Shown: positions 1 through 64,000 of the stretch, one piece after another
Layout: every line of letters begins with the position of its first letter
How positions within the stretch are numbered: the stretch's first letter is position 1
NCBI RefSeq assembly: GCF_026210795.1
Contig: NC_089434.1
Location: 372,001-436,000, forward strand
Length of the DNA: 64,000 bases
Direction: 5' to 3'
Source of the DNA: Rhizophagus irregularis
Taxonomy: Eukaryota
The notes under the pieces: generated by a model
Databases searched by the model: none
Seen by the model: only the letters and a program-made list of their open reading frames with translations
What the model was told of the DNA's origin: nothing
Made by a program: the position numbers and the translations under genes

Positions 1-60
1 TCGAAGGTACGAAACTTCTTTTTTTTATAATGGAACGTTAATTAATGTTTCGAGCTTGCA

Positions 61-1061
61 TTTGTAGTTTAAACAGCTTTTCAACACGTTTGGATGTACA
101 TGAATTTTGGTGAGTAGGGTGAGGGGGTTTTAATACTTTTTTTTAACAAAATATTGCTAACGTTTTGTTATTTTTTTTTAGGAATCCGATTAGTAAGTTA
201 GCCCATCTATAAGCTTTGAAAGTAATGTTACCTACAGATTTTTTTGGTTTTTTTTATGAGAACAGGTTTACTAACTGTTTTCTACTTTTTTTTTGTAGGG
301 TTTACCTTCGAATTAGCTTTTCCTTGGTAGATGGTAAGTTTTGAAGTTCATTTAACTTCAAAACTTTAATCTTTTTTTAAAAGAAACAATTTACTAATCG
401 TTTCTTTCTTCTTTATTGCAGGTTTCCACCTTGCATTTTTGGTTAGGTAAGTTTCAAAATATTTAGAAACTTTTGAAAAAATTTTTCATTAAGAAATCAG
501 TATACTAACCATTTCTTTATTTGGTTTTCTTCAGATTTTTGATTTTTGTTAGATAGTTGGGTAAGTTTCAAAATTTCGAAATTTTAAATTGAAGAATCGT
601 TACCTTATTAATTTTTTACTTTATAGGTTCTTTGGATTTTTGCTGTATGTGCGCGTAAGTTTCGAATTTTCAAACTTTAAATTTTTTTATTGAAGAACTG
701 TTAACGTTAATTAACAGTTTCTTTATTTTTTTGTAGGTCTTCCTTCGAATTTTCTCTGGATGGGCAAGTAAGTTTCAAAACATTTCAAACTATTTTTTTT
801 TTTATTAAAGAAATGGACTAACCATTTTCTTTTATTTTTTTTTGTGGGTTTCTTTTCAAATTTTTATTGTATGGATGGTAAACTTTTGAAATATCGAAAC
901 TTTTAACTTTTTTATTGAAGAAACGTTATACCAATCATTTCTTCTTTTTATTTTGTAGGTTTTTCTTCAAATTTATGTTAGACAAGTTGGTAAGTTTTGA
1001 ATATTGAAACTTAAATTTCTTTTATTGAAGAAACTTTGAACTAATCGATTCTTCATTTGTA
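61..1061 (+). repeat. Degenerate tandem array (~110 bp period) of intron + short exon-like units, apparently non-coding
   Basis: About 10 repeats of GTAAGT ... (C/T)TAAC ... T-tract ... (T/C)AG flanking ~25-40 nt segments (e.g. 299-333, 422-446, 627-654, 738-768); no ORF was evident in the joined segments. Confidence 0.6.
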
Positions 1062-1569
1062 GATTTCTCCAGATCTTTACTTTTATCGAGTTGGTGTGAA
1101 TAGTGGATGGTGAATGGTGGATGGTGGATGGCGGGTGGCGGGTGGCGGGTGGCGGGTATGCTTAAAAAATCAGAAAAAAATACAAACGTAAATCGTAATT
1201 CCTTTTTTCTTTTACTATAATTCAATTTATTATAATTTTTTTTGTAATTCGAATTCTTATATATTTTTTGTAATTTATAATTCAATTTTTTTGTACATTT
1301 CGCTTTTTTTATTAAAATTATAATATATTGGTAAAAAATAAATAAATGTCTGCTAATACAAAACGACAAAATCAATGATTTACGATCCTAATAAAAATAT
1401 CAATTATATTTTATTTAATAATTAATTTAATTAATTTTCACTTTTCTTAAAAAAATTGACCTGTCTAATCCGTTGACCTAAAATATTATGTGGAGTCAAA
1501 TGGGTCAAATGAGTCAGGTCAGGTTGAATACCTGACCCAATCTGACCGACTCTTTCTGAACACTAAATT

Positions 1570-1870
1570 GCGTAGGAAGATTCAAGAAAGTGAAAATATA
1601 TACAGTATATTTTTTTTTTTAAAAAAAAAGGATTTTTTTTCATCGTGTAGGAAGATTGAAGAAAGTAAAAATATATACATTTTATTTTTTTTAAAAAAAA
1701 AGGATTTTTTTTTGTCATGTGAGAAGATTTAAGAAAGTGAAATATATATATTTTATTTAAAAAAAAAAAGGGATTTTTTTTCGTCATGTGGGAAGATTTA
1801 AGAAAGTGAAAATATATATTTGTTTTTTTTTAAAAAAAAAAAGGATTTTTCGTCATGTGGGAAATCCAAA
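1570..1870. repeat. Tandem repeat, ~70 bp unit, 4-5 copies
   Basis: GAAGATTTAAGAAAGTGAAAATATATA-T-run-A-run-GGATTTTTTCGTCATGTG repeated. Confidence 0.85.
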
Positions 1871-2503
1871 AAAACTGAAAAATTTTTTTTCTGAAAATCA
1901 ATGACGATTTCTAAAAAAAACAATGATGATTTCTCATGTGAAAATTTTATTGTCACAATTAAATTATTTTTATAGTTTAAATTTAAATATGTAAACTAGA
2001 AATACGTTTAACACCAGGGACTCTGTCCCTGGACAACCTTGTCAGTAATGCTGATAATTTATCAATAATTTAATGGGCAATTGTTAAGTGTCTCATTAAA
2101 ATATGATATAATAATGATAATAAAATCAAAAGTGAAAATGAAAGAAGATAAAATAAGAATGAAATAAATAAAATAGAAGTGAAAAATAAAAAAATAAAAT
2201 AAATAAAAAAAAAATATTTTACATCAATTTCATTGATATTTCCCAACGAAAAATTTACAGTTATTTACTGATAGAACTTGGCCATTTGTTAGTTTTGGGA
2301 TATAACATGGTGTTGAAGGATCAATTGGATAAAAAATAGTCATGTTAAATGTTTGTATTATTATGAATCATTTTTATTTAATCTTGTTATGTCAAATAAA
2401 GAAATTTAGTGCAGTAGATTCTTTATAATTTGAAATATATAAGATTATGGAAAGTTAAGCTGGTATTTTTGTTTATAGATAAAAAATATAAAATTGCTAT
2501 GAA

Positions 2504-3218
2504 TAGTGCTTCGATCCGTTTCTAGTCCATCCGAATGAATCCGGATGAATCCAGATTTTTTTTTCATCCGGATATCCGGTTTTGATCCGGATTTTGATCC
2601 GGATGAAAAATATCCGGATTCATCCAGAATCCGGATAGAAAAAAAAAATTTTTTCTAATATTTTTTATAGATTTTGTAATAAATAAATAGTCTATTAGTT
2701 TCGCAATAAATAATTTTGTAATATATAAATTTTGTCATGAACAACGATAAATTGATGATTAGTAAAAAATTATTTATTTATTATTAATTTATTTAATATA
2801 ATTAAAGTGAAAATTATTTTTACATTTTTATTAATCTTATTAAGTAAAATCATAATTTAAGAAGCGATATTGTTTTTTAAGCCTGATTTTATCAAAATTT
2901 GAATAAAATTTGTAACTCAGGCCAAATTAATAGTGCCGGCCCGAATTACGATAAAATAAGCTAATTCAAATTCAATAATCAAATCGGAAAAAAGGCTACA
3001 AAATTTAAAAAAACCTACCAAATTGTATTAATAAGTACCATTATCTCTAATATGGATCGTCATATGCAATCTAAAAAATTTTATATATGAAATCTGATCT
3101 GGATTCCGGATTTCACCCGGATTTCTGACCCGGATTTCAATCCGGATCAAACCGGATATAATCCGGATTTTTTTTTTGTGTAATCCGGATGACGGATTTC
3201 ATCCGGATCGAAGCACTA
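2504..3218. mobile_element. hAT-type MITE
   Basis: 15-bp TIR TAGTGCTTCGATCCG; perfect 8-bp TSD GCTATGAA (2496-2503 and 3219-3226); many ATCCGG subterminal motifs. Confidence 0.9.
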
Positions 3219-3225
3219 GCTATGA

Positions 3226-3568
3226 ATCGCCGGTGTCACGTGATTTTTAATAATGTATAATTTGTCACCCCGCGTCACACCCTCCTTGTTTCCGTTTTTA
3301 CTATGTATTCCAGGGACTCGAATTTTTTTGGTATAAAAAATCCTATTTGTCACCATTATTCGACACACCCAATAATTCCAGCCAAATTTTATAATTCCGG
3401 CCAAAATATCCTTTTTGGAATCTTGAGTTACGTTACACAATCCAAAAAAGGCAATTTTGTTTCTCATAAAAATCGGGAAAACGGGATACACAATATTCCA
3501 AAAAAGGCAATTTCTATGTAGATCATTTAATTCCGGCCAAAATTAAAAAATCACGTGACACCGGCGAT
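3226..3568. mobile_element. MITE with 23-bp TIR
   Basis: ATCGCCGGTGTCACGTGATTTTT at left, reverse complement ending 3568; TSD unclear (possibly AT). Confidence 0.75.
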
Positions 3569-4329
3569 AAATAGCAAACTCCAAAAAAATAATACAAAAT
3601 TTTTTAATGACCCTTATATAAGTTTTGTTTATTGAAAATAATTGGGAAATTTTATTTTGTTATATGTGAAAATATTTAAATTTTATGGTAATTTTTTTTT
3701 GGAAATTTTTTAACATATGAAATGTTTATGTAAAATTATACTTTGTATTTTATTATTATACAATATAATAAAATTGTTTGATTGTCTAAAAGTTAAATTT
3801 GACAAGTATGTAATAAATTGTTTAGTAATTGTTTTGGGATTTTGTTGGTTAGCTAATAAATTTTTAAATGAAAATATTTAAAATATTTGCAAATTTTTAT
3901 CATTGTTTTAATAATTGTATAAAATAAAAAATAATAAAATAAAATAATTTTTTTTATTAAATAAAAATACATATTGTACAAAAAAAAATTAATAGATAAA
4001 CAATAATTGAATATTATTTTATTATTTATACAAGTAAACATATATTGATTTGATCATAGAACTTATATAATTTGAGCATAAAATTTATGATGGTCAATGA
4101 ATTTACTGCTTAGATTACAATTTTTAATATTATTTGCATTTATATGAATTTGATTTTAAATAATAATATTTTATTAAATTTATTAAATTTAAAAATCAAA
4201 TTTAAAAATAAAACAAATCCCTAGTATCATGTGATTATAATTTAACCAATAATATAAATTAATTTATTATTTAAAATAATCACATAAGTTATAATAAGTG
4301 TAATACAGCTACAAAAAAAATGAAATCTA

Positions 4330-5450
4330 ATGAAAATTAATATTCAAGTAGTTTCAGTCCGCCTGAATAATTTCAATTAATAAAGAAAGTTGATTTCATT
4401 TGACTAAAGTGGAGATATTATGCTCTAAATTAAAAAACAGAGAAGAGAGTTAATATTATCAAGAAAAATGCAATTTTCTCCAAGTACTATACTTACATTC
4501 ATGAAAATTAATATTTAAGTAGTTTCAATCTGCCTGAACAACTTTCAATTAATAAAGAAAGTTGATTTCATTTGACTAAAGTGGAGATATTACGCTCTAA
4601 ATTAAAAAACAGAGAAGAGAGTTAATATCATCAAGAAAAATGCAATTTTCTCCAAGTATTACACTTACATTCATGAAAATTAATATCCAAGTAGTTTCAA
4701 CCCGTCTGAACAACTTTCAATTAATAAAGAAAGTTGATTTCATTTGACTAAAGTGGAGATATTACACTCTAAATTAAAAAACAGAGAAGAGAGTTAATAT
4801 CATCAAGAAAAATACAATTTTCTCCAAGTATTACACTTACCTTCATGAAAATTAATATTCAAGTAGTTTTAACCCGCCTGAACAATTTTAAATAATAAAG
4901 AAAGTTGATTTCATTTGACTAAAGTGGAGATATTACGCTCTAAATTAAAAACAGAGAAGAGAGTTAATATCATCAAGAAAAATATAATTTTCTCCAAGTA
5001 TTACACTTACTTTCATGAAAATTAATATTCAAGTAGTTTCAACCCTCCTGAACAACTTTCAATTAATAAAGAAAGTTGATTTCATTTGACTAAAGTGAAG
5101 ATATTATCTCTAAATTAAAAAACAGAGAAAAGAGTTAATATTATCAAGAAAAATGCAATTTTCTCCAAGTACTATACTTACATTCATGAAAATTAATATT
5201 TAAGTAGTTTCAATCCGCCTGAACAACTTTCAATTAATAAAGAAAGTTGATTTCATTTGACTAAAGTGGAGATATTATGCTCTAAATTAAAAAACAGAGA
5301 AGAGAGTTAATATTATCAAGAAAAATACAATTTTCTCTAAGTACTATACCTACATTTATGAAAATTAATATTCAAGTAGTTTCAATTCTGCTGAAATAAA
5401 GTTGATTTCATTTGGCTAAAGTGATGAAATTATAACCTGAAGTTAAAAAA
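4330..5450 (-). repeat. ~171-172 bp tandem repeat, 6 full copies plus a partial copy
   Basis: Unit starts at 4330, 4501, 4673, 4845, 5015, 5186, 5358; on the minus strand the units carry a GTAAGT...TTAAC...TTTAG intron-like segment of ~72 nt. Confidence 0.9.
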
Positions 5451-6232
5451 CAAATATGTGAAAGTAATAAAAAAATTTAGAAACTCATGTACTATGAAGT
5501 ATGAACTGCACAAAATACCTGTAACTTTACAATACACAGGTAATAAAAGTGAGTTAAAAGTATTTAATATGAGCTAGTTTGCAATAGCAAAGCATTTAAT
5601 TTTTTTTTTTTTGAAAAAAAAGGGAAAAAATTTTTTTTTACAGTTGTAACATAGACAATAATTAAATAATATTCACATGATACAGATGACGGCAAAAAAA
5701 ACTTTTTCAAGTGAATAAATAAAAAAAAAGATTTTAAATTTTTTTTAAAAATCACTGTCAAAATTTATGTTAATTTAATAAAAATAATTTATTGTATTTA
5801 TTGTACGTTTAACTATGACTGAAATCCAATCAAACAAGACACGCTTAAAATAGGGAGTTCGTTTATTGTGTAAAAGGTTATACTTTATTATAGAACTTTA
5901 TAATTACAAGAATAAAAACTAATCAAAACTATCTGAACTAATAGGAACTGAAGGAACTGAAGGAACTAAACTTATAATGAAGGAAAATAACAACGTTATT
6001 TATATAAAAGTTACTACATATAAAGATATAATAAATATAATAGATATAATAAATATAAGAAATATAACTAATATAATAAATATAACTAATATAATAAATA
6101 TAATAAATAAATTAAATATAATAAATAAAATAATTATATCGATTATATTAAATATAATTAATATAATAAATATAATAAAAATAATAGGCTAAGTAGGCTG
6201 TGGCTAGGTCGGCTTGGCACAGTTGGGCACAG

Positions 6233-7319
6233 TAGTGCCTCGACCCGTATCCGGATCAATCCGGATTGATCCGGATTTTTTTTTTTTCGGATATCCGGAT
6301 TTTCACGGTTTTCATCCGGATTATAAACCGGATGAAAAATATCCGGTTTGACCCGGAATCCGGATGAAATTTTATTATTTTTTTTTTTAATTAATGATTT
6401 TGCTGATCCATAAAGATCTATATATATAAATTATATTATGGCTAATTATTTTTGCGCCTAATACCAATTTTTTATTAAAATTTATTAAATTTATATTTGT
6501 TATATTAAACTTTTTAATACAGTAAGTTTAAGAAGATTTTTCAATTATAATTTATTTATTGAAGTTTGTATCAGATTTGTTTATTTAAATTTATACATTA
6601 ACAAATAACAAATAATTTTAGATTTCACATTCAAACGTTCAAAAGAAAAAAAACTTTATATTATTTTTGTTACAACAAAATAATAATTATTGTTTTAAAT
6701 GAAAAATTGTTCAATATTATAAATTTATATAATTATAACAACTTTTTTTAAAAATTAAAACTAGTGTTATATAATTCGATTCAAATGATTCTTTAATTTT
6801 TGAAAGAAGAAACAAATCCTTAAAAAATTGCCTTACTAACCCAACACATCTATTTATAGTAATCTTTAGCTGTATATAAAAATATCTTGTTTAAAATTTC
6901 ATAATTAGTTAATTTACAAAGAAATATTAAACAATATTCTGAGACAATGCTGAAATAATATGAAATTGTTTTAAAGAAAAGTATTTAATGAAATTGGAAT
7001 TATGTAAATTTCGTGGTCTTGGATAATTTTGGCCAAATTTGTAATTCTGGCCGAAATTAACATCACGTGACACCGGAAAATAGTTTAGCCACCGGGCAAA
7101 AAATTTTTTATCGGAAATTTAATGTTACACAATTTGTAATTCTGGCCGGCGTTATGAATTCTGGCCAGAATTATTGCCGATCATTTGTAAATCCAATCCG
7201 GTTTCCGGTTTCTATCCGGATTATCTGATCCGGATTCAAAATCCGGGTCAATCCGGATATAATCCGGATTTTTTTTTTGTGTAATCCGGATGACGGTTTT
7301 CATCCGGGTCGAAGCACTA
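6233..7319. mobile_element. hAT-type MITE, same family as 2504-3218
   Basis: TIR TAGTGC(C/T)TCGACCCG; TSD GGGCACAG/AGGCACAG (7/8); shared ATCCGG-rich ends, different interior. Confidence 0.85.
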
Positions 7320-7580
7320 AGGCACAGTAGATCCTAATTTTCCACATGATTTTCTGACGTAGTAATGATTTTGCAATAATTGATCTACATCTGGTTTGTT
7401 TGTCATATATGCAATGATGCAATGCTTGTACTTGCTTTTGTACATAATGTATTTTGCATAAATATTATTACCATATTTATTCATACTAATAAAGACGTTT
7501 AAAAGGCATTTAATAATAATAAAAAAAAAAAGAAAAGAAGATATTTATCTTTTTCAATTAGGAAGAGTTTTGATATAGCA

Positions 7581-10500
7581 ATGGGCCAATGTATTGGTAA
7601 AGGTAAAGCATATAACATGATTAATAATATAAATTGGAATTATTCAAATTATTAAAACAAACTTGCAATATAATAAAACTAGTTTTGTGTAATACCAAAG
7701 AACCTGAAGGTAAATATTATATAGTACAAAACAAAATTGAAATAATAAGATTTTTATCTATTAAAAAACTTAATTGTAAATAATCAAATACAAATAAACC
7801 AAATTTGCAATATAACAAAACTAGTTTCCAGTAATATTGAAGAATTTGAAGAAAGTGGCACTGAAGAATTTGAAAGAAGTAGCATTGAGAAATTTGAAGA
7901 AAGTGGCACTGGAGAATCTAAAGGTATATCAAACAAGCTGAAATATTAAATTTTTATTTATAAACAATTCAAATACTATCTAGGCTAACTATATTATATA
8001 AAATATATAAAAATTATATTAAATATTTAGCTCGTAAGTTAATATAATGAATTACTCATTATTTTTATTGCATTCCATATAACTAAATAATTTATTCAAT
8101 AATTAATAATCTGTAGTTAGTAAGTTATCAGTTATTTAAATCTTTAGTCCTTTACTTTATTTATTCTATACAACATTCAAATAACTAAATTCTTTGTTTA
8201 AATAACTATTTAATAATTAATTGTATTACAGATGGTAAGTTACAATATAAATATAATATTTATTTGTTTAATATTTTACATAATTCAACTAATTATATTC
8301 TTAATTTAAATAACTAGATTGTAAGTAATATATATAATTTACAGTAAATACATTTATATTATTTTTATATCTAACTAATTAATAATTAATAATACTACAG
8401 GGTGTAAGTTATATGATATTTATATTTATATTATTTATATAATTTAAACTATCTAATTTCTTTATTTAAAAAATCATTAAATAATATAGGGAGTAAGTTA
8501 TTTATTTAATTCTATTATTACTTATTGTTATTATATTTACATATAATTTAAACTATCTAATTTCTTTATTTATTTAATAGTTCGTAAGTTATTTATTTAA
8601 TTTTATTATTACTTATTGTTATAATATTTACATATAATTTAAACTATCTAATTTCTTTATTTAAAAAATTATTTCATAGATGGTAAGTTATTTATTTAAT
8701 TCTATTATTACTTATTGTTATAATATTTACATATAATTTAAACTATCTAATTTCTTTATTTAAAAAATTATTAAATAATATAGAGAGTAAGTTATTTATT
8801 TAATTCTATTATTACTTATTGTTATAATATTTACATATAATTTAAACTATCTAATTTCTTTATTTATTTAATAGTTTGTAAGTTATTTATTTAATTTTAT
8901 TATTACTTATTGTTATAATATTTACATATAATTTAAACTATCTAATTTCTTTATTTATTTAATAGTTTGTAAGTTATTTATTTAATTTTATTATTACTTA
9001 TTGTTATAATATTTACATATAATTTAAACTATCTATTTTCTTTATTTAAAAAATTACTAAATAATATAGGGAGTAAGTTATTTATTTAATTCTATTATTA
9101 CTTATTGTTATAATATTTACATATAATCTAAACTATCTAATTTCTTTATTTATTTAATAGTTCGTAAGTTATTTATTTAATTTTATTATTACTTATTGTT
9201 ATAATATTTACATATAATTTAAACTATCTAATTTCTTTATTTATTTAATAGTTCGTAGGTTATTTATTTAATTCTATTATTACTTATTGTTATAATATTT
9301 ACATATAATTTAAACTATCTAATTTCTTTATTTAAAAAATTATTTCATAGATGGTAAGTTATTTATTTAATTCTATTATTACTTATTGTTATAATATTTA
9401 CATAAGTTTTACATATAATTTAAACTATCTAATTTCTTTATTTAAAAAATTATTTCGTAGATTGTAAGTTATTTATTTAATTCTATTATTACTTATTGTT
9501 ATAATATTTACATATAATTTAAACTATCTAATTTCTTTATTTAAAAAATTATTAAATAATATAGAGAGTAAGTTATTTATTTAATTCTATTATTACTTAT
9601 TGTTATAATATTTACATATAATTTAAACTATCTAATTTCTTTATTCAAAAAATTATTAAATAATATAGGGAGTAAGTTATTTGTTTAATTCTATTATTAC
9701 TTATTGTTATAATATTTACATATAATTTAAACTATCTAATTTCTTTATTTAAAAAATTATTAAATAATATAGAGAGTAGGTTATTTATTTAATTCTATTA
9801 TTACTTATTATTATAATATTTACATATAATTTAAACTATCTAATTTCTTTATTTAAAAAATATTTATGATCTAGCTTGTAAGTATCTCTATTATTATATA
9901 TTTTATATAATATTTATTTGTTAATTTAACTCTTTCATTTAAAAAAATATTTATGACTTTAGTTGGTAAGTTGTAAATTATAGATTATTATATGTATTTA
10001 TCCAAAAACTAAGACTTATATTACATTAAATTCCTATTTAAATTTTAGAGTAAGTAATGATTTATTTTAGTGTAAATTATAATACAATCTATAATATAAT
10101 TTTAATTCTTTAAATTTATAGATTTGGGAAAAGTGGAAATGCAATTATAGATGATTTTGTTCTTAAAAAAAAATTAAGGTGGATTCCTTATAACAAATTT
10201 AAAAATGTTGAATATCTTAATGAAGGAGGATTTGGTACTACTATATACAAAGCTACTTGGTTAAAGAATAATGGAGATGAAGAAGTAATTCTTAAATGTC
10301 CCAAGAATTTAAATGAAAATTTAAATGAATTTTTAAAAGAAGTATGATAGTATATTATTTTCTATTTTTAAATTTATTTATATTTAATAATAATAATTAT
10401 TATTTTTTATAGTGGGAATATCATACAAGTGTTTTATCTTCAAATGATATTATAGATGTTTATGGATTCACAGAAGATACAAATACTTCAAAATATATGG

Positions 10501-11510
10501 TAGTAATGTACTATGCAAATAAAGGTAATTTAAGAGAAAATTTAACAAGAATAGTCGAAAATAAATGGAATCAAAAATTATATATGTTGTACGAAATTAT
10601 TTCTGGACTTAGTAAGATACATAGAAATAATCTTATTCATTGTGATTTTCATGATGGTAATATTTTAAATCATAATGATAAGAATAAGGATAAAATTTAT
10701 ATTAGTGATTTAGGATTATGTCAACCTGTAAAATCGTTTTTGAAAAAGTATGGTATTTATGGTGTTATACCATTTATGGCTCCTGAAGTTTTAAGAGGCA
10801 AATCTTATACTCCAGCTAGTGATATATATAGTTTTTCTATGATTATGTGGGAACTTACATCCGGGGTACCACCATTTAATGATAGAGCACATGATCTTCA
10901 ACTTAGTTTAAGTATTTGTAAAGGTGAACGACCTGAAATTATTGAAAATACTCCACAATGCTATGTAGATTTAATGAAAAAATGTTGGAATGAAGATCCA
11001 TTGAAAAGGCCATCTACTTCAGAAGTGAATGGTATTATTAAGAATTGGATTATCCGTCCTGATGGTAAAATTAATGAAGAATTAAAAAGCAACATTATGG
11101 AATTTATAAATGCACCAATTGTGCATAGCGATCTAGCTACTAAATCTCATCCTAAAGCATATTATACAAGTCGCTTACTTGATTTCACTAGTAAAAAATT
11201 GAATGAAATTCTTGAAAGTGAAAATTTGGATAATTATATAATTAAAGATTTGAAGTCATTAGGTACTATGCAATATAGTGCATATAAAATTTAATCTTGC
11301 AAATTATTTGTGAAAATAATTTATTTATTTATTTATTTAGATATTAAGGCAGATGAAAATACTAGTGAAAACTTGAATGAAATTCTTGAAAGCGAAGATT
11401 CACAAGCTAGTGTAAAAGTAAATGAACAGCTAGTAAGTGACGATTTGGATGATTATATGATGCATTCAACAAAAATTGTTCTTTATTTTATTCTTTTTAG
11501 ATTTATTTAA
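7581..11510 (+). CDS. TKL-family protein kinase with lipidation-type N-terminus and microexon array (possibly a disrupted allele)
   Basis: Proposed exons 7581-7602, 7683-7709, 7825-7923, 21 three-nt exons 8031-9965, 1-nt exon 10049, 10122-10341, 10413-11262, 11341-11510. Kinase motifs EGGFG, VILK, HCDFHDGN, SDLG, APE, SDIYSF. Confidence 0.8.
8031..10049 (+). repeat. Tandem intron+microexon array (core units of 91, 99 and 104 bp)
   Basis: Every unit reads TAG/CAG-NNN-GTAAGT (two have GTAGGT); the core units have a CTAAT branch-like motif. Confidence 0.9.
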
Positions 11511-11745
11511 ACACTAAGGCTAGAGTAGTAAAATGTTTTACAAGTTTCTTAGTTTGTAATTTAAATAATTCTTTTTTTTTAGCTTATATTTTTATATTCA
11601 CTTTTTTTATTATACTTAGAATTATTTAAACACTAGGACTAGGTAGTAAATATTTTACAAGTTTCTTAGTTTGTAATTTAAATAAATCCTTTTTTTTTAT
11701 TTTAAAACTTTTCCAATTATGAGATATAAATTATCAAAATAATAA

Positions 11746-14376
11746 TTTACTACTGATTTCTGACGGTCCGGGGAGTAGTAACAGTAGGATAAACAACGAT
11801 TTTATAACAATCGGTTAACACTTAACAATCGACAATAAAGTGTAAGGAAATATATAAATAGCGTATATATAATAAATAAATAGACAATAATCAGTAAACA
11901 ATATAATGTAAAATATCGGTAAATAATGTATATGAAATCGATGATAATCGGTGAACGTCAATTCACGAATTATAATGATAAAATTAATAAACAGTGTTTT
12001 ATGAAGAAATCAGAAATGATCAGCGGGTGTCTTTTATTAACGAACAAACAAATAGACAATATTACTGCCTCAATCGGCGCTCTGTAATATTCCAACTATC
12101 CTATTTCTACAATTAATAAACAAAAGCCCAACTGCTTTTTTATCCTTTGAAAGCCACCGTTTATATATCATCCAATATCCGTGACAATTTTTGTCATAAT
12201 GACAATTATTGTCATCCGGCCATTTTTGTCCTCCAGCCAATTTTGTCAATCAGCCAATTTTGTCCAATTAAGCCTCAACCGAGCCCTTCCAGCTCCCATT
12301 ACCTAATCTTCCTATTCCTGTTTATAGTCCCACTAATTATATAAAATTAAACTATACACTTAAAAAAATAAACTATATTTTAAAATAAACTAAAAAAAAT
12401 AAACTAAAAAATAAACTAAAATTCGTGCAACATTATTATTATTTGGCGACCCTGTCACCATGGCGACCCACCTCATATATGTGATTTTTAATTTTTCAGA
12501 TACTTTATTTTTTCAATATTTATTTTTTTTAATTAGTATTCTTAATACTTTTCTTTACGTGTAAAAAATTGAGTAATTTTTAATAATAAACAAACAAATC
12601 AATGAATAAATAAATAAATAAGCAAACAATAAACGAATGAATAAATAAATGAATAAAAGCATGAATAAAACAAACAAAACTATTAAAATAATAGAAATGA
12701 CCACAATTTATATACATTTTATTGAAAATTTTGTTATAATTGATGCTCATATATTGTATGAAATAACATATGGACTTATTTAACTAAGTAATGATTAGGT
12801 GATAAAATTAAGGGATATTATCGGGAAATCTATATAACTAAAAAAATTTGGTCATGTTTAGATTACCGTATATAAATAATTTGAATTGTGTAATATGAAA
12901 CACGCCTAATCTATTCAATATTAGGTTAGTAATATACTAAAAATATTTTATCAACATGGATTTGCTGATCAAGTGTTAGACAATTCAAGACGTTAAATTA
13001 CACTACAGGGAATTTTTTTAGTTTCTGGTAATTGAAGTTTTGCTAATATTAATAAGTACGATTAGCAATTTTTTTTATTTTTATTTTTTTAACCGTAATA
13101 CATTCAGAATTTTTTGAACTTTTGGCCTTTCTTTTGTTTAGTTTTTTTTTTTACAATCAGAATTTTTTTCATTTAGTAATTTTTTTTTATTAAACAATTT
13201 ATTTTTTTTTAACGATAGTAGATCATTTAGTAATTTTTTTTAATTTTTTTTTTAATTTTTTTTTAATAGATCGTTTAGTAACTTTTTTTTATTTTTTTAA
13301 TAGATCGTTTAGTTATTTTTTATTTTTTTGGGGGGGGTTTTTTAATTTAGAAATTTTTTTAACAACAGATCAGATTTTTTTTTCATTAAATTTTTTTTCC
13401 AACAATAGATCGGACTCTGCCTTTTCTTTATGTTCGGTAACTGACATTTACTAATATTAATTAGTAATAGTTAGTTCCCGGTTAAAAAAAATTTACTTTT
13501 TTTTGCTTCCTGGTAACTGGCATCATTCTAATACTATTAAGTAATAGTTCTATCGATATTTTTACAATAGACTTTGGTGATAAGAATATTTTTTTTGTAA
13601 TAATAGATTTGATAATGGAAATTTTTTTTTGATAAATTTTTTTTTAAATAGATTACTATGATATATCTTCTGTAATAATACATTCGTATGATGGTATTCT
13701 TAATGATGAGAATTTTTTTTTTGTAACAATTAATTATTCAGAATTGATTTTGTGATGAGTCTGTAAACGTATAAACCATAAATTCTATAATACTGTAACA
13801 TTTGTTTAATATTATAATATTTATATCAAGTTATTGTAATACTAAATCATTCTAATTTAATCATATTGTAAATACACTTCACATTATTGTATTGTAAATA
13901 TTGTAAATAATTTATATCATTCAAATATAAATAGTTGTATTATTATACTAATAAATATATAATGTATATTACAGTATTATATAATGTCTTCTTAAAATTA
14001 AATTCTTAGTCTAATATTAAATACAAATCTACATAACTACTTTAACATGCAAAAATTTTTTTTTAACATATAAAAAATTTTTTAATGTGTAAAAGAATTT
14101 TTCTATATAAAAAAATTTTTTCTGAGGGTACCAACTACGTTTCAGAACCCCTTCTTAGGCTTTTTTTTTACCTTTTTAAATTTTTATTTTATTTAATTTA
14201 TTATTTATTTTATTTTGAATTTTCAATTCTTCAAATTTCTAATTACAAACAAAATAGTATTACTATATACTAAGTAACAAAATTTCTAAACATAAGTCAG
14301 AATTTTCTTTTCAATACATACACTATAATATGCAATTAATATATATCCCCGGCGCAGCGCGACGGGTTACGGCTAG
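11746..14376 (+). mobile_element. Non-autonomous Helitron-like element (3' end clear, 5' end tentative)
   Basis: GC-rich hairpin CCCGGCGCAGCGCGACGGG followed by CTAG|T at 14373-14377; tentative degenerate 5' end A|TTTAC at 11746. Confidence 0.5.
11754..12432 (-). mobile_element. Possible solo LTR inserted near a Helitron 5' end
   Basis: TG...CA boundaries (minus strand starts TGTTGCACG); higher complexity than flanks; flanks CTAC/TTAT match only if two C>T changes are assumed. Confidence 0.3.
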
Positions 14377-14689
14377 TATCTTATTAATATCATGTGATTC
14401 AATCGTTTTAGCTAAGAATATCATGTGAAATAAAAAAATTTGTCTAGTTGTAAATAAAAGATTTGGCTTTATGCTTGATGTTGTCGAAGGTAAGTAACAA
14501 TATTAATTATAAATCATATCTTCCAATTTCTAAATCAAAAAAAAATTTTCTTTGATAATCAAATAAAATGCCAAACTGATGAGTTATTTAGTGAATATCT
14601 AATAGTTCTCCAATTCTTTTTAATTGTTTTTCTTTGAAATCCCATTCTTCGTATTTTCACTCATTCCAAACTGTTTCTAGGTTCCAATT

Positions 14690-14989
14690 TGACATTTTTC
14701 GTATTAAATTATCAATATCATTATTTCCAGATATCCGATTTAAAAAATTTGTTTTTAAATAATTTCGAACACAAAATTCCTGAATTAAAAAGAATTTTAT
14801 TCTTATCGTATGTCTTATCTATTTTTCTTACTGCATAAGTTTTTTCATCATTTGTAAGAGATTTATCAGCAAGTATAATTTGTTTTGTAATTTTTATGTT
14901 GTTTATGTACAATATATCATTATGTCTATAGATGTATTTGCTTTATTACTAATTACATCATGAGCCAATTTTTCTCGAATATTAGACAT
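14690..14989 (-). pseudogene. Frameshifted N-terminal fragment of a TKL kinase (43715/62797 type)
   Basis: MSNIRE... start and QIILADKSLTNDEKTYAVRKIDKTYDKNKILFNSG match the N-termini of the two intact paralogs; no kinase domain follows. Confidence 0.8.
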
Positions 14990-15244
14990 AATGCAATTTA
15001 CTAATAAGAATGTTTAAATTTTTAAATTGTGAAAATTAAATTGATAATTTTGAAATTTAAAAATCGAGGAACGAGATTTATGTTGTTGCAATCTATGAAT
15101 AAATTTTGAAATGTAAAACTCAAGAAACGGATATTCCCGAATGTCATGTGACTATCATTTTTAAAAATAATAAATACAAATGAGCGAATAAAATTACAAA
15201 TTTTTTGCTTTTTGATTATTCAGAGCGAAGCAGACATTATCAGT

Positions 15245-15793
15245 AGGGCCCCGAGCAATATATATATAGGTAACAAGAAAGGTCAAAATTTTTATAATAG
15301 CTCTACGCAAGGTTTTTATTAAGATAAATAAGCAAACTCAACATGTGACTTCACAAATTTCCCAAAAATAAGCAATCTAACCATATGACTTTATAATATT
15401 ATATTTTACAAAAATTATTTGATCAAATTTTCTCGCATTTATGATTTACAATTTCACTTTTTTCAATAGTAATATCATCTTAGCTAAAATATCCGTCTTA
15501 AAATTTTTTTCATCTCCTATTAACTTTTGCATATTAGTATAATACCATCGCTTATATAGTTAAATGTTATATAATGCATTATTAAATAATACCAAATTTA
15601 CTCAAAAAATAAGCAATTGTAATATATGACTTTTCAAAAATTCTGTGAAAATAAGGAAAATAAGCAAATGAAAAATATGACATTGGCAAAAAATATCATT
15701 AATTTTACGCAAATCTAACCTCTAACTGTGGCTAAAATAGCATGTGACTAAGCAAACGATATTGTTACCTATACATATATTGCTCGGGGTCCT
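15245..15793. mobile_element. MITE with ~32-bp TIR and 8-bp TSD (hAT-like)
   Basis: TIR AGG(G/A)CCCCGAGCAATATAT(A/G)TATAGGTAACAA; TSD TTATCAGT at 15237-15244 and 15794-15801. Confidence 0.9.
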
Positions 15794-16394
15794 TTATCAG
15801 TTATACTTTTATAAAAAAAAATTGACTGTCGATCATTGTCATGTGTGTTTTCTGATTGATCGAAATCAAACGAGGTGTCATACAATACTTGCTCCTTTTT
15901 TTATTGTTATACTAGTGTTATACTTTTGTATTACAATGGATAATGAAAGATTACTGTAATTAGCGTTAAATTATTAACTAGAAAATTTAAACATTAAAAG
16001 TCCAGAACTCAAAATTGAATATTTGTTACAATTTAATCAGACACCAAATACAAAATTTATTGGTTGATACTGATTTTCTTTAATTTATTTTACGGTATTA
16101 GTTTGGAGAGCAACAAAGCACTTTATATTTTCCACGCTGGTATAAATTTAACAATTTTTAGAATTTTTTTTTGTCAGTTTTCTCATTTAAATTTTTTTTA
16201 AATATAATAAGTAAACCATACCGTACAGTCAACCCGAAAGCAAGCAACACTGGCCCGCATTATGGCGATTTTGGCCAGAATTATGATGACTTTGGCCAGA
16301 ATTAAATTCAAAAATGGTTGCTTAATTTTGGAACTCTATGGTAAATAAGACTAATGTACAGTGGTCAGTGGGTACTGGGGGTGCACAATATTAA

Positions 16395-16470
16395 CGTACG
16401 AACTGGCCGGAGTTAACGTTAACGCTATCACGTGTAAGTTCATAACTCCTAAACTCGGCCAGTTCGTACG
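16395..16470. mobile_element. Tiny TTAA-flanked MITE (piggyBac/Kolobok-like)
   Basis: TTAA|CGTACGAACTGGCCG ... CGGCCAGTTCGTACG|TTAA. Confidence 0.65.
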
Positions 16471-18589
16471 TTAATATCGTCAAACGAAAAAAATATATAT
16501 ATTTGCCGTTGGAATAATATAGTTTGTGTTAAAATGATAGTATATTTGGAAAGCTATTACGCAAATGTATTCATAAAACTATATAGTTGAGATATTGTGT
16601 ATCTTTTTTCGTCCGATGTTAGTTTTTTATATCCAATATGCTTTCTTAAAAAACAATTCTTTTAAATACATGTAAAACATCTAGATGACAGGGATATAGT
16701 TAACATTTGAATAGATTTTAACTAAGAATATAATACGATTATAAAGATACTATGTCTTTGATGCTAAAGATACAAATATAATATTGAAACATGATAAGCA
16801 GTGCAATTTATCTGTTCATCACCTCTTTAGTAGGAATAAACCTGGGAACAATTCTAGCCATGATGTTTTTGCTTCCGATAAGTAAATAAGCGACTAGAGG
16901 TAAAATCCCACCATTCTCCGAGAAGGTAATTTTTTAATAATATTTGCTATTAAATCAATTGAAGAAAGCAATTAGCAAGATTTGCATTAGCTTTTTCACT
17001 TTAATTTTGTTAGAGCCTCACTAAAAAATGAAATCATGGGACTTGGTCTGTTCTGTTTTTTCGTCATTAACAAAGTATCACTTAATTCTATTTATTATAT
17101 TTCCTATCGTTTCCTATCGTTTCCATAATCGATCTTCTGATATTATATTAATATGAAAACGCTTTCGACAACAAAATGGTATAGCTATTGATATAAATCA
17201 AAACTACTGTATTCGAAATAAAAATAAATACTTTGTTCATTTACAAAATAAATAAGAACGTACGCTTTTGTATGCCTTTGAACACTGTTGATGACAAATG
17301 TTGTACTAAATCTAATCTCTATTATACTTAAGTATGCAAAAAATATAAGCAAAATATGGGTTTCCACGCATGGTTATCGCGCTAAAGAAAAAATTGGTGT
17401 TCTATTCTTTTTCACAATAGATCATACTGTTGTCCTTTAAAGATTGGGAGTAAAAAATCGTAGATAGATGGAATGGAAAGAGTAGAAATTTTTCTTTAAA
17501 CCTCTCTTTTTATGCTAGCTGACTATCATCATAACGTGCCCAAAAGGTACCAACAAGTGTGCAAATGAAAACGGAATTAAATAAATCCCCATCGACCACA
17601 TGTTCAAAGAGTCACACTATTTCATTAAAATATGTACCAAATATAGTGCTCCGAATTATTCTATTTCAGGTGTCTAAAAGTAAGAAAGTGTCTGTGCAAG
17701 ATACTCTAGTGGTACTCGACATGCATTTAATTTCTCATTGATATAAACATCACTTCCTATTTTCTTTAACAGTATACGAATAAACCCATGATTTTTTATT
17801 TTTCACGTCCAACCACTAAATAATACGTGAAGCGTAGCTTGTCCTCTCTTTCCCGAACTGTTTTAAGATTTCGAGTAAAAAGATAAAATGAACAAAAATC
17901 CTAATACTTAAATGCATGTTGTATCAGTTTCCGCTAGCGATATGTCCACTTTATAGTATAGGCATTACGTAATTTTTGAATTAACCCTGTTTTAATGTTC
18001 ACAGACAATACAGTATGTGTCCCTAATATTGTCCTGAAATTAACCGGCCCTTAAAGTATTCCCATCGACACTACCTTTGAAGAAAAGTCTGTTGTAGATC
18101 ATATACAGCACGTAAAACAATCCTTCAATCATTAGGTTAGTTCTGAGATATATACACGTATTTCTTGTTATTTTTTTAATTGTATATTCTAATGACAACA
18201 TAGTTGACCGAAAAATGTTGCGAAGTATGTCAGCATTTGATAGTATTTATTTCGAAGTGTGTTTTGTAAATGACTGTCTTTCTTTGTACACACCCAAAAA
18301 AGATGATATAATCCGAAAATTATAATATTTTCAAAAAAAAAAAAAGAGTTCTCAGTACGTATTACAAGTATTTGAATATCGGGTAGCTTATTTCATCATA
18401 TGTATAACAAATCTTTGAAGTATAATTTATGTCTGGAAGGATTTTTATTTTTTCACGTATCATAATCTATTCAAAGGTGTCCCGACTACGAGACCGTGAC
18501 TCAGGCTGCTTTATTTTGAGAATCTGGTGAAACCGCCAGGTGACACTTATCATTGGAGGATGTTACAAAAACTACTCACGAGTCCAACA

Positions 18590-18618
18590 GTCGTTGCAAA
18601 GCAACGGGTCACAACTAG
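18590..18618 (+). mobile_element. Helitron-like 3' terminus
   Basis: Hairpin CGTTGC-AAA-GCAACG then CTAG|T at 18615-18619; 5' end not located. Confidence 0.6.
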
Positions 18619-20168
18619 TAATAATTAATTTTATTATAAATTTATTAAAATTGTAAAATTTAATAAAATTTTCCAATAAATTTCCAATAAATTTTTATAA
18701 AAAAAAAGATCTCTAACGAAATTATTTTATTAAAAAAAAATTTCGAGCCAAAATCCTCAATATTCTTATTTAAAAAAAAATATTTTCAATTAAAAGACTT
18801 TTAAATAAAATTCTCCATCAAAAAAAGACTAACCTATAAAAAACTAACCGACGAAAATTATTAAAAAAAACTCTTCTAGTATATAAATATTTTAAATTTG
18901 GATTTTTAGTAAATGTCAATATTTAATTATATATTATTGGATGATTAAACTAAATAATAGTCTAATAGCACGTATCCGATAATATTATTATTATGCTAAT
19001 ACATAGTAATACGAGATAACCGACCTAAATAACAATTATGTAAAATCTGCATGAACTTATGAGGATAACTGATCATCTTGGTTACATCATATTATCCAAT
19101 CACTTAAAGTTTTTCTTCGGCACTTTAATCAAATTTATAAAATAGGTAAAAAACCCGTATGGCATATTATTTAATTATACAAATTACAAAAAAGTTTGAT
19201 AAAATTTTAGATTTCAATTCTCCATATTCAAATATCGATCGTTGGGCATAAGAAAACTAAATTTGTCGCTCATTATGACTATCAAAATGAATTTGTAATT
19301 GGATTTTTTTCTTTTATTAGCAAAGTCAGCACAAATTGAAATAAATCTGACAAATTGAGTATATAATATAAGGTAATAAATTGAATAAATTGAACAAATA
19401 TTTTATAACCAACTTTTTCCAGATGATCAATAACTCTTTTAGATAGACCATTCGCTCAACTATAATCATTAATTTTTTGCTTTACAGATTTAAATAAAAA
19501 GGAATATAGATCTCGATCCTTTTTTTTAAAGCTACCTAAAAAAAATTGGTTAATTTTAACTTTATAGTGACAATTAAAATAATATTTTCACCAGAGATAG
19601 ATTTCACATTATGGCCCGAATAAAACCTTTTGCTATTTAAATTAAACAGTCATAAAATGGTTTAGAATTACTCTATGAAAATCGATGCACAGAATTTATC
19701 TAAAAATGCCTATGATTAGTAATTTTTATCGTTACAAAGTGATTTATACTCATATATCTAATACTGATGACAATATAATGAAAATATCATACGATATATC
19801 ATTTCATTATTCATTAGTTTATTTGGAATCACAATTTAGCTTCTCCATCTTTTTCCCAGACCTTTAACGAAACTTATAATTGTCATTCACGTGATTTTAT
19901 ATTGAACAATCGAATTTTATATCCTATAAATGAGATTATTACATTTCATGGGAAACAATATTTTATTGATAAATTTGTAAATTTGCTAAACATATAGCTT
20001 TATTTATTTATATGTATATATGATATTTCACTTAGTAATTTAAATATAATAAATATAACAATATCATTCTGATAAAAATGTTTGATAAAGAAAAAATATA
20101 TATATATAATTATATACGATAATAATCTTCTCAATTCTCAAATCTAAATTTGCCAGAATTTATACTAT

Positions 20169-23100
20169 TTAAACAGAATTTTTCTGATCGTCATCAATCA
20201 CAGTATCAAGATCATCAAGATCATCTGTAAAAGTAAGTAATTGAGATTTAGGTGTAATAGTTGATTGGTTGCTTTTAAAATTTTTAAAAATATTTTCTTT
20301 GTAATAACCTTCATCAAAATCTTTAAAAAATGCTCTACGACGTTCATGGTATTCGGTATTAGTATCAAGCGCTATTAAAAAAGCAATTGGCCTATTGTCT
20401 GGATTTGAATCCCAACAACTTTTCATTATGTCAATATATTCTTTTGGTGCTTCCCACTCTTCTATTTTAGGTCTCATCCCTCTACATATATTTAATATTA
20501 GGCATTTATCATGTATATGATCAGCAAAAGGTTGCCTTCCAGTTGCTATAAAATACATAATCATACCGAAGCTATACATATCTGCCGCCTTAGTATAGGG
20601 TTTTCCTCTCAACACTTCAGGAGCCATATAAGACATAACTCCACACATATGTTTTTCGTTCATATCATTAATATCTCCACATAATCCAAAATCTGAAATA
20701 AATAAATCAAAAGAAACAAGATGACCAGTTGCTAATATATTTCCTGTATGAAGATCTCGATGAACTATATTTTTATTATGCAAGTGACTAATACCACGAA
20801 TAATTTTATTTATTGCTTTCATTTTTCCCTCCATTCGATATCTTTATAATAATTAGTCATCCAATTATTAAGATCTCCACCTTCCGCATATTTAAGAACC
20901 ATAATATAATTTTTTGTATTAGGATCTTGAGATATTCCGAACATTTCAAGAATATTTCCTTGATAAGTACGTGTTTTTGTTGAGTACTTTTTAATCTATT
21001 AAAATATCAATTTTTCAGTTATAATAATACTATTATTTAAATTGAATTTAATAAAAAAATTTCATACCTCATTCAAAAATTTATCAGGAATATTTTGTGA
21101 ATTATCTAAACACTTTAAAGCAACTTCTTCATTATACTTTCTTTCATATTTATATTCCTCTTCATTGTAAATTAACGGACCATCATTCCATATTGCTGAA
21201 TATACTGTAGAAAACCCACCTTGTCCTATTTTTTCAATGTTACTAAATTGATCGTAAGGTATCCATTCAAATATTACATAATAATAGCCACCTATATTCG
21301 ATCGCATTTCTTGAATGAGATTATCAATCCTTTTATTTCCACTGGTCCAATTTTTATTTAAACTGCTTATTTGACACGGTTTACACCATTTATAATGTAT
21401 ATGATTATCATCTATATATTTTTCATCACATTTTTCACATCGTTCAAATTCAACTATTCTAATATAATTTTTTGAATCTGGATTTTGAGATATTCCATAT
21501 ATTTTACAACTACTATGATTTTCAATTTGACTAGAATCAATCTATTAAATAAAAAAAATTGTATTATTAAAAAATTGAATATATTGTAAATAAACTTGAA
21601 TATTAAAATACAAAAATATTTATAATTCATACATTTTTTAGAAGTTCAGTTATATCTTGTGAATCGTGTACCTTTAAAGTAACTTTCTTATTCGATTCCC
21701 TTGTTTGTTCTTTCTTACAATATGATGGTCCATCAATCCAAATTGCTGAATATACTGCATCAGTTTCTGTTTCTTTAATATCACTTAATTGATCATATGG
21801 TATCCATTCAAATATTATATCGCCATTACTAATTTGTAATTGCATTTTTTGGATAAAATAATCAATTTCCTCATTTCCGCTGGTCCAGTTTGTAAAATTA
21901 TTTTGTAAATTATCTAATTTGCATGGTATGCAATGCCCGTACCATACATAATAACGTTTAAATATTTCACTATAACCGCATTTTTCACAATAATATAAAT
22001 GATCAAAATGATCAAGAACCATAATATAATCTTTTGTATCTGGATCTTGAGATATACCATAAATTTTATGATCATGACCATCACGATCACTATTAATTGA
22101 GTGATATTCCATAAGCTTATATAATAAAAAAAATTAATATTACGTTAAAAAAGAAAAGGATAATATTTTGTATAAATAATTTCATACCTCATCTAGAACT
22201 TCCTCATTTATATTTTGTGAATTATACACATATTTTAAAGCAACGCCTTTATTTGGTGATTTTCTTATTAATTTCTTTTTTCCAGAATGATAACTTAACG
22301 GGCCATCAATCCATGTTGCTAAATATAATGTAGTTGGACCATTGCCTATTTTTCGAGTAATATTTAAATGATCATACGGTATCCATTCAAATATATTATC
22401 GTCAACTTTTATTTGTCTTGATCGAATTTCTTGAATCAATTTATTAATAGTTTTATCCTCGCTAATAAACTTGTTTTCTAAATCTTTTAATTGACATTCT
22501 CTACACCATTCATACGCTCGCATGCCACAATTTTCGCAAAAGCCATGATAAACCATCATATACTCTTTTGTATATGGATGTTGAGTTATTGCAATTATTT
22601 TACGTCCAATGCGAAATGAATCATGTTTTTCAATCTAATAAAATAAGTAGTTATCGAATAAAAAAAAAAGAAGAAAATCAGTTAATTAATGCAGCACATT
22701 TTAACAATCTTTAACATAATCAACTAATTTAATTTTAAAATAATGATAATTACCTCTTTTATAAATTCAGTTGCACTTAGTGAATTGGTACTTTTTATAA
22801 CTTTTATAACAACTTTTCTATTTGATTTCCTCCTATATATTTTTTTATTAAAATCATAATACAATGGACCATCCCTCCATATTGATGAGTAGAGCGTACA
22901 GGATTCATCATAATTTTCCATTTTTTCAGTTTTTCCAAAATCATAGTGTAGTATCCATTCAAATGTCGTATATTTTGGATCATTAATTTTTTCTAATTGC
23001 TTTTGTCGAATATAATCATCAATCTTTACATTTTCACTAGTCCAATTTTTAAAATTTTTTACAAAATAATTCGTTTGACATGATTGACACCATTTATTCT

Positions 23101-23845
23101 CGTCATTATCGTCTTCAGTATTTTTGGTTAAATTTTCTAAGCACTCATTACAATCTACTACAAGGCCCTCTTTTATTATGCCACTAGGTATATATATAAA
23201 TTTAATAGGAAAATCATAAAACTCCATGCAAAATAATAATAAAATATATGAAAAAAGAAGTATTTCCAAGGCACCTATTTCTAAGAAACTAAGGTCAAAT
23301 AAATAATTTGAATCTAATATAACAAACAATATAGATGCATATGATGAAGTTAATATAATTTTTGTGGAAATGAAACATGAATAAAAAATTTTTTCAAAAA
23401 AATTTTCAATGTTAGTTACATAATAAAGAAAAGATCTGAATTCTTCCATACGCATCTCTCTCATTATAGCAAAACTAGTTTCACGTTTAAGATAAGGAAT
23501 ATAAAAATCAAGAAAAATCATCATCTTGATCTGATTAATCATCAAAATCGGATAATACATTAATTTTATTTTTAAAGGTTTAATTTCATCTTCAATAGAT
23601 TCAATTAAACGTTTGGATCCATCATCAATAGATGCAAATTCATGTTTAATACTGGATTTAAAAACACGTTTAAATTCTTCATATTCTTCATCAGCGGAAT
23701 AAAAATCACAAAAAAGAAACCAGTCTCGACATATCACAAACAAAACTGTCATACATAATGAAGCTGCGAAAATAGAATATGAGAAAGCTATGAAAATAGA
23801 AAACAAGAAAATGACCAATCTGATGTCAATATTGATTAGACCCAT
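20169..23845 (-). CDS. TKL kinase with hydrophobic N-terminus and four tandem Cys-rich/N-lobe modules; 1-nt frameshift in the last exon
   Basis: Exons 23845-22754, 22634-22188, 22115-21633, 21541-21068, 20995-20169 with phase-0 GT-AG introns; HRDLHTGN, SDFG, APE motifs; frame breaks at an A5 run at 20822-20826. Confidence 0.8.
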
Positions 23846-24604
23846 GATTTTTATTTTTTTTAAAAAAAAAATAAAAATAAAAATAAGAACGATAAATAAA
23901 AGGTCACATACACTGTTTATATAGTTTAATAATAAGATTATTGGTTAAACTATATTAAGAACATCACATGCAAACAAAATTCTTTTCATTTATCGCCTAA
24001 ACCAGCTGATCTGCGGTCAAATCATGATTTTTATAGCGACTACTATTTTACTTTGTTTTATTTACTATTTTTGGATTAGGTTACCGTTGATTTAAGAGAT
24101 CTGCATCCCAAACATTGTTTTATTTTCCAAAATTAATTTAAGCAGTCCTAGTAGGACCCGAGCAAGGACAGGTCCTGAGAATGAGCCAAAAAATAATGTA
24201 GATCGCTTCTATTTGTGGATAATTCCGACCAGCATTACATAGTGCCGGCCCTGAAGAAATGCGTAGAGCTAATAGTAAATGTGTGCCGATCTCTCCTGAC
24301 CTACTTGATTGGTTGCAATAATACCTAATTGCGTGCGCAAGTGGAAGCTGTGCAAATTCGCAAAAAGCGACTTCAGTTCTTGTAAACTAATGTCAATGTT
24401 GACAAAAAACTTTTAAAGTTAATGTTCATTTATTTCTGTCACTGTATGTTCATGTAAGATTTATGTCTATTTTATTATATCTAGAATATCAATGAAGAAG
24501 CCAGATCATAGAGTTATTGTTGGATATAGGTTTAAATAAAGGTGCTTTACGGGTATTAGTAAGAATATCATTTCGCTTTGTAAAATAGAACTATGAATAG
24601 CTAA

Positions 24605-24917
24605 TAAAGATGGTCATCAGTCCTAACCGTGGTCCTACAGTCTTACACCTTAAAAAGACAGACTGGTCCATCTTGGTGTAGAACTGCGGTCTTTCGGTCC
24701 TGTATCACATATAATAAGACCATCGGTCTTTTTAAGGACCACAGTCTTTTTAAGACCAATCAGTATTTTTTTTTTTTAGCTTTAAATTTAATTTATTATA
24801 TGAAGACTGGTATGAGGACTGGTCCTACTGCGCCATAAAAAATGCAAGACCGCAGTCCAGTCCTACAAGTCCTGGGACCGGACTGAGTAGGACCGTTAGG
24901 ACCGATGACCATTCTTA
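24605..24917. mobile_element. Degenerate hAT-type MITE
   Basis: TIR ~TAAAGATGGTCATCAGTCCTAAC; TSD ATAGCTAA/ATAGCCAA; GGTCC/GGACC subterminal repeats. Confidence 0.75.
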
Positions 24918-24965
24918 ATAGCCAAGCAATTAACTTATTTATTTTTGCAAATATTATTTCACATA

Positions 24966-25329
24966 TGGGCAGAGCCGCAGCAAAAGGTGAGTTCGGCCAA
25001 CCAATCAGATTTTGAGTATCGGTCTGGGGGATCAAATATATTTAGTAAAAAGACTCGCAATTTAAGTTTTTTTTTCCATTGTATGTACTGCTGTTATTAA
25101 AAAAACGTCAGAAATATCGTAAAATCATTTTTTTATTTTTAATAAAAAATATGGAATATGATATGCAAAATGGAAGCTAATATTTTCAAATGTTGGCTGT
25201 AAAAAAATTTTTTTAAGTTATAAAGAAAAATTAAGAAAAATCACATGAAAATCATGCGAAAACTTAAATTGCGATTTTCTTGAAATTACGTGATTGTCTG
25301 AACCTCACCTTTTGCTGCGAGTCCGCCTA
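24966..25329. mobile_element. MITE
   Basis: Imperfect TIR with core CGCAGCAAAAGGTGAG at both ends; TA-rich flanks. Confidence 0.7.
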
Positions 25330-26159
25330 TATAATTTTGAATTGTACGGACATTGATATCAGCTTTTCACATAATCGAAGATGTGTTACAAAAAATAAGA
25401 GCCAGATGCTAGTCAATCTTGCCCCTCAACAAATATAAATGAAATTCAAAACAAAGTTATTAATCACTGATAATACAAAAGTAGATAAGACGTGTACGGG
25501 TATTTTATTTTTATTTTCAGGAAATTATAGTCTCGTATATATTTTTTCTTACTCGTTTGTTTTAGAGTCTTGCAATAGACTTGATATTTATACATTTGTG
25601 AAGTTCTCGTGGGGTCACAAGTATTTGCATATATACTGTACTCCAAGTATAGTTCGTGTCGTTCATGTAAAGAAGTCATCAAAATGTTTGTCATGGATCA
25701 TCGTTACCATGATTTGAAGTGTGTTAGATGATGGAACTAGCAAAAATATTGGGTCAATCGGTGGAGGTGAAAGCGTTTACGAATCAGTTGTTAGGTAAAG
25801 GTCTAGACCTTAAAGGTTTGAACTGACAGTTTGTTGGAAATAAATTGACGATTTGAATAATTTTGGATAGAAATTTATTCTACTAAAGAAATTGGCAGTA
25901 GCGAGCGAAGTGACGAATACCTATTAAATACGCCACAACAGATTGTAGTAATTATTCGTTACATTTTTCTTATGCTCTATTTTTTTTTTTATTTTTGTAA
26001 AAAAGATGACTTATTATCAGATTTAAAAATATCGTGCTAAATGCAATAAAAAGCAAAATAAGGCCACACAAATTCAATTTTTTGGTTCACGTAACATTAA
26101 AATTTAAAATTGACCTGGGGACCCAGGGTTTATTGTTTATTAATAAAAAAAGTTTATAT

Positions 26160-28691
26160 TTTATTTTTATTTTATTTTTAAAATATCAACACGACTGGGA
26201 TCCAACATTACAAAAGAACAATTTTAAACTAAAAGTCTAATGAATTCTAAGCTAGTGATAAAACCCAACTTCTCGGGTGAAGCCCGAAGGAGTCGCCTTG
26301 CCCGTTCTTTACAAATGACAAACAGGTATAGCCTTATGTCGTGGAGAAAACAGGTAAAGAAAAAGAAGAACTAAAACAGTCTTACCAAAATCCCAAGAAA
26401 AATGAACAAGAAAAATTAATAAAACCCGTATTTTGCTTTCAGCCCTAAGGCTGCCACTTGTCAATACTGTCATAAGTGGAGTGGTTCACACTATTCTAAA
26501 TTGTTTGATATGTTTACAAACATGCATGATGACGTAGGGGTAAGTTAGACGCCAAAATGTAGAATGTAAAGTATAAAATAGAAAAAAATGAATTTAAGAC
26601 TCATTACATGAGTAATATATATATATAAAAAAAAGAAAAAACTAAATTAATTAGAATTAAGACTAGAAAATAGGGAGTCAGATAGGTAACTATTCGCTGG
26701 TCTTGGTCGTTTATGGTCATGTGATTGTGACGAAGCGGAAGGATAGGACACCGTATCCCTCTTGTTAGGTCGATATTCCACTGATTTAGTATCATCTGAG
26801 GTATGTGAAAGCGAACCAAAGAGATCTCTATGGTAAGCGGCTGACTGATAAGGTCTAGGAGCGTACGGTTTACTTATAAAATCATTGTAATCTTGATATT
26901 TATCCATCCATTTCTTCCACTTGTTACGCTGTTTCTTTTTGGAAGGCATTGGAGGTGGGGAAGGTTGTTTCATGTACATATGATAGTCTTCAGTCCAGAC
27001 CGTCAATTGTCGAGTCGACAATGCTCGACGATAATAATGTTTGAGTGTAGTACCCATTGCGTTAGCGGCGGATGAATCGTAATCTAGAGGGTTAGATTTA
27101 CGTATATTGACTGATGGAGGTAAATCGGTCGTTCAGGGTTGTATTGTAAAAAATAACTACTGTCCACTTTTGACGGATCTACGGGGTTATGACCGTAGTA
27201 AATAGGAGTTTGTCTAAGCGGTTCTAAAAAAGTACCAAGAGCCGCAATTTCTTCAGCATTCAAATAATGAGGAATTGTATTAGCACCAGAAGGCCTATAT
27301 GAGGTCGAAGCTTGTGATCGAGCTATAGGTGTAATACTGGAATTTTCCAGCGCGTGGTGAGGTATCTTGAATGTGTAATCATTGAGATCAGGTAATAATT
27401 TCTCCTTTGGAAAACGTTTGAATTTCAAATGATGGATAGGTGAATAGATATGTTGAGATTCATAGAACAGGAAGCGGTAACGTCTTCCTGCAGCAAGTTT
27501 ATCCTCTTTTATAGTGCGGGATGTAGGATTAATATTTTTAAAGACCCGCCTACAATGTCTCTTGAAGCGGGTTTCCTGTTTACGCTTTGTTGCAGGGTTG
27601 TTGCTAAGGTTAAGTTCGAAATCCGAAAGGTGTTTCCTATAAATGTAGGCACCTGAATGTTTGCGTATGAAATTACTACTGTTGGCTACAAGGCCAACTT
27701 TGTATCGAATACCTAAACGATTGGAAAACATATCATTTTTCCATCGATGTTGCCAAAGATCGTATACATGATCTGCGTGTGAAGATTTTGAATTTATAAA
27801 TCCTGGGTCCGAATCAGGCACAGGTTTCAAATGATGATTGATTTCTTTTCTCGAAAATTCAGATTGGTGAGTACCACAAGCATGTCTATTTAGAGACATG
27901 ATGAAAGGGCTCGGGCTATGACATCGGGTGGAAAGATTAAATAAACCAGGTGTATGAGCATGTTCACAAGGAATGTAAATACCAAAGTGGAAGCGATAAC
28001 GCTTATAAGAAAATGAGAAGAAAGTTTTTGTAATGGTGTTCTTCAAAGTTCTTTTAGAAGCACGTGACTTGATAAAGTCAATTCGTTCCAGTAATTTCCG
28101 GCGAATCAAATCAAAATACTTTTGTTGAATACGTCGGGGTAAAACTTTTTGTAAGGTAAAAAAGTGTGTGAGCATTTTACTAATTTGATATTTTGTGTTA
28201 GGCAAATAGCTCGTGGACGTGTACGAAATAGGCGTAGAATCCATGTGATAATCATTGGTGTGTAAATATAAATGAAGATTATTGGTGTCTGAGAAAGGAT
28301 CAGCAAGCTCAAAAAAGAAACTTTTTGAGCGTCTAAATTCGTAAATCTTGTTATAACCGGTTCGGCGTTTTGTCATCACGTGAAATTTTTTCACAGAGAC
28401 AAGGAAAGTATTTTCATGAGCGTTGGACATATTATTAAACGTATTTGAGGATAAAGGTAAAGGTAAAGGTAAAATAGTCAGTTCGTTATGAACAGACTGG
28501 AGTGGAACAGGCGTATCTTCTGTATCCATTTCTCTCACAGGACAAGGGTAATAAAAGGAGACCTTTCCGTAGAGGCCACCAAGTGGTCCTCGCTCCTTAG
28601 AAAAAACTATAAGTGTTTGTGAAAAAAAGGTGTATTACTGCGGCTTTTTAACAAAAAAAACGGAAAGGGGAGAGAGTTTTTTTTTTTTTCC
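26160..28691 (-). mobile_element. Non-LTR-type retroposed element with no recognisable RT
   Basis: 13-bp TSD AAAAAGTTTATAT (26147-26159 and 28692-28704); (TTTTA)n tail at left end; intronless ORFs. Confidence 0.8.
26647..28538 (-). CDS. Basic protein of unknown function carried by the retroposed element (484-aa and 136-aa ORFs, probably one frameshifted gene)
   Basis: ORF track; the frame of the second ORF is open back to 27132, overlapping the end of the first. Confidence 0.6.
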
Positions 28692-31351
28692 AAAAAGTTT
28701 ATATGTAAAATCGTGGCATCTGATTGTAATTAATTTATTTTGGCCACGTGATAAACTTACCCGCCAATAAAATTACGTATTTATCACATGATAAACTTTT
28801 TATATATAAACTTTTTTTTTATTGAAATTTGAAAAAGTGACCCGGCCGGATGAAGTGAACCAAAAAATCGAATTTGTGTGGCCTAAAACATTTTTTTGTA
28901 AGTTCTTATGTTTATGACTCTTTATAATCTGGAAATATTGCTTTTAGGTTATATTTTCACTAATTTTCTTGTTCTCCTTTTCTAGATTCCCACTTTAATT
29001 TATTATTTTCTTGCATAAATTAATTTTTTTAAAAAAATTTTATAGCATTGAATGATATTATTATTTTATCTTGTAATGAAACCGGGTGCATGTTATATAC
29101 AAAAAAAATTTTTTTTTTATAATACAAGTTTATATTGTGTGTCCACTATTATCATCGTCTTTTAATGAAATATTTTACTAATACGTTTCTATTTCTAATT
29201 TTTTTTTTCTCTTTAGAAAGCCAGGTCTTTATGCATAGAATTTTGATAGGGAATCTACAAGTACTTTTTTTTGTTTATTTTTTTTTAGCAAAACGCTTTA
29301 CTAACGTTTTGGTTTTTCTTTTTTTAGGCATCCAGGACATCAGACGCGTAGGGATTCGGTAAGAGAGGAATCATATTTTTTGATTTATCTTAACGAAATA
29401 TTTCTAACTTTGTTTTTTTTTCTTTTTTTAGGTGACCAGTTCCGATTTTAAAGTACCGGAATACCAGTAAATATTAAATCAAATCTTCAACTAACATGAT
29501 CTCCTTTTACCTCTGATGAAAAAAACTACTTTTAAAAAAAACTCACGAAGTTTCCTTAACTAACATTTCTTACTTTATTTTTGTCCTAAATTTGTGATAT
29601 TGGAGATGGATAAATTTCGTAATGTTCCGTTACAAAACTTTGATTTTATTAAAAACATTTTTAGATTTCAATTTCATCACGCTCATCATCATATTCTGAA
29701 TCAGCAAAATTACTTTCTACATCACTTGTATTTTTATTCTCTTCATCTGAAGTATCTTGGTAAGTAAATTGTTTAGCCTTTGTGAGTATAATTCAAATGA
29801 AGATTCGTTCTTATCTAAATCACTTAAATCCTTATAATTACTATCAAAACTGACGTCCCAAGCATGTTCTTCCAAATGATTGTTGCCATTAAATTTTCAT
29901 ATTCTCGGTAAAAATTTAGTTCTTATCTACAAATCTTTTTCCAAATCCTTACAATCATGCTTACCAATATTTGTTTAAATATTCGTATTTGCTAATATTT
30001 GCTGGGTTTATCATCAAACAAATATTTAATAAATTTAAATCTAGAAGTTTATTTTTTAAGTGTTAAGTAAGGAAAAAATATATAATTTTGCTAGTATTAG
30101 TTTGAAGTTTTAAATTTCTCACTATATTAAGTAAATTCTAAAGTTTCTTTTACTTTCGTTACCTTTAATAATAAAAAGTATATCAACTTCCAAGCAAGAT
30201 CCAAGTGAAGTAATAAATGATATACAAAATTTTTTTTATAAAATCATAGTAGCATATGGCTCTTGAATTTTTGTAAAATTTAGGCCTGCATTATTAATTA
30301 TTCATCAGCAATACAATTATTTTAATGACTATACTGCGCCACAATTTTTTTTTACTGACGTGACATTTCCTATGACTGATAAATAAAGTACTGATAGTAT
30401 AGGACTATAGGTAGCTACTGGAGGTGTTCTTAAAAATAAGAACAACCTTTAAATTACATATAAATAAACAGAACTTTCCTGTATCGCTTTGGGGAAAGTA
30501 ACTTGCAAATATGTGACTACTTATTATTTTATCACAAATCACGATAGCGATTATTTTGTCAATCATTTATAATTTTTTTAATATTTATGTAACGGGATGA
30601 AATAATGATTAATAATTAAATAAAAAAGATTCCAAATTAGGGTGGATGCAAATCACGTGATCACACCTATGATCGTGAACAATTTGGATGGTCGAGTCTT
30701 CATTATTCGGCACTTTTCAATCAGAATATTTTCTTTGTTTTGTGAACTTGACTCCAGTGGTTTGTAAGATGGCAGGAGAATACCTTCTGAACATTACCAT
30801 TTTTGTTTGTACGAATCCTACTGTATCCAGATATTCGAAACTAACGGCCACTAATTTTTGTTAAAAACTTTCATCAGGATTTCCAAAGAATAACTTACAA
30901 CAAAAAAGTAAACCCCATTTTTCATCTGGTGTGAGGTTTCTAACAGTATCGGACGCCTCTGCTATTTCCATTTATTTTTTCTTCATTTATTTTCCTTCTC
31001 TTTTCCTTTTATTTGCTCTGTTTTTGTTTATTTTTTTCTTCGTTCTTCCCTATTTAATGGTCTCTTTTTGTTCTTAAAACTCTTTATTATTGAAAGATTA
31101 CATAGTGTTTATTATAATAAGTCAACAATAATAAAAAAAAAATAAAAAAATAAATAAAATTTTTTGGGGGGAAAATTTGCATGATGATAAGCAAAAAGGA
31201 CCTCACTATTATCAGGAATATTAAAGTGGTCATATGAATTATTACTATGAAATGCTATTAAAAATAATAAAATCATTAAAGGAGGTTATACAGTAATTAT
31301 TAACAAATGCTCAATTTATACATAAACAAACGTTATATTAAATATCTATTA

Positions 31352-32276
31352 TTTTTTTTTTTTTAATTTAACTTTATTAATATTATAATAATTATATATA
31401 ACAATCTATTATAATAGACGTATACATCTGTTAATAAAGCATCTATCTAAAAATTTAAAACTATACTAAAATTACTAAAGTCAATCCAAAATACTAAAAT
31501 TAGAAGAATAATAAGAAGGTCTAAAAGTAACTAAACTGTTATATTTCCATAAATCTTCTACACCCAATTCATACCAAATATTTTTAGCTGCTACATCATT
31601 ATTAAGATAATGCCCCGTCCATCTTTGTAAAACGTCTGAAATAAAAATATTTTTCTTCTTCCCATCATGACCCAAACTAGGCAATGAAGATTTATATAGT
31701 TTACTTGCTTTTTTCATTTGCTTCGTAATACCCTGCCTTATTTCCCATTCAATAAATCTCTTGCATCGCTCGCTCCACATGAATTTTCTAGCCATATCAT
31801 GTATATCCTCTACGAAACTTGCTATATTATCTTTGAAAACTTTATCTTCTATTTCCAAGAACAACCTTTCATTAACAATTCCTTTGATTGCTTCATGAAA
31901 AATTCTGCCATTAAAAACTACTTTTGACTTTTCGTTCAAAATATATAATAAACTTGCATGAAAATTATAATTAATTCTAAAATCTATTTTGTCTAACTTG
32001 TTTTTTAAATTTTCAAAAACTGCATTAATTATTTGAATTATTGATGTCTCTGTTTGATCACATATCCAAATATGTGTCCATGTTTCAGTTGTATAATTAC
32101 AGCGTATACATCTCCCACTTTCATATAACTCTGGATTACGTTTATTCAATAAAGTAGCCACTGGTAAAATTTCCAAAAAAATTTTAACATTATAAGCATT
32201 ATCAAAGTTATTCTTATCTGTATTTTCATCATTAAAGGCTTTCATAATAATTTTAATTGAATGATGCCAAACCCAA
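31352..32276 (-). mobile_element. 5'-truncated non-LTR retrotransposon, C-terminal zinc-finger region
   Basis: ORF 31481-32245 with CIRC-x7-H-x3-C zinc motif; T-run at 31352-31364 (poly-A on the minus strand); possible CTATTA TSD. Confidence 0.7.
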
Positions 32277-32520
32277 CTATTACTTCATCTCTCAAAGACT
32301 AAATTGACTAATTTTTTATTGGTTAAATTTAAAATTTTTTCGCAAAGAATATTTTATTCTACTGTTAAATAATAAAATAATTTGTACATTAAAATTTTGT
32401 TTTGTTAAATACAATGTTAAAACTATTAAATTTTATACACTTAGTGATTTTAAAAAATTATTTTTTTTATTCTTATAAATTATTTTTTTACTGAGTATAT
32501 TTTATTTGACGAATTTATTC

Positions 32521-33068
32521 TTATCCCTTAAACTGTAGGGGCTAAAATTAATTTTAAAAATTTTTAAATTTTTAAAATATCTTGAGATCTAGTGATCATA
32601 TAAAGATGAAATTATATTTGTTAGATTCCTCTTATTAAGGCGCATTTAATGGTAATAAAATCATAACTCTAAAATTGATAAATAAAAAGTTATATTAATT
32701 TATAAATTTTTAGTTTTTATAAGTTATCCTGTCATATAATATTTGTAGAAGGACAATTTTATTTCTATCAGATTCTTCTCATTAAGACGCATCAAATGGT
32801 GGTAATTTTATATTTCTAGGGTTAATAGATAAAAAGATATTTTAATTTAAAAAATTTAGCTACTATTTGTTAAATTTGTCGATCATTTACTTTTAAAAAA
32901 TCATTAATCAAATTGGAACTTTTTGTTCGATTTTTACTTAGAAAACACTATAGAATTTATTATAAAATATTGGTTTATGTAATAAAATATTTTAAGGTAT
33001 TTAAAAATGTCTTTAATTAAAAAACAAAATTGCAGGCAAATTTGGTTGCAAAACAGTTTAAGGGATAA
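32521..33068. mobile_element. MITE
   Basis: 16-bp inverted ends TTATCCCTTAAACTGT; two internal copies of an AGATTC..TC..ATTAAG.CGCAT motif that also occurs in 42473-42959. Confidence 0.75.
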
Positions 33069-34441
33069 TATCTGAAATCAAATTATTTACAATTATTTAT
33101 TTTTAACAGGACTAGTTATAATGATATAAAAAGGGAAAATATCAATAACATTAAAAAGAAAATAGGGATAAAAAAAGGAAAATTACAATGATAAAAAAGG
33201 GGAAAATATGCCAATAAAAAAAGAAAAGCAATAACAAAGGAGAAGATATGACAATAATAATAGTAGAAAGGAAAAAATGATAAGGACAAAAAAGTAAGTA
33301 AAAAGTAAGTGAAAAAGTGATTAGACGAAAAGAAGTAAAAAATAATGATGGAAAACGAAAAGGAAGTGAAATAGATGATGAAGAACAAAAATAAAGTAAA
33401 AAGGAAGCGAAAAGAACAAGAAGGGGTACGAAAAGAGTGAAAAAAAGTAATCAGGACCGAAAATAATGGAACACGCCAACAATAAAAAAAAGAAAAAGAA
33501 AAAAAATTGGTTAGTGTCATTACAATAAATCGAAAAAACAAGAAAGATAGACCTATTTCAAATAAAAGCAGTAGACTTATTATCTAAAAAGAAAAATAAA
33601 GTTAGCAAAAAAGCACAAAATTATTAAAACAGTAAAATAACGAAAAATACTTAATTTGCTTCAAACAAACCATTTTTAAGTCGAAACGGCACTATGAAAA
33701 AAAAAGAAGACACGTTATTTAATAAACAAATAAACATTTATCAGATGATGATGTAATTGTAGCCAATCAAAAATATCAAATCTTCATAGAAAGATAAAAC
33801 ATTTTTATAAAAAGTTTCTTGAATGGTCACGTGCAATTTTGTTTGATTCTATGTGATTATAATATTATGTGTATAAAATAATCAAATAAATTATTTAAAC
33901 TACAAACTAAGAAAGCTGTATTAAAATCTAAATATTTTACCATCCGGAAATAAAAATTTTTATTATTAAAATTAAACAACGATAATAGCGAGATAGAGTT
34001 TGTAATTTAGCGACAAGTTCTGTAAAAGCAATTATATAGTTATATAGGTAAAATGACACTCTTTATTACGAATAAAGAATATGAATATACAATATACTGT
34101 ATGTTAGTGTACTTATTCAGGTTTGTACATTTTAGAGTAGAATTAAATTATTTTTTTTTTTTTACATTATAAGTTAATTTCATGTTCAAAAGATATAAGA
34201 AATTTCACTTCTATAATGAATAAATCAATTATATAGGCTAATTATATGCCTTTTTTATTTTATTAAAGTTAAATATTTCTATAATATAAGGAAATGAAAT
34301 TATTAAATTGGTACCACTATTCTTCACATTTTATTATATTAGAAATAAAAGAAATAAAAACAAAAAGAAAATTCACATTATGAAATTAATTAATTATCTA
34401 TACTTTTGTACATATACATACAGTATATATGAACTATATTT

Positions 34442-35665
34442 TTATGCAAAATCTTGAGGCATATTTGATGTTGCACTGCTACCGTCATTATTATGTTCTG
34501 AGTCCTCGTCTGAATCCTTTGGCAAAACGTTACCAGAGTCATCATTTGAAGCCGAATTTGATTCTTTCTTATCTGGATCATCTGGATCTGGCTCGTTAGC
34601 AGTTTTAGCTGGATCATCTGAATCTGGTTCGTTATATTCTTCAATTTTAGCTGGATCATCTGGATCTGGTTCGTTAGGTGTGACAGTTTTAGCTGGATCA
34701 TCTGGATCTGGTTCGTTAGCAGTTTTTGCTGGATCATCTGGATCTGGTTCGTTAGCAGTTTTTGCTGGATCATATGGATCTGGCTCGTTAGTTGTGGCAG
34801 TTTTAGCTGGATCATATGGATCTGGCTCGTTAGTTGTTGTAGTTTTAGCTGAATCATCTGAATATGGCTCGTTAGTTGTAGCAGTTTTAGCTGGATCATC
34901 TGGATCTGGTTCGTTGGGTGTGGCAGTTTTAGCTGGATCATCTGGATCTGGTTCGTTAGTTGTAGCAGTTTCAGTTGAATAATCTGAATATGGCTCGTTA
35001 GGTGTGGCAGTTTTAGCTGGATCATCTGGATCTGGCTCGTTAGTAGTTTTAGCTGGATCGTCTGGATCTGGTTCGTTAGTAGTTTTAGCTGGATCGTCTG
35101 GATCTGGCTCGTTAGTAGTTTTAGATGGATCATCTGGATCTGGTTCGTTAGTTGTAGCAGTTTCAGTTGAATAATCTGAATATGGCTCGTTAGTTGTGGC
35201 AGATTTAGCTGGTTCGTAAGGTGTAGCATTAGGGGTAGTTGTGCTAGGTAAATCTTGTGCCTGAAGTAAACCATTAATTTCTTTATTTTTTGGAGATTTT
35301 TCACAAAGTTCAGATGGTTGGCCTACTTCTGGGGTGTTTCGTTCTAATTGACGATATGTTATTGCAAGTTGAATAAGTTGTTTCTCTTTTTCTCCTCCGA
35401 GAGCATGACCTAGGTCAATTATTTCATCTGCTTTATCTTGTTGGTCACAAGCTGGTGCATCAGCAAAAAGTGCTTCTATTGCACTAACAGATAAATCAGC
35501 ACCCTCTGATTCTTTGTCAGTACCTTGAGTTAAATTCTTTATATCTTGAAAAATACTGACAGCTTGTGGGGAACCTTCATTTCCAAAACGTCTTTTGCTT
35601 ATAGGAGCCCCATGAGAAATTATAGCAAATGACAAAAAAACTGAGAGAACTGATGATAGCCTCAT
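34442..35665 (-). CDS. Secreted protein: signal peptide, KRR site, small Cys-containing domain, acidic Pro/Thr repeat tail
   Basis: 407-aa intronless ORF; hydrophobic N-terminus; roughly 15 NEPDPDDPAKT-type repeats. Confidence 0.9.
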   Translation of the reverse strand: MRLSSVLSVFLSFAIISHGAPISKRRFGNEGSPQAVSIFQDIKNLTQGTDKESEGADLSVSAIEALFADAPACDQQDKADEIIDLGHALGGEKEKQLIQLAITYRQLERNTPEVGQPSELCEKSPKNKEINGLLQAQDLPSTTTPNATPYEPAKSATTNEPYSDYSTETATTNEPDPDDPSKTTNEPDPDDPAKTTNEPDPDDPAKTTNEPDPDDPAKTATPNEPYSDYSTETATTNEPDPDDPAKTATPNEPDPDDPAKTATTNEPYSDDSAKTTTTNEPDPYDPAKTATTNEPDPYDPAKTANEPDPDDPAKTANEPDPDDPAKTVTPNEPDPDDPAKIEEYNEPDSDDPAKTANEPDPDDPDKKESNSASNDDSGNVLPKDSDEDSEHNNDGSSATSNMPQDFA

Positions 35666-38600
35666 TGGTAGTTTATCAAAAAAAGAATGTTTAAAACGAT
35701 ATTAAATGTTTATGATGGGAGATTTTAAAGTAGGGGAAAAATTTAGAGAGGGGGAAAAAAAGAGAAACTTAAGGGAGGAAATTTAGAGCACCAGCTCTAT
35801 TGTATATAAATTTTTTTTTTTTTTTTTTTGGATGAAACGATATGAAGGATGAGTGAGTGAATGATAAAATTTTGAGATTATTTATATCTTTTGAAAAAGA
35901 GTGATTTACAAAATTATCATTATTTCCATCTTTAGTATTTGAGATTAAGTTAGGATATTTTACAGTATCGTTTCTCAATTTTTTATTGTCAATCATTATA
36001 TGTCATCATCCAATAATAATGGGAGAATAAATTTAGGTAACCTTGAAAGAGCAATTAAAATAAATTTGATCGACGATAAATTACCCATTTGATTTCCGAA
36101 ATATTCGAGTTTAAACACATAATAAACTTTTTTAAATTTTCATACTATATTTCGTTTTTTCGGAATTGTAAATCTATAACCTTTATTAATATCATTCTCA
36201 ATAACTAAATTTTATATATAAAAGAATTTTCGTTTTATAATAATTTAAAATAAAAAAAAAAAGAAAAACTGATCTCCAAATTATTAGTATGATCGTCTTG
36301 CATTTTGTGTTACAATATGTTTATAAACCCTTTTAAATTAATTTGAAATATAATTCCGTTTATTAAATTAATTTCGGTTATTATGGAAAAAAAAAAAAAA
36401 AATTATTTTCCATATTTAAAGGATTTTCGGTGACTTATCCATAATTAACTATATCCCACATTTCGGATTTTCGGTGAATTACCCATAATTAAAAAATAAT
36501 GAGAGTAAATCCCGGTATCAATCTATAATCATAAGTTATATAATTTTTATTAATTAAATAACATTTTTTTTTTTATACGTATAATCATATGATACGACAA
36601 ATATGTAAGTAATAATACTGTATATTCATACGAGTAATAATTTTCCTTTAAAAAATTATTGGTTTATAATATATAAATTATTATATGTCCTATAATTAAT
36701 AATTCGACCAATTTTCTGCAAATAGTAAAAAAGAATTTAATTCCGAATGTTAACCTCGTACACTTATAAATAATAGTAATAAACATATCCATTACATGGA
36801 AACTTCTACTAAAAAAAGGTTTTTCATCCGAGTAGGGAAGATAATTAATTAAAATTCGATGATTAAATGATCAAAAGGATAACTTAAAAAGAAGGTTAGG
36901 ATCAAAATTGACTAAATAAAGTAACATTATAGCGAAAATAAAAAATTAACTAAATAATGGGTAACATTATAGCGTTAATCAAATATAATAAATTAAATGA
37001 ACTGATTTTGAACCGGGAACCGGGAACGATTTTTAGAAATACTTTTTTTTTTTTCGTATGTATTTCGTTTATATTTAATATTATAAAATAAATTTAGGTT
37101 ATAATAAATATTCTTTTTTTCATTGAACATCGTTTTATTATAATGAATATATAATTTTTTTTTTTTGTTTTTCAAATGTATCTCGTCATTATCAAAAAAT
37201 TTAAATTAAGGTTATATAATATAATAAATATGATTTATTCACGTTTCATTAAAAATTTAAATGAGCAGCGTAAGTTATAATAAGATTTTTTTTTTTAGAC
37301 AATTTTGATAATTTAAGATTAAATAAACAAATAAAATTAACAAAATAAAATTTTTTATATTCTCGTAATTAGAATGATAAAAAAAAAAGTTCTTTATTTT
37401 ATAATTAATAATTTTACCATATTTGAATAGTATAATACAGTTCTTCATTATGCTTAAAACAAAAATCGACTTGTTATGTCCACTTATAGGTAATTGATTA
37501 TACACCGATCCTGTTATGAATTTCCACGAAGTTATAAATGCCAGATATTCGGGATAAACCGATACCAAGACACGTTAAAAAAATGAAATATTAAATGGGT
37601 TAAACATTGAGATTTTCTTGAGAAAGAATTTATTTTTTTCAGAAATATATAATGAGGTTAGGTCGTTTTTACGAACTAACGTATAAATGTTAATATTTAC
37701 CATTATTCTTAGTGCCTAAACATACCTGGATGATAATTCCTCCCTCGTGAATGGACGGCACTTCATGTTTTTATAACGTAACATTCTTATAGAATATATT
37801 GTTAAACTTACTACTCTACACATTATCAAAGGATATTACGAAAAATTAAGAGGAAATTCGTCAATTATGTGTATAATAATTGGAAGGTCCAGAAAAGCGA
37901 AACTATTAATTATTATCGTTATATTCTGAATCCAATACTCTTAAATGTTCCATTCGAATTACAAATAACATTCCGTAGAAAGAAATTTACTACATTGTTA
38001 CGCAGCAAAGGGCGCCTGCACATTATTGATGAAATAGTCAAATTCTGAAACTGTTCGTCATTGTTTTTTTACATCATGCGCCTATTGAAAACGTGTGCGG
38101 AATGACCTTTAAAGATATTACATATTGCGAAAATATAACTTCCGGCACTTGAGATAGATCCGCGGATGTTAAAAAATATATAGGATTTTCATCCACATGA
38201 ATGTCGCCCATGATACAGAATAAATCCCGGTTACTGATCAACTTAATACGGTGCATTACTTCATTAGGAAAATTATTCGGCATATTAACCATAAGAAAAT
38301 AACAATATATTTATTCTTTTGTTAAAATAAAATACTAACATTGGATTATCCGCAGTTAACATAAATGGTTAATCGTATTTTTCGTATTTTGAATTTAAAA
38401 ATGGAATGTCCAGTGATGTCACAGGAACGCCCAAACCGACGTTAAGTAGTGGTCTTTGGAACACGCTAAACAATATTTTGAGAATATGAACGATTCATCT
38501 TAGAAACTAATCATTTGTTATCCTTCAAAAAACGCTTCGCTTAAAGGATCATCCATTGTCACTTCAACTATACTTGCATGATTAATCTTACGGTAAATAA

Positions 38601-40799
38601 CTTTTCCTAGAATATATTACTAATTTTTATATTTTACTGCATGCTAAATTATAAGTAATGTTTTTTTTAAAAAAATAATATAAAAAAGCGTTATACAAAA
38701 ACTAATTTCTTTTTTCTTTCCAATGTGTCTTTATTTTTCATAATTATTATCTTACTCATGCCTCCTTTTATTATTATTGTTAACTTTCTTTTGTCTGATG
38801 ATTTTTCGTTTCGAGATCTACTACTTTTATTTACTTTTCACGACATAACTCTTTTAACGGACCGTTTGAACTAAATTTTGTTCCAGTATCATGAAGCTAT
38901 TCAATAAGAAATGTTTGTTGATTGCCTTTTCTCATTTTATTTAAAAAAATCACTCCCACATATGTACGTTGAGGATATATGTAATATAATGTTTTATTAA
39001 AATAAATGTTGTCGTTTCTCGGCTTCTATCTCAGATTGTTTATAATTCTTCCTCTTATTAACAAAGTTAAAATATCAAAAAGGAAAAAAGGAATATAGTG
39101 AATTCAGAATTCTAAAATTTTTATACGGGTAGCTTATTTGTTATTTTTAATAAAAAATATAAATACTCTTTCGAAAGTTTACTACTAGTTTACTATTTAC
39201 AAGAAATTGGTCACGTTTTCCGAGGTATAATAAATATACAAATATGAAAACAGACAATTATTTTTCTAAACAGGAATACGTAGTATTGTCCTGAAAATCA
39301 TTATACATGCTTTTCGGCAAAATTACCGAATAGAGGCATATAAATATATATATATATCAAAATATCCGGATGTTTGATCTACCATATTTTGACTATCTAT
39401 AATTAAACCCCTTTTTATGCCGGCTCAGAGTCCTCATAATAACCGAAATTTTTGTTAGTTAAACTATTTCAATTTAACGCATTCTAAATAAAAGTATTAA
39501 AAATACATATTATTCAATATTAATATTTATTTTTATATAAGTGTGGTAAATGGGTTCAAGAATTCACAATTTTTTAAAAAATGATCACTATTTTGCTGCG
39601 GTGGATCAAATTGGATTGTCCAATTTTCTGCCAATCAAGATTCGGTCCGAAATTTAATCGACAATTCCGAATAATTGACTAAATGTTATTAGTTATGAGG
39701 TTAAAATATTTTGTATTGAGTATTTATAGTAGTGATATATAAATATATCTTCTCAGGAAAGATATTTGTGATCACGTGCATCCAATCATTTTTCTTATAA
39801 ATGTGTAACCTGAGAATTTTGCCCTATAAAAAATTTTATCCGTTATTTCTGTAAAAACTCCGTAAAAATGAGCCTTTCACGAATCCATTCACGGAAAATG
39901 TAAATATTAAATTCGATAAATTCAGTGATATAAGGTTCTAAATTCCGGAAATATGAGCCTTTTATGAAAAAAAGATGGAATATAAAAAACGGATCGACTT
40001 TTTTTACGGGAATTGTATATTTCCACCTCTAAAAAAATTAACTAATATATGTCATTGACCTTATTGGCTTATTGAATCGAGTTAATGTTGTATAATTATA
40101 CTTTTATAGTAATATCCTATATGAAATAATTTTGTTGAAAACTTTAGGACTTGGTGATGCCAACTTAACTGATTGGTTTTAACAGAATTATGATAAAGCA
40201 AAAAAATCAACGTTGTTGAAATAGTTTTATCACTAAGATCTGAGTAATGAATCTAATGTAACTGTAAATGGTAAATCTGAATATAAATGTAAACAGATAT
40301 AATGATAAAATTACTTGCATATTTTTTTAATGAATACTTAACTCCTTTGCAAGGGCAAAAATTTAACTTTATGCTAAATTTACAATTTGTCGTTATTTGA
40401 AAGAAATTTTGGCCTGCACTAAATTTACATACGTATAGTTTTGCCCGATATTTGTTTTTCTTTTAAGATACGTATGACTTCGGGTGGAAATGCTCCTATT
40501 TATATAAATTATGTATCACGTATATCACGTGACATTAATAATGTAATCATACTTCTCGATAAGATACTTTTTTAAACTTTTAATCTTCAACGAAATCTTT
40601 TCCCTTCTCTTTATTCATTCTTTCACTTCTCGCTTTTCACTTCTACTCAGTTTTCCCTTCCACTCTTCTTTCTCTTCTCCTTCTTCTTGTCCTTTTATAT
40701 ACATATATATATATATTTCCTTTCCCTTTATCTATCCTTCTCTTATGCTTTTTGTGTCAACAAAATATCATTTCAAATCATTAATTGTTAATGATTCTT

Positions 40800-42200
40800 T
40801 TATTTCTTTTTGGGCAGCATTTCAATAATTTAAATAAGTGTATTTTTCCGTTTAACAAATTTCTATTAATGTTTTCGTTTTATTCCTCTTTTTTTTTTAG
40901 ATGATTTTTTTTAGATAACTTATTGGGTATCAGAAGTATACGGTGAAGGCCCTATACTACATGATTTTGATAAGAAGGGTGGTTTGAATTATTTACTCAA
41001 CGAAACATTTATTAATGTTTCGGGTTATCTCTTTTTTTAGGCGATTTTTCTTTAGGTCATAACGTGAGACAATTAATTTTTTTAATTTTTTTTTTACTCC
41101 AGGCAATTTTTTTCAAAACTAATATTGAGAAACCGGCTCAGAACTTTAAAACATGTATCCCTTTTTCGAAAATTTTTAAAAAAAATATTTTTTATGGACC
41201 AGCTCAAAATTGGATTTTGAAGCTTAGAAACTATCAGGTCTTTGAACGCCAGATTTTGGTAAATTATTTTATTTCTTTTTAACGAAATGGCTTCTAACGC
41301 TTCATTTTTATCTTTTTTTTAGATAGCTTATTTTTGGTCTGAAGTCTGAACGGGGATCTCGGTAAAGAATCAACTTTTATTTAATTTTTTTTTATTTTTT
41401 TTTAACAAAACATTGCTAACGTTTTGTCTTCTAGATGAAATCATGCGTAATAAAGAAGATAAATTACTCCAAGAATATCACGAAGCCTAAAAAACTAACT
41501 GATTGAAAATGTCAAAAACAGTGTAGGATTTTTGTGGGTCAGTCACATTTTTTTTAATTTGTTTCTTCAACAAATTCTTCGTCTAGACGTATGAGATCTC
41601 TACACAAATGGTCAAAACAATTCAGGTGTGACATGTTGCATTGTTGCTATTTGCATAGTTTTTTAAATTTATTCTTTTTTTTTTAATTGAAATGATTGCT
41701 AACGCTAATGGTTTGTTTCTTTTTTTTAGATGGCTGGAGAACTTATGGGATTTCTGATGGGGAATGCCAGAAGTCATTTTGAACACGGATTTTGGCAAGT
41801 AAAAAATAAGGTTTTTCTTTCTTTATTTTTTTAACGAACTTTATTAACAATTTGTTTTTCTCTCTTTTTAGGTGGTGGCTTTTTGTGTGTGAAATAATAT
41901 CTTTATGAAAAGGGATTTCTTTTAATAATTTTTCTTTTACGAAATAGTTGACAATGGTTTGATTTTTTCTTTTTAGACAGTTACTAATGATATTGGTCAA
42001 ATCTATCTATATTAGAGTTTTTCTGGATGGAATCAGGTATCCTTAAAAACGTTGAATTCAAAGTACATGTATCTTGGTGAAGTATTGACCTTTTTTTAAT
42101 TATTTTTTAATGTTGTTAACAAACGTTTGTTAACATTCCGTGCTTTTTTTAGGTGACTCTTTCGGATCTTTTTTGAATTTGGACTTGTATAACCAAGTTA
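40800..42200 (+). repeat. Second array of intron-like units with short non-coding exon-like segments
   Basis: Repeated TTAACGAAA...CTAAC/TTAAC...T-tract-TAG units, many preceded by GTAA donors. Confidence 0.5.
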
Positions 42201-42472
42201 TATCACTGTCTATGGTGCAGTAACTTGTAATCATAAACAAAATTTAATGTACTTTTATTTAGATATGTTTGTCCTTTCATGAAAAACATAATCAATGCAT
42301 GTTTTGAAATACCATTACTAGGTTACAAATGAAAGACTAGCAAAAAGTCTTCTATTAGTTTAATGAATGTAATTAATGGAATATTGAGGGTAGTCACAAT
42401 TTAGATATAATTTATTTCCTAAAACTTCAAAAACTTCACAATTTCAAAATGAACAATTTACTAAATATTTAA

Positions 42473-42959
42473 TTCGTGATCCGCCAGTGAACCATAAAAC
42501 TTGGCTATTAAATTCCGGTGAAAGTTATATATATATTTACTAATAGCGCGGAATCTACAGTTCCGGCAATGCAAGGTACATATTACTAAAATATAATATG
42601 AAAACTAATATTATAGCCATAAAAATATGCCATTTGGCTGTCTTAATAATAAAAGACCGGTAAAAATTTTAAGCACCAAAAGACACTTTCATAAGAGCTG
42701 AAAATTTGTTCAGTATTTTAAAGATTTTAAAGATAACTCATCATCTAGTGATCGTATGAAAATAAAATTTAGTTCATCGGATTCGTCTCATCGAGACGCA
42801 TTTAATAGTAATAATTTTATGTCTCTATGACCAATAGAAGGCAAGTTACCCCATATTTTTTCTCCGGAATCGCAGATTCTAAATTATTGTTAAAAATATG
42901 TATGAACTTATCACCGCCTTTTAATAGTCAAATTTTATGGTTCACTGGCGGATCACGAA
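42473..42959. mobile_element. TTAA-flanked MITE with ~40-bp TIR
   Basis: TTAA|TTCGTGATCCGCCAGTGAACCATAAAA... and its reverse complement followed by TTAA. Confidence 0.85.
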
Positions 42960-43714
42960 TTAAATATTTTATTATTTATTTATGAATTCGAAAACACAAT
43001 TTTACGATTTATTTGCAAATTCGATAAGATTTCAATAATGCATTTTTACAATTTCGATCAAATCAGCTGACGATCGCTTTAATGTGCAGTAACTTCTTAC
43101 AAGCGACTTCGATGCTAAATTATAACTTTCATGAGACTAAATCGCAAGTAAATCTTATTAAAAATTTCACGATAAATTTTCGATATGATCAATATTTGAT
43201 TTCAATTTTAAAAGTTTCTGTAAAGAAATGTTATTTAATAAAATACTATGCACACGAATATTGCGAAAAATCAAATAAAAGTATTATATTAAAAAACAAC
43301 TAGCAATAAATTATATAAAATAATAAGAATAATCATAAGAAATATTTAAATTAAATATTTCTTGTCATTTTTTAATTAAAAACTATAAGCGTTTTAAGAT
43401 GAATGTTCTTATGCTTTGAATAAAATTATTAATTTATTAATTTATTTGAGTACGAAAATTTTTTAATACTAGTACTCATAAAATAAAATTTAATTTGCTG
43501 TGTCACATTACAAACCAATTAAATTTAAGAAGGTTTGACTCGGGTCTTAGGTTAAGGACGCTCTTACTAAATTCGTTTGTACTTATAGTTACATGATAGT
43601 CACACAACATTTGGTAATACATAAAACGGATGAAAAACTCCGCTTCTAGAATTTTTTTAAGCTACAAAATCTTTTTTTTTTTATAGTTTAAACATTTTAT
43701 AAGAAAATTACATT

Positions 43715-46054
43715 ATGTCTTATATTCGAAGAGAATTAGTTGCTGCTTCAATTAATAGAGCAAATGTATCAATAGATTATAATATTTATGATAATATACA
43801 TAAAATACATGAATTTAAAAAACAAACTATACTTGCTGATAATTTTCTTACAAATGATGAAAAAACTTATGCAATAAAAGATTTGAATAAGACATATGAC
43901 AAGAATAAAATTAATTATAATTCGGGAACAAGAAGAATTTGTGAAACTTGTAACCAAGAATGCTTAGCTACATTATATTGTGAATATTGTGTTCAAAATT
44001 ATTTAAAAGCAAACTTTTCAAATTGGACATCTGGAAATAATGATATTGATAATTTAATACAAAAATGTCAAATCGAAGCACTTCATCCACAGATGATAAT
44101 TGAATGGATTCCATATAATAATTTACAAAATATTAAATATTTAACAAAAGGTGGATTTTCTGAAATTTATACAACAGTTTGGATTGATGGAGGTTATACA
44201 GAATGGGATTCCAAAGAACAAAAATTAATAAGATTTGGAAGACAAAAAGTAATACTTAAAGGTTTAGAAAATGTTGAAAATGCAAATCAAAGATGGTTTG
44301 AAGAGGTTTGTAATTTAATGATATTTTATTATTACTTTCAATTTAGTAAATATATAATAAAATTTTATTATAAACATATATAGGCTGAATCACACTTAAA
44401 AATAAGCAATAAATCTCCAGTAATTGTTCAATGTTATGGTTTAACACAAAATCCATCAAATGGAAATTATATGCTTGTAATAGAGAAAGCAGATATAGAT
44501 TTAAGAAAATATCTACAACAAACTCAAAATCAACTTACATGGAAAGAAAGAATAAAAGTTGCTTATGATATAATTGTTGCACTAAGTGTTATTCATAGGG
44601 AGAATGCAATTCATAGAGATTTGCATTCTGGAAATATATTGTATTCGGAACTATATCAACAATGGTTTATTAGTGATCTTGGATTTTGTGGACCTGCTGA
44701 TAAATCATCAGAAAGTATATATGGTAATCTTCCTTACATAGCACCAGAAGTTATTTCTGGAAAGAAAACTACAATAAAATCTGATATTTATAGTATTGGA
44801 ATGTTAATGTGGGAAATTTCATCTGGACAACCCCCTTTTAGTTATTATGAAAATTATTATAATCTTGCATTGAATATAATTAATGGAATGAGACCAAAAG
44901 TAATATCAGGAACTCCTTTAAAATATGAAAATTTAATGAAACAATGTTGGGATGCTGATCCATTAAAAAGACCTGAAATTGGTACACTTTTTGATGGAAT
45001 TTATGAAATTCTACAATTTTATCAAAATATATCAAATGAAATACTTCAACAAGAAACAAATAAGAATTTAGAAAGAAACAAACTAATAAACAACTCAATG
45101 TCAAAACATGTAAGTAGCAAATTATTTACAAGTAACATTCATCAATTTAAAAATTTACCGGAACCAAGAAATGCAACAGAAGGTATATTTTAGTATTTAT
45201 TATATTTATTAACAATTAATAGTTGTTTTTAAAAATATTAATATTGTTTTTAATTTAAATAATAATAGAAGAACAAGAAGGTAAAAATAATGGATATGTA
45301 TTAGAAATATGTGAAATATTTGATTATTTTTTCTAACTTTAAAAAAAAAATATTTTATAGCATTTCATAGTAAATCATATGATTGCTTTAATATTCCTGA
45401 TAATAGTAAGTAATTAAATATATTGATATATACAATGCAAATTATTAATTATTTTTTATTATTACTAGTTGAAGATTTTAACAATTCAAGTAATCAAAAT
45501 TATGCTGGTGCTTCCAATTTAAAAGGTAATTAATTTTTAATAATATGAATACATAGTAGCCATTTGATTTTAATTTGTAATAATTATAATTATTGATGTC
45601 CTTAAATAATTTTAGATGATAGTGAAGAATTATCTAAATCATTTAATGAATTACAAATAAATTCAAATGAAGGTAAATAATCATTCTATTTTGATTATAA
45701 ATTTATATCTTGAAATTTAATATATTTTACATTTATTTAGACAATCAAATTAATTATGGAAAAGAAATTGTTGAACAACAACAAATAAAGCAATATAATC
45801 TCAACATTGATGGTACGTAAAATTGCAACAATAACTAATTATATAATATTCATTTTATATATCTTTTTTTTTATAGATGATGATGAAACTTATGATGATA
45901 AAAATTTTCATTCAGAAGAAGAAGATGTGTTCGAAATTCCGGATGGCAAGTATTTCATATTACCATTATATTCTTTATATTTTTGCAAGAAAAATAACTA
46001 TATTTATTTTGTTTTTTATTTATTAATTGATTAATTAATTTAGATGGATTTTAA
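43715..46054 (+). CDS. TKL-family protein kinase, 9 exons
   Basis: Exons 43715-44305, 44384-45182, 45269-45280, 45361-45405, 45469-45525, 45616-45672, 45741-45812, 45877-45945, 46044-46054; HRDLHSGN, SDLG, APE; last intron GC-AG. Confidence 0.88.
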
Positions 46055-47100
46055 ATTATTTAATTTCCGACGGATTATATTTTTTTTTATTTAGAATTAT
46101 TTAAACACTAAGTATAGAGTAGGTAAATTTTTTACAAGGTTCTTAGTTTGTAATTTAAATAATTCACTATTTTATTATTATTGTTATATAACTTCGTTAT
46201 TCATTAAATAAATAGTTTAACTTTTTCGATAACATAAAATTTTTAATTTACTGCAAATAAAATTATTTTGTATATGGGAGTGGGAAGTTTAATACTAATT
46301 TAATGAGTTTATAATAAATAGGTCGTAACGATAGGGCCAGTTAATGAATAAAATTTTTATATTTGAACAAAGTGGATATGATTTGTTCGTTAAATTGTGT
46401 TTCAATAATATAAAGTAAAATGGAAGTACAAAAATATTTCAGCTTTCTATCAATTTATCACGTGAATTTTTAGCTTAATGATCGATCAAATTAATGACCA
46501 TCATAATGCCGGCTGAAATTACATTCAATCACGTGATATTGTCGTTAACGATCATGGATATTGATATAAATGCAGTATTTGATTAATATATAATTTAATG
46601 ATTATTACAAAATATTATTATTAACAAATTAAATGTGTGGAATGTATGGATAATTTAATAACAATGTTAAAATTTGAGTTACAATTTATTTCATCATTGA
46701 TTGCAACGTAATATTTATTTTATTCCCATTTATTAATATTTGGATAAGTAACATTAGTTATTATTGTTCATTTATTAGGAATATGCGGGATTTTGCTGAC
46801 CGATATTTTTATGAGACATTCAATATCAGTATTAGTAGCATTAATTCCTATTGGTCACCGCAGTATTCCCAATAAATAACTCAGTTATTGGGATGTCGGC
46901 CTTCGACCGATATCTCTATTCCCCCGTCCAATAACTATTTATTATGGATTTTTATATTCGTCCATTAAATGTGTACACAATTATTACCATATAAATTACA
47001 AGGCTAAAACATTAAACTCTAGACTCTTCTATTTAGATGAGAATGGTTACTAACTAATTATTCAGATACGCCATAATACTCAGAAATTCATATTTGAGCT

Positions 47101-47927
47101 TGCGTATAAATAATTTCTTTTGTGATAATTCCTACCGAGATTTTAGATACTGACGATATTGGCTGACATTTGGCCGCGGCCAAGAATTTTTTTGGCCAGT
47201 TTTGCCGGCCAAAATGGCCAAACGGCCAATGGCTAAAGCCAAATTTTGGCCAAATAACTTTTTTTGGTCAGTTTGGCCGGCCAAACTGGCAAGCCGGTAC
47301 ATTTGATATAGGTTGTATAGGTTTTCATAATTTAAATATATTACTTATACATAAAGGTTACTCAAAAAAAATTACTCATGCAAATAATTATTCATTATGA
47401 CTTACAGTATATGACGTAACACACAATCCTAATGTTCATTTATATAACATAAATGATATAAAATAGGCCTTCTCTTCTCTTTTCTTTAAAAATGATAAAC
47501 ATGGTTGAATAATTCTTCGATAAGTAACTCATCAGATAAAACTAATATCTTCACCTAATTAGGTCTTTTTATTAGGTCTTCTCTTCGATTAGAAAGTATG
47601 TAGGTTGGAAGTGTGGGGACTGTGGGTTGTGTATGGGTGGCGTTTTCTCTCTTTCCCTCGCTCTTTCCACTTTCCCTTCCTTTCCCTTTCACTTATTCCC
47701 TCGCTCTTTCCCTTCCCTTCTTTTCCTTTTCCCTTATTCCCTCGCTCTTTCCCCTTTCCCTCCCTTTCTTCCCCTTCCCCTTCCCCTTTCTCATTCTTCC
47801 TCTTTCCCTTTCCCTATTCCCTTGCTCTTTCTCTCTCTCCTCTCTCGTTTTTCCTTCCCTTTATGTATATATATTCCAGCCCTGATCAATGTTGCTGCAC
47901 CTCAACGTTGGTGATTAAGTGATAACA
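47101..47927. mobile_element. Possible solo LTR containing a pyrimidine tract and a nested GGCC-rich palindromic element (47160-47300)
   Basis: AGCT|TG ... CA|AGCT; TTCCC-rich tract 47640-47860. Confidence 0.3.
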
Positions 47928-49481
47928 AGCTTTTTAAAAGACTTGGATAAGTCAGTAACAAATATTAACGATTTGTTCACTTTTATTAAACATAGCTAAA
48001 TTAAAATAGAACTTATATACTATATTTTTAATTTTCGCAAATACATGTTTCAAAGATCATTAATTAGTAGAACTAAAATTTATTGATTAAATTCAAATGA
48101 GACAAATGCATATTGTATACGAAAGTTAATTTTAACTTTAATTAAATATAGGTCATTTAAACTTTATTATAGCTTTTAATAATTGTAACAACAAGCTAAA
48201 ATTAAATAATAAATTTTAACTTTTGATTTCAGTTATTAAGTCGGCACTAAAAGGGCTCCTAGTAAAATGCTTTCAAACTTTATAATTGTAATATTACTCC
48301 AAGACTTCAATGTAGTTTGTAGGAATTAATTCGATTTTGTCAGGACAAGATTTTTTACGTGTTTATTATATATATATACATTAAAACTACAAATTAGGTT
48401 ATAGGTATAATTTTATTTATTCATAATTGAAAATTTTATTCAAATGATTAAGTTTAAAAACTTTTAAATTATTTGAATAAAAAAATGGATATTTAGGAAT
48501 TAAATTAGTAGTTATTAAATCATAAATCACATTCACGTTCAATCGGAATTACGTAACTAGTGACTAGTCGATAATCGAACCGAGTGTTAATATTTGTTTA
48601 AATTTTAAAATATGTTTTCATAAATTATTCTGTATATATTTTACTATTAAAATGAAATAAATATGAATGATATTATTTCTTAATGCGATCCCCTTATTGA
48701 ATTCTTTGTATTTTTTCTTTTCTTGAAATCTTTTAAAGTTTACATGATGACAAGAAATTTTTTCATTATTGCTAATACGGACATTTTACTTTTTAAACGA
48801 AAAAAAATTAATTTTATTTAAAAAGCAATTAAAGAATGTACTTGCAAATTTTGCAATTATCAAAGCAATGTAAAAAAATTTTGATTCAATCTATTTCGTG
48901 AATTGATCTAAAAAACAAAAATATTAGTTATATTTTCATATTACTAATCGTTAATTCTTGTCAAAATATTAGACTTAATTTTTTAAATAACGCATGACGA
49001 CTGGTTACATAACGTTTAAGCAAGTCCCTTTTGTTCGTCTAAAAATAATATCGTTAAATGTTTCTGACAATTTTATAATCTTTATTAATTTCAAAAGAAT
49101 TCAGCAGTTTTTAATTAGTACTGTATTTATTATTTTTTTTTTTTATCATATATCAGCGAGAGAAAGTAAACACAAATTATACATCTTTTATATCGTAATT
49201 GTGATTGTGATTTCGATTTATTTTTTATTTTATAATCATAAAAAACTTATAAAATCTTAAAAAAAAATACATAATAAAATCATAGAGAAGAGGGAGATAA
49301 AAAAGTAAAATAGAACGCGATCGGGATAAACGAAGAAAGTGAACCGAAAAAAAATTTTAATATATATATACTCTGTACAAACGAAAATTAAAAAAACGCG
49401 AACGGGAATAAACGAAAAGAGATGCGAAGGACGAAAAAAATAAAAGTTTGATATATATATACTCTGTAATAAATGATAATT

Positions 49482-49856
49482 TTAATTATCATTATCATTT
49501 ATGTATTTTTCAAAATCAAAAAATTCTTCCAATGAGGAGAAAGGATTAGAAGTCTCGGTACTTTTGACGTAATGAGGTTTAGTACTTTTTTCATCAAAGA
49601 TGAAAATCGGGGGTTTACGATTCTCGGCACTTTCGGTGGGTATCGAGACTACTGGTGGGGTTACTTTCAAAATATGTTCATCGTGAGCATATTTTATAAA
49701 ATCATTCTTCACCTCGTTAGGTAAAGATTTCCATATCTTACTCGCATTTTTCATACGTTCTTGCGAATTTTGGTTTTTATATTTGCGAGTATAAAATTTT
49801 ACGAATATTGAGAACCCATTCGCGGGTCTTGAACGATTATTACGACGAATTTTCAT
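49482..49856 (-). CDS. HMG-box protein (MATA-HMG-like family)
   Basis: RPANGFSIFVK...ASKIWKSLPNEVKNDFIKYA is an HMG-box signature. Confidence 0.85.
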   Translation of the reverse strand: MKIRRNNRSRPANGFSIFVKFYTRKYKNQNSQERMKNASKIWKSLPNEVKNDFIKYAHDEHILKVTPPVVSIPTESAENRKPPIFIFDEKSTKPHYVKSTETSNPFSSLEEFFDFEKYINDNDN

Positions 49857-52334
49857 AATTGTGAGCCGGCTAAAGAAAAATGATGAGCTAAAAATCTTTG
49901 CTGTTTTATATCATTTATTTTCATTGCTGACTTTTATAAAAAAAAAAAATGTCTTAAAAATTTGAAGCATTGAAAGAAAACTCCATAGAAAAACAAATTC
50001 ATTAGTATATTGCGTCAATAAGCATTAAAAATTTCATTATATTTCATTATTTTCGAGATGATGCAATTAATTTGATTACAAAAGAAAATAGATCATTAAA
50101 GAAATTAAATTTACTAAAGAAACTTTTGTCAAAAGTTCGCGATAAGCAAAAACGCGACAAGGGCGCATTTCATGATCGAAATAACAAGGGTATATGGAAA
50201 AAATAAAACTTCGCCAAATGAGAATAATATGTGAAATGTAGTATGATTAATCGGGGATGATTCGATTTTTAAAAAAGAAAAAAAAAAAGATTTTTGATCA
50301 ATCTTTTTTACATTTCGATCTAATTTTAGAAGATATAGACTATATTTGTTAATTAGAAGTATTAATTTATAACAATGAAAAAATTTGATGTATTATACAA
50401 AAGGTTTTATTTAGAAATTATTTATTTTTTCTTTTCATATTTTTTTAAAGGAATATAGAAATTAATGACTTACACGTTAACGTGTGTAAAAAAATTTGCT
50501 AAAATTAGCAGCACAAGTATTGGATTGTGATTGGCTAACATAATAGATCTGCATAAGTAATAGTCAGCTGATTTTCCTTTTTTGTAATTTTTAAATTATG
50601 GCACTTTTATTAAAGCAGTAGTAATGAAATTATATGATTAAGGTGGCTAATTTTATAATTTTATTAAAAGTGTTAGTGGAATCTGACGATTATTCCAGGA
50701 AAGGAAATACATTTCTTTTTAAATATTTATATTCTTTCCTTCCGTTTAAGGAATAGATATAGATTGATAATCAAACTTGTAGATTGACGTAAATCTTTGT
50801 CATAATGATTATGTACAGTATGCATCAAAAAAAAATGCTTTTATTGCTTTTATTACTTTTATTGCAATAACAAAGATCAAAAGAAAATTATTCCAAAAAT
50901 ATTTAAAATAATAATATACTAAACTATTAGTACTCGCAATACGTCACAAAAATCTCTAGTCAATTTATAGTAAAAGACGTTAAACATTCATTTAATATTT
51001 GTTAAGAAGGCCCAAGGATGCATTAAAACTCAAATTATTAATAATTTTTTCTAAATCTATCATATCATTTTCATGGGGTTTTTACAGAAATTACGGATAA
51101 AAATTTTTAACAATGTATTACGATCAAATATCTAACGCTAACGGGAGTCTTTGGTACCAATTATTTACAAGATTATTGGATTAAGTTCAATGAGGTGAGC
51201 TTTCTATTCTTTTATTTTGTCAAAGTTAATGTTTTTTAAATGAAATAGCTAGCGAATTGCGATTTTTTAAAAATAGCTGTAAACGGGAAAAAATAGGAAC
51301 GACTTTTTAAAACCATAAAATTTGTAGTTATTTCGCGGGAAGCCGTGGCATTGATCATCCCGGCTCCACTTGACTACGAGAGGTGGATATAACTACCATG
51401 GAGAAAAAACGTCTTGCGTACAATTTTTAACTACTGACCTTTTAACTTATACTTTTAACTAAACATCATCCATAAAAATATTAAGGATTACTATTAGGAA
51501 ACATGGTATAACGTTTGGTTATATTATGATGAACCAAACGTAACCATTGTTATACAGTTAGTCCTAGTTATCAATTTTTATTACTTTAATGATATAATAC
51601 ATTATTAATGTGAAGTAGTAATTATGAAAGACCAGTTAAACAAATAACGATCATATGATATCAAAGCTGCACAAATTTCGGAGTCACTTATTTTTTGTTA
51701 GATCAAAGTCATCCATTAAGAATTTTCCAACGTTTAAGTCAGTATCACCTAAAAATATTATTACAATAACGTAGAAAAACTGCATGGAATAAATTAAATA
51801 CCTTTAATTTTACAATTATTAAATACTGTATTTTAACGAAAATTCGCTGTTTGATATTTGAACGCGTTAATTACATTCAAAAAAATATATGAATGACAAA
51901 AAATCAACTTTTCTAAGTTATATTACTACGATATATCAGGCCAGTCTAGTTATATTACATGATTTATTTACTGCATACAATAAAAGAAAGTTATCGATGC
52001 AACAACTCGTTAAACAATATTAGTGAAAAACATTAATCTTTAGTACTACAACAAATATTAAAGAATGTATCAAACGGATACTTAACTTTCTCTAAATAAC
52101 GACAATATTAAAAGTTTACCCATCTACCCGTGCAAAAAAAAAATAAAAATAAAAATAAAATAACGAAACCCGTTATTGTCAGAATAATAATCCTAAACTA
52201 TATATCAGATTTTTGGAAGAATCCATATAATATTATATAATAAATTTATTAAAAAAAAATTGTCAGATAAAATTAAAACGATTAAAAAGTCATCGTTAAA
52301 TAATAAGAATTGTAAAAATTATTACCAAAAAATA

Positions 52335-53175
52335 CTAGCCAATAACCCTGCTGGCGTCGCTACTGGCGTTGCTCCGAGTTGGCGGGTTTAATATTTTTAA
52401 CTTTCTTATACAGAACGCTTTATTGAATTAAATTGCGTAATAATTTATTCAACAAAACAGTAGCAGATAACCTTTCGCTATACCATAGCCCTGTACCGGA
52501 TCGCATCCAATCAATTTTGGTGTTCACCTCAAATCGACACGTGACAGCTAATCATATTACTTTCTTTTCCGGTCCGAACGATCCGATCTAGAACTGAACA
52601 GGGCTCATACCCTATAAAAAAATTTTCTGGGAAAAATTCCGATAAATGATCATTTTTCTAATTGTATTCCAAGAAAACTCCGACATGTGATCTATTTTCT
52701 AAGAAAATTTTTTATAGGGATACCGAAGTGTAGGATTCTTATCTAATACATATAGAAATAAAACAACAATTGCATATGTCTTCCTTATACCCATCCATGA
52801 TCACCGATAATTTGGTCGACTAAACTTAAATCCTTTTGATAAAATAAACGAAACTGTACGACATAATCTCTAATTGATAATTATATGACCCTATATACTA
52901 CTAAATAATCTCTCATTGTTATTTTCAATTTCTGTCAACCCTAAATCCAAATTTTCATATTTTCTTTTAATTCTTTCAGTCCTTCATATTTGCCATGACT
53001 TTTTCAAAAATATCGTATTCCCTGCCGTTTATAAATCTATTCTATTTAATTCATCGTCTTTTACTGTCATAAATGAGAGTATGCGACTATTATTTACCTT
53101 CTTCCTTTATTTTATCTCTATACATTAATAATGTCAACGACCTTATCGGTTTAATATTGTTAATATAAAAGTAGA
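52335..53175 (-). mobile_element. Non-autonomous Helitron-like element
   Basis: Minus strand reads A|TCTAC at the 5' end (53175) and GC-rich hairpin + GGCTAG|T at the 3' end (52335); the ending resembles 14341-14377. Confidence 0.65.
52610..52719. mobile_element. Short CACTA/CMC-like MITE nested in the Helitron-like element
   Basis: TIR CCCTATAAAAAAATTTTCT; 3-bp TSD ATA; related single ends at ~39822 and ~55910. Confidence 0.7.
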
Positions 53176-53799
53176 TAATTTATGGACAAACCGCAGCATC
53201 AAAATGATCACATGTTTTAAAGCTGCACGTTGATATTATTATTTATTATTATTGAAAATATATGAATAGCGGCAATTCAACTTTAATAAGTCGAAATTTA
53301 GGCCATAGGAGTTAGTACACTACGAAACATCAGTATTCATTAAGATAAATTAACATCTACAAATCATTCAGAGTCAGCAAAACTTTTATCATGAATTTTG
53401 TTGATATTAGTGATAAATCATAAACAATGAAAACATCAATTCAATCTAATCTTTAGTAGTACAACGGTGATAACGAAGAATGTTCGATCTTTCTCTGACA
53501 ATGGTAACGAATAATGATAAATTAGTTATAATGATTTAAGTTGGATTATCATTTTACTAAAAAAGGATTTCATTTATATAATTCATTTATTTATATTCGA
53601 TTATTCGGAAAAACGATTTATTTGAAAAAATAGGTTTGAAACCATACCATTTACTTATTTAATCGTCATTGTAAGTCAAAATATTATGTAGATCCTTAAT
53701 ATTTTCTGATAATTTCAGGCGACATTAAAAAAATCTGGATTCCTGGATGCACAAATGCCGATTTCTTGTTACGTATAACAAGGGGTATTTAAAATTCAT

Positions 53800-54400
53800 A
53801 AGTATTACAAGGGCGGATCTTTATTCCGCGCACGAGTGGGCTAGAAAAATTGTAACTTTGCTAGTAATTATTTACTAATAAATTTATAAGCATTACAAGG
53901 AAAGGAACAAATTTTATTCCGCGTCAGCTGATTAAAATTATAAATTGTACAAAGAAGGAAAAATTTTAACTCCGTGTCAGCTGATTAAACATGAGAGTAT
54001 TACAAGAAAGGATCAAAATTTTATCTATTCCGCTCCCATGACGGCTTGTGGAAACGTAAATTCCGTAAAATTATCTTTTTATTTATAGATAATCAATATA
54101 CTACAAAGGAGGATTATTCAACGCCACGAACAGGTCAAGGAAATCTCGTAAACTTTCTTAAAAATTGTCTTCTATTAAATTTATAAATAATGAAATTGGG
54201 TCAAATATTTTATTCCGCGCTCAAGTCTATTGGTTAGCATTTCTACAATTCAGATATTTATTTCGCGTCAACTGATTAAATATGAAATATTACAAAGTTT
54301 TTTTATTTCACGCCCATGATATTTCGCGTCAGCTGATTAAATATAAAGTATTACAGTCAAGGTTATTCCGCGCCCATGATAGGACATGGGAACGTAAACT
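53800..54400 (+). promoter_or_regulatory. Cluster of ~9 degenerate TACAA...TTATTCCGCG motifs upstream of the ML gene
   Basis: Copies near 53803, 53892, 53947, 53998, 54101, 54209, 54243, 54288, 54349, several followed by GTCAGCTGATTAAA or CCCATGA. Confidence 0.45.
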
Positions 54401-54684
54401 TCCATAAAAATTGGTTATTGTAAATAGATTAGATGTAGATTTTTGTAATAAAATATCCAAAAAGTAAAGTATCATGGCGGTAATCTTTGAAATAATTACT
54501 ATTTGTGGAAGTTATCTAATTCAAAATGAATAACCAAAAGTGAAGCTCAAAAGTGCTCACACTAATCTCAAAATAATTAAAGGATTTCTTATAAAAAGGC
54601 AACGATTTCACCTTATCATGACCATTAGCTTTTCCAACTGAAATTGCTTATAGTCATACACTTACCTAAAAATCAATCAAAATC

Positions 54685-55128
54685 ATGAAGCAAAATTATA
54701 TTTTTGTAATCGTTTTATTAGCTACACTTTCATTAATCAATGCTTTTCCGCATCAACTTCAAGAAAGAGACACTACTTTTGTTCCATGCCCTTCAGGATC
54801 TCCAAATCCAATCAAAGTAACAGTTAAACCTGATCCTCCACCAGTTACTGGATCCTTCGTTCTAAACGTTTCCGGAACACTAAAGACTGGTGTCATCTCC
54901 GCAGGTTCCAAACTTGTTGTTAAAGCTATAGGTGATGATGGTGAACTTTTGGATGATCCTATAGTCTATGATATGTGTGAATCATTGACATGCCCAACTA
55001 AGTATTTTGATGTTGTAGCATATCTTAAATCAAAAAACTTGCTTCCAACATTCAGTATCATAGTTCAAGTTTTGAGTGCTTCTGGTAAAACTTTAGGATG
55101 TTCTATAGGCACTGTTACTGGCGCTTAA
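54685..55128 (+). CDS. Secreted MD-2-related lipid-recognition (ML/NPC2-like) protein
   Basis: Signal peptide, FVPC...VTVKPDP, DMC..LTCP, LGC C-terminal pattern; 147 aa. Confidence 0.85.
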   Translation: MKQNYIFVIVLLATLSLINAFPHQLQERDTTFVPCPSGSPNPIKVTVKPDPPPVTGSFVLNVSGTLKTGVISAGSKLVVKAIGDDGELLDDPIVYDMCESLTCPTKYFDVVAYLKSKNLLPTFSIIVQVLSASGKTLGCSIGTVTGA

Positions 55129-56207
55129 CTAATTTTTTTATGGTCTTTCTTTTTTGAATATAATTTTATATAGTCTTAACTGAATCTTACCAAATTTTTA
55201 AATTTGAAACAAAGTTCACTTTTAATTATGAATTTAGTTATTACAATTTGTACCATTTTTTTTATTCCTTATATTTTATAGTATTTTATTTATTTATTTT
55301 TTGTTGTATCAAAGCAAAAAAAGTTTTTAAATAAATATTATTATTATTATCGCTATTTATATATTATTTAGGATGTCTCCATTAAAGAATTGATAATTTA
55401 AAATTAAAGTTTATTAAATATTCATTAAGTAAAAATCATATGAATTTATTTATAATACTGTTCTTATATTACGCAGTCAGTCATTGATGACGGAAAGGAA
55501 GAAGTATTTTTTTTCTCATCATATAATTCAATTAATATATTTATTTAGGTCGATTATTGAATAATTAAATCAAAAATCGTAATTTATTTTATTTTTTTTT
55601 TTGTCATGACGATGATAAATTTTTTGACTGATATTGAAAAATTTCATGAATGGAACCAATTTAAAATAACCGAGAATATTCTAATACAAAAAGAAAATTT
55701 GTTATAAATTACAGATAAAATATTCTGATATCTATTTAAATTTTTGTACCGATTGTCGAAATAAAAGCGCCATAAAAATGTATAGAATTCACAGATTCGA
55801 CCAATTTTTTAAATCAAATCCCGGAAATATTTCAATTTCGATTTCTTGACGCAAAATTTTGCTGAAAATATATTGCGTTACGTATATAATCACAATCACA
55901 TGACTTAGTCCCTATAAAAAATGTTTATCCATGATTTCTCCGGGACTTTCGTAAAAATTCCGTGAAAATGATACATTCATGGATAATCCGTGAAAATTTC
56001 CATGATTTAAAGCTATAAATTGAGTATTATAAGAAACCATTCAATTTATTATTTTTACTAAAAAAGTCATAACTAAGAGAATTCTGTAGAAATGTAGAAT
56101 TATAATTATCTTTTTTTTTTAATCATGTAATGATAGAGGTTTAAATAAAATATGTGGTTTAATAAAAAAAAATTTAAATGAAAGAAATTATTACGTAGCA
56201 ATTTAGT

Positions 56208-58514
56208 TTTATTTTTATTTTTATTATATAGACTCTGGATCCGGGACTACAAGCAACTGCTAGCAGACCGAAATACATAATAACGATACAAAACTAAGCT
56301 AATGCGAGTTCGCCCAATCCTCTAGGAAACTGGGGAGGAACCGCCAAGCCTTTTTTCATTCGAATCCTAGGCAAAGCCGGATCAACCCATCGAACCAGAC
56401 GCAGAAAAAAAAGAAACATTAAATGAAGAAGTAAGAAATCTATATTATAATACTTTGAAATAACGAAAAATATTCTATATATGGTAAAAGTGAATTATAA
56501 AAAGATTGTCTATTAATAAAAGTAGTCCAACCACCCATATGTAAATAATTCGACGTTGTAATGATGATCCATCTAGGGAAAAAATGGTCATTAGGTTTTT
56601 GTACTCCAAAGTATCGAATACATCATATCGATTCTGCTGATCACGTGTTCTAGTGATGCAACGTTGGACCGTAGATTGTAACGGTTGGGATAATGATGGG
56701 ATATCAAAGATTGAGAATTCTTGTGAGCATTCTTACGTTTGTTGAGGGTGCGGCGCTTAGCACGGCGCATTTTAGATTTTTTTGTGTGAATTCCTTGACG
56801 TTTCTCCCATGCGGTCATGGATTCTGTGTGACGTTTCCTAACGATCGTGTAAAATTGGTTTCGAACCAGCAACATAATATCCATAACGATGGAATTAGTA
56901 TGTGAAGATTTTCGCGTATGAGGGTGTATTAAATCTATTAAAGATTGAGAAACAATATTGTGAATGATAAGGTAAATAGGATGTGTTACATCCACTATAC
57001 TAGGTTGTAAAATAGTCGCAGCATCCAAATCTCGTGGTGAGGTAGAGTTGGTGAAAAGGTGTTCATTCTGCCGATAATCGCTGATATATGAGTTGTTTGA
57101 TTTCGACCAAAATGTCGTTTAAAGGTTGTATAAATTCCGGGAAAAAGCCCAAGTGACAATTTGTATCATCTTTGTGTCCACAAACGGGACATTTGATAGG
57201 TAAATCAACCGAAGTGTATAATGAGCGAACATCACCACACGGCAAAATTTTGATTTTGAAAGATGTTTTCTTGGACTTTTCTGAACTACAGCAGTAGGAA
57301 GTGGCATTATAATGCATCCAGGATCAGTAGATGAATGATTCGTAAATAATGGTTGTAATTTGAGTTAGTAGTAAAAGAATCAAAAGTAATAGCATCGATA
57401 ATGTTGTGACAAAATTTTCTAAGGTCACGATCAATAGATCCAATAGAATCCCACAATGGTATCATCGTGGATTTAGAATTGATGATAATAGGTGAAGCAT
57501 CTAGACCTTTAGTAGCTTCCGCATCAGCAAGGTCATTATAAGTATCACCTGAGTGCGCTTTGACTTTGTGAAAGAGAGGTTAATAGATTTTTTGTTGACA
57601 AGATGTTTAATAACTCGCCATATTTGGTGAATTTTCAGAACCTGTCTAATTGAGGTAAGGCAGTCGTTAACACGTCGAAATGTATTAATGCAGTTCATGG
57701 AATCTGTGTAAATCGAAACATCTGAGTTGTAAGGGCACGCTAAAACGGCCGTTAGGATAGTAAAACTTTCCGCTTTAGTTGAAGAAGGTGTCAGAATTGT
57801 ACTTCCATAAAAAGTGTAAAGAGGATTATTGTCAGTTCGGTCTATGTTAATCCATCCAAAACCCATATTAGTGGTTTTATGTGTGTTAAGGTTATTAGAC
57901 GTTAAGCCAGGCGGGCGTAATGCATCATCTATATAAAAGTTAAGATTCTGTCTACTTGAAAGAAGGTCTGTTAAGGACAAGAGTTTATTAATAGTATTGG
58001 AATCACCCAAGAGAAAAGTTTGAATATCTGCTATCGCAGGGTTTGTTTGTATAGAAGTACCGCTGTAGTCGACGTCGATATTAAGAGAAGTCGAAGGGCG
58101 ATTCGGAGAGTTCATTTTGTAGATATTGAAGGCGCTGGCTCTTAACGTAACCAGTGATTGTTGTAAGAAAATACAGTTTTTCGGTAAAAGTGATATGTTG
58201 AGTTTTGTAAGATTTGCCGTGAACGTCAATTTTATATAATTGAAGATCTCTATAATAAGGAATATGTAAATTGCAATCATTACATGGCTTGAGGATTGGG
58301 ACATAATGTTGTGGTGTATGTTAATTAAGGATATCTTCAGAACTACATGAGGAATAAAGTGTTCTCTGTAAGTAATAGAACAACAATTAATCTCGTTGAC
58401 TTGTCGATAGTTTTTCCATAGATAACATCGTTATCTGGAAGTGACCAAGAGCTTGTCCATTCATTTTTCGGACGATGGTGTAATTTGTTAACAATTTTCG
58501 GATGTATGTATGAA
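56208..58514 (-). mobile_element. 5'-truncated, frameshifted non-LTR retrotransposon with RNase H and zinc finger
   Basis: SSTKAE, IYTDS and shifted KVKAHSG RNase H motifs; CPVC...H; (TTTTA)n tail; 13-bp TSD GTAGCAATTTAGT/GTAACAATTTAGT (56195-56207, 58515-58527). Confidence 0.85.
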
Positions 58515-58762
58515 GTAACAATTTAGTGTAATAATAAATAAGGAATAGATCAGGCGCAAGTATGTCACGGGGTTTTCATTTTGATCCGTATTTTATATTT
58601 CCATTTTCACGGATATAATATTTCTTAGCTTATAATTTGTTATCTGATAAATTTTAAGTTATCATATCAGTAAATACATAGTATAGCTTTCAACCTTTTA
58701 TGAATTAATATACTAATTAAATTATTAAAATTTTTGATGTTGATTTTGATTCTTCTATTATA

Positions 58763-59431
58763 CACAGTGAAATTCGATATAACGGAATTTATTAGTAAAT
58801 TCTCGATAATGGCTATAACGGAACAAATAACGAATCAGTTATATTTAAAAATTATTCGATTTACCGGATCACGTGACGATTCACGGTTTTAAAACCAATA
58901 AAATTAGCAGCAAGTATGATGACCTTTTAAAGAAATTTTAGTGGAATACGCAAGCTTTGAAGACTCAGATGAAATTTTTTTGACTAGGAATGTTGAAAAT
59001 ATTGAATATTGAACACTTTATAAGGTTGTAATATAAATAGAATTTCCTAAATAAGATTGTTTGTTTGGAAATATTAATATATGTGAAACCCCTAAAAATA
59101 AATCGAAATCTTTTTTTTTACAATTTAATCACGAACTTTTTTATTGAAAATATGTCTAATAGTGAAGTAAGAAAAGCAAAAACAGGGTAGGATAGATGTT
59201 TTTTTTAAGTTTTAGTTAATTTCAATGTATAAAATTTCTCAAATAATGTTTTAAATAAAAAAATAATCTAAATTTTCAATGTTCCTCACAAATAAAAACT
59301 TGATATAACGGAATTTCATATGATTTATATATAAAATCCGGTATATCGAAATTTTTTGATATATCGGAAGTCTCGATATACCAGATATGTTTACTGGAAT
59401 GGATGGTTCCGTTATATCGAATTTCACTGTG
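58763..59431. mobile_element. Tc1/mariner (pogo-like) MITE
   Basis: TIR CACAGTGAAATTCGATATAACGGAA; TA TSD; internal GATATAACGGAA repeats. Confidence 0.88.
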
Positions 59432-59823
59432 TATTAAGAAAAAAAAGATTAATATTCGATGGTAGTACAAATTATCAAGTATTCAATAAAAATTTTTTTT
59501 TCTCAAAAAAAAAAAGTAATAAACAACAATACTTTTAAATTATCGAACGTTCTCCAATCTTATTACAAATTATTAAAATTTATTCGCGATATTAGACTTA
59601 ACCATAGTAAAGTTAATAAAATTAATAATATTACACATAATAATAAAATTGGATAGGTTCCATACTAATTAAATTAGTGAGTAGTGATTCAATTTCCATT
59701 AATTTTTATAATTATTGTTATGTATCTATATAATTAAAAACAATCTCGCTAAAAAAAAATTCGTTAATATCAAAAAAAAATTTCACTCAAATTTATTAGT
59801 CGGAAATAAGAGTATATATTTTC

Positions 59824-60277
59824 ACAATTGAGTCTACAGAGGATGCAGAGTATAATTTACTGGTTAATACTATATAATTATGCTAATTTTATGCAATACT
59901 TACAAAACTTTATAGTATAGTAACAAAATATAGTATTTTAATTATTTTATGATTTGCGCAGAGTTTACTTCATCATAATTGAATTTAAATCATCTGAAAT
60001 TCGACCACTAACATTACAGTATTAATATGCTGATGTGCGTTACACAAAAAAAATTGTAAAAAAAATTTTCAAGTATTTCAAGAACAGTATTTTCGGATAT
60101 ATCCTTGTGTATTTTAATATTTGTATATGATGTGATATTTATCTGAGTATTCATGTATACTCAGCAAAAAATACTGAGTTTTGCAGTTCATAATTTTGCG
60201 AAACCAGACCAAAATCACGCTATACTGAACTCAGCTGACAATATACTAAACTCAGCTAGGCAAGTAGACTCAATTGT
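59824..60277. mobile_element. MITE-like element
   Basis: 14-bp inverted ends ACAATTGAGTCTAC; TSD unclear. Confidence 0.55.
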
Positions 60278-61359
60278 AAAAGGAATTACCGCGGAAATAA
60301 TATTGAAAAAAACAATCTAAATAAACAAAAATAGTTCTCAAAAGTTCTCACTAAGTCAAAAAAATTTTCACGCGAATTTATTAGTCAGATCTCACTAAAT
60401 ATCGAAAAAGCCGTAGGACATAGTTCTATAGTGATCCAAACCAAAAAGAATAAACTATATTTTTGGGTTAAAAAAATTAAAAAGTTCCAAAAATTTTGAT
60501 AAATTCCGATTAAAAAAAAAATCCCCTAAAAAAAAATCCAATAAAAATAAAACAAAAAAAAAGTATAAGAAAAAAATTTGGTGAAGTTAACCAAAAGAAA
60601 CAATAATAATAAAAAGAGGGATAAAAAAATTAGGTAGTTTCGGTTTTACGGTAAAACTGAAAATAAAAAAAATTATTATTATAGAAATGGTCAGTCATGG
60701 TAAGTGGTAACTAAGTATACTTTTTTTTGTTAGTATTAATCTATCAGAATAAAAAAAAATCCATTTAAAATTTTAATTAACCGGAAATGTATTAGTTTAA
60801 AGATCGGTTATCGTAGTCAGTTAATTATGATAAATACGCAAGAATATCACATTTTTCAACATTACGCAATTCAAATTATTTATACAGGGTAATCTAAATA
60901 TGACAATTTTTTAATTTTTTTAATTAGATAAGTTTACTTTTACGAAGTCGATTCAAGTTGGCTCAAGTCAGTTCAAGTCGGTTCAAGTCAGTTTGAGTCT
61001 GCCCAGACTGAACCAAGCTGAGAACCGTAAGCCGACACCAAAACTGTGCTTGAGTCGCTGGAGTTTCCTTATCCCTACTTAGTACGTCTCACGCAGCAAT
61101 GAAAGAAATTTTTTTTTGGCGCAGAATTCTATATCGATTGTATTTGAAATTTAAATTTTGAACTTTTATAAAACTGAACATGCATTTCTTTTTATTTAAT
61201 TAAAATTTTGATTATTCTGATGCTCGTATTCTTTGGGAAAAATTAAATTCATTTAAATAACTCAATCAGAAATAAATAAAAATTTGAATTAAATAAAACA
61301 AGTAATTTGAAACGAGAAGTTTATATACAAGAAAGTTTCATCATATTCTGAAAAAAAAA

Positions 61360-61800
61360 TGCAATAAAAGGTATTTTTATAATATTCTAAAATATTAATG
61401 TTAATAGGGTTTTTTATAATTTAAATAATAATAGAACAAGGAGTTATATATAAATGATGAAAAAACTTCATTATAATTATTTATTTATATACTGTAATAC
61501 CTAATATCATGTAAAATCTTTAATACCGATAAGTATTTATTAAGATTAATATAAATAAATCTTTGTTTCTAGTTGAAGATTCAGGTAATTAGAAAAGGTA
61601 ATTTTGTTTTGCACAAACATTATTATTTTTTATAGATGGTATTATTAAAAGAATTTAATGAACAAATTAACTCAAAGAATGACAAGTGTAACGATAAAAT
61701 GAAAATATTTATCATTTATTGTTTTTTATTATAGATGAACATAATAACGCATAATGATTTGAACTTTATTCGGAAGAGAAAGTTAAACTTGCTTATGAGA
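61360..61800 (+). pseudogene. Decayed 3' tail exons of a TKL kinase
   Basis: AG|AACAAG, AG|TTGAAGATT, AG|ATG...TTTAATGAA and TTCGGAAGA resemble, in order, the small exons at 45269-45945. Confidence 0.55.
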
Positions 61801-62796
61801 AGCTGCCAACTACATTTTCTTCTTGATAGTTTTAAAGGAGATCCTGTTTTTCTTCGATCACTTCATTATAAAAATTGATATTTTTTTTTCCAAAGATCTC
61901 AAAAAACAACACAGATTTAGAGGTAAATTCCATAATAAAACGAAAAAAGTTATTTAATAGTTAATAAATTAAAAAAAAATAAAATAAAACAGATAAAAAT
62001 AAAAAATAAGAAATTTTAAACTATCGCGTACAATGTAGCATGAAGAATCACCAAATTACTATAGAAAAATAACTATAAAATAAGAATATATTAAAAATTA
62101 ATAAATATAATAAAATAAGTTTTGCTCTTTTATAGAAACTAATTTTTTTTTTTAAAAAAAAAGAAAAGGCCACTTACGATAGTAAATACAGTTTTTTTTG
62201 CATTTTGCGCAAAATCTGACTGAATAACCATTATTATAAGCTTAGAAAAACTTTTTCTTCTCATAATTTTACATATATTACTACTGTTAAAACTATAAAT
62301 TTCTTCCTATCTCAACTTAGATATTGAAAAAAAGCTAGTTTTTAAAGCGATTTCAGTTTTCAGTACTTGTGAAAAAAATTTTTTATTTAACAAAAATGTG
62401 CAAAATGTTCCGATTAATGTTGCACAAAATTGGTTAATATGAAAATGATCTGCGTGTGACATTTCCGGTGACTGATATAAAAAAATTTTTAGTCGACATT
62501 ATCTCTTTCCTATATGATGATGTTTTTAAAGAACAAAACGTAAATTTATAATGAAATAGTGCAATTTTTGTAATGTCCAAGAAAAATATCGAGAAAAAAT
62601 ATATAACTACTGATAAAACTTAATAAATTTACAATCGTTTTTAATAAATCTCGATATAGTGGTTGATCTGCCAATTCTGCCATGGCGTAATATTTTGTTA
62701 CACCTAACCGCTAATTTAATCAAATGCCGATCACGAAAATGAACCTTCTTTTCTACAAATTTCTTAGTTTATAAAAAGATAATATAAAATTGCATT

Positions 62797-64000
62797 ATGT
62801 CTAATATTCGAAAAGAAGTAGTTAATGCAGCACTTAATAGAACATTTGCATTATTAGATACTACTATTCATAATAATATACATAAACATTTTGAATTTCG
62901 AAAACAAACACTTCTTGCTGATAAATCTCTTACAGAAGATGAAAAAACTGAGGCAATAAAAAAAATAACTGAAACTTATGATAGAACTAAAATTCTTCAT
63001 AATTCAGGAACAAAAAGAATTTGTGAGAATTGTAATCAAGAATGTTTGGCTACATTATTTTGTGAATATTGTGTTCGAAATTATTTAAAAGCAAATTTTT
63101 CAAATTGGACGTCTGGAAATGATAATATTGATAACTTAATACAAAAATGTCAATCAGAAACACTCTTTACGAATAAGATAATTGAATGGATACCATATAA
63201 TAATTTACAAAATATTAGTTACCTAACAGAAGGTGGATTCTCTAAAGTTTATACAGCAAATTGGATTGATGGAAGATATAAAGTATGGAATTCTAAAGAA
63301 CAGGAATTAGAAAGATCTGATCGTAATTTAAATGTAATACTTAAAAGATTAGAAAATATTAATGCAAATCAAAGTTGGTTTGAAGAGGTTTGTATTTCAA
63401 AAATGTATAATTAGAAGTTCTTAATATAAAAATTTTTTAATAAATTGTTTTTTTTTTATAGGCTAAATCACACTTAACTGTAAGTAGTAAATGGCCACGT
63501 GTTGTTGACTGTTATGGTTTAACACAAGATCCGTCAAATGGAAATTTCATGCTTGTATTAAATAAAATGGATGTAAATTTAAGAGAATATTTACAACAAA
63601 ATCATAATCAACTTACATGGAAAGAAAGGATTCAAATTACAACTGATATAATTTATGCACTTGGTGATATTCATGAGGAGAATGCAATTCATAGAGATTT
63701 GCATTCTGGAAATATATTATATAAAAAAAGAAATCAGGATTGGTATATTAGTGATTTTGGATTTTGTGGCCCTGCAGACAAACCATTAAAAAGTATATAT
63801 GGAAATCTTCCTTATATAGCACCTGAGGTTATTGCTGGAAAACAGGCTACAAAAGCATCTGATATTTATAGTTTTGCTATGCTTATGTGGGAAATTTCAT
63901 CTGGACAACCACCATTTCTTAATTGCAAACATGATTGTGATCTTATATTGAATATTATTAATGGAATAAGACCAAGAATAGTATCAGGAACCCCTTTAGA
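62797..64000 (+). CDS. TKL-family protein kinase (partial), paralog of 43715-46054
   Basis: Exons 62797-63387 and 63462 to window end; same first-intron position as the paralog; HRDLHSGN, SDFG, APE. Confidence 0.9.

Follow-up and report, generated by a model that had tools for sequence, protein, structure and literature searches.

A stop codon split between two codon-sized exons of a predicted microexon array in a Rhizophagus irregularis kinase gene: a candidate by-product of array reshuffling

Codon-sized microexons were reportedly described by Iotti et al. in 2012 in the nank (NACHT-ankyrin) genes of Tuber melanosporum. As far as the available parts of two accounts go, the nank genes carry tens of one-codon exons, form an expanded fungal gene family and have been proposed to serve protein diversification (PMC4986451, PMC13449251). 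Tiny exons appear elsewhere in fungi as well: a single-nucleotide exon is described for CYP621A of Fusarium (PMC12940212), and in Coprinopsis cinerea exons no longer than 3 nt occur in 89 gene models (1 nt in 13 of them), with 27 three-base exons in 26 genes (PMC12230235). Fungal NLRs with shuffled repeats of high internal conservation and brown-algal receptors in which each repeat has its own exon are mentioned in the accessible text of one of these accounts (PMC13449251). In Rhizophagus irregularis, the commonest motif among expanded genes is PF07714, according to the portion of the report at hand (PMC6123716).

We analyzed a 64,000-nucleotide stretch of the R. irregularis genome (hereinafter the window; coordinates refer to it and to its plus strand unless indicated otherwise), in which a gene containing a PF07714 kinase domain appears to include, ahead of that domain, a run of codon-sized exons, two of which jointly spell a stop codon. 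In what follows, P numbers denote public protein models, L001 to L005 are metagenome loci, and X6 and X16 to X20 are sequence-contig runs.

The kinase ORF of this gene (10413-11294) matches P0001, an R. irregularis kinase by name, with 100% identity over 97% of the query; 1953 homologs were found, and the best 120 are all from Rhizophagus wherever the organism is given. The cluster member P0121 scores 139.8 bits against PF07714 (PK_Tyr_Ser-Thr; cut-off 23.1), and the Pfam hits for P0121, P0002 and P0014 are to kinase families only, with NACHT and ankyrin domains absent. With the domain above the cut-off and many close paralogs, the array-bearing gene is a member of the PF07714 kinase expansion of R. 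irregularis; kinase genes of other subfamilies are located in the window at 20169-23944 (minus strand), 43703-45193 and 62788-64000. The first kinase exon (10122-10341) encodes the N-terminal cap, the Gly loop and the Lys; RNA coverage begins at 10122, and X16 contigs splice 10341 to the next exon. The main kinase exon (10413-11262), assigned to PF07714 from the identity to P0001 and the Pfam score of P0121, is followed by the last predicted exon (11341-11510); this exon departs from P0122 and P0002 at its end, where it enters sequence belonging to the 3' flank in L001. Both the array and the three exons that precede it are missing from the public models of the kinase gene (P0001, P0121 and P0123-P0125). 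Within the first kinase exon, an in-frame phase-1 AG is present at 10148-10150; models P0002 and P0008 seem to join exon 3 directly to the equivalent of this AG, which would bypass the array, and no joint of this kind was seen in the RNA.

The predicted gene opens with exon 1 (7581-7602), which starts with the ATG at 7581, encodes a Met-Gly start with Cys at position 4 and ends in phase 1; we take this Met-Gly-x-Cys start to be reminiscent of lipid-anchor motifs. N-termini akin to exon 1 are found in P0002, P0008, P0014 and P0139, and the starts of P0002 and P0034 are Met-Asp, unlike the Met-Gly-x-Cys start of the window gene. Exon 2 (7683-7709; 27 nt, phase 1-1), for which the evidence is an X18 loose end ahead of 7823, and exon 3 (7825-7923; 99 nt, phase 1-1), which encodes acidic Glu/Ser/Gly repeats and is covered by X18 and X20 RNA contigs, complete the part of the gene ahead of the array; among the runs mapped on 7500-8420, a paralog RNA contig of X18 has the joints between exons 1, 2 and 3 spliced.

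Between 8031 and 9965 lie 21 units, each a 3-nt exon preceded by AG and followed by GT, with introns of 80-112 nt; the splice-site pairs are intact in 21 of 21, and all units are symmetric and share near-common splice signals. The region 7950-10050 holds 21 YAG-NNN-GT(A/G)(A/G)G sites, compared to a mean of 0.026 and a maximum of 1 in 500 first-order Markov resamples, and the array accounts for 21 of the 25 such sites on the plus strand of the entire 64-kb window; on either strand, no run of 3-nt units was detected in the window outside 8031-9965. At 60-1100, short exon-like units follow one another, with donors of the form GTAAGT and acceptors rich in T; they include a 110-bp tandem repeat at 798-1034. 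The five 3-nt exons at the 5' end of the array (8031, 8117, 8232, 8318 and 8401; 8031-8403) appear older and are separated by diverged introns, and the last two (9875 and 9963; 9875-9965) are conserved: an X16 RNA contig ends in both triplets, and in the X20 consensus the first is present and the second differs by one base.

A linker exon is needed downstream of the array because the kinase exon at 10122 starts in phase 2. Two linkers can be proposed, namely, a one-base exon (A at 10049, donor GTAAGT), which connects phase 1 to the phase-2 kinase exon and puts the array in phase 1, and a five-base exon (10049-10053) with the donor GTAATG, under which the array would be in phase 0. The single A between AG and GTAAGT is found in the window, in L001 and in L002. 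The metagenome scan yielded five loci, with 125 nt of upstream sequence kept for L001, 338 nt for L002 and none for L004; no arrays were detected near the match in L003 and L005, and the prokaryote and viral collections yielded no loci. The introns flanking the one-base exon (9966-10048 and 10050-10121) agree with those of L001 in 46 of 49 positions and in 70 of 72, respectively, with a kinase dS of about 0.14; L001 matches these introns better than it matches the kinase exons. No transcript-derived protein spanning the array was found among the hits of the region searches (6 and 15) or of the representative search (129 hits, 31 N-termini viewed).

The central part of the array (8426-9861; period 104 and 14.5 copies according to TRF) aligns as 14 units, each consisting of an intron and a 3-nt exon, with three classes of acceptors: class A with GGA or AGA exons (8490, 8784, 9070, 9565, 9669 and 9773), class B with TTC or TTT exons (8581, 8875, 8966, 9161 and 9252) and class C with ATG or ATT exons (8680, 9351 and 9461). 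Within a class, core introns of equal length differ at 0 to 4 sites, and the intron together with the AGA exon at 9464-9567 (exon 9565-9567) is identical to 8683-8786 (104 of 104 positions in blastn), a pattern from which we infer that the core arose by very recent tandem expansion. The GGA and AGA exons that follow (9669-9775) also belong to class A. The ATT exon (9461-9463) belongs to a class C unit that is a sibling of the two ATG units, from which it differs by an 11-nt duplication in the upstream intron (9397-9407) and two substitutions, one of them in the acceptor. This unit may have arisen by mutation from an ATG copy or may be an older variant of the family, the latter because the same combination of acceptor and ATT, followed by a class A acceptor, is also present in the distant relative L002, where the unit after ATT yields Ser rather than a stop. 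L002 has, at 1-200, the intron unit family of the array, and its unit after ATT looks degenerate, with a non-consensus donor and a partial duplication. Exon triplets vary more within classes (3 of 9 sites) than introns do (11 of 285; Fisher p=0.006), a comparison that involves few sites in related units and includes one change at a CpG. Judging by gene models, the paralogs P0042, P0027, P0014 and P0017 contain strings, in a phase-0 reading, that resemble arrays differing in length but alike at the ends.

The phase in which the array is read decides whether there is a stop at all, and the RNA sequences of paralogs bear on this directly. The RNA is available as assembled contigs, which drop rare isoforms and are unable to phase the array. 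Four runs map to 9862-10800 (X16, X17, X19 and X20), of which X16 and X20 cover the exon start at 10122, and X17 and X19 are without coverage of 10118-10341; among the runs mapped to 7500-8420, X18 and X20 are informative, X16 has no match there, and X6 behaved as DNA. An X16 contig of depth 11 that comes from a paralog or another isolate (4 mismatches in 119 positions) contains, upstream of 10122, a single A, then the last two triplets of the window and, further upstream, a run of ATG triplets reading as Asp in frame; this contig is unbranched across about nine triplets. A single A likewise stands before 10122 in the consensus of three contigs from X20, with an agreement of only 0.71 upstream. 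At the opposite flank, RNA of X18 continues past exon 3 with the first triplet and two bases of the second, and RNA of X20 with the first four triplets and the first base of the fifth, in both cases in order. In paralogs, the flanking triplets are spliced into mRNA, as the contigs of all three runs attest, and phase-1 splicing with a one-base exon is demonstrated for sister genes in two studies. For the window copy itself, the RNA of the sister genes points to the same phase; the sequence-only reading had taken the array to be in phase 1, and the paralog contigs at both flanks, all from sister genes, side with it against phase 0. Five RNA contigs (three of X16 and two of X20) do not derive from the window copy because they lack its insertion at 10236. 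No RNA contig is attributable to the window copy across the array, which is no evidence of silence, and skipped array forms were not seen in the contigs of X16, X18 and X20, which drop rare isoforms and cover the flanks.

The exons ATT (9461-9463), AGA (9565-9567), GGA (9669-9671) and AGA (9773-9775) are each flanked by AG and by GTAAGT or GTAGGT; the introns of this section measure 96-107 nt. In phase 1, the T at 9463 joins the AG at 9565-9566 to form TAG, exactly as the sequence-only reading had proposed; phase 1 therefore entails TAG in the all-exon message, whereas phase 0 would have no stop. This TAG is codon 66 of the all-exon message, the sole stop ahead of the kinase and the sole stop in the 427 codons through 11262. 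The other particulars of that proposal were recovered as well: the AGA exon at 8784 follows ATG and gives Glu, the one at 9773 follows GGA and gives Lys, and, among the 21 single-exon skips, only the loss of 9461 or 9565 clears the stop, with the skip of 9565 reproducing the peptide LHDWKTFE. When the 14 core exons are shuffled, 67% of 100,000 random orders contain one stop or more (mean 0.85, observed 1), so that the single stop represents neither enrichment nor depletion; it is unsurprising because the core appears to be a very young tandem expansion and so many of the shuffled orders hold a stop. The 14 core exons can be combined, in order, into 16,384 subsets, of which 10,330 are open and yield 4,978 peptides; under independent skipping, the computed share of open messages is 46% at 0.3 per exon and 9% at 0.05 per exon.

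Apart from the stop, the gene does not look like a decayed pseudogene: the 427 codons through 11262 hold no other stop, and the kinase deviates in 1 of 123 conserved columns, compared to a median of 3 in 100 homologs; a very young null allele would look just as intact. The dN/dS of the kinase relative to L001 is 0.63. A one-residue (3-nt) insertion in the Gly loop, near 10236, is found in 1 of 82 homologs and is a useful marker of the allele. The C-terminus differs from that of P0122, which otherwise matches, and this alteration is probably a deletion relative to a P0122-type allele. An insertion of the 117-bp repeat (11484-11700) into the last exon was considered and rejected, given that L001 has the same sequence in its 3' flank. 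In the 11341-11700 region, this tandem repeat of 117 bp comes after the last exon; similar copies are located at 46078-46190 and 33872-33920. Other repeats in the window include a 172-bp tandem repeat at 4330-5386 (6.2 copies, 93% matches) and, on the minus strand, a 42-bp tandem repeat (16 copies) within an ORF of 419 aa (34442-35701) that begins with a hydrophobic, signal-like segment and contains Thr/Asp/Pro/Glu repeats of 14 residues.

The reading that we favor, with a probability of roughly 0.55, is that the stop is a by-product of array reshuffling and that the window copy is a weak or null allele which would make kinase only when 9461 or 9565 is left out of the message. Under this reading, the array would have grown recently by copying of whole units, each an intron plus an exon, and unequal recombination or slippage between near-identical introns would add, remove and reorder units, one codon at a time. 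The near-identical introns supply about 100 bases of homology per codon, and therefore unequal exchange would change single codons without a frame shift; each new neighbor would create a new residue because the codons straddle two exons. The product would be a hypervariable peptide rich in Trp, His, Asp and Phe, placed after the acidic linker and directly ahead of the kinase, and a stop would arise now and then. By analogy with the nank genes of Tuber only, this peptide might have a role in recognition. With eight junctions downstream of the stop, the all-exon message is probably a target of NMD, and inclusion is probably the main path, which would make the window copy weak or null in a birth-and-death family. 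The paralog RNA, which takes in the flanking triplets in order, speaks for the by-product reading, as do the near-identical core units, the greater variation of triplets than of introns, the apparent arrays of differing length in paralog models, the Gly-loop insertion, the altered C-terminus and the belief that, outside animals, intron retention prevails over skipping, as expressed in the available part of one source (PMC6142364). The undecayed kinase and the intact splice-site pairs count against it, as do the reports, in the accessible parts of the sources, that codon-sized exons in Tuber are extensively alternatively spliced (PMC4986451, PMC13449251). The earlier claim that functional mRNAs must skip exons follows logically from the stop, and obligate alternative splicing is possible, with no skipped form seen; among the origins suggested, a recent duplication or mutation fits best with the near-identical introns and a stop expected by chance, and an NMD switch is without support.

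The main rival, which we consider possible but distinctly less probable than a reshuffling by-product, is routine combinatorial skipping of the kind reported for Tuber, whereby most mRNAs would drop some units, the gene would produce many kinase isoforms that differ in the peptide ahead of the kinase, and the stop would remove only a part of them. The symmetry of the units and their near-common splice signals would permit such skipping, the intact kinase and the Tuber precedent are compatible with it, and the excess of open core subsets, with nearly half of the messages open at the higher skipping rate, would make it productive. The low upstream agreement of the X20 contigs could also reflect skipping, and paralogs explain it equally well. 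However, skipped forms were not seen, the contigs include the flanking triplets in order, and the lower skipping rate would leave only about one message in eleven open. In its most ambitious form, which we hold just as tentatively, Rhizophagus kinases would possess a codon-shuffling device in which genomic reordering combined with combinatorial skipping in mRNA generates thousands of recognition peptides rich in aromatic and acidic residues, and the window allele would work only by skipping; if this is true, nature has supplied in this allele a proof that skipping is obligate in an arbuscular mycorrhizal fungus.

The remaining explanations appear far less plausible. Near-identical units extending over 1.4 kb invite errors of assembly or polishing, in the order of units or in the base at 9463 or 9565, but the ATT unit has three distinguishing features, the succession of an acceptor with ATT and a class A acceptor recurs in L002, and the many private differences between units would presumably be erased by collapse or homogenization, which makes an artifact improbable. 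Even less credence can be given to a selected poison pair, in which regulated inclusion of 9461 and 9565 would tune the kinase level through NMD: the eight downstream exon junctions and the restoration of the frame by the loss of either exon are what such a switch calls for, but the junction is apparently very young and expected by chance, it is missing from the paralog RNA ends, L002 has Ser after ATT, and neither 9461 nor 9565 has a special splice signal. About equally remote is a phase-0 reading through the 5-nt exon, which would yield no stop and a hydrophobic stretch beginning at an ATG triplet or in an upstream exon. No stop interrupts this frame between 7579 and the end of the first kinase exon (10341), its first Met is at the 8232 triplet, and Ser-Lys precedes the kinase exon in 10 of 120 homolog models, as the 5-nt form predicts; yet both runs that cover 10122 have a single A before it (one contig of X16 and the consensus of three of X20), the one-base exon has the donor GTAAGT as opposed to GTAATG, and the frame of the Met-Gly start is phase 1. 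A minor alternative product in phase 0 (7579-10341) may nevertheless be made from an ATG triplet.

Taken alone, the stop is probably a commonplace accident of repeat turnover, and the surrounding array matters more. The array points to a hidden hypervariable segment in a part of the largest expanded signaling family of a model arbuscular mycorrhizal fungus, a segment that the public models examined leave out or read in another frame, and it would offer a largely clonal fungus protein variation one codon at a time. An allele dependent on skipping would be a ready-made test to distinguish splicing diversity from diversity created by genomic shuffling.

Compared with the known systems, the predicted array comes closest to the nank genes of Tuber, which, in the accessible parts of the accounts, likewise combine runs of one-codon exons with an expanded fungal family and are the nearest precedent. 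The host gene here, from an arbuscular mycorrhizal fungus, encodes a PF07714 kinase and not an NLR, and it has codons that, in the predicted phase 1, straddle exons, a terminal one-base exon and visible duplication of genomic units; alternative splicing is reported for nank, whereas no skipped form was seen in the paralog contigs considered here. The literature searched yielded no report of microexon arrays in mycorrhizal kinases, although subscription papers and supplements may contain one. With the Fusarium and Coprinopsis cases, as far as the accessible parts of those papers describe them, the locus shares a frame-critical one-base exon overlooked by annotation; those genes have about one tiny exon each, compared to 21 consecutive ones and an additional one-base exon here. 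The repeat-shuffling NLRs and the brown-algal receptors, again as portrayed in the available text, resemble the array in that near-identical internal units permit reshuffling of a variable region, and differ from it in that the homology here resides in introns and the coding unit is one codon. Poison exons are usually conserved, carry the stop themselves and, when included, introduce a premature stop coupled to NMD, whereas the stop in the window needs two exons, appears young and is expected by chance. Among all these systems, the array with its one-base exon in a mycorrhizal kinase is a variant of a known, rare layout.

Follow-up and report, generated by a model that had tools for sequence, protein, structure and literature searches.

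Codon-sized mini-exons have been described in the nank (NACHT-ankyrin) genes of the truffle Tuber melanosporum, a finding of Iotti et al. (2012) that is cited in several later accounts (PMC4986451, PMC10197012, PMC13449251). In Schistosoma, the MEG genes, which encode secreted proteins, have exons mostly of 15 nt (3–81 nt) and introns of up to 5 kb, according to the available text of 10.1101/2023.06.21.545858. Smaller exons have also been reported: the accessible part of one account gives 13 exons of 1 nt and 27 of 3 nt in Coprinopsis (PMC12230235), and a single-nucleotide exon is described for Arabidopsis in the available portion of PMC4674806. Among the openly accessible papers listed in literature searches, none dealt with microexon arrays in Glomeromycota.

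Within a 64,000-nucleotide stretch of the Rhizophagus irregularis genome (the window), a TKL-type kinase gene contains 21 consecutive AG-NNN-GT units (8031–9965), followed by a 1-nt exon at 10049. Across the window, YAGnnnGTARGT has 23 matches, of which 21 fall within 8028–9971, all on the forward strand, against a shuffle expectation averaging 0.77 and reaching 5 at most (100 shuffles). The microexon array is a real structure. Donor and acceptor lie exactly 3 nt apart in every unit, with indels confined to the introns, which are 71–115 nt long and all have GT..AG ends; a CTAA-type branch motif is found in 20 of the 23 introns between 7924 and 10121. The reading we favour, and hold to be probable, is that the repeat at 8404–9877 represents the middle, duplicated recently, of a run of 21 units and a 1-nt exon, that sister genes splice such units into a short variable peptide ahead of the kinase, that misaligned recombination in a shared intron core reshuffles them, and that a premature stop has arisen in this copy.

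The first-pass annotation had recognised three classes of cassette over 8404–9877, in which unit length, intron 3′ end and triplet co-vary (A, 104 bp, GGA or AGA; B, 91 bp, TTC or TTT; C, 99 bp, ATG or ATT), arranged as A B C A B B A B B C C A A A, with one C unit of 110 bp arising by an 11-bp duplication. Parsing of the units, which open with GTAAGT (GTAGGT in two) and close with TAG plus three bases, reproduced the co-variation, the order and the duplication. The length of 104 bp given for A units holds except in the first (8404–8492, exon GGA), an 89-bp left edge unit whose chimeric intron has a 5′ half of old, non-array sequence and a 3′ half of class A, and a fifteenth cassette (9776–9877, 102 bp, exon CTT) adds to the three classes a fourth 3′ class, D, on the array core. 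A unit tree recovers the 3′ classes and nothing further. The 14 recent cassettes thus delimited (8493–9877; 3′ classes B C A B B A B B C C A A A D), each closing with a 3-nt exon, sit within a longer run. Upstream are five older 3-nt exons (8031, 8117, 8232, 8318 and 8401, spanning 8031–8403), the introns between them being diverged and 80–112 nt long; downstream are the last 3-nt exon, TTG (9963–9965), and the 1-nt exon, A (10049), all on the plus strand.

A 77-nt intron core is common to the 14 recent cassettes, with a mean of 1.4 differences per 77 core bases over 91 pairs, which bears out the earlier suggestion of recent duplication of exon-intron cassettes. The accompanying picture of a near-identical centre and diverged outer units was not upheld: single cores depart from the majority of the 14 at 0–2 of 77 bases, independent of position (Spearman -0.01), and divergence takes the form of a sharp step at the two chimeric edge introns. 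A C-A pair at 8584–8786 reappears as C-C′-A at 9255–9567, including an exact repeat of 182 bp, the longest in the array. The intron at 8969–9069 is the sole array intron with an altered CTAAT motif (position 68), and a private change there creates a fresh CTAAA motif at 13 nt from the acceptor, which is possibly compensatory, or else a matter of chance. Elsewhere in the window, a second chain of short exon-like pieces (110–1060; pieces of 11–35 nt, GT..AG introns of about 70–90 nt, 110-bp period) has lengths that are mostly not multiples of three, and a 172-bp repeat occurs in six copies at 4330–5386.

The host gene opens with a coding exon at 7562–7602 (ATG at 7581), giving an N-terminus of MG with Cys4, a putative lipid-anchor signal. 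Exon 2 (7683–7709; 27 nt, phase 1) and exon 3 (7825–7923; 99 nt, phase 1), the latter an acidic Glu/Ser repeat linker, follow; in relatives, RNA joins 7602 to exon 3 through the letters of exon 2, which lie between exons 1 and 3 in 10 + 6 X22 reads. Exons 1–3 differ from gene model P0170 by one residue, and the N-terminus of the product is, by eye, polar and acidic. Beyond the array comes an exon with the FGKSGN/WIPY motif and the start of the kinase N-lobe at 10122–10341, followed by the main kinase exon (10413–11262; PF07714/PF00069; 100% identity to P0001) and the last coding exon (11341–11512), all on the plus strand. The tail encoded by the last exon is unlike that of P0122, a related allele, which would fit a rearrangement at the 3′ end of the gene, and behind this exon lies a 117-bp tandem duplication of intron-like sequence (11481–11697).

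Over 97% of its length, the exon downstream of the array is 100% identical to P0001, a R. irregularis protein named kinase-like (PF07714, PF00069) with a family of 1,953 homologues, and the nearest solved structures to the kinase are EGFR, CTR1 and RIPK1. The sequence has the features of a TKL-type kinase, namely PF07714/PF00069, Gly loop, Lys and catalytic Asp, and the kinase is the only domain found in the host gene. At 10236, three bases in the Gly-loop region are extra relative to about half of the family reads and to two related metagenome loci, L001 and L002. Two other genes in the window are a minus-strand kinase gene with multiple repeats (20169–23944) and one for a secreted-looking protein with a 14-residue repeat (34442–35701).

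Because exon 3 finishes in phase 1 and the kinase exon at 10122 begins in phase 2, only phase-1 triplets plus a single base can bridge the frame, and each residue is made of the last base of one microexon and the first two bases of the next. A phase-0 reading, in which every exon is a codon and no stop arises, is ruled out because the frames of exon 3 and the kinase demand phase 1, and the last exon in RNA is of 1 nt, not 5 nt. The earlier proposal that single residues are gained or lost does not fit this phase, since 12 of the 21 single removals alter a neighbouring residue too and only nine are pure one-residue deletions. Moreover, full inclusion gives an in-frame TAG at the junction of exons ATT (9461–9463) and AGA (9565–9567), on the plus strand, where the earlier copy of the same block, ATG followed by AGA, reads Glu. 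On the predicted exons, this copy is broken unless one of these two exons is skipped, and we lean towards its being dead. A stop also appeared in 67% of 20,000 random orders of the 14 array exons.

Skipping could itself be the purpose of such an array, which would then be a splicing-level diversifier like Tuber nank, combinatorial skipping keeping this copy alive through isoforms without the ATT or AGA exon. All 21 three-base exons are frame-neutral, omission of exon 16 or 17 reopens the frame (2 of 21 single skips), independent skipping at 10% would leave 18% of messages open, the kinase motifs of this copy are intact, and the cited accounts of nank (PMC4986451, PMC10197012, PMC13449251) offer a precedent as far as their text describes it. 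We nevertheless consider this reading somewhat unlikely: the donors of the array units are near-consensus GTAAGT, the mixed reads cannot tell isoforms from paralogues, and window alleles are nearly absent in the RNA runs (196 of 198 reads differ at 10159), which may come from another strain.

The favoured reading, of units spliced by sister genes, draws support from raw RNA reads, which were aligned at 88% likeness to the two flanks of the array. A search of indexed sequencing runs listed no RNA run containing the sequence, an outcome that weighs neither way. On the right flank, four runs (at most three samples, two studies) gave 3,096 reads, and the strings quoted here for loose ends are column consensuses over mixed relatives, of at most 30 letters. 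Loose ends before 10122 numbered 253, 336, 356 and 43 reads in the four runs, with the consensus end CTT-TTG-A in four of four, which corresponds to the final two triplets and the single base in the window copy. The joint from 10049 to 10122 (GT..AG) is seen in 34 reads, and three X24 reads pass from the intron end through TTG and A into the exon, so that the joining of a 3-nt to a 1-nt exon is directly visible. The frames of all four 3′ consensus strings are open. On the left flank, the loose ends behind exon 3 keep the order of the older triplets. Among the best-supported groups, with 104 and 114 loose-end rows beyond those given here, a 14-read consensus behind exon 3 agrees with the first six triplets at 15 of 18 letters and with the 12 letters that follow at 6, and two X24 groups fit the window order at 12 of 14 and 11 of 13 letters; the fit is poor for two further groups (7 of 12 and 3 of 11).

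Sister genes, as these reads show, join tiny exons into messages in the predicted order at both ends of the array, for the outer exons only. Reads at least 99% like the window copy number 4 of 3,096 on the right flank and 1 of 272 on the left (5 of 3,368 in total), so the RNA support is at the level of the family and covers the outer exons, not the splicing of the duplicated middle. Agreement between reads within the loose ends is 0.57–0.70, against 0.85–0.87 for ends into the next kinase exon, which marks the microexon segment as the variable part of the family's messages. Some reads are partly spliced, and in X5 contig 9 the 5′ introns have been removed and the introns around the first triplet retained. 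This suggests that microexon introns leave late and stepwise, with intron divergence among paralogues as a confounding factor.

As no flank-aligned read holds this copy's middle cassettes and full inclusion is untranslatable, the middle repeat, whose head-to-tail near-identical units have the form of a VNTR or minisatellite, could instead be an intronic minisatellite, removed as one piece in this copy, or an assembly artefact. This is very unlikely, given the 3-nt spacing of donor and acceptor in every unit with indels only in introns, and the same intron type flanking 3-nt exons in L002. Private variants in most units, together with a longest exact repeat of 182 bp, argue against a collapsed or inflated assembly.

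The mode of cassette movement is informed by linkage within the array. Each intron has a 3′ end that goes with the exon following it, and intron position 20 is T after four of five TTY exons against none of nine others (p=0.005), which links the 5′ end to the preceding exon. The travelling unit would thus be an exon with both flanks, in place of the intron-plus-exon cassette first envisaged, with breakpoints in the shared core and new introns that are chimeric, as the two edge introns display. Such movement fits unequal crossover, and equally replication slippage or gene conversion. Older introns have weak similarity to the core, with z up to 8 (the 8120 intron), and introns 1 and 2 resemble each other with z 6; by sequence comparison, this points to earlier duplication rounds. 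Introner-like elements are near-identical introns inserted at many unrelated genes. The 77-nt core recurs in L002 and maps deeply in X15, where a summed depth of about 115,000 over the core, against about 180 for single contigs, does not equal copy number, and it has been seen only in this kinase family; the linkage between class and exon favours duplication.

Instability of tandem near-identical introns in a redundant kinase family might also be sufficient on its own, in which case the array would be a neutral by-product, the peptide a tolerant spacer without a recognition role, and the stops a contribution to birth-and-death turnover. The stop and altered tail of this copy, the cost of shuffling implied by stops in 67% of random orders, and the size of the family (1,953 homologues, its expansion being reported in the available text of PMC4219462) make this a distinct, if tentative, possibility. 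Against it stand the conserved ends of the segment (a DWW motif, then xFE ahead of FGKSGN), the open frames of the four 3′ consensus strings, and a slight excess of change at exon sites, 3 of 9 of which vary within classes, compared with 10 of 131 sites in introns (p=0.04, on small numbers).

Relatives of the array were sought in metagenomes, where a scan of 433 candidates yielded five loci, two of them informative (L001 and L002); none of the five spans an array, and no second allele was seen in the metagenome scan, flank RNA reads, genome contigs or viral contigs. Both informative loci retain the 1-nt exon. L002 has C-like and A-like 3′ ends, and its cassette intron is 89% identical to that of the window, against 77% for the kinase exon and 72% and 66% for its two non-cassette introns (shuffled means 56–63%); from this one locus, cassette classes would either be old or have passed between paralogues. 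L001 likewise has an ordinary intron that is better conserved than the exon (97% against 93%). L002 further contains a 33-bp duplication spanning a 3-nt exon (1–250), which may have converted this exon into a stop-free, in-frame exon of 36 nt. A bolder extension is that members of the kinase family draw on a common pool of exchangeable single-codon cassettes, with the intron core as a recombination handle within and between even distant paralogues, making the array a germline combinatorial diversifier of the sensing segment of membrane-tethered kinases of arbuscular mycorrhizal fungi, in which, codons being split, each cassette move would rewrite two residues. The better conservation of the L002 cassette intron than of its kinase exon, at one locus, is consistent with this extension, which we judge unlikely.

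Public gene models break off behind exon 3, continue through the first triplet (six models), begin at the kinase exon, or appear to read phase 0, and the phase-1 segment signature was found in none of 342 fetched proteins, with no true-frame gene model among them. P0042 has 19 apparent phase-0 residues ending in MMLL, an end that matches that of the RNA consensus, and P0027 has 35; a composition screen for such misreadings picked out 8 of 199 N-terminal and 4 of 107 kinase parts, its 12-of-15 threshold not separating the two. Paralogues seem to hold 19–35 units, judging solely by where these residues lie in P0042 and P0027 and by their matching ends, a range that we infer because the models are predictor outputs. 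On these figures, 21 units would not be an expanded state, and may reflect turnover rather than the mass intron gain first proposed.

More widely, the exact array pattern had no match in genome contigs or viral contigs, and a looser two-exon pattern matched 91 and 13 stretches, respectively. Nine loosely matching stretches were examined, of which five resembled eukaryote-type arrays and four resembled unrelated repeats, none shown to belong to this kinase family. Two short contigs from a Candidatus Glomeribacter gigasporarum assembly (L074 and L082; 275 and 354 bp, 14–20% GC) have tandem 100-nt introns with 3-nt exons and are probably DNA of the arbuscular mycorrhizal (AM) fungal host; their introns have no significant similarity to the window intron. 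Stretches binned as Mycoplasma (L043 and L054; 27 and 29 motifs, 33-bp period), with 30-nt intron-like units and highly variable triplets, are probably from a protist. A 12.9-kb contig binned as Rhodobacterales (L080 and L071), with at least 84 units of about 102 bp and four alternating triplets between GT..AG ends, is probably eukaryotic.

Together, these data allow a mechanism to be proposed for the favoured reading. The message would run from exon 3 through the 3-nt exons and the 1-nt exon to the kinase, a path seen at family level for the outer exons only. In the DNA, every unit offers candidate splice signals, with GT..AG ends around a short intron (72–115 nt) and mostly a CTAA-type branch motif; the short introns may be recognised by intron definition and removed singly, which would make exon size irrelevant. 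With frame fixed at both ends in phase 1, two neighbouring exons would jointly set each residue. Crossovers or template slips in core positions 21–77, as the linkage suggests, would carry an exon with its acceptor and donor and leave chimeric introns; in this copy, an extra class-C cassette ending in T may have landed ahead of an AGA exon, creating the TAG and a gene that is dead or dependent on skipping. More speculatively, the variable peptide, rich in Asp, His, Arg and Trp, could set what the kinase senses or binds.

Such a locus would mean that a kinase subfamily of a model AM fungus has a hypervariable protein segment hidden from public gene models, which split, truncate or misframe it. 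The phase-1 layout also provides a sharp test of selection, as intact genes should avoid T-ending exons before those starting with AG, AA or GA, and two thirds of random orders fail. The locus further offers a natural case of how the spliceosome removes 22 introns with nearly no exon between them.

Compared with the systems described to date, the array is closest in layout to Tuber nank. As far as the cited accounts describe them, the nank genes share with the window gene tens of 3-nt exons, here 21 consecutive units, membership of an expanded gene family in a mycorrhizal fungus, and a proposed diversification of the encoded segment; mini-exons in mature RNA are likewise present here, at family level and for the outer exons. 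The window host is, however, a TKL-type kinase in Glomeromycota and not a NACHT-ankyrin NLR, and the evidence is for cassette turnover in DNA, whereas the Tuber proposal, in the available accounts, is of alternative splicing. The split codons (phase 1) of the window array and the 1-nt exon that closes its run may be further points of difference.

Schistosoma MEG genes, in the text available, likewise carry tiny, frame-neutral exons in series, which automatic annotation fails to resolve, but are built mainly of micro-exons with long introns, whereas microexons here supply 64 of about 1,420 coding bases (a 1.4-kb kinase coding sequence) and lie between introns of 72–112 nt. The Coprinopsis and Arabidopsis reports, as far as their accessible parts go, demonstrate that fungi and plants are able to splice exons of 1 nt and 3 nt, at about one per gene, against 22 in a row between homogenised introns here. 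Within R. irregularis itself, the window gene belongs to the expanded tyrosine kinase-like family (PF07714/PF00069) described in the available text of PMC4219462, other members of which have a CxxC..WCxxC segment before the SGN motif, at the place taken by the microexon-coded peptide in the window gene. The window array resembles Tuber nank in layout without being a member, its host being a kinase, and takes codon-sized exon arrays beyond a single truffle NLR family, into a distant phylum and another class of protein, with RNA support that includes a 1-nt exon.
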